A stretch of DNA of 64,000 nt from the NCBI RefSeq assembly GCF_022045235.1, contig NW_027266264.1, positions 80,786,001 to 80,850,000 of the forward strand. Direction: 5' to 3'. Of the stretch, positions 1-64,000 are shown piece after piece. The notes under the pieces are model-generated. The model was not told the origin of the DNA and searched no databases. It saw only the letters and a list, made by a program, of their open reading frames with translations. Position numbers and translations under genes: made by a program. How positions within the stretch are numbered: position 1 is the stretch's first letter; every line of letters begins with the position of its first letter. Origin of the DNA: Haliotis cracherodii. Taxonomy: Eukaryota.

Positions 1-175
1 CCAGTGATTGATATTATGAGTATCGATCGCCGCAATTGGGATCGATGACATGCATCAACCAAGTCAGCGAGCCCGACCACCCGATCCCGTTAGTCGCCTT
101 TCACGACAAGTATAGTCGCCTTTTACGGCAAGCATGGGTTGCTGAAGACCCATTCTACACCGGATCTTCACGAGT
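1..175 (-). mobile_element. SINE-like family A copy (non-tRNA structured head), cut by window start
   Basis: Reverse complement matches copies at 11220 and 11838 (GTGAAGATCC...GGTCTTCAGCAACCCATGCTTG...GGCGACTAACGGGATCGGGTGGTC). Confidence 0.85.
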
Positions 176-381
176 CTCCTTACTTATGAATGCACTGGTA
201 TGATGTCACACTGTGATGACGGTCTGCCCACAGTGAAAAAGAATGGAAATAGATCATGTTTGAATTAGCCAATCAGCGTGATGAAAACTCTCATCAGCTG
301 TAATTCTCTCCCTCAGGTATCTACATGTCCCTGTACGCTTCCGTAATCTAATGAATTGTTTGATTACTTTGTTTTTTACAG

Positions 382-471
382 AAAAAAGTTGAAAGTATGC
401 CCATGGAGGAGCGACCACAAAAGCGGAAACGAAGACGTAAGCATCTGATGAAGATCACCCCGTTCACATAA
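382..471 (+). CDS. Terminal coding exon of an upstream Cys-less pLGIC paralog (KKVESMPMEERPQKRKRRRKHLMKITPFT*)
   Basis: tttttacag acceptor; 90-nt exon with the same length and phase as, and clear similarity to, exon 8950-9039; downstream 3' flanks are also homologous. Confidence 0.8.
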   Translation, partial: KKVESMPMEERPQKRKRRRKHLMKITPFT

Positions 472-1419
472 ACATGTCGGCGTTGTCAACCACCTAGTTT
501 GGTGACGTTTGGGATGGTGCCGTGTGTGCGGAATGTCTGAGTCATCTCGCTCTCCTTATCCCAATATACACATTTGAACTTAACCAAGTGATTTAGACAG
601 ACACTAGAATGTGTATCAAAGTGGATTTCTGTTTGGTATTGGGAATGAGTGATTGAGCGAGTGAGAGGTTGATTGAGTTGGTGAGAGTGAGTGAGTGAGT
701 GAGTGAGTGTACCATGGAACATGGAATGTGATCGGTCAGTTGGTCGGCCTCCGTTCGAGCGGTGTACGATCACACAACACAACAGCCAGGTATCATCTGA
801 AATGTGACTTTCTCAGTTCATGACCGAGTCTCAGGAGTACAACAAAATTGTGTCGTAAGAATAACAGGATCTTTGGGTGATTACAACGTATGACTAGATA
901 TCACCGTATTCCTACATCGTGGATTGCTGCTCATGCAATCACCCACTAGTGTGTTTAGATTCAAGCCCTTGCAGGTCAATATTCAACTGCACGTTAATGC
1001 TGACCCTTCATTGAGCCACTCTGTAGCCACAATCACCAGCCACAGTGGCTACACGATCCCCGTTATAGGTCACAAGTGAGTTCCCTCCAACATTCACCGA
1101 CACACCGTGGCAACACTATTTTCCGCTGTTAGTTACCTCTCCACTGGTGCATTGGAGATCTAATACAGACCACCACATCGTCTTTTGTCTCCATCACCGA
1201 TGCAGCCGTGACCTGCTGTAACATCAATAACAAAGCCTGAAGAAATCCAAACTGCGTGATATTCTGTTTTTAATTGACAGCTTCTGTTAGATAGTAAAAC
1301 TGTAATATAGTGTACATATCTGTATAGCATATGAACTATAATAAACACTTCTTATAAAGACCTTTGAGTTTGTCTTTGTTACCACGTCAACAACTTCAGG
1401 ATATGGAATACTTCGCCCG

Positions 1420-2215
1420 AGTGATGCAACGTTTTTGTTTGCTTCCTTGGGGAGGGATACAAAGGTTTATTAATTCCCTGCTTCTTTGGGAAAGTTTACA
1501 ACGGTTTATTGATTCTTTGCTTCCTTGGGGTGTGATACAACGGTTTTATGACAGAGGTTTATTGATTCATTCATTCCTTCGGGAGTGATACAACGGTTTA
1601 TTGCTTTCTTGCTCCTTGGGCTGTGATACAATTCGATTCCTTCGAAGGAGATATCGAGGTATATTGATTCTTTGCTTCCTTGAGGAGTTGTACAGTGATT
1701 TGTTGATCCCTTGATTCCTTGGGGAGTGATACAACGGTTTATTGATCCCTTGATTCCTTGGGGAGTGATACAACTGTTTATTGATCCCTTGATGCCTTGG
1801 GGAGTGATACAACGGTTTATTGATCCCTTGATTCCTTGGGGAGTGATACAACGGTTTATTGATCCCTTGATTCCTTGGGGAGAGATACAACGGTTTATTG
1901 ATCCCTTGATGCCTTGGGGAGTGATACAACGGTTTATTGATTCTTTGCTTCCTTGGGGAGTGATACAACGGTTTATTGATCCCTTGGTTCCTTGGGGAGG
2001 GATACAACGGTTTATTGATCCCTTGATTCCTTGGGGAGGGATACAACGGTTTATTGATCCCTTGATTCCTTGGGGAGGGATACAACGGTTTATTGATCCC
2101 TTGATTCCTTGGGGAGTGATACAACGGTTTATTGATTCTTTGCTTCCTTGGGGAGGGATACAACGGTTTATTGATCCCTTGATTCCTTGGGGAGGGATAC
2201 AACGGTTTATTGATT
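1420..2215. repeat. 39-bp minisatellite (GATCCCTTGATTCCTTGGGGAGTGATACAACGGTTTATT), about 20 copies
   Basis: Directly visible; gives the 13-aa periodic ORFs on both strands. Confidence 0.95.
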
Positions 2216-3355
2216 TGGGCTTTCATATGAAATGTAATCGATGTAATACAACATACATTCAGTACTGGCTAAATAGGGTAGATGAGTTGGTCGTAGGCAG
2301 GTTTTTACATCGTAGTCATCCATGTATAGAATTATGACGTACCACTTCCCCCGTGGATCAAAATGTGTCATGGTCATTTACCCTGTAAACATATCCAAAT
2401 AGTTGTGACAACGGTTGAATATATATTTGCAAACATTGTCATACACAGGCATACAGATAATTGCATACATTGAACCTACCAGGGAAGCAAATATGAGGAC
2501 TGTTTGACAATTTAGAATAAACAGAAACACGCCATTAATAGGGCCCTTACAATCCCTGGTATGTTGTTTAACTTGAGTCTGAGCGGAACTGAACTTTGTT
2601 TCGCTCAACGCTACAAGACATAGAATGTTGAGGATATGTAGATGTCAATATATACAAATACATGTCAAAACGATAAAGGCATTGAATAGACAAGTTACTA
2701 AGAAAGTGTTATCCCATACATTCCTCTCGACCCCTTTCCCCTTTCTAAAAGGCATTGTTTATTCATAGCTTTCGGCTATGGGATCCGTGCCAATTTAAGT
2801 AACAGAGGGGTACACAAAGTACGTGATCTAGACTACCAGTTGTCAGGCTTCCATTTGGTAAATGTCCGGTGGCTGAGTGGGTTAGGTCGCTGACTTGGTG
2901 TGCTGGTGAATAGGTGCCTTACTCGGAGAGTATTGGTATTGGTGGGACAGACGTCACCCAAAATAAGTCCTAGAATTTTACCTTACTGTGAAAATGGATC
3001 CCAGAAATAAGATTTGAAAGCATTACCTTTCTGTCCAGGTGGGACGATAATCGTACCTGGAAGCTCCTCACTGTGCGGTTTAACCATCCACCCATATCAT
3101 AACATATAAACACGCTATACGCAACACAGTGACCTTATATCATAAGATCATTTCTGGCATAATAACTATGGACAAAAGATTTATTTGACAATGATACATA
3201 ACCCCCAGCTACTCCCTGAGCCTCTTACAGATCCTAATCATTTGTTGGCGCCTTAACGACCTTGTTGTGACACGTGATTAATGGCGGGCAGCGAATGTCG
3301 TGTATTGTGTCCGGTCCTCTGAGCCACTGAACATAACCTCCTCGTCTGAGGTAAA

Positions 3356-6300
3356 ATGGCGTTAGATGGCAATGAGACTGATGACTTTATTGTGAGTAGT
3401 GTGGTACAGTGAAACCTCGTTAACACAGACACTCCGCCTTCCGACCGATTAATGTTTGGTAACACCTAAGGTTCGTCAGTCCGGAATAATGTTAATGCGG
3501 ACATGTACTTTTGAAACGGTAACCTAAGTGTCAAGGACGTTTCATTGTATTTATAAGGTGTTCTGGGGTCCTTCTGGATGAATGGTATGTACACTTAAAC
3601 TGTCATCTAGTACAAAGATGAGCTTCAATAGCTGAGACATTGTTCATTTTGCTTGGTTGTCTTTGTTGCTGTTTAGAGCCGCAGCAACCAACGAGTCTGA
3701 CTCTCCATCCCGTTAGTCGTCTCTTACGACAAGCATTGGTTGCTGAAGACCGATTCTATGAACCAAACTTTGATGTAAATCAAATCAGATTGGCAGAAAG
3801 GACAAAGAACGAACTATTATGTATATGGTATTTAGGAGTCAAGTAAATCTAGACTTGTCAAATCACTGTCGACTTGAGTTGTCGTTTTTACCGTATTCTC
3901 TGTGGGTCCAAGAGACAGACTATTTCCAGCAACTATGGCTTCAAAAAGCTGCCTACATTCAAAACAGATATGTTATCAACCAAAAACACATCAAGCCCAA
4001 TATCCCAGCTGCTTATATCTGTGTTTCTGTAAATATATATGTAATCTTAAAATACTTCTTAAACAATTGGCTATTAATTCGAAATACAGACTGAAATTAA
4101 ATTCTATCTAAAATACAAGTACGCAATATTTAGTGTCACTATGTCGCTACGAAACCGTGTCTGTGGTTATGCATAAGGCTTTTGTTTTTGAAAAGGCATT
4201 GGTCAAAATGATTGGATCCGTTTTTTATCTAAGGTTTCCAAAGACTTTCACGTAAATCTCCCCCATCCGGATCTGTCTTCAACTGAAAAAACGTTTGTTC
4301 TCACACAAAACCAGTTTATACAGATGCCACTATACATACATTTATGTCTTCCACCACAGAGGCATGTCTCGTTGAAGATCGTGTTTCTGAAGATCAGCAA
4401 CATCGACACCATCAAGGAGGAGTACTCGGCAGACATTTTCCTCTCAGCCAGATGGCGGGAACCTGCACTAGACAGAACCAACAAGGAGGTTAGTACACAG
4501 CAATCATCTTCCTCTTAGCCAGATGGAGGGAGCCTGCACGAGACAGCACCAACAAAAGGTTAGTCCTCGGCAGGCATCTTCCTCTCAGCCAGATGGAGGG
4601 AACCTGCACGAGACAGCACCAAAAAGGAGGTTAGTACTCGGCAGACATCTTCCCCTCAACCAGATGGAGGGAACCTGCACGAGACAGAACCAACAAAAGG
4701 TTAGTACTCGGCAGACATCCTTCTCTCAGCCAGATGGAGGGAACCTGCACGAGACAGCTACTAAAAGGAGGTTAAGTACTCGGCAGACATCTACCTCTCA
4801 GCCATTGAAAAATATGTTCCTCTATGTCGGGACATGGGGAGGTAATACATTGGAACAACCTGATCGTCATTTGTCAGCTCGTGCTCTGTCCGCGACCCTC
4901 ACTGGGACTAGATTGGAAGGAATACGTTTGTCATTGCCTTTCTATCAACAAATCAACGTGTTTACCCATTGATCAGCACTATATTGTACAGAGAAGGAGA
5001 AGTAGTATTGTGGAAGGGGGTATTAGACATAATTTCCATTGTTGGCAGACCAAGAAAATCAACTGGGAGTCGTACTTCGACCCCAAGCTCAACATCCAGA
5101 ACAACATCGGGGAGTTGAAGCAGACGACATGGCGGGAGTTGCAGACGGAGGCGGGAGGGGAGACGTATGTGATGGAGAGACGCCGCATCAAGGGCAAGTT
5201 CTTCGAGAAGCTGGAACTGCAGGACTTTCCCTTTGACATCCAAGTAGGTCTGAAAGAGTCCTGTGGATTTTTGTCAACCATGGAAAACACATGAACTTGC
5301 ATCTATACATATCAAAATAATACCCCATCTTAACATACAGAACAAAGACGCCAATTATTAACCATTCTCGGTTATGCACCGAAAAAGATTCCATTTGGCG
5401 TAAAGGCTAAATAACGGTGAACATTATATGACATCTCATCTTGTCTGTCTGTCAACAGTCCTCGTTCTCTCCACAGGATCTCTCCATCCTCATCACCAGC
5501 GAATCCCCGCCCACTGATGTGGAGCTTATGGAGTTCAACTCGTCCATCAGCCACGTCAACGTGGACAGCTTTGTTGATCAGCAGGAGTGGGGGTTGTACG
5601 ACTTCGTGGTGGGCGAGCAGCGTCTCACGCCCAATGAATACAGCAGCGTCAAGTACAAGCGTCCTGGCTTCATCTTCCGGTGCTGTGCAGTCAGGAGGGT
5701 CGGCTACTTCACGTGGAACATCATGTTGGTCATTGTAAGCATAGAGATAGTTCTCGACATCTATACACGATTACCCCAAAGACAAGGCTATTTCAAGCAC
5801 GTGAACACCACGTAACCCGATGCCCAGGGTAAACCCATGGAAGTCTACATGTCCGCCAAAACAATTATTTGGTTTCAATTATGGGTAACTGTACATGTTC
5901 TGAAATGACACGTGTGTTTCTCAGGGTGAGTCAGTAAAAGCAATTTAGCTTTTCTGTAGAACCATTACACCTATGCTTTCAACATTTTACTTTGGTCAGA
6001 GGACACCACGTCGAAATAGATTCTGTTATAAGTTTGTTGGAGATATAATCATTTAATCAGTCGGTCAGCTCATGTCAGTGGGTGCATCCTCATCAGCAGT
6101 GACGTGGACCCTAGGAGGATCTTTCATCAGTCGTTTTGGCAAGCAAGTTCCATTTTTCATGGCATCATTGTCATTAATATATGAACTACCGACATTGTTT
6201 TACATTACACGTGTCCCATTTCCAGGCTATGATAAGTTCTCTGTCATTTGCCGCCTTCTCCGTTGACCGCGAACTGCCCCAGAGGCGTCTTCAGCTGTCC

Positions 6301-9039
6301 TTCACCTTGATCCTCACCATGGTGACCTTCAAGTTCGTGGCCTCGCAGTCAGTACCCAAGCTCTCCTATCTGACGTATCTGGTAGGTGGAACATGGCGTC
6401 TCTGTTTACTGTTCTGTTCAGAACCTGCGTGCGAGTACTGTTTCAGTTGTTTAGAGAATTTTAAAGCAATAGCTTGAAGCACATATACACAGTTATTGAC
6501 AATTGAAAAAAAACAAGTTCATTCAGACATATCTGGAAGGTAAATTTTGGCGTCGGTGTACATGATTCAAAACGCTGATTCAAGTCTTTGGCATAGTATG
6601 AATCAATCAGTTGGAGTAGATTTGATACAATACCTACCAAAGGCAACTTTAGTAACAATTTAATCAAGTGAACAACCATGATTCTAATGAATGACGCTCT
6701 CGTTGTCTCGTCTCGGATAAGGCAACGGTCATCACCAAACTGTGTACACCTAATAGAGGCCAATGCCACAATAATATTGATACAGTCATGATGATGTCTC
6801 AGTCAGTAGTGTAAGTGGCATATTTCAGCACTTACTGGTAAACTAGTTTGGAAGTTTAATCGCTTGATTTCAAGTGGTCCTTGAAATTTTTAAGACCGTA
6901 AAGCTGAACTTTTTTCAATTAATTCTTGAGAGAAGACATTCACAAGGCGTCCCGCACTATATTGGCAGTTTTAAGTTTAGTTGATGGGTATGATCAATAG
7001 TCAAGGAGGAGACACGAGCAGAGTTGCGTCCGTTGGGCACGCCAGAAACCTATGATTATGGGCTCGAATCCAGGTTCGACCCGATTATGTTTCTAGGTTT
7101 GTCAGCACTCGTGGGTCCTCGTCCGTGCTCGTGGGTTTCACCAAAGCGTTAAACGTCTGAGACCTGCATCACTTCAGGCTATGCTCCCACTATAAGGGGA
7201 AACGCCGTGATATAACTGTACCTCTGTTCAAAGCGGAGACGAACTCAACTCACTCACTCGCTCAAACTCAAGTAGGTAGTCGAGAAAATCGGGGAAATGT
7301 CTTAACAAAATCATGACAGCGTTTTTAGGGTAGTGAACCTTTTGGAGGGTTACGATGACGATAGATAAAGGCTTCGAGAGGGTCATACATTTTGGTAAAT
7401 TACTTTTAAAATATGTCTGTTCCATCCAACACTGTAATAAATGCCTCAGACCGAAGAGACGTCAATGTTTGGGATTTCTACTCCAATTGTATTGTAATCA
7501 CATAACGTTCCATTCTGTCCCAGGACCGTTACATCCTTTTGTCGATGTCGTTCCTGTTCCTGGTCTGCGGTTGGCACGCTGTCATAGCGTTGTATAAAAG
7601 TGACGACGCCACGGCTGGCCTCATGGACTACTACGCTTTCATCACATTTGCTTGCCTTTATCTGGTCGGGCAGCTGATGTTTGTGAGCATCGTGGGGACC
7701 AAGGTGAGTTAGACGACGTCACATGGAGTAGACTGCACGCAGATAATACAGAAGTATGACATCGCTTAGAAGTGTACCCCCCTATGAAAAGGGTTTCGCT
7801 GTATATAATTAAATACACCAACGTAGAGTAATTCAGATTTGTATTTAAGTGGAATAGAAGGGCCGACTCATGTACGTATCAGGTGTTCGGGAGACGGCCA
7901 TCCTTTGAGGCTGCAGCAGTTAAGGTGAAGGTCACGTCAGTTTGCCATAGTATTTAAGCCCAAAAGTTCCACAATACAATAAAATGAGAAGACTTTACTG
8001 GTTTCTATTTCTATGTGCCTACAATAATTACTGACTACAATACAACGTTTCTCACAATATCGATGACTGGATTGTCTGGTCCAGACTCGAATATTCGCCG
8101 TCATATAGCTGAAATATTTTATTGTTGAGTACGAGTGCGGCCTTAAGCAGCAAACAAACAAAACTATTATTAAATCCGTGCAATACCGCACGTGTAACAG
8201 CACGTGATTCGTGCAGAAAGGAGTTATTTTGTTCAAGGTGTTTCGGGACACACGCACCCTCCTCCACCAAACTCGAGTGGCAGTGGTAGCCATCTTACAT
8301 GGTTATTGTCAACAAATCCAGGGAATTTATTTTGTTTATCTTTAATTATCAAATAACAAAACTCCCTTTGAATACCATTTTCAGTTCGTGTTGAAAAAAA
8401 GACAAAAAGAACGTATGGAGGAAGAATACCAGGTCAGTCATGTGTATATTCTTTATTTAGGGCTAAACTTGCGAGATCAGGGGATTATCTGTTAATATGA
8501 TTATACAACGGGGACATTACAGCACAGCGTGACGTCATTGTATATAAACAGCCGGGGGAAATGTATACACCCCTGTTTGGTATGGGCTAAAATGAAACCA
8601 ACAAGAAATGGATATTCGATGGTGATGTATTTGATACGGGTGTTATAGTTGTGTTTTGTACCTTATGTTTGCAGTGTTTCGGTGACTGTTTTCAGTCTGG
8701 TAACGTTTTGATAGCGTTTGTAATATTTTGATCAAATCCCATTTTCAAGTGTGTTCTTTCGACCGGCAGTTTTTTACCATTCCATACCCTCAGTGTGCGT
8801 TGGGGGTAAGGGCTAGTTTGTCCAACCCTTGTCAGATGTGTTGCTAGGTTGGATTTGGGATATTTTATTAGCCGAATTGATTATTGATGTTGGTTTGGCC
8901 TTGTAATCTTCCGTGAACTGATTTTATGCAAGTGTTATGTCGTTGACAGAAAAAACTGGAAAGTATGCCGACGTGGGATCGACCGCAAAAGCGTAAACGA
9001 AAACACAAGCATTTCATGAGCATCAACCCGTTCACATAA
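3356..9039 (+). CDS. Cys-less (Pro-loop) pentameric ligand-gated ion channel subunit, 363 aa; exons 3356-3391, 4360-4488, 5049-5243, 5477-5734, 6226-6381, 7524-7703, 8385-8432, 8950-9039
   Basis: All introns GT-AG and phase 0, and the frame stays open when joined. pLGIC motifs: ISNIDT..E.YSADIFLSARWRE, LELQDFPFDIQDL (Cys-loop position without cysteines), QEW, RRVGYF pre-M1, M2 RLQLSFTLILTMVTFK, PKLSYLTYLDRY, four TM helices with a very short M3-M4 loop. Exon 1 is less certain (AAAATGG context, in-frame TGA upstream, gtgagt donor). Confidence 0.88.
4421..4803 (+). repeat. 70-71-bp tandem repeat (about 5.5 copies) derived from the 3' end of pLGIC exon 2 plus its splice donor
   Basis: Unit AGTACTCGGCAGACAT..CCTCTCAGCCAGATGG.GGGAACCTGCAC.AGACAG.ACCAAC/AAA.GAGGTT; the first copy is coding sequence. 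Confidence 0.9.
7005..7262 (+). mobile_element. tRNA-type SINE family C copy
   Basis: Similar to 23096-23374 (GGGCACGCCAGAAACCTATGATT...TTATGTTTCTAGGTTTGTCAGCAC); (ACTC)n tail. Confidence 0.75.
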
Positions 9040-9699
9040 ACAACATGTTGGCGTTCTGGGCTGTATCGACGTCACTGTACTCCGACAACGTTGTTCGTTG
9101 TTCACGCGATCAGCTACTGGTGTGTCTGGTCCAGATCCGGGTACTTACAAGATGCCACGATATAGATGCTCTAAACTACAGTTCCTCATAAAACAACATT
9201 CACCAACACTTGACCATTCACAATCCTGGGACCTGGGATAGTTAATCGGGAACCTCCTCTTGGTGACTTATCTCCATCGTCGATGCTGTCGTGACTTGAA
9301 TTATTCATATAGGCTAAAGTATCGCCTGTGTGATATTGTATTTTAACTGACTTTTGTTAGATTGTGAAACCGTGATATGGTGTACAAATAGAGTATATGA
9401 AATAAAATAAAGACATCTTCGGCCATTAAAGAGTTTGTCTTTGTTACCATGTCAACATCGTGGTTCCGGAACTGGACCACGTCGCCAGAACGATCTGTCT
9501 GATCCTTGCTTCCTTGCGGAGTGGTGCAACTGTTTATTGATTTGCACATGTATTTTTTATGCAATTATGCAATCTGTGTGTTATATACGTATAACGTATA
9601 TCTAAAGTAATATAACACATAGTCCATGCGTCAGACCAGATATTGGTACCACCTGGGGTGGCCAAATCTCACTATGAATTTTGGAAAGTCATATATCTA

Positions 9700-9890
9700 A
9701 ATGGGGTGGGGGGTGGGAATCCAATGTGATGCAGGACTGTGGGGAAACTAGCGAGCACGGCTTGATGGGGGGGGGGGAGTCCCATGTGATGAAGGACTGT
9801 GGGGACACTAGTGAGCACGGCTTGATGGGGGGGGGGGGGGGGAGTCCCATGTGAAGCAGAACTGTGGGGAAACTAGCGAGCACAGCTTGC
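9700..9890. repeat. About 60-bp tandem repeat with poly-G tracts, 3 copies
   Basis: CCCATGTGA...GACTGTGGGGA.ACTAG.GAGCACGGCTTGATG(G)n repeated. Confidence 0.8.
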
Positions 9891-10845
9891 TGACAAACTA
9901 AGAATCACAATCAGAGCCAATCGGGGACCGACGATCACAGGATTTGTAACGCTAACCTATGGGACGCATCTCTTGTAAGAAGGATTATCATGTCATTCAC
10001 CCAGGGTCAGTACACGCTCTTGTTTAAAGCATTGTTTTATACGCCAGCAATTCCAGACGCCCCTTTCATAATTGATCCAGCCATACAAACCAGTGCTTAA
10101 TGATAAGAGCAACGTTACAAGCCACTGGCGAAAACGATGATACGCAATCAACCAAGTCCGGTCGCTTGCTTCAACTTTGTCGCATTATACAAGTAAGTAT
10201 GTTTTTTTATGGGAGATGGGATTGGTTGAGTTACTGGGCAACAAATACAGATACGTTGATATCTCTCTGATCACCTCAGTCCCACGGGACTAGCATTAGG
10301 GGGCTTTCCTACTAGAGTTTCTTTGACACAATCCGGCGCCGGCTCGAACCCCATAAATATTGGGATTGCCTAAAAGTCGGGCCAAGAAAAGTCGGGCCGG
10401 GCCGGGTCAGCGGGTAATACTAAAAATGGATTGCAGAATAATAAAACGAAACGCGCATATCTAGGCAGATCTCAAATGTCCACAAACGTATAGTTTTGCT
10501 CATTTAATTGAGTTTGAATAACAATGCACCTTCAACAATGTAATAAACTGATGATTATTACTACATACCGTGAGTCTAGTAGAAAAGTCAGTGTCTTGAC
10601 TGTGTGTATTCTTTGATTAGAATGCTTCTCACCGACCTTAGCGTGTAGGGGTGTGATGTCCTGGGCAGGAAACGACAGTGTTTTGACTACAAATATTGCT
10701 CCATGTCAAACTGTGTACCTAACTATCACTAACCATGAAAACAAAGGTGTTGTTTTCCATCAAAACCGGTTTATACCATATACGGTTTACAGTGAACCTA
10801 TACAGTATCACCACTAAGTCGATAACCGGGTCATTGTGCAGCTTG

Positions 10846-11035
10846 CCCGTGAACATCCGGTTTAGAATAGGTCTTCAGTGACCCATGTTATGGTTGATGC
10901 ATGTCCTCGAAATCAAATTGCGATGATTGATGCTCATGGTGTCAATCACAGGATTGTCTGGCCCAGATTATTTACAGACCGCCATCATATATCTGGAATA
11001 TTGCCAAGTGCGGCGTTCAACAACAAATTAAACGA
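10846..11035 (+). mobile_element. SINE-like family A copy with internal deletion
   Basis: CCCGTGAACATCCGGTTTAGAATAGGTCTTCAG head and GGAATATTG...GCGGCGTT tail. Confidence 0.75.
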
Positions 11036-11219
11036 ACTACTGTATTATGTAAATCCATGCTGAATCGCAGTTGCGAATATTATGTAGTTAAAGGAGTATG
11101 CCGAGCAGGACTGAATGGCGATGAGACATTCATTGCGACAGTACCGTCTCCATTTAAGATGTCCTTGGTATATGCCCATGTAGCTCCAAATATTATGAGT
11201 GTCGGGTTCCCAACAAAAC

Positions 11220-11465
11220 CCCGTGAAGATCCGGGTTAGAATTGGTCTTCAGCAGCCTATACTTGTCGTCAGAGGCGACTAACGGGATCGAGTGGTCAGG
11301 CTCGCTGACTTGGTTGATGCATGTCATCGTATCCTAATTGCATGGATCGATGCTCATGATATCAATCACTGGATTGTCTGGTCCAGATTCGATTATTTAC
11401 AGACTGCCGTCATACAGCTGGAATATTGTTGAGTGCGGCGTTAAACAACAAACAAAACGACAACA
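11220..11465 (+). mobile_element. Full-length SINE-like family A copy
   Basis: Head CCCGTGAAGATCC...GGCGACTAACGGG, conserved body, tail GCTGGAATATTG.TGAGTGCGGCGTTAAACAACAAAC. Confidence 0.9.
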
Positions 11466-11837
11466 AAAGCTAGCCGCGAATAGCTGATGGTACGTTAAGG
11501 AATCATCACTCATCAACATCGACACTGTCTTAATACTATGCAAGAAACAGTTTTGTGTTTTAGTGTATTATTATCGAGTTAACATACATTCGTTCAGTTT
11601 GTCCCAATATCAATGATTGTCTAAATCACCATGGTTACCGATTAATGAGTGTGATCTGCTGAACTGACATCCTCTCTTCAATAATATAGTATTGTGTATA
11701 TATATATATATATAAGGTTATCGATTCGTGTACCTACACAGGTAGTTGGGTTAACGCTACTAGATTCCGCAGTAAATGGGAGAAACACGCCTTAATTATG
11801 TAACCACGCTGCGCGATACATACACATTAGAGTCAGA

Positions 11838-12103
11838 CCCGTGAAGATCCGGGGTAGAAAAGGTCTTCAGCAACCGATGCTTGCCGTAAAAGGCAACTAT
11901 GCTTGTCGTAAGAGGCGACTAACGGGATCGGGTGGTCAGGCTCTCTGACTTGGTTGATGCATGTCATCGATTCCAAGCGCGTGCATGGATCGATGCTCAT
12001 GTTGTCAATCACTGGATTGTCTGGTCCAGAGTCGATTACTTACAGACCGCCGTCATATAGCTGGAATATTACTGAGCAGGGCGTTAAACAGCAAACAAAC
12101 AAA
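11838..12103 (+). mobile_element. Full-length SINE-like family A copy with duplicated 22-bp hairpin module
   Basis: Matches the 11220 copy; (AAAC)n tail. Confidence 0.9.
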
Positions 12104-13128
12104 CATTTGGGTCAGGGCACTGTGACACTGACATGTCTTCAAACTGAAATCAAGCAGAACGTTTTTTGAATGGTTGCAGAAATGTTTAACCGTTATGTCA
12201 CTTCAGAAGCTCCAAGGGAAAAACAGGACTGCAGCATCCTGAGCTTGTAAAGAGCTGATCAATGAGAATCGTTGGTTGGACTTTGGGTCACGGGTTTGTC
12301 TGTGATTATTATTCACAAGTCGCTAGTGATACACCTGAAATATTAATATTGCTGTATTTAAGAAATAAACGAGTGGGAGTTGTTTTTCCAATAAAACACT
12401 ACATGGGAGCAGTCCCGAGTGGTTTATTCACCTGGCAGTGTTTTATTGTACGATAAACAACGACCACAAGTCGCTTGTTTCTTTTATGAGATATCAACGT
12501 TGTTTACGGCCTCTTTAAGGATGATGATAAAATGTACAAGCTTTAAAAATAGTTACCCTTATATAAATATTGATGACTCTCTCAGTAGAATCCGAGAAGT
12601 CCAATTTAGGCACAGGTGAATTTTTCCCGCATATTCTCACAATCCTCATGTCGATTACCTGTACCTTTTCTCCCAATACCGATTGTCATACCTCTCCCGC
12701 TGGATGCGATCGTTCGGTCGCCGTGTTTATCTGCCTTGCCCAGCTACATCCATGGGCAATAACTCACTAGACACTCCCCTCTCAAAAATAACCTCGTCCA
12801 AAATACCACGTCTTCAAGTTGCGAACGCATGTTCGAATCTCGAGAAATGACGTCATGACAGAACCATGCTTTATCTTGAAATAAACCACCCTTTGTTCTT
12901 CATTGTTCTTTGCGATATATAGCGTAGTTATCTTATATAAGGCGATAATAAAATTCACGGAGAGATTTTCAAAAAACATGTATCTTGCCTTGAAGACTTT
13001 ACATCAACTACGCCATAAAGTCAGTTGAATATTTAGTGATCTCAATGAATGGCAGCAGTTCTGACAAATATGCAGATGTGTATAATGTTGGCAGTGACAA
13101 TGAAAGATCTGATCTATCCTGATTATCA

Positions 13129-13662
13129 TCATCTTCCCGAGGCAAGAGAGTGAACTGACTGTAAAAGTCCAGTTTCCACCCTTGCCGAACTAGGCTGGTA
13201 TTATGGAGTTACATTTTGGCTGGACTAACGAGTCTATGCATAGTCCAATCAAAATCGCGCAACGAAATCGAAATCCGGTTCGTAAACTGTCGCGAAGATT
13301 TCGGTCGATTGCAGGATTTGCAAAACATGTGCACAGCCAAATCGTTGTCAACAGATATTTTCCAAACATGTTTATGTTTTTAATAAAGGTGCTCGCGTGA
13401 TTTGATGCACTTAGCGATGTAAGACCCGTTTATCACAATATAGACCTTGATTATGGATCAGATCGTCTTGACTGGGCGCCACCGTTTCGTTCGAAACAAA
13501 TGCAAGTGATGGAATGTGATTGGTCCACAGGAGAGGCTTAGAAGGGACATAACTCTAATAACGACTGGTGGCGCTACGATCGAGTCCGGGAATTCAAGCC
13601 AAGTTCGGCAAGCGTGGTAACTGGACTTTTAAAGTCAGTTAACTCTCTTGCCTAGGGAAGAT
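13129..13662. mobile_element. MITE / non-autonomous DNA transposon with about 70-bp TIRs
   Basis: CATCTTCCCGAGGCAAGAGAGTGAACTGACTGTAAAAGTCCAGTT... at the left end is matched in reverse complement by ...AACTGGACTTTTAAAGTCAGTTAACTCTCTTGCCTAGGGAAGATG at the right end. Confidence 0.85.
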
Positions 13663-15171
13663 GGCTTATCGTGATCAAACCCCAGTGTGTCTTTGCGGTC
13701 GTGTCACAATTGAACACACCAAGCAGTCCATCTGTGGAAGTAAGTCCTACTCGGCAGCCAAAGTGACATGTCCCAATTTCCTTCTTGTACAAGCATTTGT
13801 ATATTGGGAAGCTATTCTACACGGGAACATACTGTGATGTAAAGGTTCATCGACACCAACCTGGCCTCACGCCTCTTTTGGCATTACCACGGACATGAAA
13901 CTTCTGTGAACACAAGGAATGGGATTCACACACAGAACACAGAACGCTATGCCAACGCCCTTAACACTGCTGCATGCTGGTGGGTTTCTATTCTATTGAC
14001 ACTGCACATCTGTTATTGTGAATTTAGTAAAACATCTCCTTGAACAGATTTTTTTTTCTTTTTTATATGAATGTGGCAGCTTAATTGGGGGAATACTGGC
14101 CCATGTAGTCGCCTGCCATTTAGAACCCAGCGTACGGGCAGACCAAGGATCGCAATGGGCGTGAATCTTAAACTGCGCATCATCAGCAAGGGTCAGTGCA
14201 GAATGGTTCCAGTGCCGTGTCCCAATATATCAAAAACACATAGACAAACACCAGAAATCAAGCCATCTTCTCATTTTATAGCAACAGAGGCTTCCAAACA
14301 TCTGCCGTCTCATAGTTTCCAATACATAAATAGTTGAAGGTAACAAAAATACACATCGCTTACAATAACAACCACACTTTAACAGTTAAAACAGTTCTCT
14401 CTTGTCAGATGCAATACATGTAGATGAACTCAACAAGTGTGCTAAAGCCTCACAGTGTGTAAAAGCACATGCTGCACATAAAATGACATGCAGTGTAGTT
14501 GATGGTCGTGTGGATTAATAAAACAACATGGTGTTAAAGCATGGCCCCTTTGTACATGGTATTCATCACAGGAAGACATTGAGCTGCTTTGGTGACAACT
14601 AAGACCTGGCACCTCAATAAAATGAACAGGTTGCAACCAGTGGGCTGTAAAATTCATTGACTAAAATACACAAATGTCATACATGTATTGAATAATGCCA
14701 TGGTTTATATACGACAGCACCATTGACATACAGGAAGGCAATATGAACACAGCATGGCAATGTCAACATTACAGTATCGAAGAAGTTGAGTTTGATGTAA
14801 TCTCAACTGACAACAACGTTCGTCTGCCATATATACTCTCTCTCTCTCACACTCACTCACTCACTCACACAAACTCTCTTTTAATCACAAATGAGGTACA
14901 TATTACCAGGACGTGTCCTGCCTCAAGTTTAACCCATATTTCACTCATTGCATGCAACCCTGTAAATGTGATTGCAGATACAGTGATAAGTAACAAGCCA
15001 TACGTCCACATTGATACATAGTACATAAACATTATGAAATGATAAATAAAGGTTTTGAATTAAATACAATGCCATGTTATCATTCAAACAAAAACGTACG
15101 TCCACACAATACAAACGCATCCATATGTAGCTGATGGTGTCTGTGTAATCAATTCAGTATTGCTGTGGGGT

Positions 15172-15843
15172 TCAGTTATCATTCAGTTCGTATTCAAACT
15201 CATATGTCCACACCGATATCAACCCCAGGAGATATTTATACGGTCTATAGTCCACCATTATAAAGCCCAGTCTCGTGTAGAGATTCCTCGCAGGCTGATG
15301 AACCTCCGTCGTTATCAGCTCTATCTTGTCGTAGTGACGTTGTTTACAAAATGATATCGCCGTTGAAACCAGCTTCTTGGCAATACCTAAGCGTCTGAAG
15401 TTCCTTTTCACTGCCATTCGTCTCAGCCATGCTACTTTACGTTCTGCGTCACCAGCCGTTTTCTTCACAATCCCAACAGTTCCTGCAATCTCGCCGTTAA
15501 CCTCGGCAATCCAAAAATTGTCGTCTTCGTCACGGAAGTAATTCTGTCGTGCATTTTTCATGTCGTCATGGGTCGGGCCATACAGGTAGTACAGTGTGCC
15601 AATAAAGCTGAACCCATACACGGCACACCCATAGATAATAAGAGATATTGTTACCGCTAGGAAGGAATGTAAAACAACTCCCGCAACAAGGGCAACAGCA
15701 GAAGCGAGTTTGATTGACGCAGGTCGAGAAATAGCGATCTTAAAAGAAGGGTAAAGATTACTGAAGCTTGCCTCTTTTAACACCTCCCATGTGCCTGAAG
15801 CGTCTTTTTCTGTCCATTGTCGAATATGCACACCTGATGACAT
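15172..15843 (-). CDS. GNAT N-acetyltransferase of the NAT8/NAT8L (camello) family, 223 aa, single coding exon
   Basis: N-terminal IR...D motif, hydrophobic membrane segment, DM..ARQNY, FWIAE.NGEIAGTVG, LRRMAV...RRLGIAKKL acetyl-CoA motif, L.TTEVHQPA.NLY.RLGF. Confidence 0.9.
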   Translation of the reverse strand: MSSGVHIRQWTEKDASGTWEVLKEASFSNLYPSFKIAISRPASIKLASAVALVAGVVLHSFLAVTISLIIYGCAVYGFSFIGTLYYLYGPTHDDMKNARQNYFRDEDDNFWIAEVNGEIAGTVGIVKKTAGDAERKVAWLRRMAVKRNFRRLGIAKKLVSTAISFCKQRHYDKIELITTEVHQPARNLYTRLGFIMVDYRPYKYLLGLISVWTYEFEYELNDN

Positions 15844-16683
15844 TGGTTAGGATAATACAGGAGAAATGAAGAGACAGGTGTTTTTCATGTCCTTCCTATT
15901 GAACAATCAAAACAGATGTGTGGAGAGCTCACTTCTCGTCCAACAAGCACATGCCGGAAGTATACCTTAGTTACCCGCGAACCGCACTGCGCATGCGTGA
16001 CATCGTAGACTGGTTTCCATATTTTCTGGCTCGGTTGGTCATTTTGGTATCAACGGGAAGATTTAAATATATATATGAGTAAATGTCTAATGAGTCATCA
16101 GGCTTTATAGATGGTAACTTACACGTATACAAAAAATACACTATATACATAGGCAGAATATTTGATACATGGTCTCTGTACAATATTTCCATGAAGGTTT
16201 TCGTTGCCAACATGCAGGCTTTCGTTGCCTAGAGGTGGCGAAATTATGTACATTTTGTTGTTTGAACAAGATACTAAAACCAAATCTAAATTTAAATCAT
16301 TTGCTACAATTTGTTTTTAAAAGATGTGCCATTACAAAAGTGGTGTTATTGTTCTTTGACTATGTTGACACACTAACAAACGCTGCCGTGCATCGAGTCA
16401 AAATGTCATCACATTTGCTACACCGGAATCCTGTCTATTAATATCTGTAAAAGCGCATAGATGATAGCGCGGAGAAAAAACATAACCGGTTAAACCAAGT
16501 ACGCGACGAATTTCAACGCTGATTGGCTAGATTTCTGTCCGTGACCGGCGCCTCTGACTATGAAGAGCTATTTCCGTGGAAAGGAAACAGCCCAGTCACA
16601 TTTCTCAGCATTGCCGGTCGCGAATAACATTCGAGCGTGCATTTTGAATAACTTAACTGACAACTCAATAAATATAAGACACG
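15844..16683. promoter_or_regulatory. Probable bidirectional promoter of the NAT8-like gene and TBCA
   Basis: Start codons diverge 840 bp apart; TGCGCATGCG (NRF1-like, about 15988), CCGGAAG (ETS-like, about 15954), GATTGG (reverse CCAAT, about 16520). Confidence 0.55.
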
Positions 16684-19600
16684 ATGGCTGACCCGAGAAT
16701 AAGGCAAATCAAAATCAAGACTGGAGTCGTGAAAAGGCGAGTATTAACATGTTATCGTTCTTTTCTTATCTATGCAGCATGATTCAGATGTGAAATGTCG
16801 CGCGTGTTTACACATGACACTCGCCTGGGGACCCGCGCATGCTTGTGTATACCCGAGGCTCACTGTCAGGAGAATGTTGGTGATTTCTGTTTTATTTTCC
16901 GTCCTGTTTGTGATAGTGTCATTGGCCGTAGCGATGTGTGAGATCGGATGCAGACCGTATCTACGACAACACTAGTAGATGATCTCCAACGTAGCAAGTT
17001 TGATTCAAGTCATTCTGATCAAGTCTGTTTTGTAGGTCTCCATGACAACTATTAATTACAGCCATTTTCCTGCTGTTCATTATGTTTGTGTGATTTTACT
17101 GTCACTCAGTCTCAGTCCCTCTACAATCTACATGCAGAAAGTATGACCTGGTGACGCGTCTCTCTGGCAGCTTCTGACTCATCCATCCATCTACCTTATC
17201 TAGAATCAAAATGATGCATGTCTAAATATAAAAATGGTTCAATCTGCTTAGCATGACAGTGTATTCTAATCATTGTTTTTTATATTCAGAGGCTTTACAA
17301 AGTTGAGTGATTGCCATGGTTACCATGTAGTCTGATATGAATTAACTTTCTTATATATAAGGCGAGGGGCTGGTACAAGCTATCCAACCTGATAAATATC
17401 TGACCCCAGCTCAACCCAAATGTCACTCCAAGGCAAAGGCATCAGGAGTGCACTTTACCAGGTGCACTTTTTCAGATCCAGTTAGATCTAGCACTGTAGG
17501 GACTCGAGTGCATTTTGCCGGCTCGTCTAATTAATGCGGTAATTTAGCCAAAGCTCTACCACTGGACCATAAGTGCTTTCCCACTTCTTCATCATTGCTT
17601 TCCAGGGGCGGTCGGGTAGCCTAGTGGTTAAAGCATTCGCTCGTCAAGCCGAAAACCGGGGGTAGATTCCCGACATGGGTACAATATGTGAAACCCATTT
17701 CTGGCGTCCCCTGCCTAATATTGCTGGAATATTACTAAAAGCGGCACAAAACCATACTCACTCACTCACTCATTTCTTTCCAACAGTGCATATCACATAA
17801 TTAGGCTAATATCAAAATCTCCTATAATGGCTGCTGAAATAAAATTTGCAGATTTTTTCAAGATGATTGCTCTCATAGTGGTGCGAGGAGCAAAGTTGTA
17901 GATATATTTAGATATGGGCATGCTGTGTACATGGTATGGGAATACTTGCAGGCATTTACCTAGACCTACCCAGAGGCTGAATATGTAGGCACTGATATTA
18001 GGCCACAACTTTGCGGCGAATTTCAGTAAAAATACCTTAATTGGAATTAATTTTTCCCACTTCATGTTAATATAGTTATAAGAAATAATTTGCTTTATGA
18101 GGTTGACTTATATTTCACTGATGACAGGACCAATAAAGAGAAAGTGCCCTTATTGTATTGAATGCAATGTTAAAATACCTCTATACATCAGAAAGTAATA
18201 CCAGATGACCCCCAAGCTTACTTGCCTCAGCTCGCCTTTTTCCGTTTCTGACTGGGTGGTCAGGCTCGCTGACTTGGTTGAAGCATGTCATCGATCCCAA
18301 TTGCGTGGATCGATGCTCATGATATTAATCACTGGATTGTCTGGTCATGACTCGATTATTTACAGACCGCCGTCATATGGCTGGAATATTGCTGAATGCG
18401 GGGTAAAACAACAAACCAACCAAATCTGACCCAGTGACCACTCCATGGGTGTAGGCTTATCATGTGACCAGACTTTTCTCTTGGTTGTAAACAAACTTAC
18501 TCTGAAATAAGAACAGTTAGGCCTTATGCAAGCCTTCGTTGCACTTTACAGTTTACATGTTGTCCTGCATCATTGTACGGATGTGCTACTACAACTGTGA
18601 CAATGAGATGCATGACAATATAGCTTCACACATCAAAGTGACTGTATCGCCAGCTGTCCGTTGAGCTTCCACAGCACATGGAAGATGAATGCGCAAGAGG
18701 AAATAGTTTTCCACTTTTTAGGATATTTTCTCAATGAAAGATAAACTTTTCATGTCATATGTATATATAAATGTGTAGACTCGTCCGAAATAAAACAGAA
18801 ACACATGAATTGACTGGCCGCAAGGAACTCTGGGTAGGAGAGTGATTGGGATTATACACATGATACAACCAAGGCATATTTATATTGTGATGTAGGCTTT
18901 GATAATCACTGGCTTCTTATCTAATCTAGCTGGCAATTTGTATTTTGTAACTCGGCCATAATAAAACCTAAACCTTTTAACAAATGAATGATGCTCTGTG
19001 CAGCACTTGCGTTGTCGACTTTCCTGTGCGGAGCTCTCTTTGTTTTGGCTTGAGAATTGAATCGGGCATGTGACGTAACACTCTTAAAGATTTTATAACG
19101 CACAGAACCATCGACATACTGCCCCAGTAAAACAATCCCACTTTTGCACAAAGTAATTATGTTTGTCCATTTTGCATGCCATGGGTACTTAGTTTGGAAT
19201 CCTAGATAAATCCATGACGCCAGCAGACAGCTTCAAGGACCACACAAACATGACAAACCCCTGAACTGTGAACTTGCAGAATGTGACATAGTACATGAAG
19301 TATGGATTATAGATTCACATGGCTAGACATGGCCTAGTCCTGAGAGAAGAGAATATCTAAGAACACTCCCTGTTTTCTTCCCAAGTCAGAAGATACACAT
19401 AATACAGCTGAAGGAGTCATTGTCGGCACAGGTACTTTTCTGTATACAAAAATGTTCCCTAACCAATGAGCAAAAACAGTTCTTTAGGTATTCATCACTT
19501 CCTTTGTAACAAACCGCAATTAAATTTGACATGGCAGTACTTATGAGATTCATTCCAGCGTATCATACAAGAAACGATCATACACAGTGACATACGTACA

Positions 19601-22459
19601 ATAATCTAATATTCCTTGATGCACACGTATTCAGGCAAACCGGAACTACAACAAGAACCAGTTTCTGTTTTGGGCTGGGGAATATGGACTCGTCCGCTGT
19701 TTGGGGTACCAAGTGCGTTGGTGCATTCTAATTTTGGCTTGGGAACATTTTTGGATACAGAAACCTACCTGGGGTACATTTATGTAGTACCAGTGCTAAC
19801 TATGACCCATTCAGCCATAATGCAACCACCTATTGCTGAATTGGCAAACACGTAACAGTTGGTGCACACTCATCGAACTAGTAGTAAGCAATGAGTGTGT
19901 TGTGTTTGATGTTGTATTTGTGATTAATACTGTGGTTTCCGATACAGACTGACAAAAGAGAAGTCGATGTACGAGAAGGAGGTGGAGACGCAGGAAGCTC
20001 GGGTCAACAAGATGAAGGCCGAAGGGGTCGATGAGCATGATGTCAGGAAACAGGTGAAGTTGCATCCCAGGCCATTCTGAGGAATACGATGGCTTGCCCC
20101 TACCGGCAATGACAATTGAAAGATTTTCAACTCTGCCTGCCTCTCATCACTTTATTGTTCCCAAGTACCATGAGTACAAACGGATGAATAAATTTCCTTT
20201 TTATATATAATGACGGGGGGATATAGCCATCAGTATGTCTGTCCGTCTGTCTGTAATCATTGTTTGTCCGGAGCATATTTCCTAAACCGTACAAGCTAGC
20301 TTCACAAAACTGGGTACACTTACCAATCAGGCTCAGTAGTAGTGCCTTTTGCTATTTAGAGATTTTAAGAATTTTTTATTTTTGTCGTTACCATGGAAAT
20401 ATGATGAACTTAGGAAATTTGAGGGTACTCAGAGACCCTAGGAAGCTCCTTCATTGCTAACCGTGTCTCCAACTAAATATGTTTCACAGGCTTTGATACC
20501 CTGTTTGGTATTCACTGGTAAGAGTCCTGGGGTAGTAGTTAGTTTGCAGTGGGGGTGGAGTTGTTATCCCCTGCTATAAAGTGGAAGTGGGATATAGGAA
20601 TGGGTCATGTTTGTCCGTCATATTTCGTTTCCGGAGCAGAACTCAAACCCATGAGAGACATCTTAACCAGACTTGGCACATGGATAGCTCTAGTGGTGAA
20701 CTGGTGCCTTTTGATAGTTTGGGATTTTTTAAAAAAAAGTATTTTTCGAGTTTCCATGGCAACAACTTTGACTTAGACTGAAAATGTCAGTAGTGCTCAT
20801 TTCCGGTGCAGATCTTGATAACCATACAATATTTCTTGCCTTGCAGACAACCGGACATGTCATATTGGCGGGAGATATGAGTATTTCATGCTTGTTCTGT
20901 CATTAATTTATGGGGGGCGATCGCGTAGCCTAGTGGTTAAAGTGTTCGCTGTCATGCCGAAGACCCGGGTTCGATTCCCGACATGGGTACAATGTGTTAA
21001 GCCCATTTGTGGTGTCCCCCGCTGTGATGTTGCTGGAATATTGCTTAAAGCGGCGTAAAACCATACTCACTCATTTATTTATGTACATATAAATCATTAA
21101 GCATTGTCTGTCTATAAGTCTTTGATTCAATGTATCCTGTGTTAGAATGTCCCCAGCATCCTGTTCTGGTCAACTGAGGCAACCAAATGGTCATGCTCAG
21201 TGATTGGTTGATATTGTATCATTGTGCCCCATTGGCATGAATCATGGCTCGTAATATCAATCACTGGATTGCCTGTTCCAGGCATGATTATGCACAGACT
21301 GCTGTCCTATAGTTGGAACATTGCTGAGTGGGACGTTGAATAGCAAAACAACAATACCCTTACCTTTCCAAACTTGACTGGGGGCGGTCGGGTAGCCTAG
21401 TGGTTAAAGCGTTCGTTTGCCACGACGAAGACCCGGGTTCGATTTCCGCCATGGGTACAATGTGTGAAGCCCATTTCAGGTGTCCCCCCACCATGCTATT
21501 GCTGGAATATTGCTAACAGCAGCATAGCCACACTCGCTCACTGACTCACTCCAGACTTGACAGACATTGTGGGATGTGTGTGACGGTGATGGTTGTTACA
21601 GATGGAGGTGCTGCAGGAGTCACGCGTCATGATCCCGGACACCAAGAAGAGGCTGAGGACAGCGTACGATGAGCTGGAACAGACACTGGTACGTACATCT
21701 GTAACAATCAGTAGGAATACAGTAAACTCATTATCATGATTATGATTTATATATGGCTGGGAAAATGATGGGCCTGGTATCAGATCTAGAAATGTTGATC
21801 CATGGACCCTAGGGCTGGGATGATACACCAACTGTGCGATCTGATATGTATCACGATATTTGTTTCACAGATAATTTTGTGTGACTTGTTTGAGTTTCTG
21901 GATAATAACCGTTGTATATTTTTCATCAAAACTTGGCAGATATATCAAACAGATCCTGATGTTGTGCGTTTGGTTTTTGCAGATTTTTGGCATTTTTATT
22001 TTTCTTGATTTCCATGGAAACAATTTGGACTTGTCATCGTGCATGCATGTCATCGTATTCCAATTGTGTGGATCGATGCTCATGATGTCAATAACTGGAT
22101 TGTCTGGTCCAGATTTGATTATTTACACACCACCATCATACAGCTGGAATATTGCTGATTGCAGCGTTATAAACAAACAGAACACAAGGTAATGCTGAAA
22201 GATTCTGAACTAGGGCATAATGACACTTGATCTGAAATACTGTTGTCACAAGATTAGATTTGATTTTGTCAAAATAAGATCGGACACCATCTTGTATCCA
22301 GGCTGACAAAATAATAGGATTATTTGCAGATGATTATCATGTCAAACAATGAGTTTTGTATGTTTATCCTTACAGCAAAGAGAAAGTGATCTGTCAGAAG
22401 CAGAGGAATTCGGCCAAGCCAAGAAGATCCTGGAGGCAGCACAGACAGCTCTAGCATAG
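16684..22459 (+). CDS. TBCA: Tubulin-specific chaperone A, 109 aa; exons 16684-16736, 19948-20053, 21602-21688, 22376-22459
   Basis: MADPRIRQIKIKTGVVKRLTKEKSMYEKE...EVLQESRVMIPD...; the 53/106/87/84-nt exons join in frame; first donor is GC (gcgagt). Confidence 0.95.
17605..17771 (+). mobile_element. tRNA-derived SINE family B
   Basis: A-box TAGCCTAGTGG and B-box-like GG.AGATTCCC; (ACTC)n tail; imperfect TSD CATT(G/T)CTTTCCA. Confidence 0.85.
18253..18423 (+). mobile_element. 5'-truncated SINE-like family A copy
   Basis: Body and tail match the 11220 copy. Confidence 0.8.
20198..20897 (+). mobile_element. Two Helentron-associated (HINE/DINE-like) non-autonomous element pieces
   Basis: GGGGGATATAG followed by a (GTCY)n microsatellite, internal AAACT.GG.ACA/CCATGG.AAC units, and a GCGGGAGATAT...CTTGTT 3' end; a related unit lies at about 21845-22035. 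Confidence 0.55.
20913..21073 (+). mobile_element. tRNA-derived SINE family B
   Basis: TAGCCTAGTGG and GGTTCGATTCC boxes; matches the 17605 copy. Confidence 0.85.
21380..21550 (+). mobile_element. tRNA-derived SINE family B, about 50 bp upstream of TBCA exon 3
   Basis: Same consensus; flanking repeat TCCA(A/G)ACTTGAC. Confidence 0.85.
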
Positions 22460-23095
22460 TATTGTCCTTCAACTGTCTATGATGAAGCAGAAACTTTACT
22501 TTACCAATGCATGCTATCCTGTGTATGAGTAAATGGCAGACCTTGTCTGTCAAGGGGCTGCATTAATACTGATACGCATGTAACGTCTCCATACTGTCGG
22601 GCTCACGGATACTGTAATTACATTTGGCATTTGGTGTATATGAAGCTCATTCTTAGCTTTAAAAATCTGAATTATTATTGTGATCATTATTTTATTCAGG
22701 GGAGAAAACTCTTCAGAGCATGATTTCATCACTATGTTGACATTCAGTGTTCAGAGTGATTGATGCACTGTGGTTCCTCTCCTCATATTTTGCATATCCA
22801 AGAAATATTTTTAAACATAAGGATTTTCAAATTTTAGCATAAGCTGTTGAAAACAAGATCAGAAAATTCAAATCCAAATTAGAAACATTTTTAATGTACA
22901 TGATGTATGACAAATGTAATGTTCATCAATACACCTAAGGAAACAAACAAGATAGCACCCTTTCTATTTGAGGAATCATATTTCCCTAAGCACTGACCTT
23001 ACAAGATATCTATTGTTTTCTTTTGATTTGTGCTAATTACTGCTGGTTTAGTACATGCTGAAACTGGTAGGCCATCCTGGTCTCTTTCTCAACAG

Positions 23096-23374
23096 GGGGC
23101 ACGGGGTGGCCCAGTCGTCTTAAGCACTGTGATTCGCTGTGCAAGGAGTTGCGCCCCTTGGGCACGCCAGAAACCTATGATTGTGAGTTCGAATCCCGGT
23201 TAGCCCCGATTATGTTTCTAGGTTTGTCAGCACCATACTCGTTCTAGTCGGTTTCACCGATATGGTAAACGTCTGAGACTTGCATCACTTCGGGCTTTCC
23301 TCCCACATTAAGCTGACACGCCGCGATATAACTGGAATATTGTTAAAAGCGGCGTTAAACCCAGCTCACTCACT
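23096..23374 (+). mobile_element. Full-length tRNA-type SINE family C with 14-bp TSD
   Basis: TSD CTCTTTCTCAACAG on both sides; TGGCCCAGTCG and AGTTCGAATCC boxes; shared CTGGAATATTG...GCGGCGTTAAAC tail. Confidence 0.85.
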
Positions 23375-24146
23375 CTTTCTCAACAGCATGCAAGTTGACT
23401 GTACATCATGGCTAGTAGGATGATTACTGTTATTGGCTCTATGCTTGTAAATAGTCTGTTTTGTTATATACTTGTTATGATGAAGGACTGTATTTGCCTG
23501 GGTCTGAAAGTATCAAATCAATATCTCACTCTAGTGATGCAACACTTGATGTCTGAACTACTTTATATCTGCCTAGTGATGCTATAACCAGAATTCATCT
23601 CATCTCATCTCCTGGTTGTGCCACTCTTAATGGGATTCCCCCTATCTATCTGTATCGCATGTTAGGTGGTGCTTACATCCGTCATGCTCAAAGTGTGTTG
23701 TACTTGATGTTCCTGTGCCTTGCACTTGAGACACCCACTGCCCCATGCTTGTGGAAGGGGATGATGATGTGTGTGACCTGGCTGTGGATGTTGCTACTGA
23801 CTGCCGGTTTGCGATTCAGTATAGTTGCATAATGTTAACAGACATTACAACAATGGCAGTGATGAGATAAATGATTCAGCTGTGGTATGTCTGTGAAATT
23901 CTTGTGTTAGGTGTAATACTGTCTTCGGTGTGGACTGTTACAAGCTAGAGTATGAATATTTACAGTATACACCTTGAAACTGAAGTCAATAGAACATCTA
24001 CATCATTAACCTCACTGTGGCAGGCTTGTTCACCACAATCAAATGAGTCATGCATGCAATTGGCTTCTTTCCCAGTGTTCCATGTTAAGTTCTGCATTTC
24101 CCTTCTTCATGGCCTTACTCAAATTGTCTGTATGTTTTAGATGTGT

Positions 24147-24433
24147 TTTGTTTGTTTGTTGTTTAACACCGCACTAAGCAATATTCCAGCTATATGACAG
24201 CGGTCTGTAAATAATTGAGACTGGACTAGACAATGAAGTGATTTACATCATGAGCATCGGTCCATGCAATTTGGGTGCAATGACATGCATCTTCCAAGTC
24301 AGCGAGTCTGACCACTTGAACCTGTTAGTCGCCTCTTATGACAAGCATAGTCGCCTTTTATGGCAAGCATAGTCACCTTTTACAGCAAGCATGGGTTGTT
24401 GAAGACCTGTTCTCCCCCGTGTCTTCACAGGTC
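24147..24433 (-). mobile_element. SINE-like family A copy with three copies of the 22-bp hairpin module
   Basis: AGTCGCC...CAAGCAT repeated three times at about 24326-24392. Confidence 0.85.
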
Positions 24434-24865
24434 TTTAGATATGTAAATCAATAATCTCTTGTAATGGCATTGTTTGGATTTGGATGACCTATCGCAGGAG
24501 GCAAAGTTTCAACTCACCGAAGGATATAATTTGGCATTTAGGCCTTTAAGATATTAGTCATTACATTACCCTCGTTGCACCCACATTGTGTTTAAGACCA
24601 CTCAGTTAAGTTTGCAAGAGTGTGCTTCAGTCCCCTGTAAGGCTGACTAGTGTCCCTGTTATGACAACCCTCCTTGTTGGTCATCAAAATGTCAATGTCT
24701 ACCCATATCAGATCATGTCAGCATGTGTTTCTTTTGCATAAAATGTATGACAAATCAAACAAATAAACTTTTATTCAAGTGAATGTGTTTTGTACAGACA
24801 GAGGTATCACAGCCACTGCTCTTACTGTATGTAAACAGTGCAAAATACTAGGCTGAAAAATCATA

Positions 24866-25200
24866 CTATTCTGTATTCACAAAACAAACTATTCTGTATT
24901 CACAAAACAAACTACTCTGTATTCACAAAACAAACTCTTCTGTATTCACTAAACAAACTCTTCTGTATTCACAAAACAAACTATTCTGTATTCACAAAAC
25001 AAACTACTCTGTATTCACAAAACAAACTACTCTGTATTCACAAAACAAACTATTCTGTATTCACAAAACAAACTATTCTGTTTTCTTTAAACAAACTATT
25101 CTGTATTCACAAAACAAACTACTCTGTATTCACAAAAAATTACTCGGTATTCACAAAACTAACTACTCTGTATTCACAAAACAAACATTTCTGGATTCAC
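24866..25200. repeat. 23-bp minisatellite (CTCTGTATTCACAAAACAAACTA)
   Basis: Directly visible, about 14 copies. Confidence 0.95.
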
Positions 25201-25509
25201 TATGAAAATGGAATATTATTTGATCTGTGCAAAGTCATCATAGACTCATCACTCAGCTCATGTGTTCTGTTTTCTTACAATACTATTAATTATCATAAAA
25301 CATCTTCTTTTTAAAAAACAATATTAATTCCACTTGGTACAGTGAAGGGACATTGATAAACAGGCAGAGCTTACATAAATATCTCTCCCCGACAAAATTC
25401 GAACAAGCAGCAGTAGTTTAATAATACAGTAGTATAGACTTGGTATTAAGTCATATGTGGTACATCAAGGGTAAACAGTTGTTAGTGAGGTTTATATAAG
25501 AGTGTGTGT

Positions 25510-27500
25510 TCAGACAAATCTTTTGCTCATAGAGAAGTAATGATATACAGTGTCAACGATATTCAGCAGTATTTCTTTATCTAGGCTGACGGTACCAAAC
25601 AGGACGGTTCTGAGGTTATATCCATGAACACAATGATAGCTTTCGGATCTAATCTCAGTATAATTTGGGCAAGTTAATAGGCAGTGTAAAGCACTTTCGT
25701 TGAAAAAAACATGAACATTGAGCATTATCGCAAATAAATCTTTCAAAGTTTGTGACCGTTCAGATCACTACATCCTAGTCTTAACTTAAAGTGGATTATC
25801 TGATTTATGCGTGAATCAATATTTTTAAATATCAGGCACTTCTGATTTAATACACTTATACAGTCTTTTAAAGGAGCGGCTTCTCTCAGAGTAGAATCTA
25901 GTACATTCCAGGCGGAGACTGGAAGGTAACAATGATTTGTTAGATAATTCAGTTCGGCAATTAGGCTCATAGTATTTGTTTGTGTTACGTGTTTCATAAT
26001 GTGGGCGATCCAAGGTTGTTACAGGTACCATATCACATAAATAACTTGGCGCTGTCACACCTTTCATTTTATAAAAAATGCATAATTTGTGAAAGCGTCG
26101 TCTTTTAGCCAAGGAGGATAGACCGGTTTCGTTATTTAATTTTGTATGACGTGTGCCCCTCACGGCACCACATATTGTCCTGAGTGCATCTAGATGTAAC
26201 ATTTCTAGGGACAATTCTTGACCCTTGATGCAATTTATTCCATATATGGTCGCAGTAATCAAACAAGGCTAATATGAATGAACAATGGAGCGTATGTTGA
26301 CTGTCTGTTCAAACGATATTTCAGACTACGAAAGCAATTTATCAATGGGCTAACCTTGGCAGTTAGATTTTCAATATGGCTATGCCAATGCCATTCACTT
26401 TGTAAAGTTATGTAGCTATTAACATTCTTTATTTTGACATCTGGGTACATCATTCATAAACAGATCAGGCAGGACAGTGACGTTACGTTTTCTTGAAAAT
26501 TGAATTGCTTCTGCTTGATCGGGATTATATTTTACTTTCCAAGTTTTAGTCCATTGAGAAATACGTTCCAAATCATGATTAATTGAAATACTTGTTGATA
26601 ATGGATCATCAATAATGACATATAGCGAAGTATCGTCAGCAAACAATTTTACATTACATTGGATGTCACAGACGATATCATTAATGAATACTAAAAATAA
26701 TAAGGGTCCTAACACTGAACCTTGAGGAACACCAGCAGGTACAGGTTTAACATTTGTGTCCATTAATAACTGTATGTTGCTTTCTACCAGTTAAGTAACT
26801 TTGGAACCATTTTAAGAGAGTCCCTTTTATCCCACACTTGCTTAATTTATGCAACAATTCTTTGTGCCAAACACGATCGACAGCTTTACTCATGTCACAG
26901 AATATTGCCATTACTTCCCTTCCATCATCTAAGGCCTTGCCTATGAAATCATAAAGATTGGTCAGTTGGTAAGCAGTTGAGTCACGGGCGGTAAACCCTG
27001 ATTGTAAACAAGTTTTAGGACACATTTCTCAAATACTTTCGATAGGCAACTTGTGAGCGCGATCGGTCTGTAGTTGCAACAAGCATGGATGTCATTTTTC
27101 TTATATAAATTGGGGTTACTGACGACTGTTTCCATGGCATAGGAAAGATATGTTGGGACAGGGTTAAATGAAATAACTTTACAAGTGGTTTCGATAAAAC
27201 AATAGCCAAGGTCTTTAATATGCGATTACTTATCATATCAGGACCAGTAGATTTCGATACGTCAATCGACAATAATATATCCTCTTTTTCTTTCTCAGAT
27301 AAACATATTTGCTCTACGAAGTAATCATTAAGAACATTAGCTTTATCAATATCGTCCTCATGTAGAACTTCGTCCTGTTCTTGGAGTCGCCACCAAGTGT
27401 TCTTACCTTGTGTAGTATTTACAATATCGTCAATTTTGGAATTAAATGCAGATTTGCATTTTCGAGTTTCAGAGATGACTAAATTACGCGTTTTTCTCCC
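25510..27500 (-). mobile_element. Decayed CR1-group LINE (reverse transcriptase and C-terminal region), frameshifted
   Basis: KSTGPDMIS, QSGF...DST, D.SKA.DRVWH, GVPQGSVLGPLLFLVFIND, LFADD, and C-terminal H.LL.CP across successive ORFs. Confidence 0.9.
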
Positions 27501-27859
27501 ACTAAATTGCCACCATGAGACAGCTAATCTTTGGTCTGTATAATTTCCTAATGATGACTTGATCTGTTGTTTAAGGTGTTTTTCTTTTTATTGCTAAGTA
27601 CTAATGCAGAAAAAATGTTCATATCACTGCGTTTAGTGTTTTTGCAAACATTTTAAGCTGGTAACTGCATATCCAGGTGAGCTAAGTGCCGTGGCACTAA
27701 TGTATATTAACAATTTCCCGCATAAAGCACAGGACCGACAACCCTACACATAATTAAGTGTGATATGTAGAAAGACAACAGTAGTCCAGTACAAGATACA
27801 AGCGTCTGTACCTGTACTGAGATTGAAGGTTCTTTTACGGAGTTGTATTATGTTAAAGT

Positions 27860-28205
27860 CTATGTGTAAATTATTCGTTTCGGCCATTTATAAAATGCCT
27901 ATATATTTCAATCATTTTACAAATTGTCTGAAAAATCAGTCCATTTATATGGTAGGTTTTAAAAACATCACCATGGACACCATAATGCTGGGATTAGAAG
28001 CCTCAAATAAATAAAAAAATATCCATTGACTTTCGTTTTCTTTCAATCCTAACATTTTCAGTCTCTGGGTGATGAAATTTAAGATCACAAATTCAAATTT
28101 CAATTCGTTATCATATAAAATAAATTGATCTGTTTCTCTATTTGTAAAATAACTGAAATATTTAGGCGTTTTATAAATTGCTGAGTGAATAGTTAAGTAT
28201 TTTAC
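27860..28205. mobile_element. Imperfect fold-back (MITE-like) element
   Basis: 27867-27925 is an approximate inverted copy of 28141-28200. Confidence 0.55.
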
Positions 28206-28339
28206 ACATTGACCGATTTTACACACTGACTGCAACAGAGAGACACATATCTTGAAAATAGATTTAACCGTTTGATGGTATATTGACCATCTCGTGGAAG
28301 GTCGGGCCCATACGTACTAAGTGATGCAAGTTAGGAACA

Positions 28340-29706
28340 AACTCCAGAATGCCCATATGAAGGAAAAACTTCGGGCAGAGTACAAATGTAGACTTAAGAA
28401 AATCTAGAGTTCAGAGCTCAACGCACGCAAATACTTACGCTGTACCCTTTCTTTCAAATTCTCTTGCTGTTGATTGGGCGAAACAAGAAATTCAGGGCAT
28501 TGACACCCTCACACGAAGAATCATGTCAGACAGTAGATCCCACCACCCTCGTTCTTACCTCAATCGCTTATGTTTACCAATATTAATGGGAGGGCGTGGT
28601 TTGATTAACGTGAAGGCTCTTCATGATAGAATTGTATTGTGCACTTTTGCACACATTTATTTGTCTTATGATCCTCTTGTGAAACATGTCAAGACCCATG
28701 ATGAAAACAAGGCATCCCACAGTTTCTTTAAACGAGCCAAAGATGGGGGACATAATCTCACTGTCAATGTTGATTTTGTTGATAGTTCTGTACTGCTGGA
28801 CGGTACAGAAATTAGTGTCAACCAAGCGAAGTGCCATATCAAATGGGCCCAGGGTCAGTTTTTCAACGAGAGGCTATCTGAACGACCACTTCAGCGAGTT
28901 TGTGTGCAGGGTGTTCAGAAGAACAACAAACCAGCAGAGTACTAGTATTTCGTTTGGATGAAGTCGGCTTGCCTGAGCAGTGAAACAGAAGGCGTCCCAC
29001 TCGAAATGTAGATTATGCAATGAATATAACAAGACTGTCCAACACATTGTCAGTGGATGCCCAGCTTTGGCACAACACAGTATCTCATAAGCGACATGAT
29101 GGAGTGGCTCGGTCCTTTTATTACCGTCTTCGCCATCCTTGTGTTTTTGACACAGACGTACATCCATGGAACGACCTAGAATATGTAGAGGGCGTCATGA
29201 AAAATGATAAATAAAAAATGTTTTTGAATAGGCCCGTATACAGACCCAGACCTACCCAGGGCTAAAAAAAAACCCGATCTTGTCCTTTTCGATAAATCCA
29301 ACGAAATCATTTATATTATTGATATTCTGTCCCCTTTGACACAAATGTGAATGACAAGATTCAGGACGAACATGGCAAATATGCGGACCTCGCTTTCGAA
29401 ATGTCACGCTTGAATCCCAAGTTGACTGTCATTGGGAGAGTACCCGGGTTTGCTACCAGGTATATAGCCCTTCTGACAACCGGGGTAATGCCGAAGGCTG
29501 CAGTGTTGGGGAGTCTTCACATTCTCCGAAAAGTTCCAGGTGGGTTTGACGAGGCAGCACTTCCTGGGTGAAGTCCCATTCGCTGCCTGGGCTGCGTGTA
29601 GCGGGTCAAGGGTCCTGAGCTGACGATGAGCTTAACCAGCCTGACTGTGCCAGGATCACCCAAGCCTTCTTAGCTTTTTTTTATTTTAATCTGTACATAA
29701 TAATAA
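28340..29706 (+). mobile_element. Decayed 3' part of an RLE-type non-LTR retrotransposon (R4/Dong-like)
   Basis: RL.LP...GGRGL; CCHC knuckle CRLC...QHIVSGCP; RHDGVA; PD.VL.DK...KY.DL endonuclease motifs; many frameshifts; ends near TAATAATAA. Confidence 0.8.
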
Positions 29707-30889
29707 TCTATATTCTGTTAAAATGTTTATTTTCCAAAACTAAACGAACCGGATTTCCCCGTTCTTTGATGCAAGTGCTCGGATATGAAAGGAAGGAAAT
29801 CCTATAACGTGTCTGTGATGCCGTGAGACTTCAAGTATCGTTGTGCCATGTACTTCCTCACGTTCTGCCTATACAAGGGCATCTCTTTGTCTTTGTGTGC
29901 TGGCGATTTTCATGTCAGACCATTGTTTGTAACCATATGGTGACTTTCTTTTACTTTATAATAGATATGAAAAATAATATTTGTCTTTTATCTGCGCAAT
30001 CGCATTGTTTGCGTATTTTCCACGTATTTTCCACGAGTCGGATATTTTGGGTTGAATCTTAGCTGAAGTGATGAACACACATCACGCAGGGTGAGCTACC
30101 GTACCATCAAATGGCTAGCCTTTCTTAATGAAACAGAGGAACATAAACAGCTTGAGGAGATAACGACACAACTTTGTGGGTCTTTATAGAAGATGCGTCA
30201 CATGCAAATATTTTCTGTAACATTCCGTCCTATTGTAAGGCCTCTCGGGACCAGTGTCACTCCCGCCATGGAGGCAAATATTGTATTTTACAGACAAAGA
30301 GTCATTGAAACCGACGACCGAAATTATATCCGCGGCCATATTTCGCTTACAGTTACTATTAGAATTTATATATTCCATAAGGAAATAATTTTGGTGAACT
30401 ATTTATACGATAAAACACGCCTCCGAGGTTTTGGTTGAAATTGTAAAATAGCGAGCGAGGGAAAAGCTTTTAGCGTGACAATAGCGTGACGTCATCATAA
30501 AGATTTAACTGTTGAATGTTTTACTTTGATCAGTGTCATTAAAGTCGCATGATGCATGATTAAGTCGGAATAATCACTTGAACCTTTTGATCCCGGAAGT
30601 AGAATCAACAGAATCTCATAATTTCTCCATAACGTAACTGGGGTCTTTATGATTTGTGAATGGCATTCATTCATCAAAGACAAGTAATATGTAGCACACA
30701 TTAATTCTTCATCCCAAACCGAGTATTGAATCTATCCATTCAATAGTCTTCATGACAATAGCCCTTGCTCTCACATGCTGTCTTACTGTATGTATATGAC
30801 CTTAAACCCTCCCTAGAATACCCCATGCCTCTCACTGATGCCGTCTTGAACCTGTAAATGGCTATGACCAGAACCATCACACTTTGTGT

Positions 30890-31107
30890 TTCTGATCCCC
30901 GGACTCGTCACTAGAAGATGGTACTTGTTCTTACCCTGTCTGGCGCTCGGCTCCGCATTAAGGGTGTTAAACAAGGACTGGTCGGCTCGGAGTCAGTATA
31001 CTGTGTCTGAGTAGGGTATTCATGTTAAACTGCGGCATGGTATCTCGCTAATATAAGTGCAATAATAATCTTGGACGCGACATTAAACTCCATTTTTACC
31101 TTCACTC
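30890..31107 (+). mobile_element. 5'-truncated SINE family D
   Basis: Matches the split copy at 40222-40474 plus 42209-42308. Confidence 0.75.
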
Positions 31108-31608
31108 GTGTTTCTGCTCGGCAACCTGTTAAGCATGTACTGACCCTACACGCGCTAGCCTCAGACCCAACCAGATACACAAGGAAAGCATCTTACTGGA
31201 CTCTCATATTCTTCAATATTTTTAGATCTTGTGTGTGTACGAATATAAGCGCCTGATATTAGGCTGCACACAAAGAACTAATTGTTGAAACAATTATTTA
31301 AATAAACTCAAAATAAATACCAGAATAAATGTCAACTAATAACTGATCTTTTCAACAGAGGTTGTGACAAGGTATTGACTTACGTATCATCAATGTAGTG
31401 TATCAATGAACGGATCACAGAAACACTAATTATACGATGCCTTTAATAGAGATGCGCCACTCCACCAGAAACACTGCCCTTTTGACCGTCATGCGCATGT
31501 GTGCAACCAATAGCAGTCCATCTGCCCATCCGATTACATACAATAAGAATTACGTCCTTGTGCAAGACAGAGCAATAGCTGACACCAAAGAAAGCTTCAT
31601 CAACCGCG

Positions 31609-34600
31609 ATGCTGTCTCTGCTGGCCTACCCCCTCAGCGTCCTTCTGGTCCTTGTCTCCCGAACCGACACAAGCACGGGTACGTTGATTGGGGGTATAAC
31701 GGTTAATGTCTTGGCATTCGTGCGAGGCATTTTCTTGAATGGTGTTGATTCCTTTATGTATGGGCTTTTGTTTCTAGGGACAGACATACGAGTATCCATA
31801 CGGACGTGACGTTTTTAATCTACGAATGATACCTGCCTAATTGTCATGTTATAAATCAATGTATAGTCGATGCATTTCCATTTGTGCATATTTCACAAAC
31901 AATAATTAGCTATAAACGGCGAACAAGCATGGCTACTGGAAACGACATGGAGTAGTGGGGAAAATCATGGGTATTGGGGACGGTTAGCATGGGGAAGTGG
32001 GGACAAGCATGGGTATTGGGGACGGTTAGCATGGGGAAGTGGGGACAATCATGGGTATTGGGGACGGTTAGCATGGAGTAGTGGGGAAAATCATGGGTAT
32101 TGGGGACGGTTAGCATGGGGAAGTGGGGACAATCATGGATATTGGGGACTGTTAGCTTGGGGTACTGGGGACAATCATGGATATTGGGGACGGTTAGCAT
32201 GGGGAAGTGGGGACAATCATGGATATTGGGGACGGTTAGCATGGGGTACTGGGGACAATCATGGATATTGGGGACGGTTAGCATGGGGAAGTGGGGACAA
32301 TCATGGATATTGGGGACGGTTAGCATGGGGAAGTGGGGACAATCATGGATATTGGGGACGGTTAGCATGGGGTACTGGGGACAATCATGGATATTGGGTA
32401 CGGTTAGCATGAGGTACTGGGGACAAGCATGGGTATTGGGGACGGTTAGCATGGGGGACTGGGGACAATCATGGATATTGGGGACGGTTGGCATGGGGTA
32501 CTGGGGACAAGCATGAGTACTGGGGACGGTTAGCATGAGACATTGGGGACGACAAGCACTAGATACGGGGCATCTTATCCCGAATTAGTGGTATGTTTTA
32601 TTAAGACACATCGAAACAAGAACAGTGAGTGAAGTTTACTATGAGTTTGGGGGTCGATGGGCAGATCCATCAATGGTGTGACGCACTTTACTTTCTTCCT
32701 GTTTGCAACAATTGTTAGTTTAGGCTGAATTTTGAATTCTTGAATAATATCATCGGAATAGGGAAGTTTCAAATGTGCTGTAATACATACAGTAACAAGA
32801 TACTTGACCTGAATTCCGGTTATAAATTGTCACACGTTTACAAATGTAGGGTCTGGTTAACCGCAGTACAGGAAGTTTATAGACTTCTAATCAGGTTGAG
32901 CAGAGGAGAGATATATAATAATAGATGTAGACCTCACTTGCTTTTGTAGATTTCAGTTAAGATATAAAAAGGTTAGCCTCCTAATCACTCGTCTTTCTTG
33001 ACAGATAACATTCTAGAATACACAACTTACGATGACAACATGGTGATTATGTCAGTTGTTCTGTGCAGGTGGCATGGTGGACACACTACTTGGATCCTAC
33101 CAGAAGGAAGTCCATCCCCGAACTGAGGACAACCAGAGTGTGTACGTGACGCTGGATCTGGCGATCAGACAAGTTGTAGATCTGGTAAGCTGACGCCTTC
33201 TTGTGAATGCTTTATGAAGAAACATTATGAAAGTCGGAGCAATGTTTTGTAATGGATCAATGCTGTGCATAGTGTCATCGCAGGGTGGCATGGTGGCAGG
33301 ATAGCGGGATATTTGGCTTGCAGCCTTAGGGCGAAGTTGTGGTAGGGGGGTATTTTAGTGGGGTGGGAGGTCGGCGTGATGATGGGATGGCTGGGTGGCA
33401 GTGTAGTGGGGTGGGAGGTCGACATCATGATGGGGTGGCTGGGTGGCAGTGTAGTTGGGTGGGAGGGTGGCGTGATGATGGGGTGGCTGGGTGGCAATGT
33501 GATGGGGTGGGAGGTCAGCGTGATGATGGAATGGCTGGGTGGCAGTGTAGTGGGGTGGGAGGTCGGCGTTATGATGGGGTGGCTGGGTGGCAGAGTAGTG
33601 GGGTGGGAGGGTGGCGTGATGATGGGGTGGTAGGGGGCAGTGTAGTCGGGTGGGAGGGTGGCGTGGTGATGGGGTGGTAGGGGGGTATTGTAGTGGGGTG
33701 GGAGGGTGGCGTGATGATGGGGTGGTAGGGGGGTATTGTAGTGGGGTGGGAGGGTGGCGTGATGATGGGATGGCTGGGTGGCAGAGTAGTGGGATGGGAG
33801 GGTGGCAGTGTAGTGGGGTGGGAGGGTGGCAGAGTAGTGGGATGGGAGGTCGGCGTGATGATGGGGTGGTAGGGGGGTATTGTAGTGGGGTGGGAGGGTG
33901 GCGTGATGATGGGATGGCTGGGTGGCAGTGTAGTGGGGTGGGAGGGTGGCAGTGTAGTGGGGTGGGAGGGTGGTAGAGTAGTGGGGTGGGAGGTCGGCGT
34001 GATGATGGGGTGGTAGGGGGGTATTGTAGTGGGGTGGGAGGGTGGCGTGATGATGGGGTGGTAGGGGGGTATTGTAGTGGGGTGGGAAGTCGGCGTGATG
34101 ATGGGGTGGCTGGGTGGCAGAGTAGTGGGGTGGGAGGGTGGCGTGATGATGGGATGGGAGGGGGCAGTGTAGTGGGGTGGGAGGTCGGCGTGATGATGGG
34201 GTGGCTGGGTGGCAGTGTAGTGGGGTGGGAGGGTGGCGTGTTGATGGGATGGCTGGGTGGCAGTGTAGTGGGGAGGGAGGTCGGCGTGATGATGGGGTGG
34301 CTGGGCGGCAGTGTAGTCGGGTGGGAGGGTGGCGTGGTGATGGGGTGGTAGGGGGTATTGTAGTGGGGTGGGAGGTCGGCGTGATGATAGGGTGGCTGGG
34401 TGGCAGTGTAGTGGGGTGGGAGGGTGACGTGATGATGGGATGGCTGGGTGGCAGAGTATTGGGGTGGGAGGGTGGCAGTGTAGAGGGGTGGGAGGGTGGC
34501 AGAGTAGTGGGGTGGGAGGTCGGCGTGATGATGGGGTGGTAGGGGGGTATTGTAGTGGGGTGGGAGGGTGGCGTGATGATGGGGTGGTAGTGGGGTATTG

Positions 34601-37600
34601 TAGTGGGGTGGAAGGGTGGCGTGATGATGGGATGGCTGGGTGGCAGTGTAGTGGGATGGGAGGGTGGCAGTGTAGTGGGGTGGGAGGTCGGCGTGATGAT
34701 GGGGTGGTAGGGGGGTATTGTAGTGGGATGGGAGGGTGGCGTGATGATGGGGTGGTAGGGGGGTATTGTAGTGGGGTGGGAGGGTGGCGTGATGATGGGA
34801 TGGCTGGGTGGCAGAGTAGTGGGATGGGAGGGTGGCAGTGTAGTGGGGTGGGAGGGTGGCAGAGTAGTGGGATGGGAGGTCGGCGTGATGATGGGGTGGT
34901 AGGGGGGTATTGTAGTGGGGTGGGAGGGTGGCGTGATGATGGGGTGGTAGGGGGGTATTGTAGTGGGGTGGGAGGGTGGCGTGATGATGGGATGGGAGGG
35001 GGCAGTGTAGTGGGGTGGGAGGGTGGCAGTGTAGTGGGGTGGGAGGGTGGCAGAGTAGTGGGGTGGGAGGTCGGCAGTGTAGTGGGGTGGTAGGGGGGAT
35101 TGTAGTGGGGTGGGAGGGTTGCGTGATGATGGGGTGGTAGGGGGGTATTGTAGTGGGGTGGGAGGGTGGCGTGATGATGGGATGGCTGGGTGGCAGAGTA
35201 GTGGGGTGGGAGGTCGGCGTGATGATGGGGTGGTAGGGGGGATTGTAGTGGGGTGGGAGGGTGGCGTGATGATGGGGTGGTAGGGGGGTATTGTAGTGGG
35301 GTGGGAGGGTGGCGTGATGATGGGATGGCTGGGTGGCAGTGTAGTGGGGTGGGAGGTCGGCGTGATGATGGGTTGGTAGGGGGGCAGTGTAGTGGGGTGG
35401 TAGGGTGGCAGTGTAGTGGGGTGGGAGGGTGGCAGTGTAGTGGGGTGGTAGGGTGGCAGTGTAGTGGGGTGGTATGGATGGGTGGCAGTGTAGTGGGGTG
35501 GGAGGGTGGCAGTGTAGTGGGGTGGTAGGGGGGCAGTGTAGTGTGATGGGATGGATGGGTGGCAGTGTAGTGGGGTGGGAGGGGGGCAGTGTAGTGGGGT
35601 GGTAGGGTGGCAGTGTAGTGGGGTGGGAGGGTGGCAGTGTAGTGGGATGGGAGGGTGGCGTGATGATGGGGTGGTAGGGTGGCAGTGTAGTGGGGTGGTA
35701 GGGTGGCAGTGTAGTGGGGTGGGAGGGTGGCAGTGTAGTGGGGTGGTAGGGTGGCAGTGTAGTGGGGTGGTATGGATGGGTGGCAGTGTAGTGGGGTGGT
35801 AGGGGGGCAGTGTAGTGGGGTGGGAGGGTGGCAGTGTAGTGGGGTGGTATGGATGGGTGGCAGTGTAGTGGGGTGGTAGGGGGGCAGTGTAGTGGGATGG
35901 ATGGGTGGCAGTGTAGTGGGGTGGGAGGGTGGCGTGGTGATGTGGTGGTATCGGGGCAGTGTAGTGGTGTGGGAGGGTGGCGTGGTGATGGGGCATCCTA
36001 GCGAGGGTAGTGGGTGGTTGAGTGGTGGGATGATGATGTTGGTTAATGGCAGAATGGAAGGGATGGTGGGTCGGATGGACAGCAGGGTGGTACAGGGGCG
36101 GGACAATGGGATGGCTTGGGGGCAGAGCAGTGATGGGTGTTCTTTCTTAATTGACCGGTTCCGACCCTTTTCAATACGTATGACGTTGTTTTACAATGAA
36201 CCTAGTGATGTGTCATCTTCTGACGACTCAACTTACTCCTTGTCTACATTTCTAGGCCGAGACAAAGCAGATTCTGACAACCAATCTGTGGATCCGCATG
36301 GTAAGATCTTTATTTTCACGAAAATACAAATATTAAATAAATAATATTGCCCGAGGTTTAACCGAAAAAAATTATCGTTCATCGAACATGTTGATATGGT
36401 TGGAAAAGGTCAGTTGTGTGTCGGAGCACATCGTTGGGGTCCTCCAAAAACACATGTCTTGTGGCAGGGAACTAAAAAGTAACATTCTAACAAGAATATG
36501 AAATGGTTACAATATGATTTATTCTGCAGAATTGGACCGACCACAGACTCACATGGAACCCATCAAGTTTCGATGGAATTGACACCATTTATGTACCTTT
36601 GGACAGTATCTGGACACCCGACGTCACCCTTTACGATGAGTAAGTGTATTGGCTGACTGTTATTAATTATTTAGCCATGAGGACATGAGTTGATCCTAGT
36701 AATTCACAGTAATCACAGGACCAATGCTTGTCGTCCCCTATAGTAGCCCATGCTTGTCGCCCCCTATAGTAGCCTTTGCTTGCCATCCCCTATAGTAGCC
36801 AATGCGTGTCGTCCCCTATAGTAGCCCATGCTTGTCGGCCCTATGGTAGTCCATGCTTGTCGCCCCCATAGTAGCCCATGCATATGGCCCCTTATAGTAG
36901 CCCATGCATATGGCCCCTTATAGTAGCCCATGCTTGTCATCCACTATAGTAGCCGATGCTTGTTGTCCCCCTATAGTAGCCTATGCGTGTTGTCCCCTAT
37001 AGTAACCTATGCTTGTCGCCCCCTATAGCACCCCATGCTTCTCACCCCTATGGTAGCCCATGCTTGTCGCCCCCTACAGTATCCCATGTCTGTCGCCCCC
37101 TATAGTAGCCTATGCTTGTCATCCCTATAGTAGCCCATGCTTGTCGCCCCCTATAGTAGCCCATGCTTGTCGTACCCTATAGTAGCCCATGCTTGTCGCT
37201 CCTATAGTATCCTATGCTTGTCCCCTATAGTAGCCCATGCTTGTCGTCCCCTATGGTATCCTTTGCTTGTCGTCCCCTATAGTAGCCCATGCTTGTCGTC
37301 CCCTATAGTAGCCCATGCTAGTCGTCCCCTGTAGTAGTCCATGATTCTCGCCCCCTATAGTAGCCCATGTTTGTCGTCCCCTATAGTAGCCCATGCTAGT
37401 CGTCCCCTATAGTAGACCATGTTTGTCGTCCCCTATAGTACCCCATGCTTGTCGTCCCCTGTAGTAGCCCATGCTTGTGGTCCCCTATAGTAGCCCATGC
37501 TTGTCACCCCCTATAATAGCCCATGCTTATCGTCCCCTATAGTAGCCCATTCTTGTCGCCGTCTATAGTAGCCCATGCTTGTCGCCCCCTATAGAAGCCC

Positions 37601-39801
37601 ATGCTTGTCGTTCCCTATAGTAGCCCATGCTTGTCGCCCCATATTAGCCCATGCTTGTCGTCCCCTATAGTAGCCCATGCTTGTGGTCCCCTATAGTAGC
37701 CCATGCTTGTCGTCCCCAGTTCCTAGCAGACACTAGGTACTGTTGCGCCTTATGAAGACATTCACTCAGTGATGAGCTAAGGAACAGATTGCACAAGTCT
37801 GTATTCTATTTGTAGCACAGCATTTGGCAGTAACGTCGCTCTGTCGGAAAGGAAGTTCCACAAACTAAAAGTAACCAATGAAGGCAGAGTAACGCAGAGA
37901 TTCCCCACCGTCCTCAGCAGCATCTGCGGTGTCGACACCACCTACTTCCCCTTTGACAAACAGCGATGTCCACTCAAGTTTGGCTTGTGGCTTCACGATG
38001 ACGACATGGTGACCTTGACAAGCGACCAGACAGGGGACACCACGTCGTATCTCGAGAATGCTGAATGGTTCCTCACCGGAATCGATGCAGAGAAGAAGCC
38101 ATATTTGTACAATGGTTTAGTCTACAGCACTATCACGTACAGTGTGTCCATACAAAGACGACCGGCGTTCTTCATGCTGACGTTGTTCTTCCCATGTTTT
38201 CTCCTCAGTAGTATGTCCATCCTCGGGTTCTTCCTCCCGCCAACTTCAGGGGAGAAGGTCGCGCTGCAGGTCACCCTGCTGCTGTCCCTGACAGTGTTCC
38301 TGTTCCTCACCATAGATACGCTGCCACCAAACTCCGAACCATTGCCACTTATGTGTAAGTACAGAAATAGTGACTGGACATGTCACTTGAAGATCCACCA
38401 CTAGACCACTAGCATTCGTCAACACTCGCCCCTTTCTGTAACCTGCAAAAAGACTCGTCCCCCTATCGATGATTGTCATGTGCGAAAATACGACAAAATC
38501 AAAAATCCGCATTTGACTTCAAGTTCTTCGGTCAAAGAAACCCTCGGGAATAATTTTTGATTTTACATATGTCTTGCATCTAAAAATATACCAAAGATAC
38601 AGTTATATGTGTTCAATCATGCTGTATAATACCGCATGTCCCGATGTGCTTTAAATTGAATCCGAAATTATAATATTTTTGGGGATATATACGTGAATCA
38701 TTGCTCAACGAGTAGACAATTCTTTTAGCTATGCCCCTTTGCGCTTAGACGGAACCTGGTCGCTAAAATGGCCACGAGAGGGGCACGAGTCAGTATTCGG
38801 CTTGTCCCCGAATAACACGAGTTGGTCACGAATGGACCACTAAGTCGGTCAGGGCCCAAGAACCCATTGCTTGTCGTAATAGCCGACCAATGAGGAGTGC
38901 TTATGTGGCCTGGGTATTTGGCCGCTTACGATGCGGGTTTTTGTTTATGCTGTCAATCACTTGTTTGTCTGGACCAGACGATTACTTTCAGGTTGCAGTG
39001 ATAAAGTTGTAACAGCGTTGCCCCGGCGTAAAACAACACTTATGTTACAAATTATTCATATTAGCGGGTGGACTCTGGCATTTTATACACCTTAATGACA
39101 GGTATCGTGTATTTTATATTGCAGGCGTGTACTTCGTGTTGGTGATCATGCTTGCAACCACGTCTTGCGTCCTCGCTGTTATTGTTCAGAAAATTCACCT
39201 GAAAAGCAAACAAGGCTGGAAGGTTCCTCCTCTGGCACGAACTGTCATCATCCACTGGCTTGGTCGTCTGTTGCTGATGAAGAGGCCACACGTTCGCAGG
39301 AAACATACAGATGTACGAGAGTTCAACCAACAAGTCTACAATTTATTTATTTTTTATCCTTGGTATCAAAGTCAAAGCTACAGAACTGAAAATTATTAAT
39401 AGTTTGGCTTTAAAATGTATTGGATGTTTAGTTCCTTTGATCAAGATATGTTTTAAGTTTTAACCATTCCATGTTCTGAAGTTTGGGTGTTGTATATCCA
39501 GGAGGACCTTGAAGCAGAGAGAGGGGGCAACACCGTCGGTATTCAGAAAACTCCAACAGCAGAAACATCAGATGCACCAGCACCGTCAACATTACCTAGG
39601 GAGTATGGGGCTTTCCGGGAGATACTGACGGGCCTCGAGCAGCTGCTGAAACTCCATAAAGGGGAGGGGGCAACAGACGACACTGCCGAATATCAGGACT
39701 GGCTAACCATTGCATCTATCCTTGACAGATTCTTCCTGATTCTCTCTGTAGTCATTTCGGTTGTCTTATCAACCGTCTTCCTTATCCATTTTTCCGTTTG
39801 A
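31609..39801 (+). CDS. Nicotinic acetylcholine receptor-like subunit (non-alpha, cation-type), 455 aa; exons 31609-31678, 33069-33184, 36256-36300, 36530-36639, 37816-38354, 39125-39312, 39502-39801
   Basis: Signal peptide; typical 45- and 110-nt exons (QILTTNLW; W.D.RL.W...IWTPDV.LY); Cys-loop CGVDTTYFPFDKQRC; GEK before M2; W...A.ILDR before M4; phases join to 1368 nt. The donor at 39312 is the least certain. Confidence 0.9.
31925..32560. repeat. 42-bp minisatellite (dimer of about 21-bp halves) in nAChR intron 1
   Basis: GG(G/A)TATTGGGGACGGTTAGCATGGGG(AAG/TAC)TGGGGACAATCAT, about 14 copies. Confidence 0.95.
33340..35995. repeat. 2.65-kb modular G-rich repeat in nAChR intron 2
   Basis: Shuffled modules GTAGTGGGGTGGGAGGGTGGC / GTGATGATGGGGTGG / TAGGGGGGTATT / CTGGGTGGCAGT; very strong G skew. 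Confidence 0.95.
36721..37718. repeat. 26-bp minisatellite (CCCATGCTTGTCGTCCCCTATAGTAG) in nAChR intron 4
   Basis: Directly visible, about 38 copies. Confidence 0.95.
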
Positions 39802-40221
39802 ACACCATCTGAAAAAGGAATGGTACCTTTGCGTGTACCGTTTGACAATCTGGATTGTCTCCCTATGGCTCTTACACCTGACAACACAATATTTATCTAT
39901 TTCCCAACCGCAATAAGGATGTCCTAGCTTTTAACTTACATTTTATGAAGAGTTTAATATTAATTCTACGTTTAGCCAGCCTTAACCACGTATTCTCTAT
40001 CAAAAGTAAAACGAAATGTATATCTTTGTGAAACTTGTTTAAAAATATTTTACATTTGCTGCGAATTTACAAGTTGAGGTAATTTAAAGTGTCAATGACC
40101 CTGGTCTGAATTCAGCATGATGATGGCTTTTATCATCAAAGAGTTAATACATTCTGAAAGACTGATGTTTCGGTGTTCCTCTGTGTCCTCTTCTGCTCGC
40201 GTAAGACTGACTAATAACCCA

Positions 40222-42308
40222 GCGTGGTCTTGTGGTCTTGTAGTAGAGCGACCGCCCGGAGAGCGGCAGGTCCTGCATTCGATCCCCGGCAGCGTCATAC
40301 CAAAAGACGTTAAGAGATGGTACTTGTTGTTACCCTGTCTGGCGCTCGGCATTAAAGGGCTTAAACAAGGACTGGTCTGTTCGGAGTCAGTATTCTGTGT
40401 CTGAGTGGGGTATTCATTTTAAACTGCGGCATGGTATCTAAGTGGACTAGCACTATAAATCGGCATCAGTCCGGATAAGTTGATTATAAATAGACTCATC
40501 ATTCATGTTTAGATTTTGATTGATTCCATGTTTTCTTACTTTTTCGATTTTGGTTTGTTTTAATGGCGGCCATCTTGCATTTGGCCTATTTTGGGTGTTT
40601 CCCCAAGTCAAGCTTTGGTAAACTATTTGTTTTCTTGAAAGTAGACCTGAACTGAAACGAATTGAAAAAACTTTTCCGTCAATTTTGTTGAACCTTCTTG
40701 AATATACTCTTCAAAAATAGAAACTTGACATAGATGTAAAACCACTTTTTGCCAAATATCTAAAATAATTACATTAAATGAGAACCAAATATAAGTCAAA
40801 CAGAAAGACGATGTGTCTATAATTCGCGAAAACACATGCAAAGCACATAAACGTAGCGTTTGGGGATCAATGTTACAGCTTCATCCAAACGCAACCGCCT
40901 GTAAAAAACGTGCAGCACAGGATCCTGCATTTAGGCATGCAGTCCCCCTGCTGAATGGGTATAAAAATCCACATCAACGGCTGTTCATACAGTCCTTATA
41001 ACGGCAGTAGAGGCGGTGACCGAATGCTAAGACTGAATGCAGCTCAACGGAACAACGCCATTGGGAGATTACAAGCTGGAGCAACTCAGCAAGAAGTGGC
41101 CAAGAACTTTGGCGTATCCAGAAAGACAATCTCCGCACTGTGGATCCGATACAACAACACCAATAGAGTTGACGACAGACCAAGGGTGACAACCCAAGCA
41201 CAAGAGCGATACATCCGGCTGCGACACCTCTGAGACCGCACTACCACAGCCACGTCTACAACCACACAGATCCCTGGGGTACGCCGAATATCAGATCAAA
41301 CGGTACGCAACAGACTGGGGGAGGCTAGACTTTTTGCACAAAGACCTGTTCGACGTCATGTATTGACCCAACGTAATCTGGCGGACCGTCTAACAGAGGG
41401 TTAGATGGGCATGTGCAAGGTGGAGAAATGTCCTGTTTTCTGACGAGTCCCGTTTCCTACTCACACGTGCTGATTGGCGCGCACGTATCTACATACGTCG
41501 GGATGAACGTTACGCCCCCAAATGTGTGCAGCAGGTTGTCCTATTTGCCGGCGGGAGTGTCATGGTATGGGCCGGAATTCATCACGGCGGTAGGACGCCT
41601 CTCTCGCATGTGGCAGGTGCATTGACAGGTGTGCGTTACAGAGACTTGATCCTACAGCATTACGTTCTTCCTCATGTTAACGTTCATGGCGGACAGTTCC
41701 AGCAGGACAACGCTCGACCGCATATTACACGTGTTTGTCAGGACTTCTTACAGCACAACAACATCCAGACATTACCGTGGCCAGCCGGGTCACCAGATTT
41801 GTCCCCGATTGAGCATCTGCGGGACGAGTTGGATCGACGCGTTCGCAGAAGGAATCCACCGACCCAAACACTTCCGGCGCTTCTTGGTGCACTTCAGCAT
41901 GAATGGTAGCACATCCAACAGCGTGTTATTGACAGCTTGATTGCATCTATGGGTCGCCGGTGTCAAGCGGTGATTGACGTGGTGGGCACAACCGATTCTG
42001 ACATTTTCTGTACCCCTGTGACATTAACTGTATTGTGTACGTGTGTCTGTCTAGGTGACACGATTAATGTTTTGAACATTGTGTACATTGACCTCCAAAC
42101 AGTGTATCAATTATGGTTTCTGTGTCCTATTTTGAAACAATCGCATTATATTACATTTTGAAAGTCGGTGTCAAGTTTCTTTTTTGAAGAATATATAAAC
42201 CTTTGATTACCGGACTACACGCAGCCACACACACGTGTATGCACGTAATAATTTTGGACGCGACGTTAAACCCCATTTCACCTCACCCTACCTCACCTAA
42301 CCTCACCT
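40222..42308 (+). mobile_element. tRNA-type SINE family D split in two (40222-40474 and 42209-42308) by a 1.7-kb insertion
   Basis: Head ATTCGATCCCCGG; body GTCATACCAAAAGAC...ATGGTACTTG...CCCTGTCTGGCGCTCGGCATTAA; the tail TTGGACGCGAC.TTAAAC is contiguous with the body in the 30890 copy. Confidence 0.7.
40703..42196 (+). mobile_element. Tc1-family DNA transposon (DD34E), inactivated
   Basis: About 26-bp TIRs TA.TCTTCAAAAA.AGAAACTTGACA in a TA context; transposase from about 41023 with HTH region, VLFSDESRF, GGSVMVWAGI, FQQDNARPH-(34 aa)-SPDLSPIEH; internal stops and frameshifts. Confidence 0.92.
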
Positions 42309-42444
42309 GGCAGTGATTATCACTGAGTTGAACGCGTACTTCATTCACATCACGGGTGTCATCTGGATGTGGAAGGAAAGCCTGAAGAGATGTACGCCAA
42401 AGACGTTTATCGCTTTGGTGAAACCGATTGATATGGTCCTGACT

Positions 42445-42560
42445 CAACCAAGTCAACGAGACTGACCACACGATCCCATTAGTCGCCTCTTACAAGCATA
42501 GTCGCCTTTTACAGCAAGCATGGGTTGCTGAAGACCTATTCCACCTCGGGTCTCCACGGT
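42445..42560 (-). mobile_element. SINE-like family A, 5' part
   Basis: Reverse complement of the family A head. Confidence 0.8.
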
Positions 42561-43090
42561 CTTGTCCAAAGTGTTTGTGTTTTGGATCATGTTCAATTTG
42601 GTGTTGTTTTTACCACCAGGTTCTTTGAATTGGACAAAACAAGGTTTGAACCACCTTGGAGATGAATGTTGATCATCGTGTCTCATTTATTTCAGTTACA
42701 GGGCCGGGTTCCTGCTCAAAAGTAATATTGCCCTGATAACACTATTGTGCTTTAGTGCTGACTAGTACTTGACGACCATCTTGAATTTTTGTAGATTTAT
42801 CAATAGTCGAAAAAGTTCAGTAATTGTGAATATGTTGTTAGAAACATAATATGGCTCCATGCCTTTTTCATCAAAAGATTTAACCTCATCTAAAATAAGG
42901 AAGATTAATAATTGGTGGCCAGATTGGATTATGCGAATAAGACATATTTCCTAAACTGGGATTGCTTGAGACTTTTAGTATGTTATTCTTGGGACCTTGT
43001 GGAAATGCATTGTTATGAAATAAATTCTGTTGCAATTTGTTCCAAGTGAATCCTTATTTGGCCTGGACTGTATGGGGTCCATGACAATCT

Positions 43091-43283
43091 ACCAGTGAAG
43101 ATCCGGGGAAAGAATAGGTCTTCAGCAACCCATGCTTGCCGTAAAAGACGATAAGAGGCGACTAACGGGATCGGGTGGTCAGGCTCGCTGACTTGGTTGA
43201 TGCATGTCATCGTATCCCAAATGCGTGGACCGATGCTCAATCATTGAATTGTCTGGTCCAGACTCGATTACTTACAGACCGCC
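43091..43283 (+). mobile_element. SINE-like family A copy lacking the tail
   Basis: GTGAAGATCCGGGG..GAATAGGTCTTCAGCAACCCATGCTTG head and body. Confidence 0.85.
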
Positions 43284-43852
43284 TTCCGAATTGATACCCT
43301 TTGCCAACGGTGTTAGGGAGGATTTTATCCCAGTTTCGTTAAAGTCCTTCTCTTTCTTGCCGGTCCAAAACGTTCTCTACAGCTCCCGTGAGCTGCCAGT
43401 CACATTAAAAACTCAAGCTGTTCATACTTTTACTGTTTATTAATCTGTGATTCAACAATGCTAAGTGTGATCCCCTTGTATTCCCATTTTAGGCATTCAA
43501 AGACTATATAATAAATATGTGGTGACTACATGACCTACATGCTGATGCAAGATACAAGCATATTTCTATACTGCCATCACACTCAGCTCAACAAGTAGAA
43601 AGCCAGACTATTGAAAGACATATCTGTGTAAATAACATTTTGAATATTAACAAACAATAAATAAACATGTGCCAATAAAAATCAATGATAACCACATACA
43701 TAAAGTCAAAGCATACATATTGTTCTGATATTTCTTTGACATTGAAACATATGTTTGTATTAATTTAAATCAAGAAATATTTAACTCCCAGGTAAAGCCA
43801 CAAACCAAATATTACTATCATGATTCTAAGGGAATACCTTTCTTCCTGAATT

Positions 43853-43853
43853 A

Positions 43854-43891
<38 letters not shown>
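43853..43891. repeat. (ATT)n microsatellite
   Basis: Directly visible. Confidence 0.9.
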
Positions 43892-43892
<1 letters not shown>

Positions 43893-44257
43893 CAACAATT
43901 AGGTGACCATTTACATATTTCATTCTAAGATACATGAACGGCACCTGTGAGTGAACCCAGATATTTCACACAAGGGCTTGTCATTAGGTCTTAATAAAGG
44001 CAGGCAGGTGAGTGAGTGAGTGAGTGAGTGAGTTGATCTCAAGAGTAGTTCGCATTGTGTTACTGGTAGGTTAATATGGGAAAAAGTCCAAAGTAAACGT
44101 GTGTGGCACAGACAGACCAAGAGTCACTATGTTAGCAAATCTGATATTCAAACTCAGGACCATCGGATCCTGGGTTTGGGCCCAGCTCTGCACTGTTCAT
44201 CAGACCACTTGGCCACCTTCACTATAAGAAGGTAGGATGCATGTGGAGGATTCTATA

Positions 44258-45578
44258 CCTAGAACAATGCAATAATACTACAGGAAGAGGCACTTAAATA
44301 GGCTGTGGGTTACTATTCACTAGATGGAGGGATAATAACTGCCTACAGTGAAGGATTCGGAATCTAGAACAATGCAATAATACTACAGGGGCAGACACAC
44401 TTAAATAGGCTGTGGGTTACTGTTCACTAGATGGTGGGATAATAACTGCCTACAGTGAAGGATTCAGTATCTAGAACAATGCAATAAATACCACAGGGAG
44501 AGACACACAGGCTGTGGGTTATTGTTTACCAGGTGGTTGGGGTATTAACTGTCTACAGTAAAGGAGCAATATCTAGAACAATGCAATAAATACCACAGGG
44601 AGAGACACACAGGCTGTGGGTTAATGTTAACCAGGTGGTTGGGGTATTAACTGTCTACAGTGAAGGAGCAATATCTAGAACAATGCAATAAATACCACAG
44701 GGAGAGACACACAGGCTGTGGGTTATTGTTTACCAGGTGGTTGGGGTATTAACTGTCTACAGTGAAGGAGCAATATCTAGAACAATGCAATAACACCACA
44801 GGGAGAGACACACAGGCTGTGGGTTATTGTTTACCAGGTGGTTGGGGTATTAACTGTCTACAGTGAAGGATTCAGAATCTAGAACAATGCAATAACACCA
44901 CAGGGAGAGACACACAGGCTGTGGGTTATTGTTTACCAGGTGGTTGGGGTATTAACTGTCTACAGTGAAGGATTCAATATCTAGAACAATGCAATAACAC
45001 CACAGGGAGAGACACACAGGCTGTGGGTTATTGTTTACCAGGTGGTTGGGGTATTAACTGTCTACAGTGAAGGATTCAATAACTAGAACAATGCAATAAC
45101 ACCACAGGGAGAGACACACAGGCTGTGGGTTATTGTTTACCAGGTGGTTGGGGTATTAACTGTCTACAGTGAAGGATTCAGAATCTAGAACAATGCAATA
45201 AACACCACAGGGAGAGACACACAGGCTGTGGGTTATTGTTTACCAGGTGGTTGGGGTATTAACTGTCTACAGTGAAGGATTCAATATCTAGAACAATGCA
45301 ATAACACCACAGGGAGAGACACACAGGCTGTGGGTTATTGTTTACCAGGTGGTTGGGGTATTAACTGTCTACAGTGAAGGATTCAGAATCTAGAACAATG
45401 CAATAACACCACAGGGAGAGACACAGGCTGTGGGTTATTGTTTACCAGGTGGTTGGGGTATTAACTGTCTACAGTGAAGGATTCAATATCTAGAACAATG
45501 CAATAACACCACAGGGAGAGACACACAGGCTGTGGGTTTTTGTTTACGAGGTGGTGGGATTAACAACTGCCTGCAGGG
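44258..45578. repeat. About 102-bp tandem repeat, about 13 copies
   Basis: TCTAGAACAATGCAATAACACCACAGGGAGAGACACACAGGCTGTGGG...CAGTGAAGGA period; the outermost copies are more diverged. Confidence 0.95.
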
Positions 45579-48311
45579 CAACATACAATTCTGTAATTTG
45601 CAATGTTTCTTAAAATAATAAGATTTCATCTATATTTTTTTCTGTACTTCTTGCTGCCTTTTTCTGCTTGGCTGCACCGACAGCATGAATCTGGCGGCGG
45701 AGGTAGTGTGCACTCAGTCGGATCACCAGACAATGTGGTTTACGTGAACATGATAGACCAAAAACAAACATACATTCAGATTCAGAGGCAGGAAATGATA
45801 CACATAAGCTATGACCATCACAGTTTACAGGTTGCAAATAGTTCATAAAGTTGATTGGACGGCCTTATCACTCTTAAATTATCAAATGTTCAAGAATTGC
45901 TTATAAACACACTAACTCCACATCCCAACATGACTCACAACACTATGTCCCCTCAGAGTCAATAAGCCACACAGAGGAAAGGCCGATTAAGAGTGAGCAT
46001 GAGAAAAAATTGATAAATCTGTGATGGGAAAAAAAATGTAAAACCTGTACATATTATTTTAGCATATATATAATATATACGTATTGAATAGATATTCTCT
46101 ACTGGACGGATATTGTAACAATCATATATGACAATGATGGAACTGTTTATAAAAAAACAATAAATAGACTTTGTATTTCTAACATAACAGTTCAAGACAT
46201 ACTCAACATTATCACAGGGAACGCTGCATTATGTACAATGGCCACACTGGTTACACAAACAGATAAAGCCTGAGAAATTCTCTCAAACACATCATGGAAG
46301 CTATATACATATGTCCATGCTGACTTGCTGTACATGCACTGAAACCTTGTCATCTGAAACTGACCACAGAACCTCATCACACGGAGGTGGCACAGCAGGG
46401 CAAGTGTTCACTCATCACCCTGTAAACCTGGGTTTGATTCCATTGGATGTGACATGGTAGTCATAATGCAGGAATATTGCTAACACCAGAATAAACACAT
46501 TAAACACATCAGACACCCCGCTCCCTCTCTCCCTCTGACGACTGTACTTTTTCCTGCAATAAAGTACGCTTTTTGAGTTACGTCATAAAGGACTGACGTC
46601 ATGGCGCTGTTCAAATTACCTCCCCCATGATCTAGAGTATCCTCCCCCCTGATTAAACGTATATAAGGTCAAACCCTTCAGATGCAAGCGTCCTTGAGCT
46701 TTATCTATAATAGTTCAGGGCAGAACTATACCTTATTACACTATGGGGTAGAGCAAACTTTATTTCTTAAACAAGGAGTCAAATAAATCCTATATTATGA
46801 ATCTTACAACAGGCATTTCACAGTGATTCATCTGAGACAGCAGCAGTAACAATGCTCTCTCTGCTATGAGTTACAAGGACACAGTAGAGATGAGGGAATG
46901 CAATGGTAACCAATGGCAACTGCAGGTTCTGTCAAACAGTGCTACTAGATGACAAAGTTGCGCACATGTATGACTGGTCCCCATATTGTAAGTAAAGAGA
47001 TATGTGGGATTGCACTCTATAAGGCACTCTGAGGCACTCTGTGTTGACATCACAGGGCGGACACAAGTGGACACTCATAACAAATCTCAACACAGACATG
47101 GACATCGTTACAAAACATATTCCAAAACCTGTGTTCACCAGTGAACATTACCCCGGCCTCTTGTTTACAGTTGAAACAATGTAATACAGGGGTTAGGTTG
47201 TCACTGAGGCGTTATCACCAAGTATAAGTAATGTGTTCAACTGATGTGTCCTGTGAAACAAAAATACATTTCAGCCGTATGTGATAATACATTCATCATT
47301 GCATATAAAGAATTAAGAACATCATCACACGAGTGTACATTTCGTATTGTCTCGACAAGCAGATATAACACATGGTACAATAATATCATTTGCATATTTG
47401 ATCTATAACTGATTCACAAATACAGAAAAGCTATTTCACACAATATCTACAAAATCTTCACTGCCACTATGAGAGATCTCTCTAGCAGATAGGTGCTTTT
47501 ATTGATAATCAGTTTAATAAAACTGAACAAAAGCTTATATTTCATAAAAACATTATTAAGTTTTTAAACAATTTTCCATATCTATGTAATTATTTGGAAA
47601 TTAGACTGAAATGTATGCTTAAAAACTGTAAATGTTAAACACTTACAGCTGTTATTTAATTCAAAAGTATTCAGAGAAAACATTCTGCATTACAACTAAG
47701 CAAGCCATCAACAAATGCCCTTTCATTCACTCTTCTAATTGCTAATCGTTACACAGCAGTCAACCATCATGACCACAGATACCATCTACCTTGTAAGTAT
47801 ATACCTGTCCCCAAATCACTGTTATATGTCAATAAATATTATCAAAGCTATAATCCATATATACATATACAAAACACATTGTATTTACAGATACACTGTG
47901 ACCTCATTAACTCCTAGGGAATAAAACAAACCTATCGAGGTATCAGTAGTTCTAGACTAGTGAACTACCATGAGTATAAGGCATTAAGAGGACAAGAAAG
48001 TAGCATCTAAGATGATATATCGAGATGATGGTATTCAAGATTTTCTGTATGTCAATATTTCTGTAATGATTCCAAGGTTTCAAATTTACATTTTTGTGTT
48101 TTGTGTTTTATAATTATAAAAGAAAATGGGATACTTTGTCCAAGCAAGTGATCATTTTATCTTCACATCGGGAAAGCAAGGTGAGACTTGGTCGCTGGTC
48201 TGTTAGTCCGAGACTAGTGAAAATCCAGAGGGACCAAATAATAAACCCAAAATAAATTAGGCCACGCACATCAACAGTCTACTGTTTCCTGATTGGTTGA
48301 TAATAGAATGT

Positions 48312-48430
48312 TTGTTTTGTTTGTTTGTTTGTTTTTTGTTTAACGCCGCACCTAGCAAGTTTCCAACTACATGATGGTGGTCTGTAAATAATCGAGTCTG
48401 GAACAGACAATCCAGTGACTGACTTCATAT
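48312..48430 (-). mobile_element. 3' part of SINE-like family A
   Basis: (GTTT)n tail and TGTAAATAATCGAGTCTGG..CAGACAATCCAGTGA. Confidence 0.75.
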
Positions 48431-49437
48431 ATTCATATAAAAATTGACCTCTATATATTGTTTCATAGAACTGGCAGATCCACAATTCAAAGAAGATAAT
48501 GGTAACTGGTAACTAAGAGATCCAAATTGTAAAGTAAATACAAAAAACAGAAAATACAAAACTAAATAAAACTATTACAACTAGTAAACACACTGGTTTG
48601 TAACACCCAGTGACAAACACTGTACAATAACTACAATGGATACAGCCAACTACATGTAATATTTCCATATTCAGCAACATGTCCCCAACATTTATTATGT
48701 ATCACAGGTGTCAGGATTATGGTTTACAATAACACATTAAATGTTGCATCATCTTGAGACAAACTTCTATGACTATATACATACAGCACTCATGATAACA
48801 TTATTTATATTGTGTGGAGTTTTTTCATATAATGCCACCTTCCTTCCTGAATATCAAACTCAAAACGCAAATAAAAACAATAATACAAAAATAAGCAAAG
48901 TGTCAAAAAGAAAGATGGTGGCCATTGCAGGAACGTATTGTGTTGTGTTCAGACAGACCAGGCAGAAAGACATCCCAGCTAGGAATTGCCAGCTCAGTGT
49001 TTCTTGATAACTGGGTCTACTGATCTGCTGGACCAATAATTTATAGAAGTGGAAGGAAATTGAAATTAGGAAAAGACCTTGTTTATTTTCTGGCAAGTCT
49101 GTTAACAAAAAAATATTGGAAAGTTATAATTCCTTTGATTTGACTTTCAAAACTCTAAGACTCATCTTTCAAAACACATTTTCATTTCATTTTAAATTTA
49201 GATGACAGTTGTGCACATAAGCTCAGATATTATAAATCACCCAGTTTTGCACTAAAAGATTAAGATCAAATGTTGAAACTGATTTTGATCTCTGTTGTAT
49301 TTACCATCTTCTCTAATCATGCTAATATGACATTGTCTGGCAATCAATCTTTTTAAATAAGAATGATCCCACTGTACACTCAAAGGTATCAGATAAGCAG
49401 AGGTTGGGTAACTTTCAGTCACACACACTCTCAGATT

Positions 49438-55689
<6,252 letters not shown>

Positions 55690-55993
55690 CTACAGCTATC
55701 TGGAAAGGATTAGAAATCAAAAGTCATAATGACAAATTAATGACATTGACAACTATTCAACCTATTACTTCTGGAAAAGAATTATTTTGTCCTGAAGAGA
55801 ATTATTGTATTAGAGTAAACCTATTTTTCTATTACTGATAATTATCCTATTGTTCTTAAATACATCATGTGGCTAATCCCAAAATGTTTTTGCATTAATC
55901 CCTCCTAAGTACTAGATTAATGAACCATGTCATTCTTTGTTAGGGATCTTTATTCAAATTACTTAATCCTAAAGATTACTTTCAAGCTATATA

Positions 55994-56691
55994 CAGTCAA
56001 GTCCCGTTAATCCGACATCGATGGTTGCATATGATTATGTTGGATTAACGAGTATGTCGGATAAACGAAATTAAGCAGTATCAACATTCGTGATCGATAG
56101 ATAACAATTCAAACACGTAATAAAAAAACATAAAATAAATATTCATATTTTTATGTTACATTGTTAGCAGAATATGTTTTCTAATCATGCAACCTCTAAA
56201 GTTAAACACAAAACAACTGTTACGGACTGTATGACTTATTCAAAATACTTTAAAAAGCACAGTCTGGAATGGAAGTCGCAACTTTGAAACTGGTACCGCA
56301 AAGCTTAGAAAGCTGCTTTCTAAGTGGCTAACGTTGACTTCCTGTTAGTCATTTCATTGGTAGGTCATAGGTCGCAAAAGGTTGTTTCTTTATTCAAAAC
56401 ATTAATTGTTTATTGTTAAGCAAGTTTATCTCTGCAGCTATGCAGCTACCAGCCGACTCGTCTCACATCAAAACACGGACTGTGTACTCTCAGGTAGATG
56501 ACCACGGAGGCACCCTGATCACTGTGCCGGATTAATGAGACTGATTAATGAGTGATTTCGGTAATTCGTTGCAAATTAGTTGTGTCAGAGTGCGAGACTG
56601 TCAGATTAATGGGTCTAAATAGCACTGATTTAATCGGTTCCCATCATTAGTGTCAGATAAAGCTGATTGTTAGATTAACGAGACTTGACTG
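55994..56691. mobile_element. Tc1/mariner (pogo/Tigger-like) MITE
   Basis: TIRs CAGTCAAGTC.CGTTAATC..ACA with TA on both sides. Confidence 0.85.
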
Positions 56692-57435
56692 TATATAACA
56701 TAAGGCGTCTTGGTAAAAACAAAAGCACAGAGGGAAAGAGAGACATGGATCCAAACCAAACCTTTATTCTTGGCATTTGACACTTACAGCAACATATTGT
56801 CATTCTACATATGGCTAAAAAAAATAATAGTCTTGGTTCTCAGGCACCGCCCGCATCATCATAAAGTCTGCCACACATTTCATTTTTGTTTCCATTTTTA
56901 AAAAAATACTTCACTGCGCATTTCGTCTCATTCTCATGGTGGCAACAGGAGTTTGTATGCTTGTTTATGTAGGGAGGCCATTTCCCATGTTCATTGTACA
57001 CAACTGTTTATTTGGTTACATGTATACTAGTTTGAACAAGCAGAAAAAATAATACCACCGCCGCTTGCACTATATTTTCAAAAGTCATTGCCTGAGAATC
57101 AATTCTTTTATTTTTTTAAGCCTATTGTCCCATGTATGTTAGACTATTAGTTAGAATAAAAGGATTTTAACGCCACCCAACCAATTATGTGGTAAAATGT
57201 TGACCTAGCTTTATTTACTTATTAGATCTATTTGAAAAGACATTCTGATCCACATAGAAATCTGATAGACTAGGTTTTTTGGAGGGGCAGACAGTAAAAA
57301 ATCAAAATGTAAGAAATGTTCTCATGTGATTAAAACCCCAATTGATACATTTATAGCTTGACTCTAAACAACATTACGTTACCCAAAGCTATGTAATTAA
57401 ATAACACTCCAAGGCTAAATATAACGTAACATTAC

Positions 57436-58066
57436 CTGTCTACACATGTACTGTTTAAATCCCTCCATGCAGCCTCCAAACCATAATCCCCAAAATGTCA
57501 TCTACGCCGGACGCCCATCGTGAATCGCTCACGTCCTGGCAACTCCGGAGACTTGCCACCAATTTGAACTCCGTGTGATATGGGATCTACAAGGCCTAGT
57601 ATTTTGTATCCTGTCAGATATGTATCACGCAAGCCGTTAACGCCTCACACCTAAGGTGTAAATCGATGCCACAGATTATGTTATGCCCACATATTGCTAA
57701 CGGTATCTATTGACAGTAAAACCGTCAAAATATTTGTATCCCATGTAAACATCTTCCCTGGTTACGTCGGCCGCCATGTTAGTTCTATAAAATCACGTGA
57801 CAAGGCGCCGTAGTGGTGCTATTTATAAAAATACCGATATATTTCAGCCCGACATAGCACTGTTCCGTTTTGAGAATGCACCAATCCCAAAGGCAAAGAA
57901 GTACTTGACCCCAGATATTTGATGAAATAGTAAACAGAATAATCCAAAATATCAATCAGAAACTTGTTTCCATCTATATCAATATTATATTGCGTTACGC
58001 TTCTGAACTAAACCACCAGTTGACAGAGATCTTTTATTTCCGGAGGTAAGAAAATGCAACACGGAA
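57436..58066. promoter_or_regulatory. Probable non-coding first exon of the ZNF474-like gene (-, donor at 57435) and shared bidirectional promoter with ULK3
   Basis: Minus-strand CAG|GTAATG donor, matching acceptor at 55700; CpG-richer stretch; CCGCCATGTT (YY1-like), TCACGTGA (E-box), TTCCGG (ETS-like). Confidence 0.5.
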
Positions 58067-58177
58067 ATGGCTAAATCTTCGTCTGCTAGCATCGTGATTC
58101 CTAACTTAAGAGATTATGTTTTTACAGAGAAACTTGGCAGTGGAACCTACGCCACGGTGTACAAAGCCTACAGAAAG
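58067..58177 (+). CDS. ULK3: Serine/threonine kinase ULK3, first coding exon (the rest is apparently beyond the window)
   Basis: MAKSSSASIVIPNLRDYVFTEKLGSGTYATVYKAYRK then a gtatcg donor; TE.LGSGTYATVYKAY is the ULK3 G-loop. Confidence 0.85.
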
Positions 58178-59608
58178 GTATCGATCACAATTCCCTTATT
58201 GTTTAGTTGTTTGTGTCTATTGTAATTAATCGGACCGGGCACCTGTAAGTTTTGAAAACTCTGGACAGCGCTTTTCTTAAAACTTTGTTATCAATACGAT
58301 TAGTTATGATCATCAAGGACAATGCATGGAGTGTAGTAGTTGTTTGGTGTCATTATCACATGCATCACTAGTACAATGTTATCTTGTGGTGCTATATCTC
58401 AGTGTCTGACTGAGGAAACTTAAACTATATTAAATTGTAATTTGAATACAATAATATCTTCCCAAGAGAGAATTATCATTCATGGGTTTTCGAACACTAA
58501 CTGCGTTTCATTCAGTACAGTATCGTATAGGTAGGGTAACTTATCTGTGTTGCTCCCTATAAGCGATTTCGATATTAACTTGTTGCTACACAGAGCTACA
58601 AGCTATCCAATAGTATTTTTCCTAATAGATCCCCAATCCAAATTTGTGTTGCAGTTTATGTGCTTCGGCAAAGTGCATGCATCTTGGTCCATCGACAAAT
58701 GCCACATGATTCACTTCCTTAGACAATTGCCTTCATATATGAGTACAACATATTTTCTTAGCAATTTGGAATCCGACTGGTAAAGATTTTATATCTGCCA
58801 TTGCGCTCAGCGTTGGCAGCCCAAACTCTGTACCCCAGGGTTAAAAAATATGTGACGAAAAGATGTGCATCCAGCATGCACAAATGTAGAGAATGGATGC
58901 AGAAAAAATGATGCTGCATCCCGAGGGCACACAATAACATTGTACCTACAGCGCCTTAAGAGCAAGTATGAGTGTCTGTTATTTCACCCATCAATCATGA
59001 CCACTGTCCACATGATCATTGATTCATTCCAGGCTCTTAAGTAATTATCTAAACGTACAGTACACTACACCATTTTATTAATTTTGAGGACCCTCATATT
59101 TGCCTGCAAGGACCCTTAAAGTCAAACTAAAACCCTGGTACCCTCTCACAATTTACTTGACTTGGGCTTAAGCAGACTAGCATGAATTTCAAAGGTTGTC
59201 TTTGAGTGTTTTTTCAAAATATCAAAATTTTAAACAGCTAAACTCGAAAATAATATGTCACTTTACTATGCTGTACAAACAGCTCTGCTTGATTCAATGC
59301 ATTGCTTTAGATTGTTGGCCCTGCTCAGGGACTGTACATCATGCACAGGTCACAAGCAGATGAAGTTAATCCAATGGGTGGATCATGGGTCCACTTGTAC
59401 AACAGGTGTTTGGAATGTTATGAGGTTTTTTTTATGAAAACCTAAAATATTTAATCTTCAACTGGTAATTGGGAGCATTTTAGTCATTCCATTAGATAAA
59501 TACACTGTTGCCAACTTGCCATGGGATGGAAAGAGTGTGTGATCTGTGCTACCCAACACAGTTACAATGACCACAGTCAAGTCAGAGCTTGTGAACACAT
59601 CCATGTTT

Positions 59609-61014
59609 CATCCTCTCTTTCTCCAGGTCTCTGATTTCGGTAAACCGACACTAACCCCTGGACCCCTGTGGCTCGCAATCTTAAATTACCTGCCCTTGAT
59701 TTTCATTGACATTTTACCGACACCAATAAAACATTGAGATAAGGAAAAAGCAAATAGGTAAGGGAGGTAACTCATATTGACTAGAAACCAAAGCCACCAC
59801 CAGTTTTGATTGAAGTAGGTGCCCTCTAATAGGTGCCCAGTGACAGCAGAACAATATAGATGTAGGGCAAATGTCAGATGTTTACTGCAGTGGCTTGCGT
59901 TGTGTTTTCTACTCCCCACACAGTATGTTTTGCCTAAATGTTCTGTAAGGCCCCTGGCCAGGTTATCAATTCTGATTATAGGGAAAAAATACAAAATAGG
60001 AATGAAGTTGAATGTAAAGTTTATTTTAACAAAATCAATAACAGAGGGCAAACCTACATACTTAATATCCTTCCTACTTTCCCCACTTCCATACCTATGT
60101 AATACTATTCAAAACTACATCATTCACGTAGTCTTAATTCCGCCCTTCTAACCTAACTCCCCAAAATATAATGTCCCCAAACAAACCTTTTCAATTCCTA
60201 CTCTTTTTCTCCCCCACCCATAACTAACGCTAACCTAAGAAAAACATTATCCCAAACAAAAGAAAACTAACTGCTAATCCACAGAGAAAAAAGGTAACAA
60301 AAAGAGAGGTCTTGGTTCGAGACGCGGGGGTCAAACACATACTTTTCCCCGATGCTGGTGAAAGGACGACTGACCATTGCCTGACTGACTGATATAGGAG
60401 ATTTAACGTGCGCTTTCCGACTGTAGCGTATTTCGCACACGATTGCCTACTCAGGGTAGGTTTATATAGACGACGCACAGACCATGTGACCAGGAAAACG
60501 GACAAAACCAATGAACACCCTCCTTACAATTGGCTCTCTCAATCATGGCTTTCGCCTAGCCGAACATGCAAGGAGCATGCCCTCGTCACGTCTTCCCAAT
60601 CACTATGTCTACGTGGGCATAAGCTTCTACAAAAAGGCCTACGAAGATAGGTACTGTGTCACCTGCCCCAATCCCCTTAATATAACCCACCCGCTGTAAA
60701 TATATAAATATTTGAATTAACCCCACATCAAAAAGATTTTTTTGGCATGACAATAAAGTTTTTCAACACTGAATTTCTCACAAACACAATCATAATCAGT
60801 GGGAATTGCCGCTATGGTGATGATATCGCCAACCCAACATAGAGGCTGGTTTGTAACTTGTATTCTGATTGGTATGATAGACCTTGTAGCGTAGCCAATC
60901 AAATTGGCTAAAGGAAATCAAGGGCAGGTAATTTTAGATTGTGAGAACCACGGGGATGGGTACAGAGGTTAGTGTAGGTTTACCAAAATGCTAGCCCTGG
61001 AGGTAAAGAGGATG
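59609..61014. mobile_element. 1.4-kb non-autonomous DNA element with about 100-bp imperfect TIRs
   Basis: CATCCTCT...CTCCAGG...GGTAAACC.ACACTAACC...AAATTACCTGCCCTTGATTT at the left end is mirrored at about 60910-61014. Confidence 0.8.
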
Positions 61015-61476
61015 TCCTCGTTTTAGCTGTCTCTGTAATAAAAATGATAATGCGCCTAATATCCATTCAAAAAGTGGCTACTTATGGCGCTACATATATA
61101 CACACAAATCTCAATGGCACTTAGTCATGTGCAGTGCTGGTGATGTAGATCTCCTTGAATATACTTATAGCCAGACTGCAGACTTAAGTACATAATGACA
61201 CGCTTGGGGCGCTGGGGATCTTATCTGGGCATGGATCAAAACAATTGGTGAAGTAGTGAATCATTGAATTTTTACTATTTTGAGAATGAACTGTGAATGG
61301 TGAGTTTTGATGGGATTTTTGTGTTATTTTGAACAATACGCTCACTATAATCAGGGATTTACTTAGGTATATCTATTTTCAAGTTCAGGGGACTTTCAGT
61401 AACAAGTTTAGAGGGTCCAAGTCATGAAGATAGGGCATCCAAGCAGGTTATCTGTGTAACGCTTTTCTTGATTTCC

Positions 61477-61974
61477 AAGAATTCTATTGACAAGATAGAC
61501 ACAATTTTTATGGATAACAACTTCTTTAATACTGTGAAAAGTGACGTTTCGGTATAGATCCTTATACCGTTGTCAAGCTAGATTGAATGAGGGACATAGT
61601 GCAGTAGGTGGAGGATTAACAGTAACAACAAAAGCATACAGGAGTGGGATAACATTGGTAGGTGTCACACCTACCAATGTTATCCCACTCCTGTATGCTT
61701 TTGTTGTTACTGTTAATCCTGTCACACCTACCAATGTTATCCCACTCATGTATGCTATTGTTGTTAATGTTAATCCTCTACTGTTAATCCTCCACCTACT
61801 ATATATATTCTGCACTATGTCCCTCATGCAGTCTCGCTTGACAACGGTATAAGGATCTATACCGAAACGTCGCTTTCACAGTATTAAAGAAGTTATCCAT
61901 AAAAATTGTGTCTATCTTGTCATCCGTCAACTTCTAAGTAATGCCTATCAAACAATTTAAAAGAATTCTATTGA
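61477..61974. mobile_element. Fold-back Penelope-like (pLTR) insertion with 14-bp flanking direct repeat and two hammerhead-like motifs
   Basis: Near-perfect palindrome 61488-61922 centred near 61665; AAGAATTCTATTGA at 61477-61490 and 61961-61974. Confidence 0.75.
61833..61875 (+). ncRNA. Minimal type I hammerhead ribozyme-like motif, U3-A8 variant (mirror copy on the - strand at about 61541-61581)
   Basis: TTGACAA core, stem II CGGTATA/TATACCG, GAAAC, GTC cleavage triplet, self-complementary ACGT stem III. Confidence 0.65.
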
Positions 61975-62529
61975 TGTCATATCATTACACATTCTCAGAC
62001 ATTTCAAAGTGCAAGTAAACTGAAAATAATGATTGCAATTTTGTTGCAAATATCAATTTGCCTAGATACATTTAGAGAAAAATTCATAACATTTGTAGAA
62101 AGTATTTAAATGTCCAAGCGAAAGTGCTGAAATCACATGCCTCGTAATCTGCTTCCAAAACAAACATATTTGGGCCATGGCCTAAAGGTACCGCTGCAGC
62201 GGGATATGACAAACATTTTCATTGGCTGATATGTGATTCTTAGAAGCTTTATATGTACTCTTTCTGCAATTTCTGTTAATTCTACAAAAATAACAACATT
62301 GCATACATTGTTGAATGGGTGAAAGAAGAAGAAAAAATGAAGAAGAAGAAGAAGAAGAAAATTGTTTTATTAGAGTGTCACATGCTGCAGTACAAAATAT
62401 ATGGACATATAAACATTTCATTAAAAAACAGCACCCGGCCAGTTGTCCAACGAGACACTAATTACATAATGGTACATTTAAAATATAAAAAAAAGAAAAG
62501 AAAAATTAGTTGTTACTTTGTATATTACT

Positions 62530-62840
62530 ACACCCACACCCACACCCACACCCACACCCACACCCACACCCGGACCCGCACCCATACACCCACATACACA
62601 TCCGCATTAAAATCCTCCTCAAAGCGTACAAACAGGTAAGCATACAGGACGCTCACAGCAATCTCATGCAGAACATTCACAGCAGTCTCATACAAAACAC
62701 TCACAGCAATCTCATACAGAACACTCACAGCAATCTCATTCAGAACACTCACAGCAATCTCATACAGAATACTCACAACAATCTCATACAGAACCCTCGC
62801 AGCAATCTCATACAAAACACTCACGGTAATCTCATACATG
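62530..62840. repeat. (CACACC)n microsatellite followed by a 24-bp minisatellite (ACACTCACAGCAATCTCATACAGA)
   Basis: Directly visible. Confidence 0.9.
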
Positions 62841-63819
62841 TCATACATCTATACACATATGTGTCCATATACGGACAAATTAATTCATCAATCGTGTATA
62901 CTCACCTACATGTATAACCAGCATACATACTAACATACCAACCTACATACATACCTATATCCATCAAACATAAATCAATCCGTATTATACATACACAGGT
63001 CCATCCATACCTATATCCATCCATTCACACCTCAGTCCATATATACATACACACATACAACCATACAGGAGCCGTACTGAATACAATATGAACATACATT
63101 AAATACAACAGATAATATAGATGAGAGGCACTGTATACTAAAGTACATAAACATCACCTTTGATCTTGAAATTGTGAATAATTAAAATAACATTGAACAA
63201 TCTGTAACTAGCATTTTATTACGAGCATCCTGTTTAATGCAATGAACGGACACTTCGATTACAACCTTGGTTGTCTTAATTTTAGAGCTTCACTTTGCCT
63301 GGTTCGGTCTACTAGTGCCTACTGTGACTGAAATGAACTTTATTACACTTAGGCCGCTATATATACAAATATACAATATATATCAACAGATTTACCGAGC
63401 AGTGGCTTCAGTAAATAAAGATACAGAAAAGGGTTCAGTTGTGAGACATATTGATAGGGTTAAATAGCAGCATTAATATTTTACAAAATTTTGATAATTT
63501 TCTAAGTGTTTCTTATCATTTAATAATAAAAAGCAAATTCATTTAGTACATATGGGGTGAAATGTAAAATATTTTCTAATTAGCTGTTTTCCTATTTTGA
63601 AATAGTGGACAGATAAATAGATAGTGGAAGTAATCACCTAAATCAAATGATTTACAAAATGGACATTTTCATTCAGTTAAAGTTATTTTTTTTCCAACTT
63701 CCAGTTTCAATTAGGAGATTGTGATTGTAGGTAATAAATTGTAATAAGTCTCACCAAATACTTACTTTCATGTTTAAATAATCTTCGAAAATCAGGGATT
63801 CAGTTCTAACTATGGTATA

Positions 63820-63995
63820 CAGTAAACTACGTTTATAACAAATACGCTTATAACGAACTGATGGTTATAACAAACTGGTCTTTTTGGTCCTGGCCATTTG
63901 CTGTATATACGTTGCATATATGCTTATAAAGAACAACGGTTATAATGAACTAAAATTAGCGACCCCTTTGAGTTTGTTATAACCATAGTTTACTG
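63820..63995. mobile_element. 176-bp Tc1/mariner-type MITE
   Basis: TIRs CAGTAAACTA.G.TTATAACAAA with TA on both sides. Confidence 0.85.
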
Positions 63996-64000
63996 TACCT

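What the first reader, a model, noticed from the sequence alone, without database searches (positions are those of the whole stretch)
3356..9039. Cys-less pentameric channel with no signal peptide and a strongly basic C-terminal tail: candidate inverted-topology (intracellular-sensing) pLGIC
Seen: the reconstructed protein starts MALDGNETDDFI and runs straight into beta-strand 1, with no hydrophobic leader and an in-frame TGA 9 nt upstream of the ATG. The Cys-loop disulfide is absent (LELQDFPFDIQDL). The M3-M4 loop is tiny and acidic (YKSDDATAGLMD). M4 is followed by about 45 very basic residues (KFVLKKRQKER...QKRKRKHKH), and the distal basic cluster is conserved in the neighbouring paralog (QKRKRRRKH). 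Established: canonical pLGICs have a cleaved signal peptide, extracellular N- and C-termini and a cytoplasmic M3-M4 loop; Cys-less pLGIC clades are known in invertebrates; basic flanks favour the cytosol (positive-inside rule). Inference: together these features fit a flipped channel whose ligand domain and tail face the cytosol, where no disulfide is needed, or an organellar channel. The NLS-like tail could direct it to the inner nuclear membrane or bind phosphoinositides. Caveat: NET and NSS sequons are present.
Basis: partly seen in the sequence, partly recalled or inferred. Interest (0 to 1): 0.8.

Follow-up and report, generated by a model that had tools for sequence, protein, structure and literature searches.

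The report
Possibly upside-down pentameric ion channel
This is a real, transcribed mollusc gene for a "Cys-less" pentameric ligand-gated channel. It and all its relatives in worms, rotifers and molluscs lack a signal peptide and carry an arginine-rich tail after the last membrane helix, so the whole clade is probably inserted with its ligand-binding domain facing the cytosol, which has not been described for this channel superfamily.

Summary
Window 3356-9039 (+) holds an 8-exon, all-phase-0 gene for a 363-aa pLGIC subunit.

- **Transcript support:** cDNA-type contigs from four runs show six of the seven splice junctions. They also cover exon 1 and its leader, which has in-frame stops and no upstream coding exon.
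- **Protein features:** the Cys-loop cysteines are replaced (E...FPFD...L). The M3-M4 loop is 14 aa and acidic. The post-M4 tail is 45 aa with 14 K/R.
- **Family:** the gene belongs to the known Cys-less "Pro-loop" clade (Jaiteh 2016), here found in molluscs, annelids, nemerteans, rotifers and flatworms.
- **New result, clade-wide:**
  - 0 of 31 full-length representatives have a signal-peptide-like N-terminus.
  - 31 of 31 have more K+R on the ligand-domain side (12.0 against 3.5).
  - An RRRR-x-M-xx-KD-R-x-Y motif follows M4 in most members.
  - N-glycosylation sequons are depleted and not conserved.
- **Control:** 13 canonical Cys-loop receptors of the same genome show the opposite on every measure.

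Best reading (about 0.6): N-in/C-in topology, with the ligand domain and tail in the cytosol. This is computational only. The NLS/inner-nuclear-membrane idea has no support. I found no paper discussing the topology.

The parts
3262..3287 (+). Block of about 25 nt, identical in both tandem paralogs, containing CACGTG, at the apparent transcript start
   Evidence: Alignment of the two paralogs' 5' regions. The RNA contig begins at 3273. Its role as a promoter element is inferred.
3281..3322 (+). 13-codon upstream ORF in the leader (MAGSECRVLCPVL, then stop), in frame with the main ORF and closed by a stop
   Evidence: The paralog has a 13-codon counterpart, MAANECSVLIRIL. It is not a signal peptide, because it ends in TGA before the main ATG.
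3356..3391 (+). Exon 1 coding part: MALDGNETDDFI, no hydrophobic leader
   Evidence: junction 3391>4360 in X3 and X4; the same junction with an I>V variant in X2. The paralog's exon 1 is MALVGDGIDAIV with the same GTGAGT donor.
3392..3584 (+). Alternative extension of exon 1 (donor after 3584). It ends TGA-ATG and at best encodes M followed by exon 2.
   Evidence: Junction 3584>4360 in X3 and X4; sequence. Neither reading gives a signal peptide.
4360..4488 (+). Exon 2: beta1-beta2 of the ligand-binding domain
   Evidence: Pfam Neur_chan_LBD hit is weak, E = 0.012.
5049..5243 (+). Exon 3: ends in the Cys-less Pro-loop ELQDFPFDIQ
5477..5734 (+). Exon 4: beta7-beta10, pre-M1 FRCCAVRR, and the start of M1
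   Evidence: 193 relatives found with this exon.
6226..6381 (+). Exon 5: rest of M1, M1-M2 loop, pore helix M2 (PQRR...L9'TM), and VPKLSYLTYL
   Evidence: Pfam Neur_chan_memb E = 7.5e-6.
7524..7703 (+). Exon 6: M3, the 14-aa acidic M3-M4 loop, and M4
   Evidence: RNA contigs match up to 7645 and then carry a paralog-like M4 half.
8385..8432 (+). Exon 7: juxtamembrane basic tail FVLKKRQKERMEEEYQ, a degenerate copy of the clade's RRRR-x-M-xx-KD-R-x-Y motif
8950..9039 (+). Exon 8: distal tail with QKRKRKHKH, and the stop codon
   Evidence: (junction 8432>8950 in all four runs).
379..468 (+). Last exon of the upstream tandem paralog (...QKRKRRRKH...). The rest of that gene lies upstream of the window.

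Best explanation

**Proposed topology.** Nothing precedes M1 that could start translocation. M1 has Arg-Arg on its N-terminal side, and M4 is followed at once by a poly-basic helix. The polypeptide is therefore most likely inserted N-in/C-in. That places the beta-sandwich ligand-binding domain, the M2-M3 loop and the basic tail in the cytosol. The short M1-M2 loop and the short acidic M3-M4 loop would face outside or into a lumen.

**Proposed function.** The pentamer would be a channel gated from the cytosolic face by an unknown ligand. The pore keeps L9', T6' and R0'. It has no acidic -1'/-2' ring, and in this gene an extra Arg sits at -1', so I infer a preference for anions. The membrane it sits in (plasma membrane or an organelle) is unknown.

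**Shown:** gene structure, transcription, family membership, the pLGIC fold of a 50%-identical relative, and the clade-wide sequence signatures with their contrast to canonical receptors.

**Inferred:** the orientation, ion selectivity, pentamer formation and ligand gating.
For: **Gene and transcripts.** The model is. Six of seven splice junctions, plus exon 1 with its in-frame stops, appear in cDNA-type contigs of four runs. At paralog-distinguishing sites in exons 3, 5, 7 and 8, the contigs' listed differences follow the window gene rather than the paralog.

**Family membership.**
- Exon 4 finds 193 relatives.
- Full-length relatives pass Pfam's Neur_chan_LBD cut-off.
- A clade profile hits GABA-A gamma2, ELIC and GlyR at E = 1e-29 to 1e-24.
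- The AF2 model of the 363-aa Plakobranchus relative has pLDDT 91.2. Its M4 helix continues about 30 residues past the membrane.
- The best Foldseek matches are GABA-A, GLIC, sTeLIC and ELIC chains.

**Topology signatures in 31 representatives.** These come from molluscs, annelids, nemerteans, rotifers and flatworms.
- None has a hydrophobic uncharged N-terminal core. N-terminal extensions of 13-262 aa are hydrophilic.
- K+R on the ligand-domain side is 12.0 against 3.5 on the other side, reversed in 31 of 31.
- The motif RRRR-x-M-xx-KD-R-x-Y follows M4 in most members, from Schistosoma to Patella.
- Sequons in the ligand domain number 18 observed against 29.9 expected. Seventeen of 31 have none, and no column is conserved.
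- No conserved cysteine pair exists.

**Same-genome control, 13 canonical Cys-loop ORFs.**
- 13 of 13 have a signal-peptide-like N-terminus.
- K+R is 3.6 against 5.8, reversed in 0 of 13.
- Post-M4 tails are 0-16 aa.
- Sequons number 34 against 24.4 expected, with 2-4 in every ORF.
Against: - No experiment addresses orientation.
- Every characterised pLGIC, including the bacterial relatives closest in sequence, has the ligand domain outside the cytoplasm.
- Large N-terminal domains can occasionally be translocated without a cleaved signal peptide. Neuregulin-1 is an example I recall from memory and did not check here.
- Planarian homologues give neuronal RNAi phenotypes (reported in PMC9874803). 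That fits a conventional receptor as well as an intracellular one.
- My signal-peptide and charge measures are simple heuristics, not SignalP or DeepTMHMM.
- Depth on exon 1 is lower than on exons 2-4, and run X1 shows no 5' junction. A further rare 5' exon outside the laid stretch is therefore not strictly excluded.
- The joined 363-aa model itself could not be sent to family, fold or database tools.
Confidence: 0.6

Rival explanations
1. Canonical orientation. The ligand domain is extracellular or lumenal as in all known pLGICs. It would get there without a cleavable signal peptide, for example with M1 acting as a reverse signal-anchor. The basic post-M4 helix would lie outside, for example packing against the ligand domain or the outer leaflet.
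For: - All characterised family members have this orientation (established knowledge).
- The fold is fully conserved.
- Planarian homologues act in sensory neurons (PMC9874803).
- The tail helix is on the same side as the ligand domain and could in principle be a structural "latch".
Against: - It would require post-translational translocation of 190-450 hydrophilic residues and of a tail with about 12 K/R.
- An Arg-Arg pair sits on the N-side of M1.
- The K+R bias is reversed in 31 of 31 members.
- Sequons are depleted rather than enriched, whereas canonical receptors of the same genome have 2-4 each.
- There is no conserved disulfide.
Confidence: 0.3
2. Annotation artefact. The true first exon, encoding a signal peptide, lies further upstream and was missed.
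For: Depth over exon 1 (4-25) is lower than over exons 2-4 (50-120). Contigs break exactly at 4360. Run X1 shows no 5' junction.
Against: - The only junctions into exon 2 come from 3391 (or its I>V allele) and 3584.
- The leader contig 3273-3391 carries in-frame stops.
- The paralog has the same 12-codon exon 1 and a conserved leader.
- No homologue of the relatives' N-extensions lies in window 1-4400.
- Gene models and transcript-derived ORFs from more than 20 other species also start without a signal peptide.
Confidence: 0.03
3. The tail is a nuclear-localisation signal that sends the channel to the inner nuclear membrane. This is a sub-case of the cytosolic-tail reading.
For: PQKRKRKHKH resembles a monopartite NLS (sequence). 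A distal basic cluster recurs in the short-N-terminus relatives.
Against: - The part conserved in most of the clade is the juxtamembrane RRRR motif, not the distal cluster.
- The distal cluster is missing or different in most representatives.
- The same RKR-type sequence could equally be an Arg-based ER-retention or assembly signal, or an acidic-lipid binding patch (established knowledge, not tested here).
Confidence: 0.05

Closest known systems
Eukaryotic Cys-less "Pro-loop receptor" clade (Jaiteh, Taly and Henin 2016, PMC4795631), including the schistosome "Cys-less" LGICs (PMC9874803)
   Same: The Cys-loop cysteines are replaced by a polar and a hydrophobic residue around FPFD. The clade is dominated by spiralians. 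A Schistosoma japonicum member, plus Macrostomum and Opisthorchis members, are among the hits to exon 4. NCBI names the relatives after ELIC and GLIC.
   Different: Those papers trimmed the termini and do not discuss signal peptides, the post-M4 tail or orientation. Flatworm members have Glu at -2' and long M3-M4 loops. This gene has PQRR and a 14-aa loop.
Prokaryotic pLGICs ELIC, GLIC and sTeLIC
   Same: No Cys-loop disulfide, no N-terminal helix in the short forms, and a minimal M3-M4 loop. Profile E is about 1e-27 to ELIC. They are close structural matches.
   Different: From established knowledge, the bacterial proteins are exported with a periplasmic ligand domain and end shortly after M4. 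This clade lacks any leader and adds a 35-60-aa basic tail.
Anionic Cys-loop receptors (GABA-A, GlyR)
   Same: These are the best profile matches in the PDB, E = 4e-29 for GABA-A gamma2. M2 aligns without gaps from R0' to P23', with L9'-T-M as in GlyR (plus established numbering).
   Different: Those receptors have Cys-loop cysteines, a signal peptide, glycosylated ectodomains, a long basic M3-M4 loop and a short C-terminus. The 13 canonical (Cys-loop) receptors of this same genome show those last four features.

Membership tests
pLGIC (Pro-loop) superfamily | Neur_chan_LBD / Neur_chan_memb sequence signature | tested here: met
   For the window's own exons, exon 5 hits Neur_chan_memb at E = 7.5e-6 and exon 2 hits LBD at E = 0.012. 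Eight full-length relatives all pass the LBD cut-off (26.6-42.1 bits against 26), and two pass the TMD cut-off. The clade profile hits PDB pLGICs at E = 1e-29. The joined window protein itself was not scanned.
pLGIC (Pro-loop) superfamily | Pro-loop FPFD motif, pre-M1 Arg, four TM helices, M2 with Leu 9' | tested here: met
   DFPFDIQ; FRCCAVRR; hydrophobic segments 195-221, 228-246, 260-282 and 294-321; R0'...L9'TM.
pLGIC (Pro-loop) superfamily | Beta-sandwich plus four-helix-bundle subunit fold | tested here: met
   AF2 model of the 50%-identical relative P0173 has pLDDT 91.2. Foldseek top hits are all pLGIC chains, E about 1e-19. The window protein itself was not folded because it has no reference.
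pLGIC (Pro-loop) superfamily | Forms a ligand-gated pentameric channel | not testable with these tools
   Needs expression and electrophysiology or cryo-EM.
Cys-loop receptors in the strict sense | Two cysteines 13 residues apart flanking the FPFD loop | tested here: not met
   E and L occupy these positions. No conserved Cys pair exists in the clade's ligand domain.
Cys-less eukaryotic clade (Jaiteh 2016) | Eukaryotic pLGIC without Cys-loop cysteines that groups with spiralian and protist Cys-less sequences | tested here: inconclusive
   The gene lacks the cysteines and is a eukaryotic pLGIC. Its nearest relatives are mollusc, annelid, nemertean, rotifer and flatworm proteins, including a schistosome "Cys-loop ligand-gated ion channel". 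I built no tree against Jaiteh's data set, so clade membership rests on similarity and shared features.
Canonical pLGIC membrane orientation (N-out/C-out) | Cleavable N-terminal signal peptide | tested here: not met
   0 of 31 clade representatives have one, against 13 of 13 canonical ORFs of the same genome, by a hydrophobic-run heuristic. The transcript leader carries stops. SignalP was not available.
Canonical pLGIC membrane orientation (N-out/C-out) | More K+R on the M1-M2 / M3-M4 side; short C-terminus after M4 | tested here: not met
   For the clade, K+R is 12.0 (ligand-domain side) against 3.5, reversed in 31 of 31, with tails typically 35-60 aa. For the controls, it is 3.6 against 5.8, reversed in 0 of 13, with tails of 0-16 aa.
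Canonical pLGIC membrane orientation (N-out/C-out) | Ligand domain exposed to the lumen or outside (glycosylated, disulfide-bonded) | tested here: inconclusive
   Sequence proxies only. Sequons are 18 against 29.9 expected with none conserved in the clade, and 34 against 24.4 in controls. N141 is T in the RNA contigs. The actual orientation needs experiments.

The most novel reading that the evidence does not exclude
A whole clade of animal pentameric ligand-gated channels, in molluscs, annelids, nemerteans, rotifers and flatworms including schistosomes, is inserted upside-down relative to every known pLGIC. Its members would then be the first pLGICs gated by a cytosolic ligand, anchored by a conserved poly-arginine motif after M4.
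Probability: 0.55. Interest if true: 0.85.

Novelty: new variant of a known kind. Interest (0 to 1): 0.72.

Why it matters
pLGICs are a textbook receptor class, and their extracellular ligand domain is taken for granted. A clade with the ligand domain in the cytosol would be a new mode of use for this fold, either as an intracellular messenger-gated channel or as an organellar channel.

It would explain why this clade has resisted "deorphanisation" by bath-applied transmitters. It would also change how the schistosome members, proposed as anthelmintic targets (PMC9874803), should be screened.

The prediction can be tested directly with standard topology assays. It rests on a signature that separates the clade from canonical receptors of the same genome on every measure I tried.

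Tried and rejected
- **Joined model.** The joined 363-aa model has no reference. I built it only inside scripts from window.fa, for hydropathy, local tblastn and local alignment. It was not sent to any family, database or fold tool. Those searches were done exon by exon or with the closest full-length relative, P0173.
- **The look-up of encoding contigs was closed.** I could not check upstream stops on the transcript contigs that encode P0030 and P0090.
- **The search for homologous proteins** was not used, because of its cost and because the claim does not rest on absence of relatives.
- **Hidden N-terminal-extension exon.** I searched window 1-4400 with the relatives' N-extensions. Nothing scored below E = 0.18.
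- **Are the RNA contigs from the 9.5-kb-upstream paralog?** Rejected for exons 3, 5, 7 and 8, where none of the paralog's differences is among the contigs' listed differences. It remains open for the second half of M4, which is paralog-like in the contigs.
- **Literature.** Four searches for an inverted or intracellular pLGIC found nothing. The library holds open-access papers only.
- **Not available:** SignalP, DeepTMHMM and multimer folding.


Full report
**1. What is in the sequence**

The stretch is intron-rich eukaryotic DNA. The window is G000:C1:80786001-80850000 of a 1.18-Gb assembly, and it contains no N.

Reading 3356-9039 on the + strand gives eight exons: 3356-3391, 4360-4488, 5049-5243, 5477-5734, 6226-6381, 7524-7703, 8385-8432 and 8950-9039. 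Every one is in phase 0 with GT..AG borders, and together they encode 363 aa.

- The protein starts MALDGNETDDFI and runs directly into beta-strand 1.
- An in-frame TGA lies 9 nt upstream of the ATG, with three more in-frame stops within 150 nt.
- The loop reads EKLELQDFPFDIQDL, with E and L where the Cys-loop cysteines would be.
- Four hydrophobic segments lie at 195-221, 228-246, 260-282 and 294-321.
- The M3-M4 loop is 14 aa and acidic, YKSDDATAGLMDYY.
- The 45-aa tail has 14 K/R and 2 H.
- The two sequons are NET at residue 6 and NSS at residue 141.

**2. The gene is transcribed and spliced as modelled**

No run is on record as RNA. However, four runs from two studies hold about 0.11-0.16 of the stretch's words, close to the exon share of 0.18.

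Laid on 3050-9045, their contigs skip the introns exactly. The junctions seen are 3391>4360, 4488>5049, 5243>5477, 5734>6226, 6381>7524 and 8432>8950, all GT..AG. The contigs are therefore cDNA-derived.

One contig covers 3273-3391. This is exon 1 with 83 nt of leader, including the in-frame stops. Depth upstream of 3250 is about zero.

The only other junction into exon 2 comes from an alternative donor after 3584. That extension ends ...TGA ATG, so at best it encodes M followed by exon 2. No junction brings in an upstream coding exon.

Three caveats apply:
- Depth over exon 1 is lower than over exons 2-4.
- Run X1 shows no 5' junction.
- Some rows of the output were not shown.

The contigs differ from the window by 1-3%. 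None of the paralog's differences in exons 3, 5, 7 and 8 is among the contigs' listed differences, so there they follow the window gene rather than its paralog. From 7646 to the end of exon 6 (the second half of M4) they carry a paralog-like sequence. That explains why the 7703>8385 junction appears only as a gap of unknown content. I take this to be an allele, a gene-conversion tract or a sister species.

**3. Tandem family**

- A 97%-identical exon 4 lies 9.5 kb upstream. That paralog has the same exon structure. Its exon 1 is also 12 codons (MALVGDGIDAIV) with the same GTGAGT donor, and its last exon lies at window 379-468 and reads QKRKRRRKH.
- A third, more distant copy lies about 32 kb upstream.
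- Three further loci lie elsewhere in the genome.

**4. What family it is**

Searched exon by exon, the window's exons give only weak Pfam hits: exon 5 to Neur_chan_memb at E = 7.5e-6, and exon 2 to Neur_chan_LBD at E = 0.012.

Exon 4 alone finds 193 proteins among 1.8 billion representatives. The evidence from those relatives is as follows:
- Eight full-length relatives all pass Pfam's LBD cut-off.
- A profile of 39 of them hits GABA-A gamma2, ELIC, GABA-A beta and GlyR chains at E = 4e-29 to 1e-24.
- The closest full-length relative is P0173, from Plakobranchus. It is 363 aa long, like this gene, and 49.6% identical to it.
- P0173 folds with pLDDT 91.2 into a beta-sandwich plus four helices.
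- All of its best PDB matches are pLGIC subunits.

Named members come from these groups:
- Molluscs: Littorina, Gigantopelta, Patella, Babylonia, Batillaria, Mytilus, Solemya, Elysia and Plakobranchus.
- Annelids: Owenia and Helobdella.
- Nemerteans: Tubulanus and Lineus.
- A rotifer: Rotaria.
- Flatworms: Macrostomum, Opisthorchis and Schistosoma.

NCBI calls them "cys-loop ligand-gated ion channel-like" or "proton-gated ion channel-like", the names of ELIC and GLIC.

This is the metazoan "Cys-less" Pro-loop clade of Jaiteh et al. 2016 (PMC4795631). The schistosome "Cys-less" LGICs of PMC9874803 belong to it as well. I did not build a tree against their data sets.

**5. The new point: the odd features are clade-wide and reverse those of canonical receptors**

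I aligned the window protein (inside a script) with all hits of 330-700 aa. I kept the 31 non-redundant sequences that span beta1 to M4.

*(a) No signal peptide.*
- The N-terminal extension before beta1 is 13-262 aa and hydrophilic.
- No sequence has a signal-peptide-like N-terminal hydrophobic core. The only such runs within the first 40 residues are beta-strand 1 itself in two short forms, plus 8-9-residue runs of mean hydropathy below 1.9 in three others (P0093, P0113, P0140). The two stronger runs lie outside that region: a helix at residue 39 in P0037, and an internal stretch at residue 159 in one probably fused model, P0079.
- Extra RefSeq isoforms and transcript-derived ORFs show the same.

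*(b) Reversed charge bias.* I counted K+R within 15 residues of the membrane helices (25 for the tail).
- The ligand-domain side (pre-M1, M2-M3 loop, tail) has 12.0 on average.
- The M1-M2 plus M3-M4 side has 3.5.
- The ligand-domain side is higher in 31 of 31 sequences.

*(c) A conserved poly-Arg motif after M4.* Most members share [YF]-x3-RRRR-x-M-x2-KD-R-x-Y directly after M4, for example:
- Schistosoma FDASRRRREMVERDRLY
- Rotaria FVTYRRRRIMKRKDRDY
- Tubulanus FGALKRRREMIRKDQEY
- Patella LTAYRRRRLMKQKDRLY

The window gene has a degenerate version, LKKRQKERMEEEY. AF2 models this region as a straight continuation of the M4 helix.

*(d) Short acidic M3-M4 loop.* The loop is 12-22 aa and net acidic in most members. 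The mean net charge is -1.8. Flatworm members have long loops.

*(e) Few sequons.* In the ligand-domain core there are 18 observed against 29.9 expected from shuffles. Seventeen of 31 sequences have none, and the best-conserved column holds 4 of 31.

*(f) No conserved disulfide.* The only conserved cysteine is the single or double Cys before M1, so there is no conserved pair.

NET is absent from the paralog's exon 1. N141 of NSS reads Thr in the contigs of all four runs (5538 A>C).

**6. Internal control**

The same genome holds at least 150 Neur_chan_memb matches. Many lie in single open frames of about 400 aa. I took 20 such loci and kept the 13 whose open frame runs from a plausible first Met to beyond M4. 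These have classic Cys-loops (C...FPFD...C).

| Measure | Cys-less clade (31) | Canonical ORFs, same genome (13) |
|---|---|---|
| Signal-peptide-like N-terminal hydrophobic core | 0 of 31 | 13 of 13 (uncharged run of 8-20 residues) |
| K+R, ligand-domain side vs other side | 12.0 vs 3.5 | 3.6 vs 5.8 |
| Ligand-domain side higher | 31 of 31 | 0 of 13 (12 lower, 1 equal) |
| M3-M4 loop | mostly 12-22 aa, net acidic | 35-89 aa, mostly net basic |
| Tail after M4 | typically 35-60 aa | 0-16 aa |
| Sequons in ligand domain | 18 vs 29.9 expected | 34 vs 24.4 expected, 2-4 in every ORF |

The control figures are unless marked. The same crude measures therefore separate the two groups completely, within one genome.

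**7. Most likely mechanism**

A eukaryotic polytopic protein with no leader, a long hydrophilic domain before its first membrane helix, Arg-Arg on that helix's N-side and a poly-Arg stop after its last helix is expected to insert N-in/C-in. This follows from the positive-inside rule and from signal-anchor orientation, which are established knowledge.

With four membrane helices, this puts the ligand-binding domain, the M2-M3 coupling loop and the tail in the cytosol. The two short loops would face outside.

The pore aligns without gaps to the standard M2 numbering from R0' to P23'. It keeps T6' and L9', has no acidic -1'/-2' ring, and in this gene has Arg at -1' (PQRR). I therefore infer anion preference. 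This agrees with a remark on "PAR-type" motifs in the mollusc Cys-less clade (PMC13174522). Flatworm members instead have Glu at -2'.

The ligand, the membrane (plasma or organellar) and partner subunits are unknown. The tandem paralog is a candidate partner.

I put the inverted orientation at about 0.6.

**8. Rivals**

- **Canonical orientation by an unconventional route, about 0.3.** It is favoured only by precedent and by the neuronal RNAi phenotype of planarian homologues cited in PMC9874803.
- **A missed signal-peptide exon, about 0.03.** See sections 2 and 5.
- **The NLS / inner-nuclear-membrane idea.** It has no specific support. What most of the clade conserves is the juxtamembrane motif, not the distal cluster. 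RKR-type clusters have other well-known cytosolic readings, such as ER retention or assembly control and acidic-lipid binding (established knowledge, untested here).

**9. Known or new**

The clade is known as a sequence group. Jaiteh et al. discarded the N- and C-terminal segments and say nothing about signal peptides or orientation. The schistosome note does not either.

Four full-text searches found no report of an inverted or intracellular pLGIC. The library holds open-access papers and preprints only. I therefore class the gene as a member of a known clade, and the clade-wide topology signature as a new variant of a known kind, pending experiment.

**10. Limits**

- The joined protein was never sent to a search or fold tool, because it has no reference.
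- The heuristics are my own, and there is no prokaryotic or protist outgroup.
- Logan contigs cannot give transcript ends or expression levels.

Noticed in passing
window 4408-4804: A 71-bp minisatellite of 5.6 copies. Its first unit is the 3' end of exon 2 plus its splice donor, so each copy carries a decoy GGTTAGT donor. The paralog has at least seven copies. The period is not a multiple of 3, and RNA contigs use only the first donor.
   Followed up: partly
window 3262-3322: A block of about 25 nt, identical in both paralogs, containing CACGTG at the apparent transcript start. It is followed by a conserved 13-codon upstream ORF (MAGSECRVLCPVL here, MAANECSVLIRIL in the paralog) in the leader.
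   Followed up: partly
window 7646-7703: In all RNA contigs the second half of M4 differs from the window and resembles the upstream paralog (LTFLLIV...). This may be a gene-conversion tract or a divergent allele or species.
   Followed up: partly
window 37985-38404 (+): An open frame encoding loop C to M2 of a canonical cation-type nicotinic-like receptor (PPTSGEKVALQVTLLLSLTVF). A conventional pLGIC gene therefore lies about 29 kb downstream of the Cys-less one.
   Followed up: no
window 31946-32537 and 33356-35981: Strongly G-rich tandem arrays with GC skew up to 0.85: a 42-bp unit in 14 copies, and a 24-bp unit (TAGTGGGATGGGAGGGTGGCAGTG) in about 109 copies.
   Followed up: no
window 3650-3850, 6850-7250, 8050-8250: Intronic repeats with contig depth of 1e4-1e5 in the RNA-type runs. 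They look like SINE-like, highly transcribed elements.
   Followed up: no
G000, e.g. C56:12.05-12.15 Mb, C23:12.18-12.28 Mb, C23:68.1-68.27 Mb: At least 150 Neur_chan_memb matches in the genome. Many lie in tandem clusters of apparently intronless ORFs of about 400 aa with clear signal peptides, which indicates a large expansion of canonical Cys-loop receptors.
   Followed up: partly
Relatives P0081, P0009, P0032, P0090, P0092, P0140, P0178 (N-terminal extensions): Long-form clade members share an amphipathic helix motif, L-x2-L-x2-L-x3-[IV]-x2-NT-x2-L, about 35-50 residues before beta1, inside otherwise hydrophilic extensions. Its function is unknown.
   Followed up: no

Follow-up and report, generated by a model that had tools for sequence, protein, structure and literature searches.

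A conserved RNA module heads an abundant Haliotis SINE family and recurs in LINEs and in the 3′ UTRs of unrelated (+)RNA viruses

The head of an abundant SINE family in the genome of Haliotis cracherodii is a conserved RNA structure that probably functions at the RNA level. The same module lies in the 3′ UTRs of unrelated (+)RNA viruses, which lack a DNA stage and in which its occurrence is patchy. The data favor a fold that consists of a 5′ H-type pseudoknot followed by a second pseudoknot. As for its function, the module may block 5′-3′ exonucleases (Xrn1/Xrn2) in the manner of an xrRNA and thereby set the 5′ end of the element, a tentative reading to which we give somewhat less than an even chance. 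The copy under study lies in a window of 64,000 nucleotides, i.e., the whole stretch of DNA that was analyzed (contig NW_027266264.1 of assembly GCF_022045235.1, positions 80,786,001 to 80,850,000 of the forward strand). Its head, at window positions 11220–11286, had been described in a sequence-only reading as a four-way junction with a kissing loop.

The SINE family and its copies

The abundance of the repeat, noticed in the sequence-only reading, is real: 8,281 sites in the genome match a 30-nt head pattern exactly, compared to none in the control. In 664 kb of unselected DNA from the same genome 39 heads were found, from which approximately 70,000 heads genome-wide can be extrapolated. The 264 kb around the window contain 46 loci of the family, 24 of which start within its first 10 nt. 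Within the window itself, where at least six heads had been claimed, a covariance model that was built solely from 15 non-viral sequences finds seven at E<1e-7, plus two weaker ones (Table 1). The motif of the third hairpin (hairpin 3, P4 in Table 1) occurs 11 times in the window, compared to 0.57 times expected.

The repeat headed by 11220–11286 is approximately 240 nt long. The head is present as described, but it differs by eye from the proposed consensus at 6 of 67 positions, two of which sit in the supposed kissing loop. The family consists of two subfamilies, with two hairpin-3 units in 49 of 80 young copies and one unit in 24 of the 80, so that the layout with a single hairpin 3, on which the reading was based, represents the minority. 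Among the six near-complete heads of the window, only the one at 11220 has this plain layout (by eye). In the commoner, long subfamily the hairpin-3 unit is duplicated over 22 nt, and this duplication is seen at window positions 11838, 24431 (−), 42560 (−) and 174 (−). Tandem arrays of the head or of the hairpin-3 unit are found elsewhere in the genome, where five loci (L034, L035, L038, L208, and L276) are older or chimeric copies with tandem modules and differing S2 stems.

The head is indeed not derived from a tRNA, as ARAGORN detects none, and the reported lack of clear Pol III boxes holds as well, neither an A box nor a B box being present in the majority of 25 young copies. The 3′ tail of the SINE is homologous to two other sequences, the 3′ end of an I-group LINE and the corresponding part of a tRNA-derived SINE. 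This homology is visible only in the alignment; a blastn search of the tail against the LINE copies returned nothing useful. The tRNA-derived SINE sharing this tail is located in the window at about 20914–21075 (+) and 49863–50010 (−). The window additionally contains tandem arrays at 33356–35981, 36724–37717, and 31946–32537, with periods of 24, 26, and 42. In the 24-mer array one strand is very rich in G (GC skew up to 0.85), and the opening letters of the 26-mer unit resemble the junction between hairpins 2 and 3 of the SINE.

Table 1. Features of the SINE copy under study, of its head and of related copies in the window.
Feature	Position	Strand	Basis
Whole SINE copy, short subfamily: head, body, I/Nimb-type tail, (AAAC)n end	11218–11460	+	By eye, TSD, alignment
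S1 5′ strand CCCG, pairs with 11232–11235	11220–11223	+	Swap test; mostly invariant
One-nucleotide loop L1, U in 16/17 families	11224	+	17-family comparison
S2 5′ strand GAAGATC, pairs with 11244–11250	11225–11231	+	Both-side changes, swap test
S1 3′ strand CGGG; its G run was given to the kissing loop in the sequence-only reading	11232–11235	+	Alignment, swap test
Loop L3, containing the conserved AGAAT(A/T) motif after a stretch of family-dependent length	11236–11243	+	Family comparison
S2 3′ strand GGTCTTC	11244–11250	+	Both-side changes, swap test
Hairpin P3, 4 bp, loop paired with the stretch after P4 as pseudoknot 2; degenerate at this locus	11251–11263	+	
Hairpin P4 GTCG/CGAC, 7-nt loop TAAGAGG in the family (TCAGAGG in this copy); near-invariant	11265–11279	+	
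TAA linker, then the 3′ side of pseudoknot 2; 3 WC pairs here, 4–5 in 11/17 families	11280–11286	+	
3′ tail, homologous to the I-group LINE 3′ end and to the tRNA-derived SINE tail	11400–11460	+	Alignment
Neighboring copy, long subfamily, hairpin-3 unit duplicated (22 nt)	11836–12103	+	Covariance model, by eye
Neighboring copy, internal deletion removing P4	10844–11035	+	Covariance model, by eye
Head of another copy	101–176	−	Covariance model, 49.7 bits
5′-truncated head	3702–3779	−	Covariance model, 32 bits
Head with three hairpin-3 units	24314–24433	−	Covariance model, by eye
Old, diverged relative	38825–38901	+	Covariance model, 18.8 bits
Head of another copy	42487–42562	−	Covariance model, 43.1 bits
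Head of another copy	43090–43176	+	Covariance model, 46.4 bits

The fold of the head

To assess the helices, 17 natural copies were chosen by hand, one per family (13 animal-type and 4 viral), and each helix was compared with partners swapped between families; these swap counts ignore the relatedness of the compared families and are not probabilities. Besides, pairs were scored for change on both sides in a plain MAFFT alignment of the 15 non-viral rows. P4 and the AGAATA motif served as search anchors, which means that their invariance is partly due to selection.

Stem S2 is as good in none of 5000 swaps over the 17 families, and five of its seven pairs changed on both sides in the alignment. 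The same holds for P3 (0/5000 swaps), with changes on both sides in three of four pairs and 90% pairing. Pseudoknot 2, formed by loop 2 and a 3′ stretch, was equaled in a single one of the 5000 swaps and has at least four WC pairs in 11 of the 17 families. For S1, i.e., pseudoknot 1 between the 5′ strand and loop 1, 27 of 5000 swaps were as good and at least four WC pairs are present in 15/17 families. S1 is 85% paired in the 15 non-viral rows without any change on both sides, while both sides are changed in two viral copies; its support rests on few changes because S1 is nearly invariant. The pairs of P4 never vary in the MAFFT alignment, which therefore offers no covariation evidence for this hairpin. 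A thinned set of 11 families gave the same order of helices, and for the four viruses alone the number is too low to tell them apart. On its own, the single copy of the head did not fold better than shuffled sequences (z −1.1).

These results divide the four-way junction of the sequence-only reading. Its three hairpin stems stand, and covariation across families supports S2, P3, and the pairing of loop 2 with the 3′ stretch; the closing stem and the kissing loop do not covary and are no better than swapped partners. The closing stem CCCGT/ACGGG is 38.7% paired, reaches at least four WC pairs in 4/17 families, was matched by 1406 of 5000 swaps and shows no change on both sides. The kiss is found in 7/17 families, with 1823 of 5000 swaps as good and, again, no change on both sides. 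In the copy that was cited for it, loop 2 reads GCCTA and not ACCCA. It is highly improbable that the junction forms even as an alternative state in the SINE family. Both pairings can be drawn there with five WC pairs each, the closing stem appears in the minimum-energy fold (by a method without pseudoknots), and the kiss can formally be drawn in a number of G/C-rich families (78% paired over three pairs). Neither helix is conserved, however, and both need the same bases as S1.

The fold that is favored instead is predicted to run from S1 (4–5 bp) over a one-base loop, S2 (7 bp) and an A-rich loop to P3, P4, and the second pseudoknot. A one-base loop across a 7-bp stem, combined with an A-rich loop, is classic H-type geometry, and loop L3 would, according to the prediction, occupy the minor groove of S1. 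The loop of P4 fits a T-loop pattern. Pseudoknot 2 is weak in the SINE, where it has three WC pairs and where the duplication separates its strands further in the long, commoner subfamily, and in two of the four viruses, where only two WC pairs are left.

Occurrence in RNA viruses and in other animal repeats

All five exact matches in IMG/VR (to a 19-mer and an 18-letter degenerate pattern) are contigs of four distinct (+)RNA-virus-like genomes. Two of these carriers have a tombus-type polymerase, one of them in combination with a nodavirus-type capsid. A further carrier, represented by two near-identical contigs, has a tetravirus-type capsid, and the fourth (L066) has a long ORF without a Pfam or PDB hit, the features of which match viral polymerase clusters. 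The viral modules are in coding sense; the last long ORF ends 6, 11, 11, 74, and 101 nt before them, and the end of the contig is 89–150 nt away, although some of the contigs may be incomplete. The covariance model, to which no viral sequence had contributed, scores the viral copies at 39–64 bits and chance pattern matches at 24 bits or less. One virus has a second copy of the module in tandem, with one end cut off. Relaxed viral patterns only added chance matches in DNA-phage genes, at 24 bits or less, and phage records contained no match to the module. Among 80 viral relatives of one carrier, 41 of which extend 1,300 nt or more beyond the polymerase, the carrier itself is the only one with the module. 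The sequence of its closest relative (L487) ends before the 3′ UTR.

In metagenomes, at least 121 stretches match the module pattern, and they belong to several unrelated animal repeat families. A pseudoknot-1 start is missing in 52 of the 122 metagenome matches listed, 19 of which form one group that keeps only the 3′ half. Members of the 3′-half group (L137, L176, L110, and similar loci) run from AGAATA onward, have a longer body and carry a pseudoknot-2 pair that is swapped on both sides.

Prokaryote genomes gave five matches, three in assemblies of animal symbionts and two that are chance-like. One of the symbiont-assembly matches is followed by an ORF that is 38% identical to ORF1 of the LINE described below. 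On these grounds, the three (L365, L366, and L368) are read as probable retroelement DNA of the animal host. L368 comprises a LINE 5′ UTR and ORF1 and is related to the I-group LINE of the Haliotis genome.

The type of the LINE donor and a putative upstream ribozyme

The proposal that the head was borrowed from the 5′ UTR of a LINE is borne out by an I-group LINE in the Haliotis genome that carries this module too. An RTE-type donor had been suspected; the LINE found is of the I group, although one RTE family is also listed with the head in the published account of such SINEs (PMC4758252). A pattern that excludes the SINE has 255 matches genome-wide, and 27 of 30 fetched loci belong to a single LINE family. 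Full copies are approximately 6.1 kb long and encode ORF1 and a 1,233-aa ORF2 with endonuclease (APE), RT, and RNase H domains. The module begins 58 nt inside the LINE and several hundred bases before ORF1, directly after a sequence resembling HDV-like ribozymes. In these first 58 nt all helices of an HDV-like ribozyme are visible by eye, in a very short form with almost no P4, and the Rfam model RF02682 scores them at 27.5 bits (E 0.0056), short of the 44 bits set for gathering. TSDs abut the first G of the putative ribozyme in three of five copies examined. The ribozyme sequence upstream of the module is kept in 27 of 27 LINE copies, none of which starts at the module. The region lies at L259:441–498 (G000:C2:20917010 region) and also in L257–L266. 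Antisense small RNAs cover parts of the LINE 5′ UTR (L259:496–543 and 616–664) in one of three runs, with 53 reads.

These findings bear on two explanations for a structured 5′ end. According to the first, which we judge improbable, the head is an uncatalogued self-cleaving ribozyme that cuts approximately 2 nt before S1 and so frees the element from read-through transcripts. The sharp 5′ end of the SINE and the many invariant unpaired bases would suit such an activity, and the 3′ half of the module loosely resembles the P4-C-U-A-A-P2 stretch of HDV. Moreover, ribozymes are described as common at the 5′ ends of non-LTR elements (PMC6765202), and the head is reported at the very 5′ end of Nimb-17_LMi, I-3_DR, and RTE-9_CPB (PMC4758252). 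However, an active cut at the module would remove the separate HDV-like ribozyme that all 27 LINE copies retain upstream, and a linear virus would lose its 3′ end if its RNA were cleaved in the 3′ UTR. In addition, the head matches no Rfam ribozyme, and the supposed cleavage site varies in sequence from family to family. The sequence-only reading had offered either a ribozyme or a 5′-processing or protective RNA; the LINE copies and the viral position disfavor the former, whereas a 5′-processing or protective role is plausible.

The second explanation is the hypothesis published for the heads of LP ("LINE promoter") SINEs, namely an internal RNA polymerase II promoter that acts as DNA, with a folding that is incidental or secondary. 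It accounts for the position at the 5′ ends of LINEs and SINEs and for the lack of Pol III boxes, and a double role is conceivable, given that the 77-nt end of L1Tc is described as both promoter and ribozyme. Yet the stems show changes on both sides, RNA viruses have retained the module, and in the LINE it lies behind a putative ribozyme that implies transcription from further upstream. A DNA promoter alone is insufficient, because it explains neither the covariation nor the presence in RNA viruses, and we consider this hypothesis very doubtful.

The 5′ ends of the copies

Among 80 young SINE copies, 55 have a recognizable tail and 24 have an exact TSD of at least 9 nt (9–14 nt; 0.4 in the control). 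The TSD ends 2 nt before CCCGT in 16 of these 24 copies. The statement that full-length copies start exactly at the first base of the fold is true for one of the 24. Both bases before CCCGT vary, with GA in 10/16, and may represent junction noise. In an older, mixed set of 77 copies, 20 TSDs were found, seven at 2 nt, six at 4 nt and none at 0. As a control served the tRNA-derived SINE that shares the tail; its TSDs lie at 0 in 8/20 cases and leave 1–5 extra bases in 11/20, which indicates that some of the scatter is junction noise. For the copy under study, the start at 11218 was set 2 nt before CCCGT by the rule of the family, its own TSD being of low complexity and ambiguous.

Similar starts are found outside this family. 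In two unrelated repeat families from metagenomes (12 and 16 copies), the conserved part starts 2 nt ahead of CCCG, and scallop copies begin inside the same C run in a published alignment (PMC4758252, Figure S2). Mapped small-RNA reads (1–53 per run) are mostly antisense, show no sense pile at the 5′ end and are uninformative on its position. A sharp 5′ end is given equally by a promoter, by a ribozyme or by inheritance from one master copy.

Nuclease block or ribosome docking

Two readings fit the SINE, LINE, and virus settings, i.e., a block of nucleases and a role in translation or ribosome docking. Of these two, only the nuclease block explains why unrelated non-coding families begin 1–2 nt before S1.

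If the module blocks Xrn1/Xrn2, SINE copies would be transcribed by read-through from host promoters, and the RNA upstream of the head would be chewed away after decapping or cutting until the nuclease stalls about 2 nt before S1. The result would be a SINE RNA that needs no promoter of its own and yet has a defined 5′ end; the LINE protein would copy this RNA from the shared 3′ tail. In the LINE, the module would form a second shield for the uncapped RNA released by the ribozyme, and in the viruses the product of the block would be a short subgenomic RNA from the 3′ end. The strand around the 5′ end would be held in place by two loops, the invariant AGAAUA loop and that of P4. The tandem copy in one virus has a parallel in flaviviruses, which carry tandem xrRNA copies at the start of the 3′ UTR. 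Viral xrRNAs are described as trimming RNAs to defined 5′ ends, thus making Xrn1 a maturation enzyme; they are found in 3′ UTRs and in intergenic regions, and those of class 3 stop Xrn1 at the base of the first helix (PMC12397905).

Several points speak against a block. Four H-type pseudoknots from frameshift sites reportedly failed to stall Xrn1 (PMC10321173). The fold of the module belongs to none of the three xrRNA classes, and pseudoknot 2 is weak in the SINE and two viruses, as set out above. Ends with a 5′-OH, as left by ribozymes, resist Xrn1. If the LINE has such an end, the absence of copies that start at the module (0/27) is expected, and it does not support the block either.

A cap-independent translation or ribosome-docking element would serve uncapped translation in the LINE, act as a 3′ enhancer in the viruses and hold the SINE on ribosomes, where it can catch the LINE protein; Alu uses SRP9/14 for docking on ribosomes. 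The location of the module in the 5′ UTR of a LINE that is headed by a putative ribozyme, ahead of ORF1, and in viral 3′ UTRs, two of them in genomes with a tombus-type polymerase, agrees with such a role. The invariant loops would suit contact with a protein or with the ribosome, and some SINE bodies retain the 3′ half alone (the 19 metagenome matches listed that lack a pseudoknot-1 start). Ribozymes in viral UTRs have been tied to cap-independent translation as well (PMC13725137). This role leaves the common start of unrelated families before S1 unexplained, though, and 3′ enhancers are described as specific for plant viruses (PMC12397905); we regard it as unlikely.

The wider proposal based on the nuclease block is held more cautiously than the block itself. 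The module would then be a new class of nuclease-blocking RNAs, exchanged between animal retrotransposons and unrelated RNA viruses, and the SINE would have its 5′ end made by 5′-3′ decay of the host, reaching tens of thousands of copies without a promoter or ribozyme of its own. We consider this possible but tentative. To our knowledge, xrRNAs have so far been described from viruses. If the block is real, an xrRNA would be present in tens of thousands of copies in an animal genome, it would provide a third route to the 5′ end of a SINE, neither by Pol III nor by self-cleavage, and it would answer the question about the role of the LP head that was left open in 2016. Whatever the function, a fold of 70 nt with loops that hardly vary is common to LINEs, SINEs, and at least four unrelated RNA viruses, which implies a shared host factor or a mechanical trick, and repeated exchange of RNA modules between retroelements and RNA viruses.

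Comparison with known systems

The SINE family is very likely the published LP-SINE family (Matetovici et al., 2016; PMC4758252), as judged from the sequence features that the paper describes. It has a head of approximately 70 nt that is homologous to Nimb/I LINEs, no tRNA, 5S, or 7SL head and no Pol III boxes, TSDs, a LINE-type tail, and terminal short repeats. LP-SINEs are reported from Haliotis (Hdi_LP/Hmi_LP), Littorina, Ostrea, and Saccostrea, and Lsa_2, Sgl_LP, and the scallop MESC heads are among them; like the present family, they combine a LINE-derived head with a tail shared with tRNA SINEs and lack a tRNA part, and the consensus of Hmi_LP is 255 bp long (PMC4758252). The published head of 68–70 bp is common to the 5′ ends of Nimb-17_LMi, I-3_DR, and RTE-9_CPB and was proposed, as an untested idea, to be a promoter (PMC4758252). 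The "Nimb-17 homology" block of the scallop copies (Figure S2 of that paper) contains the hairpin-3 motif as well and, on inspection by eye, the pairings of S1, of S2, and of loop 2 with the 3′ stretch. The tail hexamer is given there as AATATA, compared to AATATT in the copies studied here. The word "pseudoknot" does not occur in the main text of PMC4758252, and neither a structure of the head nor a link to viruses was found in it. In the literature searched, to which most subscription journals did not belong, the LP name is used only in PMC4758252 and no paper with the exact motif strings was found. The sequence family is thus known, and its structure and its link to viruses were not found in print within that same body of literature.

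A conserved block of a LINE 5′ UTR that is reused by SINEs and sometimes duplicated has also been described, namely the RTE 5′-UTR domain of Ceph-SINEs and bipartite RTE elements (Kojima, 2018; PMC5786205). That domain differs in being described as located in the middle of the UTR. Four motif strings had no match in the text of the supplement of PMC5786205, in which alignments shown as pictures would be missed.

Rfam contains no family at the site of the head and none at E≤10 on five homologue loci, in agreement with the earlier suggestion that the head may be uncatalogued and the earlier claim that it does not match the HDV-like, hammerhead, or twister layouts, which were compared by eye. Hammerhead, twister, twister-sister, pistol, and hatchet ribozymes had no Rfam match at gathering at the site of the head or at E≤10 on these five loci, and twister, pistol, hammerhead, and HDV layouts were rejected by eye on both strands. 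The HDV-like ribozymes of R2, RTE, and L1Tc resemble the head in being a structured RNA at the 5′ terminus of a non-LTR element. They have a P3/L3/P1.1 core, which by eye the head lacks, and Rfam is negative here too.

Among the xrRNAs, classes 1 and 2 were rejected, since the module has no three-way junction and its covarying stems form an H-type pseudoknot followed by two hairpins. The shape of class 3, a 5′ stem-loop with an apical loop that pairs in the 3′ direction, is seen only in the second domain of the module; no Rfam match was found for any of these classes. Nevertheless, the viral xrRNAs are alike in that they are described as compact and pseudoknotted, occur in the 3′ UTRs of (+)RNA viruses and can place the 5′ end at the base of the first helix (PMC12397905). 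The module, a candidate nuclease block, is unlike them in that its 5′ strand is itself part of an H-type pseudoknot and in that it is also carried by the retroelements of the host.
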